Shown here: positions 1 to 64,000 of the stretch, piece by piece
How the letters are laid out: each line of letters starts with the position of its first letter
Position numbering within the stretch: position 1 is the first letter of the stretch
Program-made: the position numbers and the translations under genes
Assembly: GCA_009103225.1 (NCBI GenBank)
Contig: RHPI01001116.1
Location: 577,267-641,266 of the forward strand
Reading direction: 5' to 3'
DNA length: 64,000 bases
Source: Chlorokybus atmophyticus
Taxonomy: Eukaryota > Plantae > Mesostigma and Chlorokybus algae
Notes under the pieces: model-generated
Database searches by the model: none
What the model saw: only the letters and a program-made list of their open reading frames with translations
What the model was told of the DNA's origin: nothing

Positions 1-3000
1 AATGTTGCTTACGTAATGGCCACCTCTGTGATGCAGAAATATGGCATTTGTGGCAAACCTGCGATGTGTCTTGGACTTTGTGTCCACAAACTGCTGGCAG
101 TTGCTTGTGGTCACCAACCAATACAACGCCGATTGTTTGTAGAAATTCTGGTCCATGAACTTGCTGTAAGCGCAGCATCACCAAGTCAAACAACCGCGAT
201 GTCATCATGGAAAACTCGTCGATAATAAATACTCGACAATGATGTAACAATCTGTAAGCATCATCCATAGCAGTTACAAACCGGAGTTGCTGACCGTTAA
301 CAGGTATTGCGAAGTTGGAATGTACAGTTGAAGCTGATGAGCTGAGCCGCAAAGCCGCAGCGCCAGTTGTAGCACTGAGTAAAACAGGTATCCCAGCAAC
401 GCGCAACTTGTGAGTGATGAATTTGGTCAAAAATGTTTTGCCTGTTCCTGGACAACCAGATATCACATGTAGACCAACCGGTGTTGCAATGATACTACTT
501 GCGGTGCATTCTTGCTGGCTGGTCAAAGAGAGATTGTTCGCAAACGCAAACTCCTCAACATTCAATGTACCTTGAAACATTGGCGCCGATACATCTGAGT
601 CCGTTGTCACAATTGAAGCTGGAGATGCAGGATTGGATGATGAAGCTGTTGGATACTGCGTAGTAGGTTCTGGTGCAGTTTGACTGTCTGTCGGACCAGC
701 TGCAGCCATAGACAAGGCATTAATAGCATTATCAGTGGTCTGCATCATGGCATTCATCATATGGTGAATCTTAACATCATTGTATAGATGACGTTCGGCA
801 TAGCGCGTGACATGTGTCAACAAACTGCGGTTTGTGTTGTTAATGAAACCCCGCAACACACATTCTTCATAGTAAGTGCGTGATTGGTTGTTCAAAGAAA
901 TCAAATCAACTTCAGAGCGAAAAGTAACCCGCTGAAGAAGCAAATTGAAACAAAACCCTTCAGTGCTGTGTACAGGATGGTAATCCGTGAATCTGATGAT
1001 GCGCGGGACAGCTAACTCATAAACGAATGCATTCAGTCTGTCTCTTAGAGTACGCACAGTGTTATGTGGCACAGTGTCTCCATCTCGGTGCATGTACTGT
1101 CGAAAGTAGTTGTACATTGTGACTCTTTCTACCTCGTCAGGCCTGACACAATAACGATGAATGGGATGCACAATTACTGTCCGTGCACGACTGTTCACTA
1201 TGCGAGAACGATTGTTAGGCAAACGCGTGTCAACATATGTTACATTGGACGACATTTGCATGATGGGAATATCTAAACATATCAAAGCAGCTTCAGCTGG
1301 AGCAATGGGTTTGGACAAGTACATTGTGTTCAATATGCGCAATTCGTTAACAGTCAATCCTTGCAAACCGAGTGCATTGGTGTCTAATGCATCATCAACA
1401 GTGCCACAAGGTTCCATTTTAGTTGTGTACTTGACTAAATACTTGCTCCAATGACTGTCAGTGACTTGCAACACATTACAATGAGCACCCCACAACAATA
1501 AAAGCACTGGATGTGTGGGAACAACATTGCGGTCACAAGTGCGTGGTCTGTAATAATCGTACCTGCGCGTTTCTGTGTTGAACTGAGGTCGACGATCTGG
1601 TTGTACGGGATACGGAAAGCCCATGTCGCACTTGTTGTCAAATGCTCTGCAGCCACTGCCAAAATCAGAACACTTGTGCATTTGCTTGCGTACAACATAT
1701 TCATAAAGGACTCGCAGTTTAGAATCAGTTGGTACAATTATTTGCTGATTTGCATGGTCAAAATCTCCGGGGATAAACGCAGTGATTTCACTGCAAACTC
1801 GTTTAACATCGTCGGGATGTAACCACAACATAACATGTGCATGCAAAGATCCACGGTGTTGTGTTTCATACCTGATAACATAGTGCATCACACGTCCAAG
1901 GATATCCTTTTGCATGATATATTCTTCAAAGAAGGTGCTGAACCGATGATGAAACAAACGTGCGCACTCCACAGGGGCATCGCGCCAACTAAGTTGCGTG
2001 GAGACATTGTGGAGAACATTCTGCAAATCAATGATCTCAGGGAATTTGGTACTGGACACTTCATCTGCAGTCATGGTGACAAAGAGATGAGGCATACCCC
2101 AATGCTCAACCAGACACAGCAGCTCACTCAACTTTTGTCGATGCCAACTCGGAGATCCAATGATGTCACCAGGGACACGAAATTTTACAGCGTTTTTGAT
2201 GGCATCGTTGATTGTGGCAGTAGGTCGTTGTTTGAGGAACTTTTCAATATCAGCGTCCACAGCAACTTCGCGGCACTTTCTGACTGTAAGAAGTGATTGA
2301 CGGATTTGGTACATCAACAGCAAATAAGGCTTGTACAATGTGAAAACTGAGAACGATTGTGTAAGACGGAACTTGACATAGTCTGACAGTCTGCTGTACA
2401 CGTTACCATCAAAGAACCCACGATTGTGCGGAAACAACATGGGAAACAGAGCAGACTCAACAGTTAAACCAGGAATATTGTACACACCACCTGTATCCAT
2501 GTGTATCAAAAGAGGAACACAAGGCTCACGCAGCGACATATGTCAAACGCGCAACATGGTGTCCACTGTAACTTCAACTGTGCTGCGCGAAGGAAATGGC
2601 AACAAAGTGGTTAAAACGTATGTGTATGCTGATTCACCAGCAATGTTCAAAGGATTACGATCCTGTGCACGAGACACAATGCTACGAATAGTAGATGAAC
2701 CAACAGTGGGGATGCCGTCAGAACCAAATGGTTGTTCTGCCAAGGTCTGATATTTCTGAACCAGAGTGTTGGACGATAATAGCTCGCTCAACAACTCCAG
2801 CAACAAGATGGCATGTTGGTTCTGATGTGTAAACTCATCCCAAGTGATAAACGGACCGTTAATCATATTCAACTGCTGAATTTGGCCCGAAGTGAAACTG
2901 TATGAGTTATATAAGTCGCAAAGCGCCATGGACGTGTTAACAAGGGACAACATCTGCACTACCATTGGATGTATCTCCAACAACTTGCGAATGTACACTG

Positions 3001-3505
3001 CGCTGTGTAATACAATGTAACTGGAACGCTCCGACCCGTGACTACATCGATGGCATTGGTAGAAATCACTATCACACTTGGTATAGTCGGACATAAAAAC
3101 ATTAGCCAAATCATATGGTGCGACGGTGGATACTGATCGTCGATACATTGGACGATAAGTAGCAGCAGCAGAGTAAAACTGTACATGCCCGCACAAAGAA
3201 CAACATTGCATTCGCGTGACAAACTTACGTTGTGCATCTTGCCAACAGGAAAGCAAATCATCGCAGTCGTCCCACAATTCGCAATGCTGAGACAAATCGC
3301 AATGTTGCTCATAAGTCATAGCGGATGACGAAACAACACACCAGGAACATATCAACCGCCCTGGCATTTGTCGCCATCCAAAAGAACCATCTCGGCACAG
3401 TCCAGCAATGAGGGCGTGCAAAGGTGCAAAACCACATGCACAATATCTCCGATGTGTAGTAAAATTCTGCGATATGATTACATATGCGGCGATATGGTGC
3501 AACAT
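1..3505 (-). mobile_element. Helitron (Helitron2/Helentron-type) RepHel transposase, 3'-truncated by the window edge
   Basis: My minus-strand translation from 2542 to 1 has no stop. It shows HUH Rep motif 1 PHLFVTMTADE (~2075-2100), motif 2 RYETQHRGSLHAHVMLW (~1826-1876) and motif 3 KYLVKYTTK (~1420-1445). It then shows PIF1-like helicase motifs GCPGTGKT (~430-455), IIDEFSM and VVLVGDHKQLPAV. An upstream Cys-rich ORF (2543-3505) lies in the same frame, separated by one TGA. Confidence 0.93.
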
Positions 3506-3560
3506 GGTGCCATATGATTACATATGCGGCGATATGCCGCAACATGGTGCCATGTGATTA
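3474..3560. repeat. 40-bp tandem duplication upstream of/at the Helitron ORF start
   Basis: ATGATTACATATGCGGCGATATG(GT/CC)GCAACATGGTGCCAT occurs twice (3474-3513, 3514-3553). Confidence 0.85.
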
Positions 3561-5094
3561 GCAAACGCTGTTAAGTGTTTCAAAACTTAATAATCAACGT
3601 AACGTTCACGCTACGGTACGTGCTGCAATTTTAAGTAAATAATGCCGAGGTTACGACCATCAAAATAATGCTAACCTGAATTACCTTAACGTTAAGATTC
3701 AACTAAACGAAAAATCGCATCGTTAGGCCACCATTTGGTCACGCATGAGATTGACCAAATGGGATCGCAACGGTGACAACAGCCAGTTGCTCAAAAAGGC
3801 AGCAAAATGGCCAATCATTGCAAAGATGCGTAAAAGATGCTGAAAAATATCTCAGCGGCAACTGCTTACCAACGGCGACTCAAATTGCTAGGGATTTAGT
3901 GCAATTGCGGCACAGTTAGTGGTTAAAACGGCCGCGTTTTTGGCGGTACGAGGTCGGGGCAGGCCCCATACCCCAAAGACATGCCGCCACTACTCACCCT
4001 TGTTCTAACTAATCCACTCTACCCTTTAACGCTAATTGATTACACACTATAGTTACTGCGTCATCAAACATGGTCAACAGCCAAAAGATTGCATGTATTA
4101 TACATATCATGCATACACATTGCCTATATACATAACATTCTATAATATAATGGTATTATATGCATATAATGTGTATATTGCTATGCATTGCTATAATTTA
4201 TGTGCATAACTTGTCAACTATATATGATGTAGTATAATATATGTATAATATAAGATTACTCATATATAAGTGCGTATATATCATGTATAGTTGGCACTTA
4301 TGATACATGATACACATTTGGATTATTATTCATTACAATGCATAACACTATATGTAGTCATAATTGCATATAGCTATTAAGATCATCATATATAAAGTAT
4401 ATATATCATTCGCATACATTTTGAGCAGTTGCATGACATGGGGATGAGCTTTGAACGGTCGACTATTGTTTTGATAGATCGAACGGCCGATAGCTAATTA
4501 TTGCCGCCTAGGCAATGACAGGCAGGCGGGCCGCGCATACCGCGCAGCCCGGCAGTCGTGGGTGCCGTTTGTCACTTGGCCGTCGCGCGTGGTGCGCGTG
4601 TGATGTGTCTTGTGCCCTAATGCCGGCCGGCCGGCCCAATCAGCCGCACCGCTAGTTGCTTGATATGGGATTGCATAGGTTGCATATTGTTTTACATTTG
4701 TGATATTTTGCGTTTTGTATTACATCGCATCACGATGTGAATGTGTGTGCCAAGTGTTTGCACACACATTGCCCGTGTCATCGACGTAGGCGCACACAGC
4801 AACGGCACTGCGACAGGGAGTGCGGCGTGCTGTGCATATGCATGCTGCGCGCCGATGGGCGCAAACCCTAACGACGCAGTCGCGTTGAGCAGGGACGGCG
4901 CTGTCGTCCCTGGCGGCGGTGGTGTGGGCGGAGGGGGGGGAGTCCGTTGAGTCAGCTGACGCTGCTGCTGCTGCCTGCTGGATGATGGAGCCACTAACCA
5001 ACGGCCGTGGTGCAGGTGATGCGCGTGCATGCATGCTTGTCTAACCGGGTTTGGGCTAGTAGTGAAGTCAGGTAGGTGGTAAGTAGGAAGAGCA

Positions 5095-5600
5095 CCCGGT
5101 GGTGAATGCAAGTGTTGTGTGCTGTTGTGTGTGGTGTGCAATGCTTGCCTCACATTGTGATACATGCCACAATCTGTGCATCCTATATTGTACACAGCTT
5201 ACGTTGTAACAACAAAACATGTTTACATGTGTTGATGACATTGCACATGCATTCACATAATAGTAGCAATTGAAATGCGGCTATGGTGTTGGGCTATGCC
5301 CTTTGGGCAACAATACAAAGGTTTTACCCGAGCTATCGCCTGGCTATCTATTGTGTAGCTGGAACTTGCAACCTCTTGGAGGCATGCAAGCACAATTGCA
5401 TAACCAATACTACGGGCTCGTTGCACTGGCTGCAAACCTGCTCTACTTGGGTTCGCAAACTCCGCATACTCCAAATGCAACCAACCTGCATTGCAGCAAC
5501 AACCGTGTGAATACCCATTGTATAGGATATGCCTAGGACGTGCATGTGTGCAACAACGATCACACTTGTACTGCAGCAGCAGTACAATGCGATGCAAATG
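5095..5600 (-). mobile_element. Degenerate Penelope-like RT thumb remnant
   Basis: Weak similarity (LEYAEFA...LQEVASSSY...LYCCP) to the better PLE copies in this window. Ends at the shared CACCACCGGG motif (5095-5104). Confidence 0.35.
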
Positions 5601-5870
5601 TCGTGACTACTCAAATGCATAGCTGCACTTTCACATGTGAGTGCCGCTATTACATGCTTGAGCGCTTTACAACGTGAATGACAAACGCCATACAACTTTG
5701 TCTCTGTCCAAGACCCACAACCTGACACTGTGCTGTAACCCAAAGCGCAAAGTAAAAACGCAATTGTAGCTGTACAAAGCGGCACGACCTAAGCAGTGTT
5801 CGAGCTGTTTTCCTACATGCGCCAGCCGAATTTAGGCCAGCTGGTACATTACTGAGATTCACGACGATTC

Positions 5871-8800
5871 TTATTGTCGCAGGGTTGCGTAGATGTCTGC
5901 ATAGTTGTCACTGGCATTGGCTTCCCAGCTGAAGTCCATCAACATGGCGCGCACAACCAGATCCCTCCAGCCACTTTTCTTTTCCCTCTGCAACCACAGA
6001 GCAAAGGTCAACAAGACTGTCCTTGCATAGCTGCAGAATTGCGTGGTGCAGCACTTACCATTCTGTTCAGTGCGCGCTCTAGTGACGAGCCCATGCTGTT
6101 GGCGTCTGTTCCATAGTATACAAATCCGTTTGTGTCGTGTGCGCCTAGGTTGGGGTCGTCCACATCAAACACACTGCGCATCACCAACGTGCAAGTGTCA
6201 ACACAAGAACGTAAGGTCAATACTACTATCCCCTCACAATTATGCAAAGAGAGCTCTACCTGTCATTCCAGCCGCTCACTTGCCGTGCAACAGGCACGGT
6301 CCCATATCGCATAGCAATCAGCTGCATGAGAACAGATGAGCAAATGTGTGACGGTAACTGCAGCAACTTCATGCATCAAACTGTAGCAGGATCTGATGTG
6401 CGCATGCTTGGGTGCGGCCTTGCCTGTGACTGATTGCTGGTGTCAGGTACAGGGAGCGCTAGTGCAATGTCACCGCCAGCTGTCAACAGGCGAGCAGTTG
6501 CTTCGTCGTACCTGGCTATCATGCGGACACCATCTTCTGGCTGCGCAGCGACGGATGTGATGGATACTATTCTGCACTATCAGTCGTTGAGCCACACAGT
6601 AACATGTGATGCAAATGCGCACCTGATACCCTCGTGCAAGTTCTTCCAGCGCCACCTGAACCTTAGGTTGCCGACTCGAACCCATAACAACAATCTGTCC
6701 AAACACAACAGTGGCATCAGCTGCCATCAGCTGCTATTGCAGTCAAGCTTGCAAGCGCACACAACCGCCCACACTTTTGCTCGTGCATACACACGCACAC
6801 ATGCCAACACGCACACACGCGGATACACAGGTTTTTGTTTGTTGGACTGTCTTAAGCAGCGTACCTGTGCTCCATGACGCGATACACGTTCCATCGCAGC
6901 TCGAAGCAGGTCAAAGTGCTCCTCAGTGAGAGCACGCGAAACGCAAACCACAAGCGGAATGTCAGGGTCCACCAGAAGCCCCATGCGCTCCTGAACAACT
7001 GCTTTGCAGCGTGCCTTGCCCGCAAGATCCTCCACACTGTAGTTGGCTGGCAGCGAGGTATCTGTGGCAGGATTCCACTTGTTCTCGTCCAGCCCATTAA
7101 GAACGCCAACAAACTTCTGTCTGAGGTGCATACGGCCTTGCGTCAGCTCACAACTGCGCATGTGTATACGTGCAGTGACAACACTCCCTGCATGTAATGC
7201 AACATACAACCCCAAGCATTGCGTGGGGGAACAATACTTGCCGGTGATCGTTCAGTGTCGTATGCAAGCCATGGCCGCCTTCAGAAGTCAGAGACTCGTT
7301 GACAATCATCGCCGAGAGTGTGGTGATCTTGTTGGAGAACACAATGCCTCCTTTGACGAGGTTGACTCGGTCATGGAAATGATTGTCCTGAAGGCGATCA
7401 GGCTGGCATAGTCTTCCTGGATCAAGCCCAACAGCTGACAGCTGATCGGCTGGGACTGACAATTGATACCGAAAATCGTGGCAAGTGAACACAATGCGTG
7501 AGTGATCCATGCCCTGCAAGTCGCAACCATGTCTCAATTACAGTCATTCACAAATTCTTATGCCTCTTCCTGATAAAGTACGTGGGAGACTCACCGCAGG
7601 AGCGTACACATCCCAGTACAAAGGAGCGACCAGGGCCGTCTGCCAGTTGTGTATATGAATGATGTCTTCTCTTCTTCCAAGCTTGGACAGCAGCTCCAGG
7701 GCAGCTCTTGAAAAATAAGCAAATCTGTCGAAGTCATCCTCACAGCCATACAGTTGACCTGAACATCGCAAAAGCAAGGTTGTTCGCCTCACCTCATTTA
7801 TGACTCTACAGTCTGCAGGTGACATGTTCACAGCTGGTACCTCGACTAAAGAAAGCAGCGGGATGGAGTGGCTCTATGAAGAAAACTGGTAAGCCGCCAA
7901 CAACGCCTGTCCACACCCGGTTCTGATGCCAATCCCCTTGGTAGAATGAGAAGAGCTTGAACTCCATGGGATGGAAGTCCTCTATCTGACTTTCATCCAG
8001 CGTATCGTACCTGACAGAGTGCGACTGTGTCTTGCACAATGCCAAGACACTCCCTGGAACTAGACCCTTACAACAATGCTTCAACTACACATATTACGTA
8101 CTTGGGCATAATGATCTCAACTTGGTGGCCCTTTCGCTGCAAAGCCTGAGACAGCCCTGTGATGCTGTCTGCAAGCGCACCCTGACATGCAACGGGAGCC
8201 AGTTCTGTGCAGATCTGCACCACGCGAAATACCGGCTTCTTCAGCTTTTGCAGCGCGGCTCGCAACTGGCCTGCAATGACCGACCGCTCCGACCCAGCCA
8301 CCTCAGCGTACATCTGGAAACATAATTTCAATGGTCCTTTAAGCTGATTTCTGGAGAGCCATGCCCTCGCCTGCCTGACAACATGGCCAACGAGCCTCAC
8401 CTGTCCAACAATACGATCCTGCTGCCACGCTTTCACGCGAAGTTCCTGCGCCTCCTCCCACTGAAGCAATCCGTCCATGCACAGGGAGTCGATTTGCAAA
8501 TGAAGGCTTGACCACACGCCGGGCGGGATAGCCTGCATCAATGGATTGCACCTAAGTATGCTGCTGTTGTTCAAGCATATAAGGCGAGACTGGCCAGCCA
8601 GGACAACCTACCTGTCCAGGAGCTGCTCCTGTGGCCACACCTACTCTGTCAGCTGGCAGTTCTGGCACTGAAAGCTGCTGAGCACAAGGATCAAAATGCA
8701 CGGTCAGAAGCACAAGCTGTCCAGCATAGAAATACTGCGTCTCAATTGCACAAGACATACTTGATCCACACTGCCACACAACAACAAATCCCGACTTACC

Positions 8801-9841
8801 TGCTGTGCCTGGTATGACTGAACCCTCCTTTCAAGCTCGTGCAGTTGCTGCTCGAACTCGGCACGGTCACCATCCATTTGCTTCACGCGGGCCGCTAGAG
8901 TCTCATTCAACTTCTTTTCGCGTTGAAGCTCTTGGACAGCGAGGAGCCGGTTGCGATTCAACTCCAATATGTCTGCAAGCGCGCACAGGTTCAGCTGTGC
9001 AAACAAGGACATCTACAGATGTGTGCAATGATGGCATTGTATGCATACTTTGCTGCGCATCCCGGAAGTACTGAATCATATCGTCGGGCAGCTCGCCGGC
9101 TCCAAGCTGCTGCACCAGGTCTTGAGGTTCATACTGGACATCAATGCCGTCGCCCATCCTTAACGAGTTCACCTGTTTATTGATAAAGAAGTTAGCAACA
9201 CCACGTGTATGCAAGTAATCCGACACTTTGTGTATCCAACCCAGCACACAAGCTATCTGGCGTTTCGGGGAATATGCAGCACCATCACCACCAAGGACTG
9301 CGGGCACTACTAACCTCATGGTTCTTCACCGCATCGTACTGACCGCTGCACGACAACAACACAGGATGTGACTCTAAAGGAAATGTAACACAGCATCGTT
9401 AGGGATGCATGCAACGTAGTGGGCTCAGAGCTGTCGGCCATATGCAATCCGTTCGTAGTGAGTTGGCCAAACATGCACAACCACAATTGCAACAGCACTG
9501 CCGTATTCTTGCGGGGTTGAGAAATGAAGCTCGTGCATTTAAAACTTCGTTTGACGGTCGAAGGGGTGAGCAATGAACGGACACTACAAAACGCTGGCCA
9601 GACTCAACAGAATGCATGCAGCGTTGCCGTTCTGTGCGAAGTGCAACCGGCCAAGTGCAAAAATAAATCTATATATAACCTACCTTGGTCCAGCTTGCGC
9701 AACTGCTTGAAACCGTCCCCTGGGCAAGCCTGGCCTTCCTCTCGCGTGCAATGCTGTACGCTGCACCGGCAGCCCTTTGAAAGAGGAGCCGCGTGCCACA
9801 GCGGACGACGAGGTAGCTGCCGCAGCAGCCCTGTAAGCCAT
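5871..9841 (-). CDS. SS5: Starch synthase 5-like (non-canonical SS4 paralog), multi-exon, plastid transit peptide
   Basis: Exons give a transit-like start MAYRAAAAATSSS (ATG 9841) and a coiled coil (LNRNRLLAVQEL...). They continue QICTELAPVACQGALADSITGLSQALQRKGHQVEIIMPKY, FAYFSRAALELL...DIIHIHNWQTALVAPLYWD, RIVFTCHDF, LNGLDENKWNPATD, LIAMRYGTVPV and MDFSWE...YATLRQ* (TAA 5871-5873). Internal N-terminal exons are uncertain. Confidence 0.88.
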
Positions 9842-10789
9842 GCTGGCAACCACCGGCAAGCTGTCTCTCAACCACTCGGCTCAGCTCAATGCACTGAGCT
9901 CACTCAGCCTTGCCGGCAGCTGACCATCCAAACCGTTGTAGACTCGGCTTCCGCAATAGCTACTCCTGCAATCAACTACAGCCCTAGCCACGACCACCAC
10001 CTTGCCGCCACCGCAGGCCAGCGCAGCAGGCTGGCGGAATGCTGCTGCATGTCGCCAGCTGTACGCTCCAACGCTGTACAGGAAACCCCGGCTAAGAAGC
10101 TGTTACCGGTTGACTAATTCCCGACGTCAAACCGCAAACCGGCAGGATCTCGATGCTTGCTTAACCCCACAATGCTGCCAGTTGTTCGCAGGCAGAGGTG
10201 CGGGAAAACGCTTCTAACCAGACCGTATGGTTGAACCTGATCGCGGCTAGTGACAGAGCGGAAGGCGTCACTTTTTGTCACGGAAACGAGATATCGGCCG
10301 CGGTGCTGCGACGCAGGCCCGTGGCGCAGTGGTCGAAAGATACGATTCCGCGGTCTATGGCAGCCTGTGTACTCTTTGATATCGGTGTGGTGGTGTGGAT
10401 ATCTGGGCAAGTTAGGGCTTATAGGCATTGCCGCCACCATCTTTGCGCATGGCCGCCGCCGCCGTCACTGCGGTGGCGATGTCGTCGATCACGTCGCTGC
10501 CGCCGCCCTGGAGCGCCGCTGGGTGGTTGAGCCGCCGGATGTTTGGGCCACCTGTGTCTTGGGCCAGGCTTGCACTGGCCAGCCGCACGGCCCTGTTCTG
10601 CTGCGGATCTCAAGAACTGAGTGCACGAGCCTGAGGTGAAAATGTAAGCTCGGACCGAGGCGAAACACTTAAGCTGCTTCCTCCAGAATTATAGTAAGTG
10701 CCTTTACGTTTGTTTGCCTTATCCGCCTGCCGTGCTTTACAGCGCTTGTGCATGCCGTGCCGTGCTGAGTCGTTTGCCACACTGCTTGC

Positions 10790-10888
10790 TGTCGCGAGTG
10801 ATGATGAAGAACATGATCCCAGCTCATTCCGAGCTTCGGCGTTGAGGTGAAACGTGTTCGCGTCTTCGGACGCGCATCTGATGCGACA
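10790..10888 (+). ncRNA. Box C/D snoRNA, predicted guide for LSU rRNA Am (yeast Am2946 equivalent; snR71/U29-like)
   Basis: Terminal stem TGTCGC/GCGACA, box C GTGATGA (10798-10804), guide CCCAGCTCAT (10818-10827) before D' CCGA (10829-10832), internal UUCG hairpin, box D CTGA (10878-10881). Confidence 0.8.
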
Positions 10889-11082
10889 GACCTAGCATAG
10901 CGATTCTTGTTTGTCCTACCAAGGCGTCGTGCGTCAATAGTCTTTGGGTCCATTGACACTGACCGTACCACTTGCGTTGCTCCCCTGTGTCCACAGCAGT
11001 AACAATACTTCTGTTGCAAGGGCACTGCGCCGCTTGCATGCATGGGCACTGCTGGGTCGTCATGTGTTTGAACTAGATGACT

Positions 11083-11175
11083 GTCGCGAGTGATGATCAT
11101 GAACAATCCCAGCTCTCCGAGCTACGGCGCTGAGGTGAAAGATGTTCTCGTCTAAAGACGTTGATCTGATGCGAC
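11083..11175 (+). ncRNA. Box C/D snoRNA paralog, predicted guide for LSU rRNA Cm (yeast Cm2948 equivalent; snR69/snoR69Y-like)
   Basis: Terminal stem GTCGC/GCGAC, box C GTGATGA (11090-11096), guide CCCAGCTC (11108-11115), D' CCGA (11117-11120), box D CTGA (11166-11169). Confidence 0.8.
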
Positions 11176-11689
11176 TCAAAGCAGCGTGCAGTGTTGAAAG
11201 TGCCTTGTCGCATGTGCATATAATCCCGCTCCTTCATACTTGGGTATAGACAAAGGTGGCAGAGTTCCTGGTCACTTGATATGCGTAGATGTGGGTCTGC
11301 TCGAACACACGACAAGCACAACAGAGTTGAAATGTCGCTGAGTTGCGTTCTTTGGCACAGAATGGCAACATCCCTGTTGGCATAGCTCCATGGTACTCCA
11401 TGGTAACAGGGTTGAGGATTCATCTGGTCGTATCCACTCCGCACCATTGCTATCGAGGTGAGCATGCGTGTCTCCGCAGCGCTGCTTGCTGTTGACCTCA
11501 CCATGTGCACTGATGTGACCTCTGGTTGGTCACTCTGATTTACCGATGCTTGAAACACCAGGTTCAATGTGGCTGTGTTCTGGGCTTACTCATACTGTGG
11601 GCAGCACTCAATTGAGTCTGGTGTGTCAGCATGCTGTAAGCAGATACATGTAACTGACTTAGCTGCAATCATGCCGGGCAGGTGCTGGA

Positions 11690-12480
11690 CTATCAATACA
11701 CCGCGCTCAGTGCGGAGGCTGCTACATCAGCCTCGTGTCTGGAGGCCAACTGCCAGTGTGCAGACATCCTGTGATGCATGAAGCAATGGATATATCACCA
11801 TGGCAACAGAGCTGGAGACAGTGGGGTGTGCGCACATGCCCGTGCTGACACTGCAATGTGTTGCGCAAACAAGCACAAGCAGAAGTTGTTCAGGTTATTG
11901 TACAGGTTGCATGTGTGCACTGAGCGCTTTGATACAAGTTACACATCACACCCTCAAGCTGCTTGCCCTGCTGCATGCACATTACTTGACGCTTGCATAA
12001 ATTTGCGCGTGCCTTGTGCAGTAGATGCTTTTTGCATGGCAGTCATGTGCACTGCGGACATGCTGTGCTTCGTGCATAATAGGGGAACAGTTGCAACAAA
12101 TGTAGCCTCCATACCCATGCCTGTCACAGTAGCAACAACCATCACAACCCCATACCACCCACCGTTGGTGAGGCAGAACCGCGCTATGTGTACCATGTCG
12201 AGGGTATTAGCTGCGTGCAACGCATGCCACGAACAGCATATGTGACAGCGCAGCTGGCAGCCGCATGCCACCAGCCAGCGCCACCATCAGCATACATAAC
12301 ATGCATGGCCATCACACACAATGGTGTTGCGCATTGTTTACGCATGCACCTTTAACACGCCCGTATAGAAGTCCCAAGCTTCAATGCAGCACTGAGTGTT
12401 TTGCCTTCGGCCAGCATGCATCGGCGCTTGCACAACCAACTTGCAGCCAACGCAGACATCAGCCATGTTTGACCACCGGG
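11690..12480 (+). mobile_element. Penelope-like RT thumb remnant with 3' boundary motif
   Basis: TINTPRSVRRLL and ITMATELETVGCAHMPVLTLQ resemble the thumb of the 22027-22365 and 15971-16534 copies. ACCACCGGG at 12472-12480. Confidence 0.45.
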
Positions 12481-12921
12481 TATGTACATGGGTGGCGTAG
12501 AGTAGTGACGCCACAGCATACAGTACTGTAGTGTGTCAACTGCACGGCATTGTAATGTGCCTGTCGTATGCATGCAAATTGCAAACGACTACTGCTTATC
12601 ATCATTTTGGTGCCTTTGCACAATGGAAACAAGCAGACAGCAAGCAGTCCTGCGCAGCATGGAGACGTGCACCCGCGGCTAATCTAGCCTACCATCTTTT
12701 GTACATTGACAGTACCAGGTGCTCATCCTTTGACACTAGGGAAGAAATTACTAGGACGACACATATTACAGTCATTTTTTGCGCACAGACTCTGATTACA
12801 ACTCCAACCATTGCCTTTTGGATGGGCCAGCTCCTCAGCATGTTGCGTGCAGCGGTCTTGTCAAGGTCCGCTACCACCGCTGCGGCTTGCAGGGCGCAGG
12901 GCGGCGGCGGCGGCGGCGGCG

Positions 12922-14790
12922 ATGGTGGGAGGGGCAGAGGAGGGCTGCTGGCCGATTGCTACTAACGAGGCGGAGAATGGAACACAGCCCCAAGTTACCA
13001 AGGAGGAGAAGCTGGTGTTTGAGCCCGGCTGTAGTCTTCAGGTGGTCCATAGTCGCTTGCACCACCAGCGCTGCCGTGCTGCTTGAACAGGTGCTGCCCT
13101 CGGTCTGGACTGCTTGCTTAGCAGCGTGTTCAGTTAGGGTGCGTGCTACTTGTTGTTTCGGGCTGGTCTTGGCCTCTTGTCCATCAGCTGTACATCCCCT
13201 GGCCCCTATCTGAGCAACAGCAATTGCATGATGCACAAGCTGCATGCTGTTTATATGCTTACTGCTGTTACTAGACCCTTAGTTACAACGTTCATGGCAT
13301 GGCAAGTGATGGCGTTCTGGTGTGCTGTGTCCTACAGCTGTGGGCATGCACTCCTGGAGCGCATGCTCCCCATGTTGAACGGTATGTCAATGTGTTCTCC
13401 CAGAGTCTCGTAGACGCAAGTGTACACGTAATCGTTGCAACTTTTGCTATCGTTAGCTGATCCATGCCCTCATGGTGATGTGCTTTGCATTGTCTAGAGC
13501 TCGCCCCATCCAGTGCATTGGTGCACAGCTGTCTCAGCTGCAGATTGGCTTCCACTTGACTTGATATTAGCGCGCCGTAACTCGCGATTGTTGTTAGTGT
13601 GTCGTTTATGTCTGAGCGCGCGTGTATGTGTCTGTTTGTTACCATGTGCGTTCTTAACATAAGGTTCGACGTTGCAGATGGCGAGCAACCAACACACAGA
13701 CGCCTCCACATTCCTGGAGATGGTCGGCAATGGGGTCCTAGGCGAGATCTTATCCTCGGCATGTGAGGGCGACATACGCAATGCTGCGCATTTGATGCTG
13801 GTATGCAAGCGCTTTGCAGCCGTGTTGCGTGTGACACCCTCAGCGTGGACAAACAGCTGCTGCAGCACAGACAACCAGACCACTCTCAGCTGCTCTTCAG
13901 TTTATCAGCTGCTTCATTACGCCCCCGAGTATGTCAAGAACAGCCTGAAGCACCTCAGCAATGACCAGTTGGCATGCGCCCGGCAGCAAACTCCATCGCC
14001 CCAGCCTATGTGCTGCTGCTTGTTTTCCAACACAGCCAGCGTTGGTAATTTTCTTCCTCGGCTGCAAACAATCGCGCTGAACCTCGCATGCAGGGCTTTC
14101 CTCCCGCATGAAGACGCATACCTCCAGCGGTTCGGCAGCATGCCTGCTCTCAAAAGCATCACGCTGAACAACATGGCGGGGGCGGGCTATGGCGCAGTGC
14201 ATTTTGATGTACAATTCTCCAGCTACGAGTTGCTGCAAGAGTTGAACCTTACCTTTGTAAATCGCGTGTGGTTGCAGTCCTTGAACAAATTGGCTTCACT
14301 CAAAACACTTCAATTGTGGGCTGTTGCCCCCGTGTTGCAAGGTCTATTGCCGCCCGGCCTCGAACGGCTCTATATACAGGGCTGGGACATGAACTGTGGT
14401 GGGTTGTTTTACGATGACAATCCCATTGAAGTCTTTGCTCGCCAGCTCTGCAGAATTCATTCTGTGCTGGTTGTCATCAGCGACTCTCAGTTCGATGAGA
14501 TCCGATATGCGTTGGATGGAGCCAATCACCTGTATGTGTTGACCTTGTTCACGAGTGAGGCCAACCGTGACAGCAGCTACAATGGCTATGTATTCACCGC
14601 AGACATGCATCAAGAGGTCTTCAAGCTGCTGCCAGAGTGCCCGCAGCTGGGGTTTGCGACTGTTCAGCGAGGCAACCGTTCCTGTACCTGCACCCTGCCC
14701 AACCCACTTGACACTGGCGCTGTTTTGTCAGGTGATGCGCACCGTTCGCGACTAGCAGCAAAGGTACAGCTGGCTATGAGGGAAGTGTAG
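12922..14790 (+). CDS. F-box/LRR-like protein (probable short first exon 12922-~13040 plus one 1.1-kb exon 13678-14790)
   Basis: 372-aa ORF with F-box-like GNGVLGEILSS...AHLMLVCKRFAAVL followed by LxxLxL repeats (LKSITL, LQELNL, LKTLQL, LERLYI). A ttgcag acceptor precedes 13678. The upstream exon is tentative. Confidence 0.7.
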
Positions 14791-15093
14791 GTGAAGGCAG
14801 GCTGTCAAACCATGCGTTTGACACCCTGCTAGGCGCTTGCGCAAGCGTGGCGTGCTGAGCGTCAGGGGTTGTGAATGCTGTGCGACCGGTGTGGCGTGGC
14901 AGCTGCAAACACCCATGTATACATAGCAGTGCTGCTGTTGCTGTAAATATCAATGTGACCGATCTCTGGATTTTGCTTCTTGGGTGTATAGTATACAGTG
15001 TACATAATGTGGAGTAGGATTGCCTTGCATCGCACATGCAACGACAACAGTCGCATACTGGCACACTGGCGTAACTACTTGGTGTGATTACTT

Positions 15094-17270
15094 AGCCCGG
15101 TGGTGTATATACTGGCTGGTGTCTGCGTCTCACGTGTGCTATGCATGTGACTTGCGCTGTTGGGTGCGATACACCTTGTGCATGCCGCTAGTTGTGCCTT
15201 AGACCTTCATCATACACTGTAGGCAACAACAACAATTACATGTTCCAGCACCGGGGTCAACACCACGGTGAATGTCTAGGTCAAGTCTGCAGTGCATACG
15301 GTATAATAGACACGCGAAGTGGAACAACATCGCGAGCAAATCACCTATGCCAGCAAAGGCACGACAATTTTAGCCAGGGGGCATAGCTTACAACCTCTCA
15401 ACCTTGCCTACATACAACCCACTACTTACGTGAATGCGAATGTATGCAAGTGCTGTGCACCCAGCCGCAGCAAAGAAGGAAGGAGCAAGCGCGTAACAAC
15501 CTGCAGCAGCCGAGGAGAAGAGAAAGGCTGTTAGTGAGTGTGGGCGTGCAGGGCGCTTGTGACAGGCGCAATGTGTGTGTAGCGTGCTGTGCGTGCGTGC
15601 TGGTGCAGCGCGACAACCCCCCGCGCCTACTGCCCCAACCTCACCGCCAAACTCTGCCACAACAACAACGACGAAGACACACTGCGCCAGTTAAAGTGTC
15701 GCAATGAGGGTTAGGTTAGTAGCCGTTTGTGCAAATTGCCCACGCACTCACAATGCTCACTCACTCACACACAATGCCATTGTCCATCACAGCATGCATA
15801 GACATGCATAGACATGCACAACAACAGCATGACAGAATGAGCACTACAGCACAACAGCATGAGCAAGCACGACCTGACTCTGCATGTGCGGGCACTATTG
15901 TGCTCCCCGCACCATGTCACAACAACTTACCTGCATGACCTGTTGTTGGTGAAGATGCCGTTTGTTGTGATCACCTCCGTGTAACACCCTCCCTCAACCC
16001 CCTGCAAACCAACCAGAACAAGTACAACCCAGAACACTCATACCAGTACTTATTACCCAGCACACGCTGCAGACGTGCAGTCAACTTTTGTTGGCTGCAA
16101 CCTGCAGCGAGTAGAGTGTCAATCAACATGACCAGCACGTGTACAAAGTGTGCTTTGTAGGTAGTGATACGCATGAAGCGATGTGCTTGAGACACCGCAA
16201 TGTTCAGCTTCGCTGACGTGGCCACATTTGATATCGGGTGTGGTGCTCGGTGTACATGGATGTCTACAAACACTGGCTGCGTGAGCTTGTTGTACACACA
16301 TGTACAAATACCAACATCCCTCGTGTGAAATCTGGTGAGGTCCAAGTATGGTACTGTGACGCCAGACGCTGTCCTGGCTTGTGCGAAGGATGCCTTGGGG
16401 TACAAACCCCAAGCCAATGCAACATCAGACATGTACATGAAAGACTCGAACTCAGGCACATCAACGACAACCAGATCATCCACATATCGCAGGATGGCAC
16501 GAGCATACCGCACCAATAAAGGCCTGTCCACCAATAGCTGCAGTCTGCGTAGTCAGCGTAGCTCGAACCCCAGCAAGTGAATGTTAGCCAAATAAACACC
16601 TGCATTGTTACCCTTGGGAATGCCCACACACTGTCTGTGGACCTTGTTGGTAGCAGTCTGCACATAGAGGTTATCAGAAACAATGCCAACAGATCATACA
16701 GCAATTGTGCTGTAGACACTTTGGTCCCCTCCGAGTATGGTGTGGGTCCTGGTAACCAATGAGCCGTGGTCTTGCCATTAGTGACCTTGATATGCAAAGA
16801 TGACCTCCTGTTAACATCTCGCTGGTACGCAATAACCTCATCCACCACAAAGCGTATTCATTCAGCAGCGAATCCGCATGCACAATGTTAGTGTACAAAG
16901 TGGCAAAGTCATACGTCTGCTTACCCAGGTGCTCACACTTCTGTCGTGCAGTGCGTGTGGTATTGAAGTGTTGTTGCAGCCTTGTGAAGCCAGCAGCATC
17001 GTGCAACACCTAGGACTGTGCAGCCCCTTCACCTGTCACCATGCTCCATAATATGTCAGTGGCAGGCATGCACGCTTTGTAAGCTCGAGACAACCACTTA
17101 GACACATCAGATAAGGTTGTGTCAAAAGCAGCTGCAATGAAACGCAGCTTGGGTGGTGCCTTGTGCATGCTTGACTGACAGGGTGCGGTAGATGTAGGGT
17201 AGGGGTAGGAGGTAGGTAGCACAGGTGTATAAAGATCTAAGACACTAGTGTGTGCTACAGCCCGGTGGTT
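15094..17270 (-). mobile_element. Penelope-like retroelement (5'-truncated, frameshifted RT)
   Basis: RT motifs across several frames: MHKAPPKLRFIA, TYDFATLYTNIVH, LRYVDDL, VPYLDLT, and thumb SQAHRFMRITTYKAHF...LLAAGC. Bounded by same-orientation CACCACCGGGCT motifs at 17259-17269 and 15094-15105. Confidence 0.88.
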
Positions 17271-17954
17271 GTGTATGTAGAGTTAAGATGACTTGCATGC
17301 ACCGTTGGTGCAAAGATGGTTGCATAACCTAAGCATTAGTCTTGCATATGCATGCGCAGTTGCAGTTTGCATTGTATGTACTAGCGTTGTGGCCTACTTA
17401 GCTCGCTACAATAACCATTAGCGCTACACACCAATGTGCATATGTATGTTTGTTGCATAATAAGCACTGCCGCACCCACACCCCGTTAATTATGCAAGCG
17501 CGTCGGTACAAGTCTAACTACCTGTGCAATAGTGCTCGGTGTCCACACTGGCACAACAGCAGTGTGCGCATATGAAGCAGTGTATGCATGAGCACGCATG
17601 TGTACAGGCATGCCAACAAGCAACGCAAGCGACCTGAACTGGGAGATGAGGCAGCGACGCTGCACAGCTGAGACAAGAGGCAGCAGCTCAATCCCAGTCT
17701 GAGCGCATCCCAGCACTGCTAATTCATCACGACTTGCAATAGTACACACACATTGACACCGACAACGCCCCTTGCAATAGCAAGCGAAGCATGGCACCCA
17801 TGCTGCAAACCCAAACAACTGCTTGTCGCTAGGTAACGCTGTTTGACAACACGCAGTCACCTGACCGCTGTACACTGCTGGTTCTCACTATGTTCTTGAC
17901 TAACATAAAGGAATAATAACTTTCACACTCAACTGCTGCACAAGCGGCTTGAAG

Positions 17955-18265
17955 TCATGTCTTCAACCGCGCATTCCTTGCATCATCTTTCATGTCTGCT
18001 GTCTCGGACGTCTTCTTCTTACCTGCAGTGAAGCAGCTTCAGTGATGACAAATCACACACCACAGGTGACTGAACATTTCCCTGGAATAGCATGAGTTGC
18101 ACACGCAATCCAACGTCTTTGCGTATGCAACTGGCATCACAGACCTGATGAGAACAACAGCGGTACTGCAGCGAGAGCGCAGAACCCAATGGTGCCCAAC
18201 AAGACGTGCCGCTTGTTCCCGCTCCACGCGAAGCGCTGGAAAGCGGTCGGCTGCTGAACAGCCAT
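17955..18265 (-). CDS. 62-aa single-pass membrane microprotein (2 coding exons: 18265-18145, 18022-17955)
   Basis: Spliced product MAVQQPTAFQRFAWSGNKRHVLLGTIGFCALAAVPLLFSSGKKKTSETADMKDDARNARLKT*. Canonical GT-AG phase-1 intron and one hydrophobic helix. An acceptor sits immediately before the ATG. Confidence 0.65.
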
Positions 18266-18429
18266 CTGCGCACACTTGCACAGAGGCAGGCAAATTTGAG
18301 GTCACACATCACATGGACATGCCAGCACAACTGTAACTTACGTTGAGAATCCATTGCTGTTGAACCATCAGCCACTAGCCAACCGAGGCAACTCCACATA
18401 CATACAACTAAGCACACCTTGAGGAGTAA

Positions 18430-18926
18430 TTATGACCGGTTGGACTGGGCGTAGTGCAGTATGTAAGGGGCGATGCGTACGCAGAGCAGGAAGCCTCCCA
18501 GCACCGCCAGATGGCCGCCAAGCTGCTTCAGCGCCTCCTTCTGAGGCGGCAAACCGCAGAACGTTAGTACATACATGCAGCCGTAAGTGAGAACCAAACC
18601 AACAACACACAACTCGACATGCAACAGCCTGCACACTGGAAACAAGTACATGCACGCAATGGAATGAACAGGTCGAGAGGCAAAGTACAGCACGGCGTCC
18701 TTGTTTGCTAAAACAGCCACGATGTAGGAAGATTATGGTGATATTAGAACAGTCAACAATGTGCTCTTGCAAACTATGCGCGGCCATGCAAGCAGCAGGG
18801 ATACCAAGCCAAAACCCTACAGCGGCGGAGGGAGGGTTCATACCTCCGACTGTTGCAACAGCGCATGCAACTGCATTTGAGAGCCCTGACCTGGTCCGGA
18901 CGCTTCGCTTTGCTCAGTTGAAACAT
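18430..18926 (-). CDS. TOM6: Mitochondrial import receptor subunit TOM6 (plant type), 2 exons (18926-18891, 18540-18430)
   Basis: Spliced MFQLSKAKRPDQKEALKQLGGHLAVLGGFLLCVRIAPYILHYAQSNRS* matches the plant TOM6 pattern (PDKAEALKQL..H...R.APY.L) as I recall it. Confidence 0.85.
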
Positions 18927-19176
18927 GTCCGCCGACGAGTTATCACCAACGCACGAGAGCCCGCCACGTCGTCGCCGCCGCCGCCTGCGTGTGGTCAAGG
19001 TACTTACACCTGTTCACTGATCCAAGTTGACGGCTCAGCATGTTGTTTGATCAGCGTCATCACGCAGACCGGTGTTCACTGATCCATGTTGCTCACAACA
19101 GATCACTGATTGCACTTGGCTGAACCAGCTTGGCCAGACGTAGAGTGGGTTCAGTGAACCACTTGTGGGCGTGTGC

Positions 19177-20789
19177 ATGGCGGAAAGGCGGAGGGGCGGA
19201 GAAGGAGGAAGCGGAGGAGGAGGGAGAGCAGGCAAGGGAGTGGAGCGAGCTGTGAGAGTCTACACCGTAGCTGACGAGTCCAGGTGAGCGGCAGCAGGGC
19301 TGGATGCTGCTTCAACGCCTCAGTACTCGACAAGTTGCTTGCTGTCTGACTCCTTTGTTGCATTGTGGTATAAGCTGCTCAAGTCAGTTGTTTTGAGACA
19401 GCAATGCACGCATGTCTGAGTTAGTACTACACGTACTTCTTATGTCCGTGCGTAACAACTTCAGCTTGAGCCCAACTCACCTTTTTTGAAAAGCATATGC
19501 TTAGCAGAAGTACCCCTCACCCAGACGTTGCAAGTTCGGTGACTGGTCACTGAGTTGTAAAAAAAGGTCTTTCTCGCTCTGTCTCCCTCCCCCCCTTGCG
19601 GCGACACTTGTTTGAGCAGGTACGTGATTGTGCGCAACGTGCCGGCGGTGCGGGTAATCGGCGAGCTGATAGCCGAGTTTGGAGCGTTTGGGGAAATACT
19701 CGAGTAAGGCGCCAGCCATGCGCAAGGAGTTTGCATGCTGGCTTTGTTCTTCGCAATGAGGCATAACTATTCCATATTGAGGTGGTGAACTGTCAGAACG
19801 TGTAGTCCTGTGCTCCTTTGCAGGTACAAGGAACTCACTGATGAGGCTCGTGAAGAGTTCACGCAAGTTGTGTGGATCAAGTATGCCAACATACAGAGCG
19901 CGCGGTGCGTTCTGTAAAGCGGCGGGTAGTCACTGCATGCATACAGACCTACACACCAACACACTCGTGTGTTATTATCACACTTGACTTGACTTTCTCA
20001 TCAGCTTTGCGAAGCGCAAGATGGACGAGTATTCGTTCTTCGGCGCGCATTTGGCCGTGTTGTACGCACCGCAATACGAGACCGTCGCAGAGACCGTTGA
20101 CAAGCTCGAGGAGCGGCGGCGCAAAGTCGGGGTGAAGTTGAGAGGTGAGGCGCGCGCACGGGGACAAATGTGGACTCGTGTGAACTCTTGTCTGTGTGCT
20201 GATTGCATAACTTGTCACAACAATAGAGCATGCGAGGGAGCTGAAGGGGCAGCGTATGAATGAAGGCGGTTCTGGTCGGGAGACGTCAATAGGGTGAGTG
20301 TTGGTAGTGGTGTGTGGTGAGCACGAGTCCAACGCGTGACCTGAAATAGCTGACAATGTGTTACGCAAGTGTAGGGGCAGTTCGCATGCAAGCGCTTCTT
20401 CCCATCGCGTACCCCCCGATACAACAAGCGGTCGCCCTCCCAATCATGAACTTCCACCCATTGAGGTGTGCATTGGTTGATACTTGCTTGCCCTGCATTC
20501 TTACACATTGTTTACATCAATTGACTGGACTTGCGCTTGATGCAGACCTTTCCCGCAACTGCAGCTTTGTCAATAAGAGACAAGCTCAGAAAGGTATGCG
20601 TGCTTAATCAATATACTTTTGAACGCTGTTGCCGCATGCATTGCATCTGCGCATCAACACAAGAGGCATTTGCATTGAGTGTGGGATGACACGCTGATGG
20701 CGTCTGGCAATCCTGTGCAGGGCTCGCACACAGCTGGCGTGCCTCCCGCAGGTGTTGTCCCCGAGTCAAAGCGGCATAAGCCTCGATGA
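19177..20789 (+). CDS. RBM48: RNA-binding protein 48 (minor-spliceosome factor)
   Basis: Exons give VRVYTVADESRYVIVRNVPA...FGAFGEILEY...VWIKYANIQSARFAKRKMDEYSFFGAHLAVLYAPQYETVAETVDKLEERR. The C-terminal exons (ending ...SKRHKPR* at 20787-20789) are less certain. Confidence 0.88.
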
Positions 20790-21624
20790 GCCGCTGCTCA
20801 CAAGCACAGTATGCCTGCTGCTTATCTGCAGGCACTTCCGGCTTCTGCGATGCCTTCCTACCAGTCGGGTGCGGATGACATGGTACGCGTGGCGTGAAAG
20901 CACTCAAGTCGCAAGCAGCGTTTGCTGCAACTGGTGAGTCAAGGCACATCCTCATCCTGTCCGAACTGCGCGCCGAGAGTTATGTGAAGGTGCTGGGAGC
21001 TTATGTGAGATTCGTGAGTGTGAGAGTATGCCAGAGTGCGGCATCAGTGGAGCTCTGCGAGCGAACAAGCTTTACTTCGAGCACGTCAACCTTGTCACTT
21101 GTACGCCTTGAGCGAATATTGAGTCGGGGGACAGGTACATTTGCCACTTCGGGTTCAGCCTGCACGCCGAGACTGGTGCTATGGCTATGGCCATTGTGCA
21201 CCGTCGAATTCATATAACCTGCAAGGTGACTCCCGGTAGGTATTGTCTCAAGGGGCGCTGCCAGCAATGTCAAGCTATCACCTGTGACTGGTGACTGAGG
21301 CCAATGCAGGGTTGCACTGATTGTGCGGTGATGTGCATGTGTGGTAGCTAATACCTATGCACTGGCACTGGACCCGCACACATTTGTACATGTGTAGTAA
21401 GGTTGGCTGCAAGTGGTGTGTAACATATATGCAATGTTATGCATGTGACCCCATTGCATTGTAAACATGACATGCACACACACACGCACACTTGCACACG
21501 CCAGCAAACAACTTCTTACACCACCGGGCTACCTATACAAACTAGGTAGCTACTTTCGCTAAGCCCTTGCCCCGTTAGTCAACATGCATGCGTAGTTACC
21601 TGTACACAAGTAGAGTCCCCACAG

Positions 21625-22650
21625 TTAGGCACCGGTGTGGCTGTAGTTGTGGCAGCAGCACAAAGCAGACGGACTCCCCCTCCCTCTGCTCTCTCGCTCT
21701 CTCTCCACCCGCCGCCCTGCTTCTCTCTTGGCAGTCTGCGCCCCTGCTGCTGTTGACGCTGCCAGGGTTGCAGTGTCAACGTCAGCAGTACGCAACTGCG
21801 TGCAAGGCTGTCGCGACTTGCCCGCATGGTCGTCAGTGGCTGAATGTCGCATGCTGTGCCAGTGCAGTCGGTTGTGGTTTGGGGCTGGCAGTTAGGTGCT
21901 GCGGTGGGGTTGGGTGGTGGGGTTGGAGCGACATTTGCTTCGCACGGGCAGGCTGCTTTACCACGCAGCTTGCTCCCCGCGCATGATGCCTGTTGGGCAG
22001 TGTGTCATTGCCGGTGCTGCACGTCTTCAGCGCTGCGGGTGTTGCTTCACCTTCACCTTCTTGACGACCATCATGTACAACAGCATTGGTGGTGTGCAAT
22101 AGACGTACTCCTTGCTGCGCAGCAGCGTTTGCCTGAGGGTAGTGAGCAGCTTGTTCAAGGGATGTCCATCACGCTGCATGGCGTGAATCAAATTTGTCAT
22201 GTCTGTCAGGAAGTGTGTTCTGTAGGTACACACGCGGGTGAAGCGCGCATACTGCGAGCTGATGACACCCAGCTGCACTGTGCGCGGGGTGTTTACGGTT
22301 GGCAACGGGGCTCGGTGGTGCGGTAGCGTGCTGTAGGCTGGCAGTGGTGTGTAATGATCATACACTCTGTGTAGCAGCCTATCAGCTTTACTACAATTTC
22401 TGCTCCTGCAATATCATATATCATTAGCCACTTCAAGGGCAAGCCACCGCCGGGCTCAAGATTTTCGTTATTGTCTGTGCATGTGGTGGTAATAGCATTG
22501 CACTGGAATCCTAAGTGATGGATCGTCAACAAACATGGCAATGACGGGCAAAAGAATACCCGAGGATATCTCTGGTATTCTTGACAATACCAGCGTAACG
22601 CAGTTACAGATACTCGGATACAGACTCGGATACAGATCAACGCCAATGAC
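21625..22650 (-). mobile_element. Penelope-like retroelement remnant (second subfamily)
   Basis: Degenerate catalytic VIAMFVDD (~22520-22545) and thumb PTVNTPRTVQLGVISSQYARFTRVCTYRTHF...MQRDGHPLNKL (22027-22365), followed by a GC-rich 3' region. Confidence 0.75.
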
Positions 22651-22876
22651 AATAACAATGCGACACATGAGTTGCACTGCAGCAGCCACAATGACTACTG
22701 CGACATTCAACAACCGTGTGTCAATCAACACGCAACTGTTGCCGCTCTGCAACATGACAACCCTGCCAGCGTCCCAACTTTTCCCTCCCCTTCACATACA
22801 CAACTGAATCAACTAGGTGTGCATGATGCAACGTAGTGTACAAGTAGCGAGGTACAGCAATAACCATGCAGTCACT

Positions 22877-25168
<2,292 letters not shown>

Positions 25169-25783
25169 GGCTCCCAAAACAATCCAAAGTCACCGCAGGT
25201 ATTTTCAGCCAACTCCAAGCTCCAACACAGGCGCACGCTCAAACAAGCAACAACAATCTCACTACGCCGCCGCTGCCGCCAAACAACTGTTATACGCACC
25301 TCAGCCTGGCTCTAGGGCTGACCTCACGCAAAACGTTTCCGTGTGCCAAAAGTTTCAGCCTGAGTGCACTACCACATGTGAGCTACTTTAGTTCACCACC
25401 CAACAAGTACTGAATCACTTTGACGCATTGCCGTGAGTGATTCAAGATGTCATTTCAGTTCATGACGAGGACGGTACCTGTCACGCATCAACCGGCAGTG
25501 AGATGAGATCATCACGACGACAGCCGATGCTGACGTGAGCACACACACACGCGTGTTTGGGACGACACGTCAGCGCCTGCCTGCCCGGCCTGCGTCGGAT
25601 ATGCACGACATCTGACCTGACCGGCAAGCGACCGAAAGCTTGAAGCCAGGTGCACCTTTGAATGGCCGAGCATATCTGTTGAAAGGGCGGTGTATTGTTG
25701 GTGGCCGGCGTGCAGCGGTTGTTGGTGGTGTGCAGCGTCGGCGTTGTGACTGCCACGTTGGCCAGTACCGACACTTTAGCCAT

Positions 25784-28836
<3,053 letters not shown>

Positions 28837-28877
28837 TGCGTGCAACGGTGGTGCTGGCGTACAGGTGGCGTTGGGGA

Positions 28878-29394
28878 NNNNNNNNNNNNNNNNNNNNNNN
28901 NNNNNNNNNNNNNNNNNNNNNNNNNNNNNNNNNNNNNNNNNNNNNNNNNNNNNNNNNNNNNNNNNNNNNNNNNNNNNNNNNNNNNNNNNNNNNNNNNNNN
29001 NNNNNNNNNNNNNNNNNNNNNNNNNNNNNNNNNNNNNNNNNNNNNNNNNNNNNNNNNNNNNNNNNNNNNNNNNNNNNNNNNNNNNNNNNNNNNNNNNNNN
29101 NNNNNNNNNNNNNNNNNNNNNNNNNNNNNNNNNNNNNNNNNNNNNNNNNNNNNNNNNNNNNNNNNNNNNNNNNNNNNNNNNNNNNNNNNNNNNNNNNNNN
29201 NNNNNNNNNNNNNNNNNNNNNNNNNNNNNNNNNNNNNNNNNNNNNNNNNNNNNNNNNNNNNNNNNNNNNNNNNNNNNNNNNNNNNNNNNNNNNNNNNNNN
29301 NNNNNNNNNNNNNNNNNNNNNNNNNNNNNNNNNNNNNNNNNNNNNNNNNNNNNNNNNNNNNNNNNNNNNNNNNNNNNNNNNNNNNNNNNNNNNN
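28878..29394. other. Assembly gap (517 N)
   Basis: Run of N. Confidence 1.
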
Positions 29395-29821
29395 CCACAC
29401 AATCCGCACGCATGTGAGGCTCACATGCGCCGGTCGTTGTGCGGGAACGTGGCTCTGTGCGGACTGTGAAGAAACGGACAAACACAGCCTAGTGTCCATA
29501 CATACGTCATTAGCAACCACCGCCGCCACACCACGTACTGTGTTGACTGCATAACAACCAGCACGCCCTCTTAGGCATGCACGCATACGCATACACAGCA
29601 GCACATCAGGCCTGCTTTATGCGCATTGACAACAGTGGTGGGTGTGTCGGATGCTAGGGGCTGATGCTGTGTGAGTCAGGCACAGCAGGCTGCCCCACAC
29701 TGCAAAAGAGCCAACCCCTGCACACGCTGTCGAGCATAAGCAATGTGCTGCGCACTTCTGCAGAGCGCAAGCAAACCACACAATGGGCGCACAGCTTGAA
29801 CAACCTCTCTCTCTGTATATA

Positions 29822-30650
29822 TCATGCCAAACGGTCACAAGGTTCCAGTGTCAAAGCCATTACACAACCATACGAATCCAAAACAATGACAACGCGAAGA
29901 CACATGACAATACAATTATGAACGCTAGCGCGCATCAGCTGCGTAGGCCTCACGCCAAGAGAACTGCCGTGTCGGACAGGGTTAGAGTTAGGGTCGTCAT
30001 AGGAGCAGGTCGCAGTGGCGGCCAACCCGGAGCTGCACACGGCCGTCGGCGCTCTCTCTAACCCAGCCATGCCTTGAGCTTGCAGTAGTGCACAAGTGAT
30101 CCTCTGCATGTACATGTGCATGGACACGAACCCGGACATACATGCCGTATGCAACCCACGATGCTGGACTACACGACGCGCGCAGTTAATTATCAGCTCG
30201 TGAACTGAAGCTCTCAGGGTGCCAGACGTCTCCACTGCCAAAGGAATAAACTTAGCTCCCGCTGCGTGGTCACCGTACTTCCAACACTTTGCCAACTCCG
30301 CTGCGCGCTCTCCTCCTCTCGGATGAGCGCTGCATGTGGCAATTCTTGAATGCATGACTGAGTGTACTGTGCATGTATAAGGTCCATGGGTAATGGCCGC
30401 ACCATTGCTACACTACCTCCAAGGTAGCGTTTAATGGCTGTGATCCATGTGTTACTGAGTAGCTGGGCCTTGGGATATAAACTTGTAGGAGGGGGAACAT
30501 AGTATTGCGGGAATTGCGGCATTAGCATCTAAGGAGTGGTATTACAGAGCATTGTGCATTTGCCACCTACTATCTGCCAGTTCGCGGAAGCGGAGCATCC
30601 GCATTGCAATGTTGCCCCATAGCATCATGATGTAGGGCAAGAGCGTGTGA
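29822..30650 (-). mobile_element. Non-LTR retrotransposon remnant, CRE-like restriction-like endonuclease (RLE) C-terminus
   Basis: ERAAELAKCWKY...FIPLAVETSG...QRITCALLQAQG fits the RLE-clade pattern AExxKxxKY...FxPxAxETxG...QRxSxALQRG. The upstream part is stop-ridden. Confidence 0.75.
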
Positions 30651-31074
30651 AGGTGTGATTCACGCGCAGGATACAACATCCCTTACATTGCAGAAATTGA
30701 CCACTATGTGGTGCTGACAGTCAGCATGGACCACTCAGTGAAGTGTTCAAGGCTAGCAGTCATGCAAGCATGAATGTACCTGCAGCTGCATTAAGGCAGC
30801 GCTCAAACCGCATTCTGCACACCAATACTGCAAATTACATTACCCTTTTACCTACTGCACACGCACCCTACAAGTCTCAATGGATCGCATGTATGGCGGA
30901 TCCTAGGGCTGGGGGAAAGGGGACCACATCAGCAAGGGTACCATAATATAGTAGACTTGGTATATCATCAAGCCACTAAAGCAATCGCGAACAATTGAGG
31001 TCTCAGCAACACGTAATCGTTGCCAGCAACAGGGGACGGAGTGAATGCACTCAACACATGACCGCTTCATCGGT

Positions 31075-32773
31075 TCAGTCTTCAACCACGGGGAGGTCCC
31101 ATATCCAGTCTTCATCGAACGGGGACACGGCTCCGAGCACGGGCTTGACATCCACAGAATCAATTATGGGAGAGTCTTTAGGTTGAAATGCATTGCCGAG
31201 GGCAGATTGCAGCAGCTCACATCCTGCCATCGTCTTGCCAAAGGATGTAGCTAGCAACGGGGACGGCTCAGTCAATGACCCAACCTGCCAAATGGAGCAC
31301 CATGTTAGCTTTCAAGATGAGATTGTCTGCAGCAAGGGAAAGTTTGCCGTATACACGCCAGCATGCACACAGACAGCTGCACTCACCGTTTTGGACGACT
31401 CTTCCTCGGCCTTCCGCACAAGGATCTGCTGGATGACAGGGTTGGCCATGGCTTTGGTGGGCGTGTTGACGGAAGGAAAGTTGGTGAACGCACTGCCGCC
31501 GCGCAGAGCGCGAGCCGCTGCATCGTAAGCAAGGCCAGCATCCTCTGCACTGTCAAAGGTGCCCTGGACAAACAAGCTATGTAAGCACATCGCGCACACC
31601 ATCAACTGCAACCCTTTCCTGATTGACCATTCCGTAATAGTTCTCAGCATGCGCTTACCAGCCACATCCTCACACCACGCACGGGGTCCCTGATCTCTGC
31701 TGCCCACTTTCCCCACGGCCGCTGCCGCACACCTCGAAGGCCACACACACCAGGCTTGCCGGGGCATCCTTTGCGTCTCGTTTTCAACTCTGCTGGCGGT
31801 CTCTCAGGTGCCTTTTCTGCTGCTGCTGTTGCTGTCGCTGCTGGCTTCTGGGACTGTACAGCCAACTTAGATGCGGAACGGGCAGATACGGGCGGGATGG
31901 GCGTCTTGGGCACGGACAGGATCAACGGGGTTGTTTTGGGTTGCTTGTGCTGCGGGGGTGTTGAGGACAGGCGAGTGCGTCTGCCTGTCAATGATGATGG
32001 CTGGGAAGGGGTCCATTGCTGCTGCTGCTGTGATGAGCACGAAGGTGATGAGGGTAAGGGTGACTGAACAAGTGTTGGAAGCTGCTGAGCCGCTGGTATG
32101 TGCAGCTCATGCGGGCTGCTCAGCGACAGCTTCAATGTTGGCAACGCTGGCAGGGAATGCTGCAACGAGAGTGATGATTGCAGAGGAGAGAGCATATCAC
32201 ACCTCACAGTCTGCACACAGCACGCCTTTGAATCAATATGACACAGTGGTTGAGACAAGAAAAACATAACCCGTGTGCATCAAACAAGCCATTCACCTGT
32301 GAGTTGAGAGTGGTCCAATGCACCTGACCAGCATCTGCTATCACACCCAGAGGCACGGCATCCTCTACATCAGACTGAGTGCTCGGCGATTGAGGCGATT
32401 GAGGGGACTGAGGATAGTGTTTGGTCAAGTCGTTCAGCTGCACAAACAACCCCTCATCTTGAAACGCAGTTAAGGGCGAGTTTTGCCACTGGAAGAGCCG
32501 TTCAATTGACCCAATACTCAAGCGCTCGCCCTGGCTGAAGCCAGTAGCATGCAGCAAACTATTGTGTTGCTCTGGTAAACACCACTTGGTTCCAACCCCG
32601 ATGCTCCCCACGGACGACTTGAAGCGCTTTATGGGGTCTTCGAACTGCTCCCACAGCGGCCCACTACCAAAGTCCTCTGCTGCTCGCTTGTAACCCTGGT
32701 GGTGTGCAGGAACTGGCACTGCAACCGGCGCTGATGGTGTCAACCAAGCTTCTCCGAGGGGCGCACCGGGCAT
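31075..32773 (-). CDS. AP2/ERF transcription factor (single AP2 domain)
   Basis: [27 protein letters not shown]|[30 protein letters not shown], with an acidic C-terminus ...[14 protein letters not shown]. Confidence 0.93.
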
Positions 32774-35046
32774 TGTCTCTCAAGCTGCTGGCTGCGCCAG
32801 CTGGGTTGAGGTGCAAGGTGAGGGCATGCGCAGTCGTTTAAGGTGGGTGTGTACACTGAGATTTATATTAAGAGTAAGGTCTGCAACCACACACAGAGCA
32901 AGGTCAGTGCGGCATATACAGCAGAGCAACAACATGTTTCTGCATGATTACTGTTGGCCAGTGCATGAGCAGCCACCGGTGCATGTGCAACTGCCCAGTC
33001 CAGTAAGCAGCAACCTAAGCTAACCCAAGCTTAAACACAATGACTTTGGCCAAGGAAAGCGCTGGCTGCATGTGTTATGCAGCTTGGCCGGAGCAGGATA
33101 TGCCCAGACTAGCCAAACCAAGCAACGGTTGCAAAAGGTGACAGGTTTTCTGCTTCTAACTCACGCTTGCAGTTAAGTGCTTGACAAGCAGCTCCGTGCC
33201 AGGCTTGCCTGAAATGCAGCGACGAGCGAACTGCAAGGCTGAGCCCGTGCCAGCTGCATACTTAAACGCTGCGCAACCGCTAACAACTTACTTAACGGAG
33301 GCGAGCAGTGTATACAGTCAGACGTGAAGCAAACCGCCACAGTCCGCACCAAAGCAAGCAATAGCTTGTTTGAGCTGGCCTGGGCCGGACTAGCCAAGCC
33401 GAGCTCAAGTCCAGCCGGCGACAAAGTTCACACGCTACACCATGCTCGCTTAACAGTGCACAATGCGCTGCTCACGCTTACCAGAATAGTAAAGACGCCG
33501 TCAGCTTGTTCAGTGCTCTCACCGCCGACACCCTTTTCAATAAGGCCGCCACCACCGTCCCGACTACTGCCACCGCCGCCGCCGCCGCCGCCGCAGCAAC
33601 TCAATCGCCAAAGAGGCCTTAACTCGTTCGCCAGTGGCACTTTTGACACACGCTCTCGCCAAGGTGGAGTGGAAAAACCTCTGAAGTTTTCATGGAAAAC
33701 CTACATGGCAGGCAGCGGAAAACCCGTCGATTCATTGTCGAAGGTTGGGGTTTGTAACTTCTCGCTTTCGGGACTGAACCTGGTAGGGCTTCGATGTTTA
33801 TCGGACAATCCCCAACAGCGTTGGCGCGGGATAGAGGGTGGCCGAGAGATTTTGGTACGGTTAGAGATGGGTGTTCCTCAACATAAATGGGGTTTCCTCT
33901 GCAATGAAGGCTTGATGAAAATTATGGGGCAGCAGTTTTCCCCCCTACATCCAGCGAGCACATGGGTCTGCTGTGCCTCGTTTTTCGGGAATATCCGCAA
34001 AACGCTTTGTCGTTTTCCTCCGGCACCGGCAATTGTAACCAGTTAACCGGACAAAACCTGCCCCAAACCGCTGCATGCATACGCAACCGCTGTCGGTGAC
34101 CGACAACCGGTCACTCCGCGCGGCAGATTGCCCAGATTGCCGCGCCGGCCGCCGAGGGATGCACAATCAACCCTCGCAGGCCCGCTCAACCCTCACAAGT
34201 CCGAACAAACCCGTGGACCGGTTCGTCATAACTACTGTTGCCGGCGGTCTAGAGCAGCAGAGGACGCGCCCCAGGCTAGAGGACGCGGCCGGTCACTTGC
34301 CGCGCACTAGACCAGAGATAAATAGTCCTCGCTTCCGCCACGTAAGTTTGCTTTGGACCTTACGCCATAACTACCGTACCCAAGCTAACAGGCGGCTTAC
34401 TTACACGCACTTGCTAGCATTTATCAGCATTACGATATGATTTGGGCTTATAGAGCCCGTGTCATAACCTTTGAAGGTATTACCTTGCTTGATAAGCAAG
34501 GTATTACCTTCAATGGTTGGTTGATTGGTGACAGGCGGCTTTCATGCTTTGAGGGCATCCTCATCCTGTCGTATTGATCAGGACGACTGGGAAGTCCCTT
34601 GAAGGGACAGCATGTGCAGTAGAAGGGTGTGCCGTAGTGCCGTGTCGGGTAGCGGCGTACAGTCATCATCAGTGGCTGACACCTGGAGACTCTTTCTGGG
34701 CAGGAGAAGTAGGTTACTTCCAGTAGGGTACCGATATCTGCGTGCCGAAGCTGGCTGTGGCTTTGTCCCAGTTTACAGCGCTGGTTGAAGTGTCGACATC
34801 GACTTCGTCAACGCCGCCGATTGAAACGGTACAGCCGCATCATCTGACACTTCAATTAAACCCTTGCTTGCTGCTGATGCAGTGCTGAACATGTGTTGTC
34901 CATGCTTTGCACGTCAGCGTGCAGGCTGCAACAGTCTACCGGTACTCACTTCTGGACTTCATGGACTTTCCTACCGTGATAAGGGAAGTGGTGCATGTTC
35001 GCATGCAGGCAGCACGATCACACTGTGAACTTCACACATAGGTCTT

Positions 35047-35335
35047 CTATTGCCAGAGTAAAAACACCAATGGATGCTGATACTCTGATATTGCACATGG
35101 GCTTGTAATACAAGCTTGTGTCAAGCCCACCTCTCTCAACCACCTTATGTAAGTGATCAGTAATGTAGCATAATACATTAGGTTTAAGAGCTTGTCGAGC
35201 AAGTCGTTATTATCGGAATGGTGTGCAACGAGTCTATTGAAGCGTAATGTTAAGCAGATCGTTATTATTAAAATGGTGTGTAACGAGTCCATTAAAGCGT
35301 AATGTACAAGCTTTGAGCACATAGATGTTCCTTAC
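35047..35335 (-). mobile_element. Penelope-like RT thumb remnant with internal ~57-bp tandem duplication
   Basis: TLRFNRLVAHHSDNNDLLDKLLNLMY resembles the PLE thumb consensus (RFxRxCSH..DF..RN..L..KLL..GY). The duplicated unit is visible at ~35200-35310. Confidence 0.5.
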
Positions 35336-38300
35336 TTAGAACTTGTGTTGGATTAAGAGGGAGGGGGGGAGGGGAGCAAAGGGAACAGCGGACATATGGA
35401 CCACAGTCAATTATCAAATTTCATAATACGCAATCATAATAAGTAATGGCATATAACAATTGCTAAGATTGTTGTGCAGATATAAACTTTATTATGAGCA
35501 TGCAACTAAGCTCGTTTTTAAGATGTAAAGAGTCAACTTACATTTGCTTATATTAAAATGACGTTGCAACGTTAGAACGTAAATGAGAGACAGAGTTGCA
35601 CATGTAAATTGCTATATATCGTTGTTTAAAAATATTTATTATAAGGTATTGTGATATATTAATAAACGTGTCTTACTTTAAAGTGATATTGTAATAGCTG
35701 CAATTGTAAGTTATCGTTGATTCTACTATCATGCTATGCAATTCTTGCGCCCAATCATTTGTAGATTATTGTTCTTATTGAAGACACAACTTGCAATGAA
35801 CTTAACTATCAATTTACAATAAAACGCATACACAACATCAATTATTGAATTGGGTTAGTAATACTAGTATATTACATTATGTGCCGTAACAAGGCATGCA
35901 TGCATAATTACGTGTTCACTTTATAAGTGAAAAGAAACTTAAAAGCATTGTTATTGTAGGGCTTTTCAAAATAAGTTATTTAAGATTATAGCAATTTTTT
36001 GACACGATTACAACCTGATGATCATAACTTATAACCCCTGTATAAAGCAGCGCCAGATTTGCAATAAATTTAGTTATAAACAATAATCGCGCGGGCACAT
36101 TAGTTATTAAAAAGCAATCATGCAAGATTACATGAATTCGAATTACACTTGAAAAATTGCAGCAAATGTATTGCGCATGCGCATTATTGCATGATTGCAC
36201 GATGATGCATACTTTAAAAGCTTAAAAGAACGGCATCCATTGATCTTTTGAAGCATTTAAATATTCAATAAGTTAACTAATGTTATGTTTAACTATATGT
36301 TCTTATCGACCATTACATAACATAAACTTAATGTTATGGGTAAATTAGTAACATGCAGAGATAAGTCCATTTCTATTGCTGTATACTGTTTACTATGGTA
36401 TCACATGTTAATAAACACTTCACATATTAGCAAGCAGCATGTCAATAATAATTGCTACGATAACCATCGCCCATCATTATTATAGCATACAACAAGAAAT
36501 CAACAATGTTGTAATCGCAAGAATTCTATTATGATGGCGTAAGTTATGTTCAATTGTTCGATTCGCATCAATATATTAAGAATGCAATTGAAGAAAGATT
36601 AAGGGTGAGATAACACTGCTAAAAAGCAATGTACATGCCATGATTGTGTATGAATGGCAATCCATTAAGTAGATGCCACATGTTCATGCCAAATACTAGC
36701 TTACCGTTCGATCATACTTATATGAAACAAGCCACATGATATGTGACATTCAGACTTAGTGCATGCTTGCATGTGCGTGCTACATCAATGTAGTAAGTAT
36801 TGTACACAACATATGGATTGGGGTCAATTAGTTAAGCAAGCAAGCACAACACACCAAAGGTTGATAATACAGCACAAGCAAGGCAAAAACAATGGGGTGG
36901 GGGGCCCCACTAGGCTATAGCTAAGTGCACTATCTACACATTGGGGGAGGAGTGTGGGCAGAGGGGAGGGGGAAGGGGTAGCAGCAAGCAGCAAAGGAAG
37001 CACCTGCAGAGCACCGCGGGGGAGAAAAAGGGAGAAGTTAGCCATCAAATGCCGCCACCCACGACGACGACAAGTGTGCGACCATCAATGCCCCTATGGG
37101 TTTGAGCGGATGCCCACTCTTATCCCCTGCGCGTCACTCACTCACAACAGGCGGTAATGAGGGTTAGTAATTAAATCGCGCCTTGCGACTTCAGCAAGGA
37201 CGCGCACATCAGGGCATTTCCGTAGTGTACATGGAATTGCATTCAATAGTGCATCGACTAGGCTTGTTGAAATGTTGGCTCGCATCCGCCTATGCCGGCA
37301 TCCACGTCACATACAGTAGTTAGCAGTGTGCAAGCACATCTCCTGCTAGCGCAGCTCAGCCAGCACAATTGTTAGCAGTTGTTCACGGCACCATGCAGAA
37401 GCTGACACCGCATGCATGATTTCTCACGGCTTTTACGGAGAATTGACAAGTTGGCACTGTAGTGGGTTTGCGTGAATCGCCGAAACAATGCTCTGTTCGT
37501 TGAGAAGTGGAAGCAGAGGCTTGTATCTGCTGCGACCCCAGCACTTGGTCGTCCTGGTTATTGTCCATCCAATCCATCTCGTGCACTAGCGCTCACCAAG
37601 TGTACTAATCCTGGAATCCCCGCCCTTGCCAATTAATTAACACCAACCAAGCACACGACCTAGGCACAGCAAGGTAGCGCAAGCAAGCAGACAAACCATG
37701 CAAAAGCGTGATGTTGCCCGTGTAAGGCTTGCCGCAAGAGAAGTATATGACCATATACTTAACACGAGCCATGGCCATGGCAAGATGTTCTTAAAGCATC
37801 TATTTAAGATGCTATGTAGCAATTGCTATGCATATATCTTCAGCTAGCAACGACGATCGACTTTGTATAACACTTCTTATAAATAGTTGTTGCCCGCAAG
37901 CGAACCATGATGTGAAAATTTATTATCATATTAGCATTATCTTTGAATGATTGTTTACATTAAGGTTTACTCGCAGTGATCATGGATGTCGGGCTATTTG
38001 GTGGTAACAAATAAGAATTACGTAACACAATACGACATTGTTTGCATGTACGATAAGTTTTCATTGATTGCCATATTAAGACCAAATTGACTTTGATGAC
38101 TACTCAAGCCATAGTATTGCCTTAACAAGGCAATCACTAATGTTGCCGCATTGGCAGAGAATCAGTTTCAACCCTGGCTCAAGCCAAGCGTTGATCGCAT
38201 GCATTGAATAATCATTTATCATGATATAAGCACCATTTGCGCAGATCCAAACATTACGCACAATGACCTATCAACTTTATTGTTACAGCGTACGTGTGCG

Positions 38301-38514
38301 TGCACTTGTGCTCGCTAGCGTTTGTGCGCTCTCAGCGACAAGAAGCTCTTCTTGCACTACCGCAAGAGATTGACTCAACGTCACCAACTCCCCCTCTTTG
38401 TGCACAACCTGTTGATGGAGTTCATTGGCCTCCTGCTGCACCTGCATTTGTTGCCTAGAGGGAGAACAGTGTCAATTGATATGTGTAAGCTATTGACCAA
38501 CATACATTGTAAAC

Positions 38515-40738
38515 TTACTGCGGGTCGGCAAGCGCGCCATATCGCAGCTGCATTGCGGTGCGATGATGCCGTGCGCGAATATCACGCAATGATGCCGTGC
38601 ACGCTTGCTCCTCTGCAAAGTATGTGACACGCAATGAGATGACAAGCGCTCATCAATGTATGCATGAGACAAGTCTCACACCTTTTTTCAACCGAAACAC
38701 CTCTCGGCGTGCATCATAGAGGCGTTGCTGCCGCGCCTCTACCAGCGCTCGTGCTTCTTGTTCAGCTCTTTCCTGAAAAAGTAGCCATCAAGGAGCATTG
38801 TGAGCTAGCCTCAATGCCAAGAGAGACAAAGTGCTGAGCAACACGCTACAGGCACGATGTTGGCATGGCAGATGACAATGCTGATTATGAGCATGATGGT
38901 GCTAATGATGATGGTGTTGATGATGATGAGGATGATGACATTCAGGATTGCTGTACCGATCACGACGTCAATGTGCCTATGTTGCTATTGTTGGCTTACC
39001 ATCGCCAATGCCCGCTCCCGTATGCGCCGGTCAATCTCCTCCTGCTTTTTCGCCACGGCTTGACGCCGTGCTTCAGTGCTTGCGGCTGCTGCCGGCTGCG
39101 GCTGCGGCTGCGGCCTTTCTGCTTGCGGCCTCTGAACAGTTGTCTATTTGTCTATATCCACTCTCTCAGCAAGTGTGCTCTGCGTGTTTGCAGTCCCATG
39201 CGTGCGTGTGTGTAGAGTGTGCAACTTCACCAATCGCAGGAGCTACACCCGTAAACATCTTTGTGGAATGTTGTTAAAGTCGCACGAGGTTGTGTCGCTC
39301 TCAACATGTACACAACGAGTCAGTCAGTTCCAACCTGTTCTGTCAACCTTGGAACAGCGGCGGTGTCAGCCTCCGAAGTCCGTGTGCCAACCCGCTGCCC
39401 TTCCTTCTCCCCGTAATCGTGTATCCATCCGCCTTTAGCGAGGGCCCGCTCGCTCTCCATCGCCTCCGCCAGCTGCCGCCGCCGCAGCGCCGCTGCTGCC
39501 TCCGCAGCCAATGTGGCCGCCTCTGCCTGCTGCCTATCTCGCGCTGCTTGCATCTGGTAAGATGATGTGTTGTTTAGTTCAACACACTCGTTGCATGCAG
39601 CGGCAGCGGCAACAGCAACACAACATCAACAACAACATGCATACAGTCACACGCATGCGGTGTGCAAGCATACACACACGCGCACACACTCCCCACCTCA
39701 ATGAGGTCTTCCACTGCCTCCCCCTCCTCTCCTCTCCTCCCTACCCGTCGCATCAATCCGCGCGCAACGGTCGCAACCCGCGGCAGGACGCCCTCCAGAC
39801 ACAGCGCCGCGGCCGCGAGGGCGAGGAGGGAGACGGCCAGGAGGTAGAAGAGGCGACCGGTGGTGAGGGCGTGGTGGAGGAGGGAGAGAAGGCGAGCGGT
39901 GCCTGTGAGAGAGGGTGTTGGAGTGGTGTGACAGGTGTGGAGGTGTGGAGGTGATTGTTGTGTTGTGTGTGGGAAGGAGATTGGTTGGAGGCATGCACAT
40001 GGTGATTGTGCTTGACGCACACTCGCGTGCGTGCGCGCATGCACTGTATGTGAGTGAGTCCATGTGCGTGCATGCACACGCTCTGTATGTGACAGGGCAC
40101 ATGCATGTGCGTGCACGTGCGTGTGCATTTGTGCTCGTGCATATGAGTGCACAAATGCAATGCGTGCAAAAACCCACTTTGCTGCATGCATCCACTGCTC
40201 ACCATGGACGATGTGTCGCCCTGCGCGTATTCCCGCATCCAGTCCGAACGGGCGCGTAGTCGAGGGGCTCGAACCAGCTGGAGGAGCGAGGTACAGCGCC
40301 GCGTACAGCGCATCGGCCGCCGCACCCCCCGCACCCACAGCGCCCATCAACAGGATTGGAGCACGCCGGCGCAATGCAAGTTGTAACAAAAATGCCACAA
40401 CCAGGCCTGCATGACACACATACACACATAAACATATGCACAAACACGCACACGCCCGCAGGCAGGCGCCCGCCCGCCCGCCCGCACACTTAAGCATGAG
40501 GTGTCAACTTGTTGCGATGAGCTTGATTTTGTTGCAACTACGCTCTCTCACCTAGTGTGACTGTCACGGCAAGGTAGGCGATGTCCTCCGCCCCGATGTT
40601 GGCCATGCGTTCGAGGTGGGTTGTTGATGATGATGATGATGTTGTGGCTGTTGTTGTTGTTGTGGCCGGGAAACCTGGGACAGAAGGAAAGCCGCCTGTT
40701 TCGGCTGCTTGCTCAAATTCCTCATGTTCACCGATCAT
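38515..40738 (-). CDS. Unknown membrane protein with C-terminal coiled coil
   Basis: Spliced exons give IAYLAVTVTL|GLVVAFLLQLAL, LFYLLAVSLLALAAAALCL, then AARDRQQAEAA..., KKQEEIDRRIRERALAM, RAEQEARALVEARQQRL...RYGALADPQ* (TAA 38515). It may start further upstream (~41450). Confidence 0.6.
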
Positions 40739-42472
40739 CTCTCCATCCAGCTGCTGTAGAAGATGCGGGTTGGATGATCAACCAGATGTGAACCGTCAAA
40801 TGAATAAAGCTTACTCTCTGTGATAGTACTAGTTGACAGCAGCAACACCATGCTGTCGCATACTTGGCAAGCTGCAGCTACTCATTAGCTCACTCACTCA
40901 CTCAATCATTCACTCACTGCCGTTGACATCACCAGAAAGCAGCAGCATTTCATGTCTATGCAAAATCGTATTGCTGCAAAGCATGGCGCATGCATGCCTA
41001 CAAGTAAGTTTGAAATACACTTTATGAAATTTGCAATGGCTGTAGGCGGCACAAGTGTGAGCCCTGTGCTAGATTGTAGAATTTTCTCGCTATTCGCTAT
41101 GAGTTTTGAATGTTAGACAACAGCTTCAGCGAGGTTGCTTGCGAACCAACATGTATACACAGCGCTCTCATGCTTTTTCAGTTGGGGTTGCGGCAAACCA
41201 GCAATGCACGTTGTCCGGCCGGCGGCAGCAACACACAAGCAAGCAAACAACCCAACACATGACCCGACGATTGGAGCAACAATGCACAACCCCTGATTGT
41301 GCACAGTATGATAAGCACTCTTGTGCTGCTGATGCTTTTATGAACACAAGTGCGTGCCTGTGTGGCCGCCAACACTGACAACGCCACCGCTGCCGCCGCC
41401 GCCCTTGACCGTGACGGGCTGCAGGCTTGACGGATTATTACAGGCCGACTGCATCATTCTCATCTCGGCTCTCCTGAGACCACTGGTCCCAGAACCGGGT
41501 TTTCTCTGTGTGGGTCCTGGTCGAGTTGAGGTTGAAAGCCCGCTACTTGACTGGAAAGTAATGGACCTGGAAGGAAAGGGAACTCAGATGGTAGACTCTG
41601 ATCTGGTCACTACTAGTCTATCACTAATAGACTAGTCTATTAGTGATGGACTCTCGAAAAATGAGAGTCCATTACTTTACATGCTAAACTTGAAGCGTTA
41701 ATGAGATTGATTTAAGTCTAGATGTATTTAATGTTCAAGCGCACATATGGTCAATACATATAACATTTGAATTTCGTCTGCACGACATAGACACACTCGC
41801 AATTAGGTTACCTCACGGGGCGTGTGCATTATATCATTCGCATGCTGTACTATTAACAACATTTAATTGACTAGCACACAAGTACCGTACTTCAGATGTT
41901 GAGTTATGCAGATGATTAAGATGTTAGATCGGTCGGCACTGATGTAGTTGATAATTTGCGCATTTACTATTATATTCGCGATGAAACGCGCATTTCAAGA
42001 CCCTCCCCACCCCCCCTCCCTCGTGCGCGTGCGCGAAATGGCAGCTCACTACTTGCCTTCAATGCATACACGTCAAATATGCATGTACCCGTGCACATGC
42101 ACATGCACATGCTGGTTTACCCTAAGCACCATACTCACTCAACACACAATGATGATGTGTGCACGGGGTGCATGCGACGCATTGAATACATGCGCGTTAT
42201 TATCTACTTGCTGCTCTCGGACTGTAGTGCATACTACCGTACAAAACGGAGGCGCAACAAAGTCAAACCTTCATCGCCTTTCATGTTTCGTAACCAAAGA
42301 GATGCTCCGCCGAAAGTCTGTACCCATGCGGCTTATTCTGATGGCAGGGACTCAAGACGAACATAGCTTTGAGATTGGAAAGCAGCACAATGTGGCGAGG
42401 AGTGTGGGCTTGGCGCCATGAAGGCACAAATCACAGACATTGAGCTTGGTCTTGCCATCCTTCAGGTACGTT

Positions 42473-44394
42473 TCAAACAACCTCTTGAATGCGGTATGCG
42501 GTGGTGCCTTGGTGGCGATGGGAGCTTCGCATCACCATCTCTGCCACCAATCCAAGGGAGAGAAACTGCAGCGGTTGCTCGTTAGTCACAGCTGGTCGAT
42601 CAAACATGTTGGAGCTATGAAACCAATCAAAGACAATTTCCCTCAAGTTGTAACATCTTGAGGTAACTAGCACTATTGCATTTACTCCACGTTTCTCACC
42701 TGTGCACCAGACAGTGTAAGGAGCAGAGTGACCACAACGAGGTTCCCACTGCTCGTAACAACATGACCTGTGCTTTGCTGAACTGCGCGTGTAGCTGCCA
42801 ACACAAGCGCGCAAACAGCAACCGCAGCTGATCCAGCCAAGCAAGCCAGCCCCGCCATGCCAAAGAAGTGTGCCGGCCTATCGGCATACTTGCGCAGGAA
42901 GAGTACCGTCAACAGGTCCAACAGCACGCGAGGTGTGCGTGTCAACGCCCCATACCTGAGGCATACATGCTAGTTACCAGCTGGCAGCTATTTGGCACTA
43001 ATGCTGACACTGGCTCACAGCAGCAACATAGATACTGTTGCTGGCCAAGTTCGCGGTGCTTGCCTTACTTGGAGCGACCAAACTCTCTGGCATGATGCGT
43101 GACAGGCATCTCTGTGATGGTTGCACCTTCAATCGCTGCCAGTGCCGGGATAAAGCGGTGCATCTCGCCGAGCATGTGCAAGGGCAATCGCATTGCTAAT
43201 GACGACCTGTAGGCCTTGAGACTGCACCCGTAGTCATGCAGCTTTACCTGCATGTGCATCCGTATTCAGCTTTGCTTACACATGTTGCCCATGCAACCTC
43301 ACAAGTAGATTGGACTTTGGTTCTGCTTACCCCTGTTAGCGTGCCGATCAGCCAATTGGCAACGCGCGATGGAAGAGTGCGGGTAAGCACGTCGTCCTTG
43401 CGATCTTTGCGCCAGCCGCACACCATGTCATACCCGCCATCACTGAGAGTGCCACCGAAACCCCATGGTTGCATTGCAGAGGTGCTTGTCTGATGGCCAT
43501 TTACAAGGCAGTTGAGCAGCGCTGGTATGTCTGCTGGGTCATTCTGCAAGTCGCCATCCATTGTGACCACAAGTGACCCGGCAGCCTGCGCCAAGCCTGC
43601 AAAGCTCTGGATGTCAAGTTGTTCAGTGCTGCGCACGCATGACAATACTTGTAGCACTACCACGCGCAAGTTGCAGGCATTGACAACAAAGTTGGAACTC
43701 GACCATGCAGGCCTGGTCATCCTTCACGTGAGATAGGCGTAACTTTGGTATACTCACCTGCAGACATTGCAGCTGTTTGGCCGTAGTTACGTACGAATAT
43801 AACTGCTTTCAGGTCCTCTCGCCTAGACGCCAGTTGCTTCAGCAACGTTGTTGTTCCTATGCGTTATGACAAAGCATTTGGTCACAACTTTGTATTCACG
43901 TCAAGACAATTGTGCTCAGCATGCACATCCGTCTTGCGAGAGAACAGAAACAGTCTGATGACAAGAAAGCTGGGAAGCCTTACCATCTCTGGACCCGTCG
44001 TCTACGCAAATGATCTCGTATGGTCGTTGCTGCATGCACATCGCTTGTGCTATCCGTTCGATCAGAGGCACCAGGCTCTCCTTCTCGTTGTAAACTGGCA
44101 CGACAATGCTCACCTGTGAATGAGTGCATGCAATCAAATATCGACAAAGCACCCGCTACAATCGACTGCCTTAATTGACATTCAACTCACCAACTGTTCT
44201 GTCCTCGCAGACTTGCTCTCTGCACGTTCGGAATTAACACTGAAGCTTGCACGGCAAGTAATTGACCTGCTTGCATGCCGTCCCGCTGAATGCCTAGACG
44301 GCCAGCTTCCATTTGCCCTACGCAACCGCAGTGGCGTGGCAATGCGTCGTCCGCACATTACATACTGAAGACCTGCAGCCCGTAGCACAACCAT
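42473..44394 (-). CDS. GT2 polyprenol-phosphate glycosyltransferase (ArnC/GtrB/DPM-like, cyanobacterial type) with putative plastid transit peptide
   Basis: VSIVVPVYNE...ICVDDGSRDG, RNYGQTAAM, TMDGDLQNDPADIP, GWRKDRKD, HDYGCSLKAYR, GEMHRFIPALAAIEGA, two TM segments, GLVAEMVMR...YRIQEVV*. R/S/A-rich N-terminus. Confidence 0.9.
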
Positions 44395-45425
44395 GGCACT
44401 CCTTGCCGTGCTGACCTGCTGCAAGCTGGTACTTGCACCACCCTAACTGCATGCGAGAGCGGACAACAGTTCAAGGCATGCCCTCAGCAGACAAAACCCG
44501 TCATCGCCACCGCCGCTGCCATGCCAGAGCGTAAACAGTACTGCCAGCTGGCGACGTCAGCTCATCAGCTCAGCGAATGGAATGAATGTGCAACCCCGAT
44601 TCCGCAGCATAGTTTTGGGCCTTTTAGGCTTTCAGGGGAATGACTTCGGACATTGCCTGAGTGTACAGCCGGATATCCTGTAGTTAATTTGCGAATGTAC
44701 GCAAAGATGCAAACATCGTTGCAAGGCCAGGAAAACGTTTTCAAGGAGCGTCGCCGCGCAGCGTGCCGAAGAATTGGCCTAGTGCTCGGCTGTGGCACAC
44801 AGGAGGTGGTGAGCAGTAGCAGCTTGGTGGCGCTGTGTTGACAGCTGGCCTGCGAGAGGTGGGGTGGGGTGAAGGGCTGAGACGGTGTTGGAGTGCAGCA
44901 GAATCAGTATGGAACTTCGCTGAAGGTGTACTGAGCCGGTCTCTGGCTGCGCGGCAATCGCGCAGTCTGGCGTTTGCAGGTGAGGATGACCATTGAGGTT
45001 TGCTGTTGATGTAAGCTACAGCTTGTTTGGTTGGGTTTCATGCCTACCTGAAGAGCACAAGGCAAGTGCGTTTGAGCGCTTAGCAAGTTCAGTGTATGGC
45101 ACGCTGGTTTCAATGCACGAAGCCACCTACACAGGCAGGTACTCGTCAATTCTAGGATGGACACTTCACGTGTGCATGTCGCCCTTTAATAAAAGCAGGC
45201 CACAGGCAGCAGCATAAGAACTTGCAGCAAGTTTCAAGCTGCGAGCTGCTTGAAAGCTCAAAGCTCAAAGCTCACAGCTCGCAGAACTTTGCTACAGGAA
45301 CGACCGTATCGTTCATTGTCGATGCTGCCTGCGTGTGGGTTGCAGACCGCGACTATGCATGTGAATGCTGTCTAACATTCACCACATTCACCAGGTCAGG
45401 TAAACAGGAGTGATCAGCAGGAGAC

Positions 45426-48059
45426 ATGAGGCTTCGCTATAAGCGAAAGGAAGTCCATCAGGCAGGGCAGGACTCCACAGTAGATGAAGCCAGTGGCAGT
45501 GGTGAAGACGAGCCTCTGTCTCCCATAGCGCACCTGTGGAAGCGTGCAGATGAAGACTACAAGCACGCAGTCGCCAGCATTGTGCACGGCATCATGCGCA
45601 TTGACAGCAGCGACGAGTGTGCAAAGGAGTTTGACACACCCGCATTCCAGCAAGCAGCGCAGGAAAAGCTGCTGGCAAACCCGCGCTTCTGCTGCGTGGT
45701 GAGCTCTGTTGACGTTAAGGTCGACACACACGTTGGCTGTCAATGCATGTATGCTTACCTCACCGAAAGTGTTGCGATGCGATGCGAATGTAATGCTTCT
45801 GCTAGCTGTGTGTATCAACAGTCACTGTGTCCAGGCCATAGACGGCAACACAAAGTGGAAGCGCGTACCAGTAAACGTGGCTCATCACATACATGCCAGG
45901 CTACTACCCTGGCCGGATTCAATGGTTGCGGCGGACCAGAAGTGGGATGAAGCTGCAGAAGATGCCGCTGTTGAAGAGTACATCAACCTCGTGCAGTCAA
46001 GACCAATTGACTCTTCAATGCCCCAGTGGGAGGTGTGTCAATGCTTGACTATTGTTGCTGCTGTTGCGTGTGGTTGCTTGCCGTTGTTGTAGAACCTGCT
46101 GAGTCGTGTCGCTGCTAACTGTAAGCATGGCAGTTGCATTTGTTGTCTAGACCAGACACGCAAGGCACGAGCAGGGCTGTTGCCATTCTTTTCAGGTTGA
46201 CAGCAGTACATTGCCAGTGTTACACTACTGCACAAGCCTTGTGTCGGCTGTTAACTTGCATTTATCTTCCAGAGGCCATCACAGCATTGGTGATGGTATC
46301 TCGTTGGCGTCACTGTTGCTGCTGGTCTCAGAGAGAGCAGGTGGCGGCATGCCTCAGTTCCCAACCCAGCACAAGCACCCGCACAGGTGAACTGGGTGTG
46401 CATGGCATGCCATTCGGCCTTGCACCAACACATGTAATGCACTCAATCAGCAAGGTCTCATGCGTGCGAGCCAATGCGTGTGGTACATCGTGTAGTGCGT
46501 GCAAGACCGTGTCATTGTGGGTGCAACACTTGAGCCTTTGGTAGTACTGTAAAACCAGTTCCAAGGTTGGTCCTGGCAGGTCGTGGACAGACAAGCTGCA
46601 AAGAATTGGTTACTCATTCCTGTACACGCTTGCCTCTCTCGGCAAGTTGGTTGGCGTGTTTACAGTCACGCCCGACTCGAGCACACCCTTTAAAGGCGCT
46701 CCAGGCGGCGCTACAAACCCTCGTAAGGTGCGATCTTAACAACAATCCATCACCAGCCATGCAGCCCCCTCAACAATTACTTGCAGGTTGCATTCGCTCC
46801 CTGTCTCCCCCTGGCGGAATTCAGAGCAGTTGCCTCCAAAAATAATGCCACAATAAACGACATGTTGATGGCGACCGTCGCGCGGGCACAAGATCGGTAT
46901 GCCTTTGGTAGTGTGCTTCATGCTGAATCACTATGTCCAACCATAAGGGTCTTCAATCTCCCACCTGCATTGTGTAGGTACTTGGCCAAGTGGGCTCAGG
47001 AGCATGGCGAAGAGTATACTGTTGGAAATGAGGTGCCAAGAGTGCGCGCATTGGTGATTGTCAGCAGGCGAACCGGTTTCACTTTTGAGCATCTGGCTAG
47101 TCTCACTGCCAGTAAGCGCGCCTATGGCTGCACACGCTAGTGTCTCAACTGTTTCAAGCAGTTCAAGTGTTCTGACCAAACCTGGATTGCTTTATGGTAA
47201 GAGTTCCTTTATCCATTCTCGCTCAACTTGCAGCTTCGGGTTGGAGAAAGGGTGAATGGGGCAACAAGCTGACTTATGTTCTGCTAAGGCTGCCGGTTGG
47301 CACGAGCTCATCGCAGGTAGTCGCCAAGATTCAGCTTGGCAACATCGCGCGGGCATGTTGCACAATGGCTCAATCTGTTGCATGCATGGTGCAGGAGTGC
47401 CTACAACGCGTGGTCGCTGAGACATCGTGCATCAAGATGTCCTGGGAGGCCGCAATTATAGCCTTGCAAAACCAGTTGGTTGCACTCTTCAGTCCCATGG
47501 TAAGAAGCATCAGCTTGTGTCTCTGTCACTCTCATAACAAACCTGCTTGGTGACGACAATCAACAAATCATGCGCTAAGGCTGACTTGTGTGTGATGTGC
47601 TGGGCAGCAAGCAATCCGCAACGCATACTACTTCATGCATAGTATCACTGCGGTGATTTCCAACATGCCAGGACCCCAGGAGGCCATCTCCGTCACGGGC
47701 TTCCCCGTCCGCATGCTGTCATCATTCGCTTCTGGCTCGCCAACTGCTGTCTCATATCACCTTACAAGCTACAACGGTGCGTGCGTGCGCGCGCTTGTGC
47801 AGGCCTGCTTACGCATGCCTGCATGCGCAGTTGCCGCATGCAGGCATGTGTATAAACTCTTTGTGTGGTGTCGTTGCTTGTTTGTATGCCACCCGTTCCC
47901 CTTCTCATTATATTCGTCAGTCCAGGTTTGGTGCAGCTTTGTATCACCACGGATACAACGGTTGTCCCTGAGCCCACACGTCTGTGCGATGCCTTCTTGG
48001 AAGCGTTCAATGAATTCCAAAATGGTGAAGAAGGTCAGCAACCAGCAGTTGCTCAATAA
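45426..48059 (+). CDS. WSD: Wax ester synthase/diacylglycerol acyltransferase (WS/DGAT)
   Basis: EPLSPIA, NPRF, PQWE, catalytic HHSIGDGISL (~46275-46305), PDSSTPFKG, NATINDML, ISNMPGPQE, HLTSYNG. Confidence 0.92.
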
Positions 48060-48449
48060 GTTCTGCATGATCAAGGCGAGATCAACTTATCAGCACAACC
48101 TGCTGTTGGCACTGGCAGCCTAGCCAACATGTAGTACAGCTGAAACGTTGTGAATTACGTTTGCGGAGTTGCTTTTTGGTTACATTGTATAGAGCAGTGT
48201 TGGTGGTAGCGCTTAGCAGTAGCATATCTGTGATGTCAACAATGTAATTGTAGATGTTGAATATAAATGAGGAGGTTGGAGCAAGTTTAAGAAATTGCGA
48301 CTTGCTGTAAGCTCATGCCTTGTACCTTGACGACAGACCCACCCCACACACGCTCGCGCGTGGCACAGGTAATCAACAATACGCATGTATGCATGCCTAA
48401 CGGGGAGGTCTAGAGTAGGGTAGTGTGGTAGGTAAACAGGCAGTAAGTA

Positions 48450-48710
48450 TAGCCCGGTGGTGGTGTATGTGACTGTGTTTGCATGCTGGTTGGTATGCTA
48501 TGCTGTTTGACATCACGCATGTTGCCAATTGTCTCGCGCATATCCTGTACATGGCATACGTGCGTACATGGCGTAGACATACACTGCATAAGTAATCTGT
48601 GGACTTGCGTTGCAACACAACAAGCCTATCTAACCCATCTTGTTGACCATACTGCAGGACGCAGTGCAGGATTTCACGTGTTATTGTGAACTGCGAGATT
48701 GTCAACAATA
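48450..48710 (-). mobile_element. Highly degenerate Penelope-like remnant
   Basis: Weak thumb-like ISQF...HCVLQYGQQDG followed by the boundary motif TAGCCCGGTGGTG (48450-48462). Confidence 0.3.
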
Positions 48711-48846
48711 CAAACTCTTAAGCTGATTCCACCAATTTGCAATCCCATGGAAACCAACAAACGCACCTCACCAGTAAACATGCAGCGCAGGTTGAGCGAC
48801 AAGGAGGCAGCACACCATCACGCACAGCATGGCAATGATATATGAC

Positions 48847-51800
48847 TCAAGTCCTTGTTCCCAGTCTGTGCTCTGCAGGTTGCGTCTGTTCTAATCGTGC
48901 CGCTTCGCTGCGGCCGTGAGCCAGCAACAACTTTGCCGCGTCATACGTGGCAAGGCGAACTGAGCTGTTGGGAAGGTTCTTTATTGCATTGGCACCAAAC
49001 CCGCTGTACAAGCCTTGCACACCTTTCTCCTTAATAATGCCTGGTCAGAAGAAAGGGTCAAGCATACCATGTAAGCATTGTAAGCAGAGCGAGCAAGCAG
49101 TACGAAGTGGCAAGCAGCGCATGTCTGAACAAATCTGGGTTAACATACTGCGGATTGCCACCCAAACTCACCGCTAACAGCCTGTTGCACAGTGTGGTAC
49201 GGTGAGCCTCGCATCTGGATCTGTCGCCTAACGGTGTCAAGAGGATAGCAAACACCTGATTGCAAACAACCAAAGGTAAAGAGATTTGCAGAGGTTAAGA
49301 CCATGCCAGGAGAAGGACGCAAACAGCTGTTTAACCTGGAAGCAAATGAGAGCAATCTCCTCACCTGTAGCAAGAAGAGCTGCCACCAGCCCCGATACAA
49401 GGGACGTCGTGGGGTTTTTCCTAAACTGCTCTGGTGAGGCCTTCTTTAGCCTGCAGATGCATCGAATTGCTTGATTTCACCATCATGATCATCTGCACTT
49501 CACAAGCATGACAAGCATGACACACGCTGTGAACCCAAAGGCACTTACAAGTCAAATGCAGCAAAATTGATGGCTATATATGGGGCGATGCCAAGGAGAG
49601 AGGGCCCGATGCCTTTGTACATTGCCAAAATACCCTCTGTCCGAACAATGTTGGAGGCAACCTAATCAAAGTGTGTAACGTGTCAACCCAACCACAAGCT
49701 GGAATGATGGACTGATGTCAGTTCACATCCACTGCAGCCAACTCGTACGACATACCCGCAGCATGGAGCCTGTGGCTGTGGGGTCTACCGCCATGCGGAA
49801 GCGGATGGTATCCAGCGGATACGTAGCCTGCCCCATCCCAAGTTATGCAATTTGTTTGCGCATGCAGCTGTACAGTTGATACCATTCTGATAGTCAACTA
49901 GTCAACCCACTTACCGCGGTTGACACAATGCCAGCACACGCGCCGGCAGCCAGCCTCTGGTGCAATTGCAGAGGTTTGTCCTTGCCAGCAAACATGCGCT
50001 GTTTCCAACGGCACAGAGGGTAAGTCCACGTTCAAAGAAACGAGTGTCAAGCTGTAGCCCCCAAACACGGGTACATGTGCATCTCACGCAAACTGGGTGC
50101 GTACCTTAAAGAATTCATACGAGCCTAATTGAATGCCTGTATATGGCAAAATGCGGACGACCTGCAATTCACCCTCCCATGAGACCCGCAGTTGTGATGT
50201 TTATGACATGCACGCTGAAAGGTATGCTTGCAAGGAACGCGACCTGTGGTATGTTTCCCTTCCAAAACGCTAGCACGCCTTCTTGCTTGGCGATGTGAGT
50301 AAATGCCTGCGAAGAAAAGACATCAGGGGACCTGCCAACCACTGGGCCTATGCTGTCAATCTACTGCGCTTTATGTACCTCAAGAAACCCTGTATTCTTG
50401 CCAACAATGCTTCCGGGATTGACATGAGAAACCTGCCGACATGTTCTGTTGAGAGATCAGACCAGGAGACCATCAGGGACATGCAAGGACTTTTGCGCCA
50501 AGCTTATACTAAGCCCCGTGTAAGTACAAGCGGAAATGACACCTGCATGCGTGTAGGTGCACATGTGGTATACATTGGCCTAACGCAGATCGCGAGTGCA
50601 TACACAATCATGCAAGCATCAGTGTGCAAACGTGCAGGCAAAAGGCGCATGATTAATGGTAGTTGACATACAATACGTAGGTGCATCAAATTCAGGCTCG
50701 TTGCTTCCGTGTACGTATATTGCATGTATTGCATGTCACATGTACTCACAACACAGTGTGTGCACGCGCTTGATGATAGTTGTTGCGCACATGTGATTAG
50801 CCTAACCATCAGACACGTGATCACAGACTGCTCCTGTGCTCCTGTGCTCCTCGCACATGCATGCACATATTGAGGAAGCAGCTACACACACTCGTACTGC
50901 AAACTTCTGGTGAAAATGCACACAAACTGTTCGAGCAGGTACAACGTGCATGACGTGTTTAGGTGTATCAGACACATTCAATACCTGCAACAGCAGCTTT
51001 ACTCTATCCAGCGGAGCAGTTAATGTCTTTGCGACAGCGCCGGCAACAGCACCAGCTGTGAACAAAGCCGCCGGCTCCGGCACATACCCAAGAAAGGCTG
51101 TCGGATGCGTTGCAAGTAGACTCAACGGAAGCTGCAAACTCCGCACCTGTTTATTACCAATGCACGCACGGTCACTACCATCTGCCGGTTATCAGGAATA
51201 CTATGACGCTCAGTGAGTCAACTGTGCGTGTCTGCATGCTCGGGATATCAATGTTTTCGGCAATGTTCACTATACAATTTTTGTTATTTTTGGGGGGTGG
51301 CTTACACGACCAGCACTGCCAAAAAAAACAACGAAGCTATATAGCGTGCACTCCTTACCTAAAACTGACTCACCAAAACCATTTGCCGACGTTGGCAACT
51401 GTGGCCAGTATAAATTGACAAACATTGTGGTATCACATTGTTAACAATTTGTACAAACTTTGGTGTTGAAATATTCATACCATTCTTTCTGCAAGATCCA
51501 CACAAGTAAGACGCTTTCATTGTGCCAATTGCGCTTCTTGTAGACTGCCGGCATACAAATTGCACTTTCAAAGCTGGAATGACCTAAATTGACTTTTCAT
51601 TGTAGGTTTAAATGCACATGCAACTATCAATGACGTGCAGTAAAGCATTGTTAAAGCTGTGCAAATATTGCACACTCTGTTCTTGCTGCAAGCAATGGTG
51701 CATGTACATTGCATGCAATGAATTCAAAACAATTCAACACATGCCTGCTGCGTGGTCGTCGCCAGAGCCGCGACAGGAACGGTCTCCAAACCTAATTCAG

Positions 51801-51990
51801 ATTGCCTGGCAGAAAGCCTCCTGCGCCCGCTGCTGCTGCTCGACAAAACTGCTTGTCGCCCATCTGCGCTGCAGAGCTGTACCGCCAGCTGTCGCGCCTG
51901 AGCAACCTCATCGTCCACCACCACTTTCAACCTCTGCCACGTGGCGCCCAACACCGCTCCCGCCGCCCCCGCCCCATGCCACTCCCCCAT
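48847..51990 (-). CDS. TAAC: Plastid ADP/ATP (PAPS) carrier, mitochondrial carrier family, TAAC/EAAC-like
   Basis: LLATHPTAFLGYVPEPAALFTAGAVAGAVAKTLTAPLDRVKLLLQ, TYPLDTIRFRMAVDP, CYPLDTVRRQIQM, YKGFVPNAIKNLPNSSVRLATYD. The start codon is tentative. Confidence 0.88.
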
Positions 51991-53450
51991 AGCTACCAGG
52001 CCACCAGTGCTCCAAGTCTTATCGAGCTTCGTGTTTAAACAAAAGACATGGATGCAACTAGAACAAGAAGCACCTACAATGTGCCCTCCACACGCACTCG
52101 CCCCTCCAACACTGCAGGTCCCCACCACGCCGACAAGGACAGCAACACCGACACCCGGACACGCACCGCCACCGCCACCACCGCCGCCGCCGCCGCGGAG
52201 CGTCAGCTCAGAACGCCAGCCTCAAATTTAGGCAGCGTGCGCGCAACGTTTTACTCCCGCTTTCATGCACTCGTCTCAACAATAGGGGTAAATCACTGCA
52301 TTGCAATGCACATGACGTAGCCTCATCGACCGTCCAATTGGCACAACACGTACCCTGTACAGCGCTGCCGCAGGAGCGAGCGGCGCCACGTACGGAATGG
52401 TTTTTCTCTCGTGCATTCAGCGCTGTTTGGCCAAGTTGGCTGAGCCAACAAGCTGCAAGCTAAAGCTGAAGCTCACCAAGTTACTTACTCGCGTAGCAGC
52501 CTGGTGGCCTGGTCTGGCCTGGCGCTGACGGGGGCGGCCGGTGGGGGCTACGAGGCGGTTCGGCTATTGTATTTCTACGAAGGTGAGTAGGCAAGCGGCT
52601 GCTAACGGCTGGTGCATGCTGTTTCTTACACGTGGCAGCCTGTCCTCCGTGTTGGTTGCAGCACGTGCCGCATGGCCAGCGTAATGCATGTAGTGCAGAC
52701 AATGCCGCTTGGCTAGCAAGTTGGGCTGACAATGCTAGGCTGTCTCGTATGCAAACTACAAAGCTCTGCTGTCGTAACGGGTATGGAGCATGTTTGCTTG
52801 TCAATGCATGCAGCTGACTGATCTGGCACGTTTTGCTCGTTTGGACGGAACAGCTTGGCCTAGCTTGACGTTGAACTTGTCAAGATTGCAGCTAAGCTTA
52901 TTGCTGAAGTTGTCAACTCGTATTGGTGAGTGAAAGCGTCAGTTTGGCTTATGGTTTCTGGCGTTGCACTCACGTCAAGCAGCCATGCCTTTCACAAAGC
53001 TGCATTGTATGGCTCGGAATGCATGCCTCCTTACACTCACGGCAAGCAGCCATGCTTTACCAAAGGCTGCATTGTAAGGCTGGGAAAGCATGCCCTTGCG
53101 GCACAACTTTTCTTGCTTGCACATAAACAACTGTTGCTCTCTACAGCATATGGGCGGGCACAGAATGCAATCGCCTGCTTTGCAATGCTGCATGCATGCA
53201 TGCTTGCGCGTGAGCGTTGTGTCTTGGTCTCACACACCACCCTGAGGAATATGCTTAATGATGTCAATGAGGTTCAAGCAACAGCTGCTGGACGTCGCAC
53301 CATTGGCAATGGTGTTGCATTCGTTCAGTAGTCGCACGCATGGCCTTCGCGAACAACTGTAGCCTTGTGTTGGCGCTGCATCCTTGAGTACTGTGCTTGG
53401 CATGAAAGATGGACATGCTGATGCTGTATGTCGCTTCATGTGCAGGCAGC

Positions 53451-56400
53451 ATGACGAGGCCAGAGTTGGAAGACAGGCGCGGGCAGGACAACCTGCCCGA
53501 ACGCAATGTCCGCCCGCGTGTTGGGAGCAGCCCACAGAAGGATGAGCCGGACATCACAGAGGCCCCAAAGATGCGCTACATCCTGGACTTACCAGAGTTT
53601 CCCACGAGACCTCAAGGTGACCTGAAAGCTTCTGTTTGCATCTGATGTCATCAGCTTCTGCTGCGTATAGCGTTTAGATAATTTGTGCTGCAGGCACACA
53701 GGTTGACAGGAGGCCAGTAAGAGTGCTTGCCAACATGTTCGCTATCAAGTGCCAGGTACTGCAGCGCGCTTGCCAATGATGACATAGTCTTGCTCCTGTA
53801 CAGTCCTGGTTATAGCTTGCATGTGAATGCAGCTGACGGAGGCGTACAAGTATGACGTCAAAGTAGTGTCTGGGCTCGGCCGCGAGCTCAGACCAAGAGA
53901 CAAGAAGGCCAACGTCAACGAGGTCTGCGTCAATAAAGCCTGAAGCGTGTGGTTGAGGAATATGGACTGAACTGTGCCTCCTGTATGTGCAGGGTCTGGG
54001 CCTCCTTCTTGCTGATAAATTCAGGCATGCAGTAGCATTCGATGGAAGAGCAGTTGCGATCTCTCCAAAGCGTCTAACAAGCGAGGATGGGACCGCCGTT
54101 AACGAACTCGAGCTGGACATACAAGTGCCAGGGCGTCATTTTCCTTTGAGGGTGAGTACAAGCGAAGCACATGTTAGTGTTCTATACTGACTGGCTTTTG
54201 GTTGCTTACACCATTGGCTGATGTCGGATGTGCTGAATACACAGGTGATCTTGAAGCTCGCTGAAACATTGGCATTCCCGTCTCCAAGTATGCAGTACGA
54301 AAGGACCAGCCTGGCGGCCATCGACATGTTTGTGCGGCATAAGTTCGCCTCTAACAATTACATCAACCGAAATCGTACTGTCTTCAACAAAGACGTTGCA
54401 GGAGAAAGTCTTGGGGGAGGCGTGCGACTGCTGCTTGGGTGAGTACTGGCGGCTCACATTCTTAGCGCCAATGTGCCATAAACAAGTCGTAGGGAACTCA
54501 AACACTGGCCCTATGTTGCAGGCATCGACAGGCAGTGTTGCAGACAGACAATGGCCTTGCGCTGTCACTGGACTTCACGGCGCTGGCAGTCTACGACAGC
54601 ATGCGCATTGCTGCAGAAAAGCCTGAGGAGAGTTATGTTCACACCAAGTCTGTCAAGCCCGGGACAAAGTCACTCAATGACACGACTATCAGAGTGTTGG
54701 AGAGGTAGAGATGTTGTTTGGACGCTTGGTAGGAGTTGCTAGTGCAGCTGGTAGGCCACACACACTGACCGCATTGGTTGCGGTGGCGCGCAGAGAGTTG
54801 AAGAACTTGGAAGTTGTGACCATTCACCTGCCCAGGAGGCAAAGAAGGTATTCTTTCTGCACACACGCGCACGCGCGCGCACACACACATACAGCCGTAG
54901 ATGTCCAACTGGATATGTTGTTCCGTCTCATGCACTGCCCTCTTGTTGTACTAGCTCAAGGCTGCAAGTCATTGTAGGGTCTAACAACTTGCTTGTACAC
55001 ACACGTGCACCTCAACAGTGCTGCATGCGCACATCCATAGTCTCTCGCGCGCATGCACACGTGCATGGTCACGTGCACGCACATCTACAGTCAGGCACGC
55101 GCACACGCAGTCATGTGCGCCCACAAATTATCGCACACAGTTGCAAACACACGCACACGCACATACCGCCACATGCAGGCACACAAACCAGATGAGGGTT
55201 GGTTGCAAGCAGCAGAGAGGCAGTAAAGACTTACTTGTCGTTCTTGTACATGTTTGTCACGCATGTTGTGTGCAACTAAGTGTTCAACCCTGCAGGTTCA
55301 CCGTCAAGAAGATAACAAGGGAGCCAGCAACCGAGTTAAAAGGCTGGCTTGAAGGAGCACTCGAAGTCAGCGTTGCGCAGTATTTTGATAGGCAATATGG
55401 CGCACTGACATACCCAGAGTTTCCTTGCTTGGAAGTGACCGAGAAGTGAGTATGTCTGCCCATCATTTGTCAGAAAATCACGTGGATATATACTTAAGAG
55501 CAACCAATGCAGGGTCTTTCCTAGGCGCAGTCCCAAGCCTACCGGCAAAGAGAACGCAGACCAGGCAGGCAGCAGCAAGCAACCTGAGGACTCGCCACAT
55601 GACAAGTCAGACGACAAGCCGAGAACCAAACCAGAGGTACATCTGCCTGTCCCAATGTGGTTATGCTGCAGCTTGCGTGGTGACAATAGATTGCTCACCT
55701 ATTGCTGGATGCAGAAAAAAACTTTGTACTTCCCAATCGAGCTGCTGCGGATTGTGGAAGGACAACCCCTCAAGAAGGGGCACGTGTTGGCGGGGTTTCA
55801 AACTAAGAAGATGCTGGAGTTGACAAGTGTCAGACCGGAGGTGAGTGTTTGACATGTTTGAGAACAGTATAGTGTGTGCGCTGTCTGTTTCCCAAACACA
55901 AGGTGCACCTTGGGCGTGCATGTGTAGCTTCTTCTCTACATGCTGCTGGGAAGAAGTCATAGGTGCATCTACTTATGAAAGGATAATGACCTGACTTAGC
56001 TAACAGATGTTGGGGTGACTGCAGGAGCGTGTCCGTATAAATGAAAGAATGATCCCTGATGTTGTCGCAGACTTTAAAATCAACATTGACAGCGCCATGA
56101 CACAGGTAAGACAGCCCAAGCTGCTGATGAGGCAGCCGTTGTAGTGTGCAAAAGCGTGCACGTCACACTCTTAGCAAGCATACTGTAGTGTGTTGTTCAC
56201 GTCGTACCACAGACCAGAACTGTGTGGCTGCAGGCGACCGGGTATGAACTTCCGCCAGTGAAGTTGGTGTATGGTTCAAGGAGTGGTAGGCCTAACCTAG
56301 TCGATGCGCATGGTGGAGAGTGGAGGACAGGTGCCAGCCTTTGGCTCTTGCTTGACAATGTCTTTTGACCAGCCTTTGTTAAATTTGCTGATGGTCTTGT

Positions 56401-58790
56401 TTGCAGGCAATGTTGGCTTCCAAAAGCCGGCTGCGCTCGCCCATTGGGCGGTCCTGTGCTACGATAGATCTCTTAAGGAACATGAAGTAAATAATTTCGT
56501 GAAGCAGTTGATCCAGTGTTGCCAATCAGCTAACATGGATGTTGCCGACCCCGCAAGCGTGGGTCCTGGAGGGTATGCGGATTGCATCTATTTGCAAACC
56601 TCGTTACCACCAGCCAGTCTCGTATGCAATATACTTGTATGTACATACATATGTACATCCCAATCTAAGGACAACAAGGTGTGCACTGCGTTGATTGTCT
56701 TTGGCTAATACTGATCCGACTTACTCAGGAGTAATGTTCGTTCGGATCTGGAAAATTGCTTATCTGACATTGTTGCAAAGACATTCAAGGGAGAGCCCGT
56801 GCACCAGCCTTTGGTGGTGCTCATTCTGCCTGGTCAAAGAGATGACAACCAGTTCAGGTCAGCTTTGCTGCGCGCACAACACTACACTTGTTTGCGGCTG
56901 CCGCGAGTTGAGGCAAACACATTCAGTTCGCATGTTGTCATTGACAAGCATGTCCTTGGCAGGCCAGAGTCCGTGAAGGCAGCAGATGCGGGTGTCGGGT
57001 TTGGTGCCGAGTCCCATGGGTTGCTCGTGATGCACGTGCTGTCCATCACTGCGCGCAAAACTCAAAGGGCGTCCATGCTCAACATCATTGGCAAGGTTGT
57101 GACCAAAAATGCACAGAAATCGCCCTGACAGTGCATTCCAACTTAGCCACCTACTGGCGGATTGTGCGACCTTGCTTGTGTTATCTGCAGCTCAATGCGA
57201 AGCTGGAAGGCACCAATTGCGCACCGCAACGATATATATGGGCGCCCGTACCCGGAGTAGATCCGGAACCTTTGATGCCTGCACCTACGCTGGTCATGGG
57301 TGCTGCAGTTGGCGGCTCAGAGGCGAGGGTGCAAACACGCGTGAACGTTCCTACCATTGCTGCTCTTGTCGCTGGCATTGATCCTTACGGTATGTTTATG
57401 TTACCAATGTTTGAACCAACCAAAGCCTTACGTATCGGTTCTGCAACGTTGATGTGCTTTGCTGCGGGGCCTTCTATTGCATATTGAAGGTGACGCCGTA
57501 CTTGTATGTGACAGGTTTCCGGTATGCTGCCACTCGGCGGCTGAACACACCCAAGGACAGAGCAGAAGGTGAGGCCCAGCTGCCCTACAGGATTATCCAG
57601 TGCCTGGATGAAATGGTGGAGAAGGCGCTAGAGCAATTCTGCGAGGCTTCTGTGGCTCAGCTCAATGACCCAAGAGGACTGGTTCCTCGTCATCTCATCC
57701 TCTACAGGTGGATTGCTTTGACAGAGGACTGCATGCATGGCGCGTACAGCTGCTCATCTTACCATCCCTGCAAGCTGGTCTTGTGCTGATAATGCTGCAT
57801 GCAGGGATGGCGTTTCTGAAGGAGAGTTCAATTACATTGTCAATTACGAGTGGCCGCTCATCCTCAAGGCCTGTGCAAAGTTCACTGTTGCGATCCAGAA
57901 GAGCTTGGACGGTCCACAGGATGCCTTTGGAGGTGTGTTGCTGCCAGTGCACATCAGTGTCCCTTGCTGTTGTGAAAGCTCTGCGCACTAACACATCCAT
58001 GTTACAGACATCAGCCACTGCTTTGACAAGAAGGGCAACTATCGGCCCAAGATCACTCTTGTCGTGCTTCAGGTAATGCCATAGAGCAGCCACTGCCTTG
58101 GAAACTGGAATGTCTCTTTTTGTAAAAGTGTGCCATGTGCCATGTATATGTACTGCATGCATGCATGCGCAAACACAAGTGATGCTGGTGGGCCACCAGT
58201 TTTGACTTTTGCACTTGTGCAACAGAAAGGACACAACACGAGGTTGTTCAATGAGAACAACCAGAACGTTAGTCCAGGAATTGTGGTGGACGCCGGTATT
58301 GTGCACTTTGGGCGATGGGAGTTCTTTTTGAACAGTCATAAGTTTTTGAAGGGCACAAACCGTACATCTCTGTACGTCGTGCTCAAGGACGAGAACAACC
58401 TCAGCGGCGGCCAGCTCCAGGAGATAACCAACGTGCTGTGCCAAACGTACGCCAAGTGTCCACGAAGCATCTCCAAATGTGTGGTAAGAAACGTGAAGAG
58501 TGTGTTCAAAACTGCATTGAACACTCCATGCCGCGTGTGCGTGTGCGTGTAGGTGTAGGTGTAAGTGTTCGTGTTCTTGCTGACTGATAACTGACGTGTT
58601 GTTACAGCCGGTGTACTACGCCAGTCAAGTGGCAAAGCGCGCGCGGTACTTTCTGTCAGATGCCAGCTTCTCCGATGCGGCTTCTACGCACTCGTCTGAA
58701 CACGGGCAGGGTCGGCAACAGCTCCCAGTCCCTCACCTGGAAATTCCGGATCTCCATCCAGAGCTGGCCAACAGGATGTACTTCGTCTAA
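53451..58790 (+). CDS. AGO: Argonaute (N-PAZ-MID-PIWI), divergent
   Basis: FPTRP...VRVLANMF, AFDGRA, YFPIELLRIVEGQ, KLNAKLEGTN, LILYRDGVSEGEF, QKGHNTRLF, PGIVVDAGIVH, EFFLNSH, LCQTYAKCPRSIS|PVYYA, HPELANRMYFV* (TAA 58788-58790). Confidence 0.96.
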
Positions 58791-59299
58791 ATCGCCCAGA
58801 GGTAAATAGATGAGTACGCATGTTGCCACAAGTACTCGACTGGCGTGTTCCATGCCGGCATGTCGGCAACATTGTCGAAACTTCTTGTGCACTACTTACA
58901 ACTGACATGGTTGTGCTGCATGCTTGTGTGCGTGTCAGGTATCCGGTAGTGCAAGCCTTCTCCGACACCAACATCACGGGTCTAAGGTCGTCTGCAGACC
59001 ACAGTGGCTTTTGTGCTTATTTCCGATGTTGCATGTAGCACCACACCTGGGAAACACAACCAGGCTCAGACATTAAGGCGCGCAGACTAGAGTTTATCCA
59101 CAGTTTGTCCACAAGCAACTCGAGTTCACAAGGCGGCAGGCAAGTTTAGGGAAGGTTCGCTGCAGCTGCACCACACCAACTTGCCACAGCAGCCAGCTGT
59201 ATGCAGATGATGTGGCGTAGCACTTGATGTAAAGACCTAGTGTGAGCTTAGTGACCTGTGTGCTAGGTCGTACCGAGCGGCAACTTTTGTGTATATGCT

Positions 59300-59790
59300 G
59301 TACATATCGTGCTACCTTTTCAAACACTGGCTTACCCTGGGCAGCACTGGTTCATGTGTAAGTTCATGTGTGGGTTCAAGCGCAAGGTGCAAACAGTCAG
59401 CAAGACTATGCAGACAACCAAGTACTACAGTAAGTACTTTTAGCAAGCAGCCACCCCGCTGACTGCGACAATGGCAGTGGCGCGCACTCTGGCATGAAGG
59501 TGTGGCTCCAATGTGATAATCTGTAGTGTCTGTATGCATGGTGTAATTGGTGTGTGCCATGCCACTGCTTGCTATGCATGCCACGATGCATGTGCCATTC
59601 TGTTGCGCATTGTTTGTGCATGTGCATGGTGAATTCCGGGATCCGCGGTAACGCAGGACATGGGCCTATGCGGTGACGCGGTGTGCTGCCTGTGTACAAA
59701 AGATGGTATGCTGGATTGTCGCATGCAAGGTGTGCATTTCATGAGACAATAGCAGCACAACATGCAGCAGTTCACCACCGGGCACATACC
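59300..59790 (-). mobile_element. Degenerate Penelope-like thumb remnant
   Basis: PSFVHRQHTASPHRPMSCV... resembles PVFVDIHVHRAPHPISNV of the 15971-16534 copy. Confidence 0.4.
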
Positions 59791-59815
59791 AAGCTTACAC
59801 TCTACACCAGCAGTT

Positions 59816-60394
59816 CACCACCGGGCTGCCTACTCTACCCTAGCTGACCTGTTTGCTAGCTGTGTACGCGGGCTGCAATGAGAAGTAGGGCGTGCACAGT
59901 TGGGCACGGAGTACTGCAACTGTGTGCAAGTAAGTTGTACATAGCAGTACGGCTTACATACAAGAATGCACCAGCAGCCTGTACTCCGATCAGTTGGAAC
60001 AACAACGCAGTCGTAACTTGGCATGGGATGACCCAAATCTGCCAGTTCCCAGTTGTCCTACCGCATGTATAGATCAAACCAAGCATAACCGGTTACCGAT
60101 GATTTGGGTTAGATTGTGTGAAACAGTACATGTCACGCAGCACACATGCATTGCGTGCAATTTCGGTATACAAATCAACTGGCGTGCTTTCTACATAAAG
60201 CAATGCAATAATGTGCCATGAACATCACGTGTACAAAAGTCGAGTGTGTATCTATTGCAGTGCACTAAAGATGCTGGAGGCAATGTACAGAAGGAAAATG
60301 CTGCTATGGCGGCATGCATGGTGTGCAACCAAGCAAGCAAGTGACATGCACTACATTCACATTCATAGCTGATGCCATACTCACCACCAGGCTA
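59816..60394 (+). mobile_element. Short Penelope-like remnant bracketed by direct boundary motifs
   Basis: CACCACCGGGCT (59816-59827), then GVLQLCASKLYIAVRLTYKNA (thumb-like), then CACCACCAGGCTA (60382-60394). Confidence 0.4.
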
Positions 60395-60895
60395 AAAATT
60401 TCTATACTACGCTACTTCCAATACCAACCCCGTTCATCATACAACAAGCATGCACGAGTTGATCACCTGCCACACAGGCGTATGTTCGGATTGGGTGAGT
60501 ACTGTGTTATATGCTTGCTGTCCATTGTTCAACACAAGGATGCAGTGATTGTGGCATGCATGAGAGATTGTAATGCAGCGCAAGGGACGGTGCGCTACTG
60601 CAGGTGCTCTATGCACATACCCCATGTGAATCCAGCCTGCGAACTGCATTCTCCCTCGAAAGCACCATGCTAAGTCTGTCGCACCTTGCACATGACGCGG
60701 GGGCAGTCATGTGATGGAGTAACTTAAACGAACGCGATGCTGTACTGTGCACAGCTGCTTCTCATCTCTCAAGCAGTTCAGAACAACTGCAGGGTGGACA
60801 AATGGTCTGGTCGCTGAAGTGCAGTGCTCAACTGACCGACAGCAAATGCAGGACAACGCAGCAATGAAGGGACTCGTGCTGTACAATGCACAGCT

Positions 60896-63569
60896 CTATA
60901 ATCCCGCTTGCGCCGCAACTTCAGCTGCAAAATCTTTGGTTTCTCTGTGAAGCAGGTCAGGAGTTATGTTAGAGCACCATGCGGGACACACAGCGCAAGT
61001 GCAAATCTTGCCTACGAACCTACCGCTCGATGCCTTCGCCGCACTGAACACGAATGAAACCGCTGATGTCCACAGTGCCGCCCAATTCGCTTTGTGCCGC
61101 CTTCAGCAAATCCTACAACGGACCCATCCATTTTAGAATAACTACCATTGCATGCCATACCAGCAGCCGCCTCAAGGGCATGCCAGGCAGCGCTCACCTT
61201 AATCTTCTTGGTCTCATCAACAATGTACTTCTGTTCTAACAGAACTACCTGCAAAGGATTTGGCAATGCTCAGCAAATTGTTGAAGGCAGGAGCTTGTGA
61301 TGGCCATCTTACAAAACATCACTGACCTCCTCGTAATACTTCCCGATACGACCAGCTACCATTTTCTCCACAATGTGTGGAGGCTTACCTGAAGATGATG
61401 CCTGAAGAATGCAACACAATTAAACTATGCCACATGCACCATCTGCCACCTCAAAGCTTGCCAAGTAGCACAATCAAGTAAAATCTGCAAGCTAACACAA
61501 TCGTATAATAATGAAATTTGCACCTGCGCGCGCAAAACCTCAAGCTCTGCTTCAAGAGCTTCATTTGTGACTGACTCCCGCGTCAAAAACCTGGCGAGGG
61601 AGGTGGTGCGAATAAAGTGATATGCATTCGCACTTGAAAGTGGCTCACACTGCACGCAACCCTTACTGGGGCCTGGCAGCAACTGTATGCATGGCAATGC
61701 GCGCCCCAAGCTCCATAGCCCGCTCCGTGTCAGCGCCGTCGCCTAACTGAAGTGCTACCACACCCGCCATGCGACCAAGGCCTGGCAGCCAGTGCAAAAT
61801 GTGAGTATGCACTGCTTTGTGTGTCCGTGCCCGAATGCGCATGTGTGCATGCATGTACACGCGTGTATGTCTCAAGGCAAGATGAACCGCCGTCAGCATA
61901 CCTGGCTGCGGGCTTGTGTGCAGGTATGAAGCGACCACGCCATTGGGCTCGGTCAACCTGTCCGTTGAGTGTCAACATGCCACACCTGTGCCCAAACACA
62001 AACCATGCGGCCCAGCCAACATCAGCCACCAACCTGAACACTCTCCGCAACCGAACGTTCTCGCCAACAGTCGCTGCAACACCCGCCACCGCGTCCCTCA
62101 CGCCATGCTCTGCGAACTCGCCTTCTGGCATGCTGAGCTCCTGTGTGGCCCAACCAGGTTACTCACCCACACGATCTGCAGCGTACTGCTTGGTTGTGTG
62201 CATGTGTGCTTGTGCGCGCACAAGCACACATGCACGCATGCTTGCACACGTGTGTATGTGTGCGCGCACACGCGTGCATGCATGTGTGCGTACCTGCGAG
62301 CATGTGCATGCAAAATTCAATGAAGCACACACACAGGCGAACTTGGCCAACAAGCATTGCCTACCTCTACTGCGGCTAGTGGCAACTCGTGATCTGCTTG
62401 GCTTTGCGCTGGGCATTGCAAGGCTGCCTGTGCAACAGCTCCGACCTTCGGTGCATCAACAACCAAACCACTCCGTGAGTCCGCTTTCAGCGTGCATGCA
62501 CTTAATGAGCAAGCGGGCATCCTTTTACCCTTTTGCCACATCACTTACCAGCCGTTGGAAGCGGTCGTTCTTAGCCACAAAGTCCGTCTCGCTGTTGACC
62601 TGCATTCAAGGTGAGGTCACACGTACATTGATTAGTCTGCAATGGCTTGTCATGCATAGACATGGCGTTGACAGTGAGAAGATGCCACAGAAACCCATGC
62701 TTGCAATAGATCACATGCGAACATCCATGCAAACCAGACATTGCCCAATACGTTGACATGCATGACATGCACAGAGGTATCAGTATACCTCCACGACAGC
62801 TGCCGAACGGTTGTCATGCGCCTTGGCTAGACCCAAAAGCCCCTCCGCAGCAGTCCGTTTCGCCTTCTTTGCAACAGCAGCCTGCCCCTTTTTCCTGAGC
62901 TCTGTGAGTGCTCGATCTGCAACAAGTAGAAACATGACTCGGACCAGCTTTTGCAAAATCAGCGCATACACAGCCTCCACGCACACAATGCTACGTATAT
63001 AACATCACATGACTGACAAAGTACCATGCTGAAAATATAAGACATCTGCTGTGAGAAAAACTGTGAATGCAACATGCAGTATGTTGGAGCTGTTGTTGTT
63101 GCATGCATGCAATCAACTCGAGTTGGCCACCAGTACAATGCAACCATGCCATGATTGTTAACTACTACAAAGCAACAGACAACGTGCATTGGTCGCTGTG
63201 ATGCCGCAGAGCCAAAGTCCTGTGCGCATGCATGGCATTGGACTTCCACAGGGCGTATGGTATCTGCTGCTAACAATTGCGGCACACATGCAAGCTACAA
63301 AGTACATCGGCGATACGCAATCGCCAATCTAATGGATGCATGCGTAATGCAAGCAAATGAGGGTAATTCACCCTACCTATGTCGCCTCCAGTGGCCTCAA
63401 GCGCAGCTTTGACATCAATCATAGCTGCGCCGGAGCGCTCCCTGAGCTCCCTGATGGCGGCGACATTCAGGCTCCCGCTCGCTCCAGCATAACTCCTTAC
63501 CGCAGCAGCGAGGCGAGCGGCAGCCATGACGCCGCTCCCGCCGCCTACCCCGCGCCGCACGCCCTGCAT
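60896..63569 (-). CDS. TSFM: Mitochondrial elongation factor Ts
   Basis: IRELRERSGAAMIDVKAALE, LRKKGQA...KKAKRTAAEGL, VEVNSETDFVAKN, VGENVRLRR, LAMHTVA, LLEQKYI, SGFIRVQCGEGIE...DFAAEVAAQAGL*. Confidence 0.95.
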
Positions 63570-64000
63570 GCCACCGCCGCCACCACTGTGCCATACACAC
63601 CCAGCATTAGGGTTTGTTTCTTCAGACTGCAAGCAATGCCCGACCGCAGTGACACACGTATAATTAGCAGTGTGCGCTCCCATGGTGGCGCGCTGTGCGC
63701 TTGTTGTGTCACCACCTGCGGCAGGGCATTACGTTGGCTGTTGTATGTAGCAGCTGGGAGCTACAGTGCACTGCGACGGACTTACCGAAGCATGTTGGCG
63801 GCGGTGGTGGCGATGTCGTCCCGGATGACTGTGGTAGCGTGGAGTTGTGGACGCATGATGTCTGCACGCCGTGTGCTTGGGCGACGTCGAACCGCCGCCG
63901 GCACTGGGAGGCATGGAGCGTGAGAGTTACGGATTGCTGCTGGTGCGAGCAGTGCTAGCGGATGAATCTGTGCCTGAGGCCGGCACTGGCGCTGCTGGTC

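Follow-up and report, generated by a model that had tools for sequence, protein, structure and literature searches.

We identified a locus on the minus strand of Chlorokybus atmophyticus contig RHPI01001116.1, within a stretch of 64,000 nucleotides (the window), that is probably a constitutively bicistronic nuclear gene, with one spliced mRNA carrying both a TOM6-like ORF (ORF1) and an ORF of 62 amino acids (ORF2). In contigs from two studies, two separate and non-overlapping ORFs were found on one mature spliced mRNA, whose order, read from the spliced contigs, is 5′ UTR (74 nt), ORF1, TAA, 12 nt, ORF2 and 3′ UTR. The first-pass annotation had attributed the DNA to a probable streptophyte alga, and Chlorokybus atmophyticus indeed belongs to Streptophyta, class Chlorokybophyceae.

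Based on RNA-derived contigs from two independent studies, the transcript runs from 19000 to 17697 and contains three GT-AG introns; all features described below lie on the minus strand. The 5′ UTR (18927..19000, about 74 nt) contains no ATG, and the RNA 5′ end lies at approximately 19000. ORF1 consists of coding exon 1 (18891..18926), which holds 12 codons and the start context gacATGt, and coding exon 2 (18430..18540), which holds 36 codons, a hydrophobic tail-anchor segment and the TAA. Between them lies intron 1 (18541..18890, 350 nt, GT..AG), which is defined by the contig joints, with 18891|18540 present in both RNA runs. The TOM6-like ORF had been predicted with its ATG at 18926, exons 18926-18891 and 18540-18430, and TAA at 18432-18430, and both the sequence and the contigs agree with this structure. 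The spacer that separates the two ORFs in the mature mRNA (18418..18429, TTACTCCTCAAG) is 12 nt long according to the contig joints, and it places ORF1 and ORF2 in one frame and supplies the aag of the ORF2 start context. Intercistronic intron 2 (18266..18417, 152 nt, GTGTGC..GCGCAG) starts 12 nt past the ORF1 stop and ends exactly at the ORF2 ATG (acceptor AG at 18267-18266), and the corresponding joint, 18418|18265, was found in both X1 and X2, the two RNA runs described below. ORF2 coding exon 1 (18145..18265) contains the ATG, in the context aagATGg, and 40 codons plus 1 nt, encoding the N-terminal flank and the membrane helix; intron 3, located within ORF2 (18023..18144, 122 nt, GT..AG), is followed by ORF2 coding exon 2 (17955..18022), which encodes a charged 21-residue tail and ends with TGA. 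The 3′ UTR (17697..17954) is at least 258 nt long, with the X2 contig extending to 17697 and the X1 contig to 17767, and neither AATAAA nor TGTAA was found in it.

The first-pass annotation had placed a 76-nt intron between the two ORFs, opening at a donor (CAAC|GTAAGT) at 18341. The acceptor at 18266 proved to be the one used in the RNA, whereas the donor and the length did not hold, the RNA intron being 18417..18266 (152 nt) with its donor at 18417 (AAG|GTGTGC). The GTAAGT site (18341-18340) is present in the DNA, where it sits within the 152-nt intron 2, but is unused by the RNA. Similarly, the gap of 88 nt that had been assumed between the TOM6 stop and the donor is replaced by the 12-nt mature spacer, as given by the joint 18418|18265. 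For ORF2 itself, the predicted coordinates, the length of 62 amino acids and the single membrane segment are all borne out by the sequence, and the predicted intron within it is seen in the RNA contigs.

The RNA support consists of assembled contigs from runs presumed to be RNA, single long reads not being among the data, and the contigs were aligned to positions 17500-19600 at 90% likeness. Three runs matched, each containing approximately one-third of the sampled words, the share expected from exons alone. Two of them, X1 (2021, study P1) and X2 (2013, study P2), yielded one four-block contig each, of 634 and 668 nt, respectively. The blocks span 19000/18988-18891, 18540-18418, 18265-18143 and 18020 to 17767/17697 (X1/X2), and in both runs the joints were placed at 18891|18540, 18418|18265 and 18143|18020. 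The gaps between blocks measure 350, 152 and 122 nt and are bounded by CT..AC on the plus strand, which corresponds to GT..AG for a minus-strand gene. The third run, X3, contributed DNA-like pieces of low depth that are unspliced across exon-intron borders (17871-18056 and 18855-19063); since these pieces keep the introns, the spliced form represents RNA and not a retrocopy.

At the 5′ side, the X1 contig meets an Illumina adapter exactly at 19000, a fragment end that is probably also the RNA 5′ end, and the 5′ limit of the X2 contig is 18988. Transcription probably starts near 19000, about 180 bp from a divergent neighbour. One promoter with a start near 19000 would give rise to one pre-mRNA that contains both ORFs. 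It had been argued earlier that one mRNA probably serves both ORFs, since a TOM6 3′ UTR plus a second promoter would hardly fit between them, and the spliced contigs of the 2013 and 2021 studies bear this out. A scan of the spacer for Sigma-70 promoters and terminators found none, a result without bearing on a eukaryote.

Contigs give no proof of transcript ends, assembly drops rare isoforms, and a contig covering two genes is not in itself proof of a single transcript. On these grounds, two overlapping monocistronic RNAs might have been merged by the assembler, for example a TOM6 mRNA and an ORF2 mRNA that starts in TOM6 exon 2 and uses the donor at 18417. We consider such a merger very improbable. 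A separate TOM6 RNA needs a 3′ end, but the sole assembled continuation is the joint to the ORF2 ATG, 12 nt further on, and the 31-letter words over the joint 18418|18265 hold the TOM6 stop and the ORF2 ATG together. Moreover, X1 contains an unspliced intron 1 piece (18518-18677; depth 4.9 vs 2093 for the main contig) that looks like pre-mRNA, whereas no RNA contig lies inside 18266-18417, the interval in which a 3′ end of a TOM6-only RNA or a promoter for ORF2 would need to be located. Given that this rare intron 1 precursor was assembled and nothing was recovered from intron 2, no alternative TOM6 3′ end is represented among the assembled contigs. The result is also identical in two studies conducted eight years apart. 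In both studies, the only isoform assembled in abundance is the spliced one with the two ORFs, and the bicistronic mRNA appears to be the sole isoform.

The public gene model at this locus, Chrsp35S05294 (P0001; eukprot:jgi/Chlat1/5366/Chrsp35S05294), describes a protein of 94 amino acids that joins TOM6 residues 1-32 to the full ORF2, and its residues 33-94 are identical to the 62-aa ORF2 product. ORF2 had been described as unannotated; this is incorrect in that the whole ORF is contained in the public model, and correct in that it is hidden there behind the TOM6 fusion. The model needs a donor at 18480, provided by a GT within TOM6 exon 2 (18479..18480, TGC|GTACGC), and this donor is unused in the RNA contigs, which cover 18418-18540 unbroken. 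The public 94-aa model is a chimera of both ORFs resting on a donor that goes unused in the RNA, and its splice is apparently the invention of a predictor that permits a single ORF for each transcript. Proteome and orthology studies of small mitochondrial subunits should take note of such false fusions in public annotation.

A single fusion protein, be it the 94-aa chimera made via donor 18480 or a 115-aa product of readthrough at the TAA, is in our view extremely unlikely to be what this locus encodes. The public model is itself such a fusion, and the 12-nt spacer leaves the ORFs in one frame. Against this, the contigs use the donor at 18417 rather than that at 18480, and a shared frame arises by chance in one-third of cases, with no excess of shared frames among chlorophyte bicistrons. 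As for readthrough, a TAA with T after it is not known to be leaky.

ORF1 encodes, with good confidence from its sequence, a small tail-anchored TOM subunit, most likely TOM6. The product has 48 amino acids, and its C-terminal half contains one hydrophobic segment, at residues 11-27 of the part encoded by exon 2 (36 aa). This matches the build of plant-type TOM6, a tail-anchored protein of approximately 50-55 aa whose only hydrophobic segment likewise lies in the C-terminal half. It also appears to resemble Arabidopsis TOM6 strongly, with K/RPD..EALKQL followed by R.APY.L.Y. Database searches for ORF1 were run on single exons, and the word query for TOM6 exon 2 was extended to 40 aa by adding in-frame codons from the intron. 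Neither exon piece matched a Pfam family, no PDB match was obtained, and the word-index protein search was blank. In a search based on language-model features, the clusters nearest to ORF1 exon 2 were those of small, Tom5-type TOM subunits, with scores of 0.86-0.89, under the tool's line of 0.9.

ORF2 looks protein-coding, judging from its composition and architecture. Its 62-residue product has a basic N-terminal flank, a hydrophobic helix at residues 21-39 and a charged tail. The GC content at third codon positions is 0.75 and 0.62 in the two ORF2 exons and 0.81 in TOM6 exon 2, compared with 0.48-0.51 in the introns. Splicing is needed to complete the frame: if intron 3 is retained, ORF2 stops after two extra codons. 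X1 also contains a low-depth diverged copy, with 6 differences in 64 nt and the same exon junction as ORF2. Over 30 nt, this copy encodes KKK-SDTADLK where the present locus encodes KKKTSETADMK, the two differing by a 3-nt indel that keeps the frame, two conservative substitutions and one synonymous change. The 64-kb window does not contain this 30-nt variant of ORF2 exon 2, and the diverged copy may be a paralogue or represent carry-over of sister-species material.

How ORF2 could be reached by ribosomes is suggested by the distribution of start codons. Over the 233 nt that precede the ORF2 ATG in the mature RNA, a single ATG occurs, the TOM6 start, while the last exon contains 11. The body of ORF1 has no ATG in any frame, which is not significant alone (P = 0.15 by shuffling). 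The ORF1 start (gacATGt) has a purine at −3 and no G at +4; its context does not read as clearly weak, because of the purine at −3, and that of ORF2 (aagATGg) reads as strong. Under the mechanism that we propose, most scanning 43S complexes would initiate at the ORF1 AUG and a fraction would leak past it; the leaked complexes would meet no other AUG in any frame before that of ORF2 and would start there. Leaky scanning of this kind would fix the ratio between the two small proteins. We infer that both ORFs are translated from one mRNA, and the layout fits the leaky-scanning design of chlorophyte bicistronic mRNAs, for which leaky scanning has been shown in vivo (PMC11291117). Among algal bicistrons, the median 5′ UTR is 54-83 nt, the median ORF1 291-357 nt and the median spacer 40-183 nt, with depletion of ATGs before ORF2. 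The Chlorokybus mRNA likewise combines a short 5′ UTR (74 nt), a small ORF1 (147 nt) and a short spacer (12 nt).

The main rival to leaky scanning assumes the same bicistronic mRNA and differs in how ORF2 is translated, namely by termination and reinitiation, in which the 40S subunit stays on the RNA after ORF1 and restarts 12 nt on. ORF1 is short (48 codons), the spacer is just 12 nt, and very short spacers are reported to favour reinitiation (PMC11291117); the purine at −3 of the ORF1 start also means that leakage is perhaps modest. However, reinitiation efficiency drops with the length of the upstream ORF, for which 48 codons is long, and an AUG-free path from the cap to ORF2 is required by leaky scanning only. 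In the two chlorophytes tested, a stronger ORF1 context cut ORF2 output and one added AUG abolished it, and both outcomes speak against reinitiation in those algae (PMC11291117). We therefore regard reinitiation as rather unlikely here and retain leaky scanning as the preferred mechanism.

The same RNA may also be read as a TOM6 mRNA with a long, intron-bearing 3′ UTR, perhaps under the control of nonsense-mediated decay, in which ORF2 is non-functional. The TOM6 stop is followed by two exon junctions, so that ribosomes terminating there would meet features that provoke decay in plants. No search returned a significant homologue of ORF2, and in Arabidopsis, readthrough bicistronic RNAs are decay targets whose second ORFs are rarely translated (PMC9768141). 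On the other hand, the first AUG past ORF1 is the ORF2 start, in what reads as a strong context; third-position GC is raised as in ORF1, in a frame that is complete only after splicing; the diverged copy preserves that frame through its 3-nt indel; and the product would combine one clean membrane helix with a charged tail. The spliced form is, furthermore, the sole abundant assembled isoform in two studies, unlike a decay substrate. A non-functional ORF2 thus seems quite unlikely to us. The high contig depth suggests that the RNA escapes decay, perhaps, and this is speculation, through translation of ORF2, which would clear the exon junctions. Translation of both ORFs from the bicistronic mRNA remains the reading that we prefer.

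Chlorophyte algae provide well-documented examples of mature bicistronic nuclear mRNAs (PMC7896298, PMC11291117). In streptophytes such mRNAs are hardly documented, the cases given in the sources consulted being the conserved CDC26-TTM3 and the decay-prone readthrough RNAs of Arabidopsis. The nearest known system is the chlorophyte pair of TOM22 (TOM9-like) and SDHAF3 (Cre06.g278242/Cre06.g278345; PMC7896298, PMC11291117). In both systems, a nuclear mRNA with a short 5′ UTR carries a small ORF1 encoding a small tail-anchored TOM subunit, with the second ORF close behind; in the chlorophyte pair, the partner is a small mitochondria-linked protein. The two differ in that ORF1 here is TOM6-like and ORF2 encodes a 62-aa membrane protein rather than a soluble LYR-motif assembly factor. 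They further differ in lineage (Streptophyta vs Chlorophyta) and in that the spacer here is created by splicing. The searched supplements of Duenas et al. 2024 (PMC11291117) list no TOM6 or ATP synthase pair, and a full-text literature search returned no report of bicistronic nuclear mRNAs in Chlorokybus.

Among conserved bicistronic loci of streptophytes, the closest is CDC26-TTM3 of land plants and Chlamydomonas (cited in PMC11291117), which likewise yields a mature bicistronic mRNA whose ORF1 is small (approximately 65 aa). Its ORF1 can trigger nonsense-mediated decay, which translation of ORF2 counteracts; the proteins are unrelated to those considered here, and ORF2 there is a full-size enzyme. 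With regard to the spliced spacer, the closest counterparts are the intergenic-splicing readthrough transcripts of Arabidopsis (Kurihara et al. 2022, PMC9768141), in which an intergenic intron is likewise spliced out, the region of the first gene's poly(A) site is lost and a bicistronic RNA results. Those transcripts, however, are minor by-products beside monocistronic mRNAs, are subject to nonsense-mediated decay, and their second ORFs are rarely translated (PMC9768141). At the Chlorokybus locus, in contrast, the bicistronic form is the sole abundant assembled form, and ORF2 begins at the first downstream AUG. If our reading is right, the chlorophyte habit of placing two genes on one mRNA is also present in the branch of the green lineage that includes the land plants. 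A highly covered bicistronic mRNA in the earliest-branching streptophyte class suggests that the mechanism arose earlier and is more widespread than the chlorophyte data indicate.

The nature of the ORF2 product is more speculative. It could belong to the subunit k type (Atp19/DAPIT) of small ATP synthase subunits in the mitochondrial inner membrane, in which case the mRNA would couple two small mitochondrial membrane subunits, much as the chlorophyte TOM22-SDHAF3 mRNA does. More specifically, we tentatively raise the possibility, itself doubtful, that ORF2 is the Chlorokybus subunit k, perhaps the counterpart of the land-plant '6 kDa' protein, made only from the TOM6 mRNA by leaky scanning. 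If this were true, the exclusively bicistronic encoding of such small membrane subunits of mitochondria would be older than the chlorophyte-streptophyte split, and gene predictors assuming one ORF would have hidden a class of streptophyte microproteins in chimeric models. Should ORF2 be an ATP synthase subunit or another mitochondrial subunit, the locus would also offer a natural system for studying how one start codon, through its context, determines a fixed ratio of two organelle proteins.

Homology searches with ORF2 used P0001:33-94 as the query where the full length was searched and exon 1 alone otherwise; queries as short as ORF2 have low search power, and blanks carry little weight. Among 1.84 billion representatives, the sole real match to exon 1 was its own model, P0001 (100% identity). 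A repeat protein that was also matched by exon 1 shares only a GFCG motif and is unrelated. The word-index protein search was blank for exon 1 and returned only the own model for the whole of ORF2, and the search of exon 1 with language-model features gave no usable match. In Pfam, no family was found at E ≤ 10 except for a spurious sub-threshold match of the helix to an archaeal microprotein. The sole metagenome match (L001) comes from a bacterial contig, where an ORF of 53 aa lies next to a gene for a penicillin-binding protein; this ORF has only the 'LAAVPLLF' helix words in common with ORF2 and was set aside as a chance match. AlphaFold2 predicted ORF2, modelled alone, as a helix with disordered ends (pLDDT 62), and a single helix is not diagnostic.

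The best match of ORF2 among solved structures was subunit k of the yeast mitochondrial ATP synthase (6b2z chain k; E 0.056, 16.8 bits). The alignment pairs ORF2 residues 20-54 with chain residues 16-51, spans the ORF2 exon junction, and takes in both the helix (GT.G...L..VP..F) and the basic stretch that follows it (S.K.KT). ORF2 exon 1 alone gave nothing comparable among solved structures, and no other solved subunit k or DAPIT chain matched ORF2 at E ≤ 10. No match to subunit k or to a family model was significant (best E 0.056; no Pfam ATP19/DAPIT), and a control small membrane ORF reached an E value of 0.41, to an unrelated Fab. The subunit k match is marginal, and we treat it as a lead and not as a finding. 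The counterparts of subunit k are presumably DAPIT in animals and the '6 kDa' Fo subunit in land plants, with motifs similar to those of ORF2. The plant 6-kDa subunit (At3g46430/At5g59613) has been described as plant-specific, with its function undefined. The 62-aa ORF2 product, with its helix at residues 21-39, matches the build of subunit k (single-pass, approximately 58-68 aa, central helix). Yeast Atp19 (subunit k) is likewise similar in size (68 vs 62 aa), has one helix in the same position, and shares with ORF2 a basic stretch resembling Phe-x-Ser-x-Lys-x-Lys-Thr and an acidic patch past the helix.

The public Chlorokybus annotation carries a 94-aa gene model at this locus, Chrsp35S05294, which is a chimera of residues 1-32 of TOM6, the first cistron of the spliced mRNA, and the entire ORF2, the 62-aa single-helix membrane protein of the second. 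The underlying parts lie on the minus strand at positions 18430-18926 (TOM6) and 17955-18265 (ORF2) of the window, and their fusion requires a donor at 18480 that is unused in the RNA contigs. Further small bicistronic pairs may be hidden likewise in the same annotation. At 350, 152 and 122 nt, the three minus-strand introns (within 18023-18890) all have lengths equal to 2 modulo 3, with a GC content of ~0.5 compared with ~0.6 in the coding exons, a pattern that is probably coincidental.

A diverged copy of ORF2 was present at low depth (3.2) in record 2 of sequencing run X1, where it aligned to positions 18143-18206 with 6 differences in 64 nt. Its exon junction is identical to that of ORF2, and its tail carries an in-frame 3-nt deletion. 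This copy was absent from the window, and it is either a paralogue at another genomic location or carry-over from a sister species that was sequenced in the same study. The single match from the metagenome scan, a 53-aa membrane ORF adjoining a penicillin-binding-protein gene on a bacterial contig (L001, 2974-3135), was rejected as a relative of ORF2, the similarity being limited to the helix words 'LAAVPLLF'; the case illustrates how easily false relatives arise from short membrane helices.

Downstream of the bicistronic gene, at a distance of ~1 kb, two overlapping minus-strand ORFs of 187 and 194 aa (15971-16848), one of which contains the motif 'YVDDLVV' typical of reverse transcriptases, probably represent a decayed retroelement. 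On the other side, positions 19180-19285 look like the first exon of a neighbouring gene that is transcribed divergently, on the plus strand. A 1319-nt RNA contig has one end at 19180 and departs from the window at a CAG|GTGAGC donor close to 19284. Since the start of this neighbour lies only ~180 bp from that of the TOM6 mRNA (19000), the intervening sequence is suggested to be a shared bidirectional promoter region. A second sample labelled as this organism, X4, contains a piece 95-99% similar to the 19180-19285 region, with different flanks.
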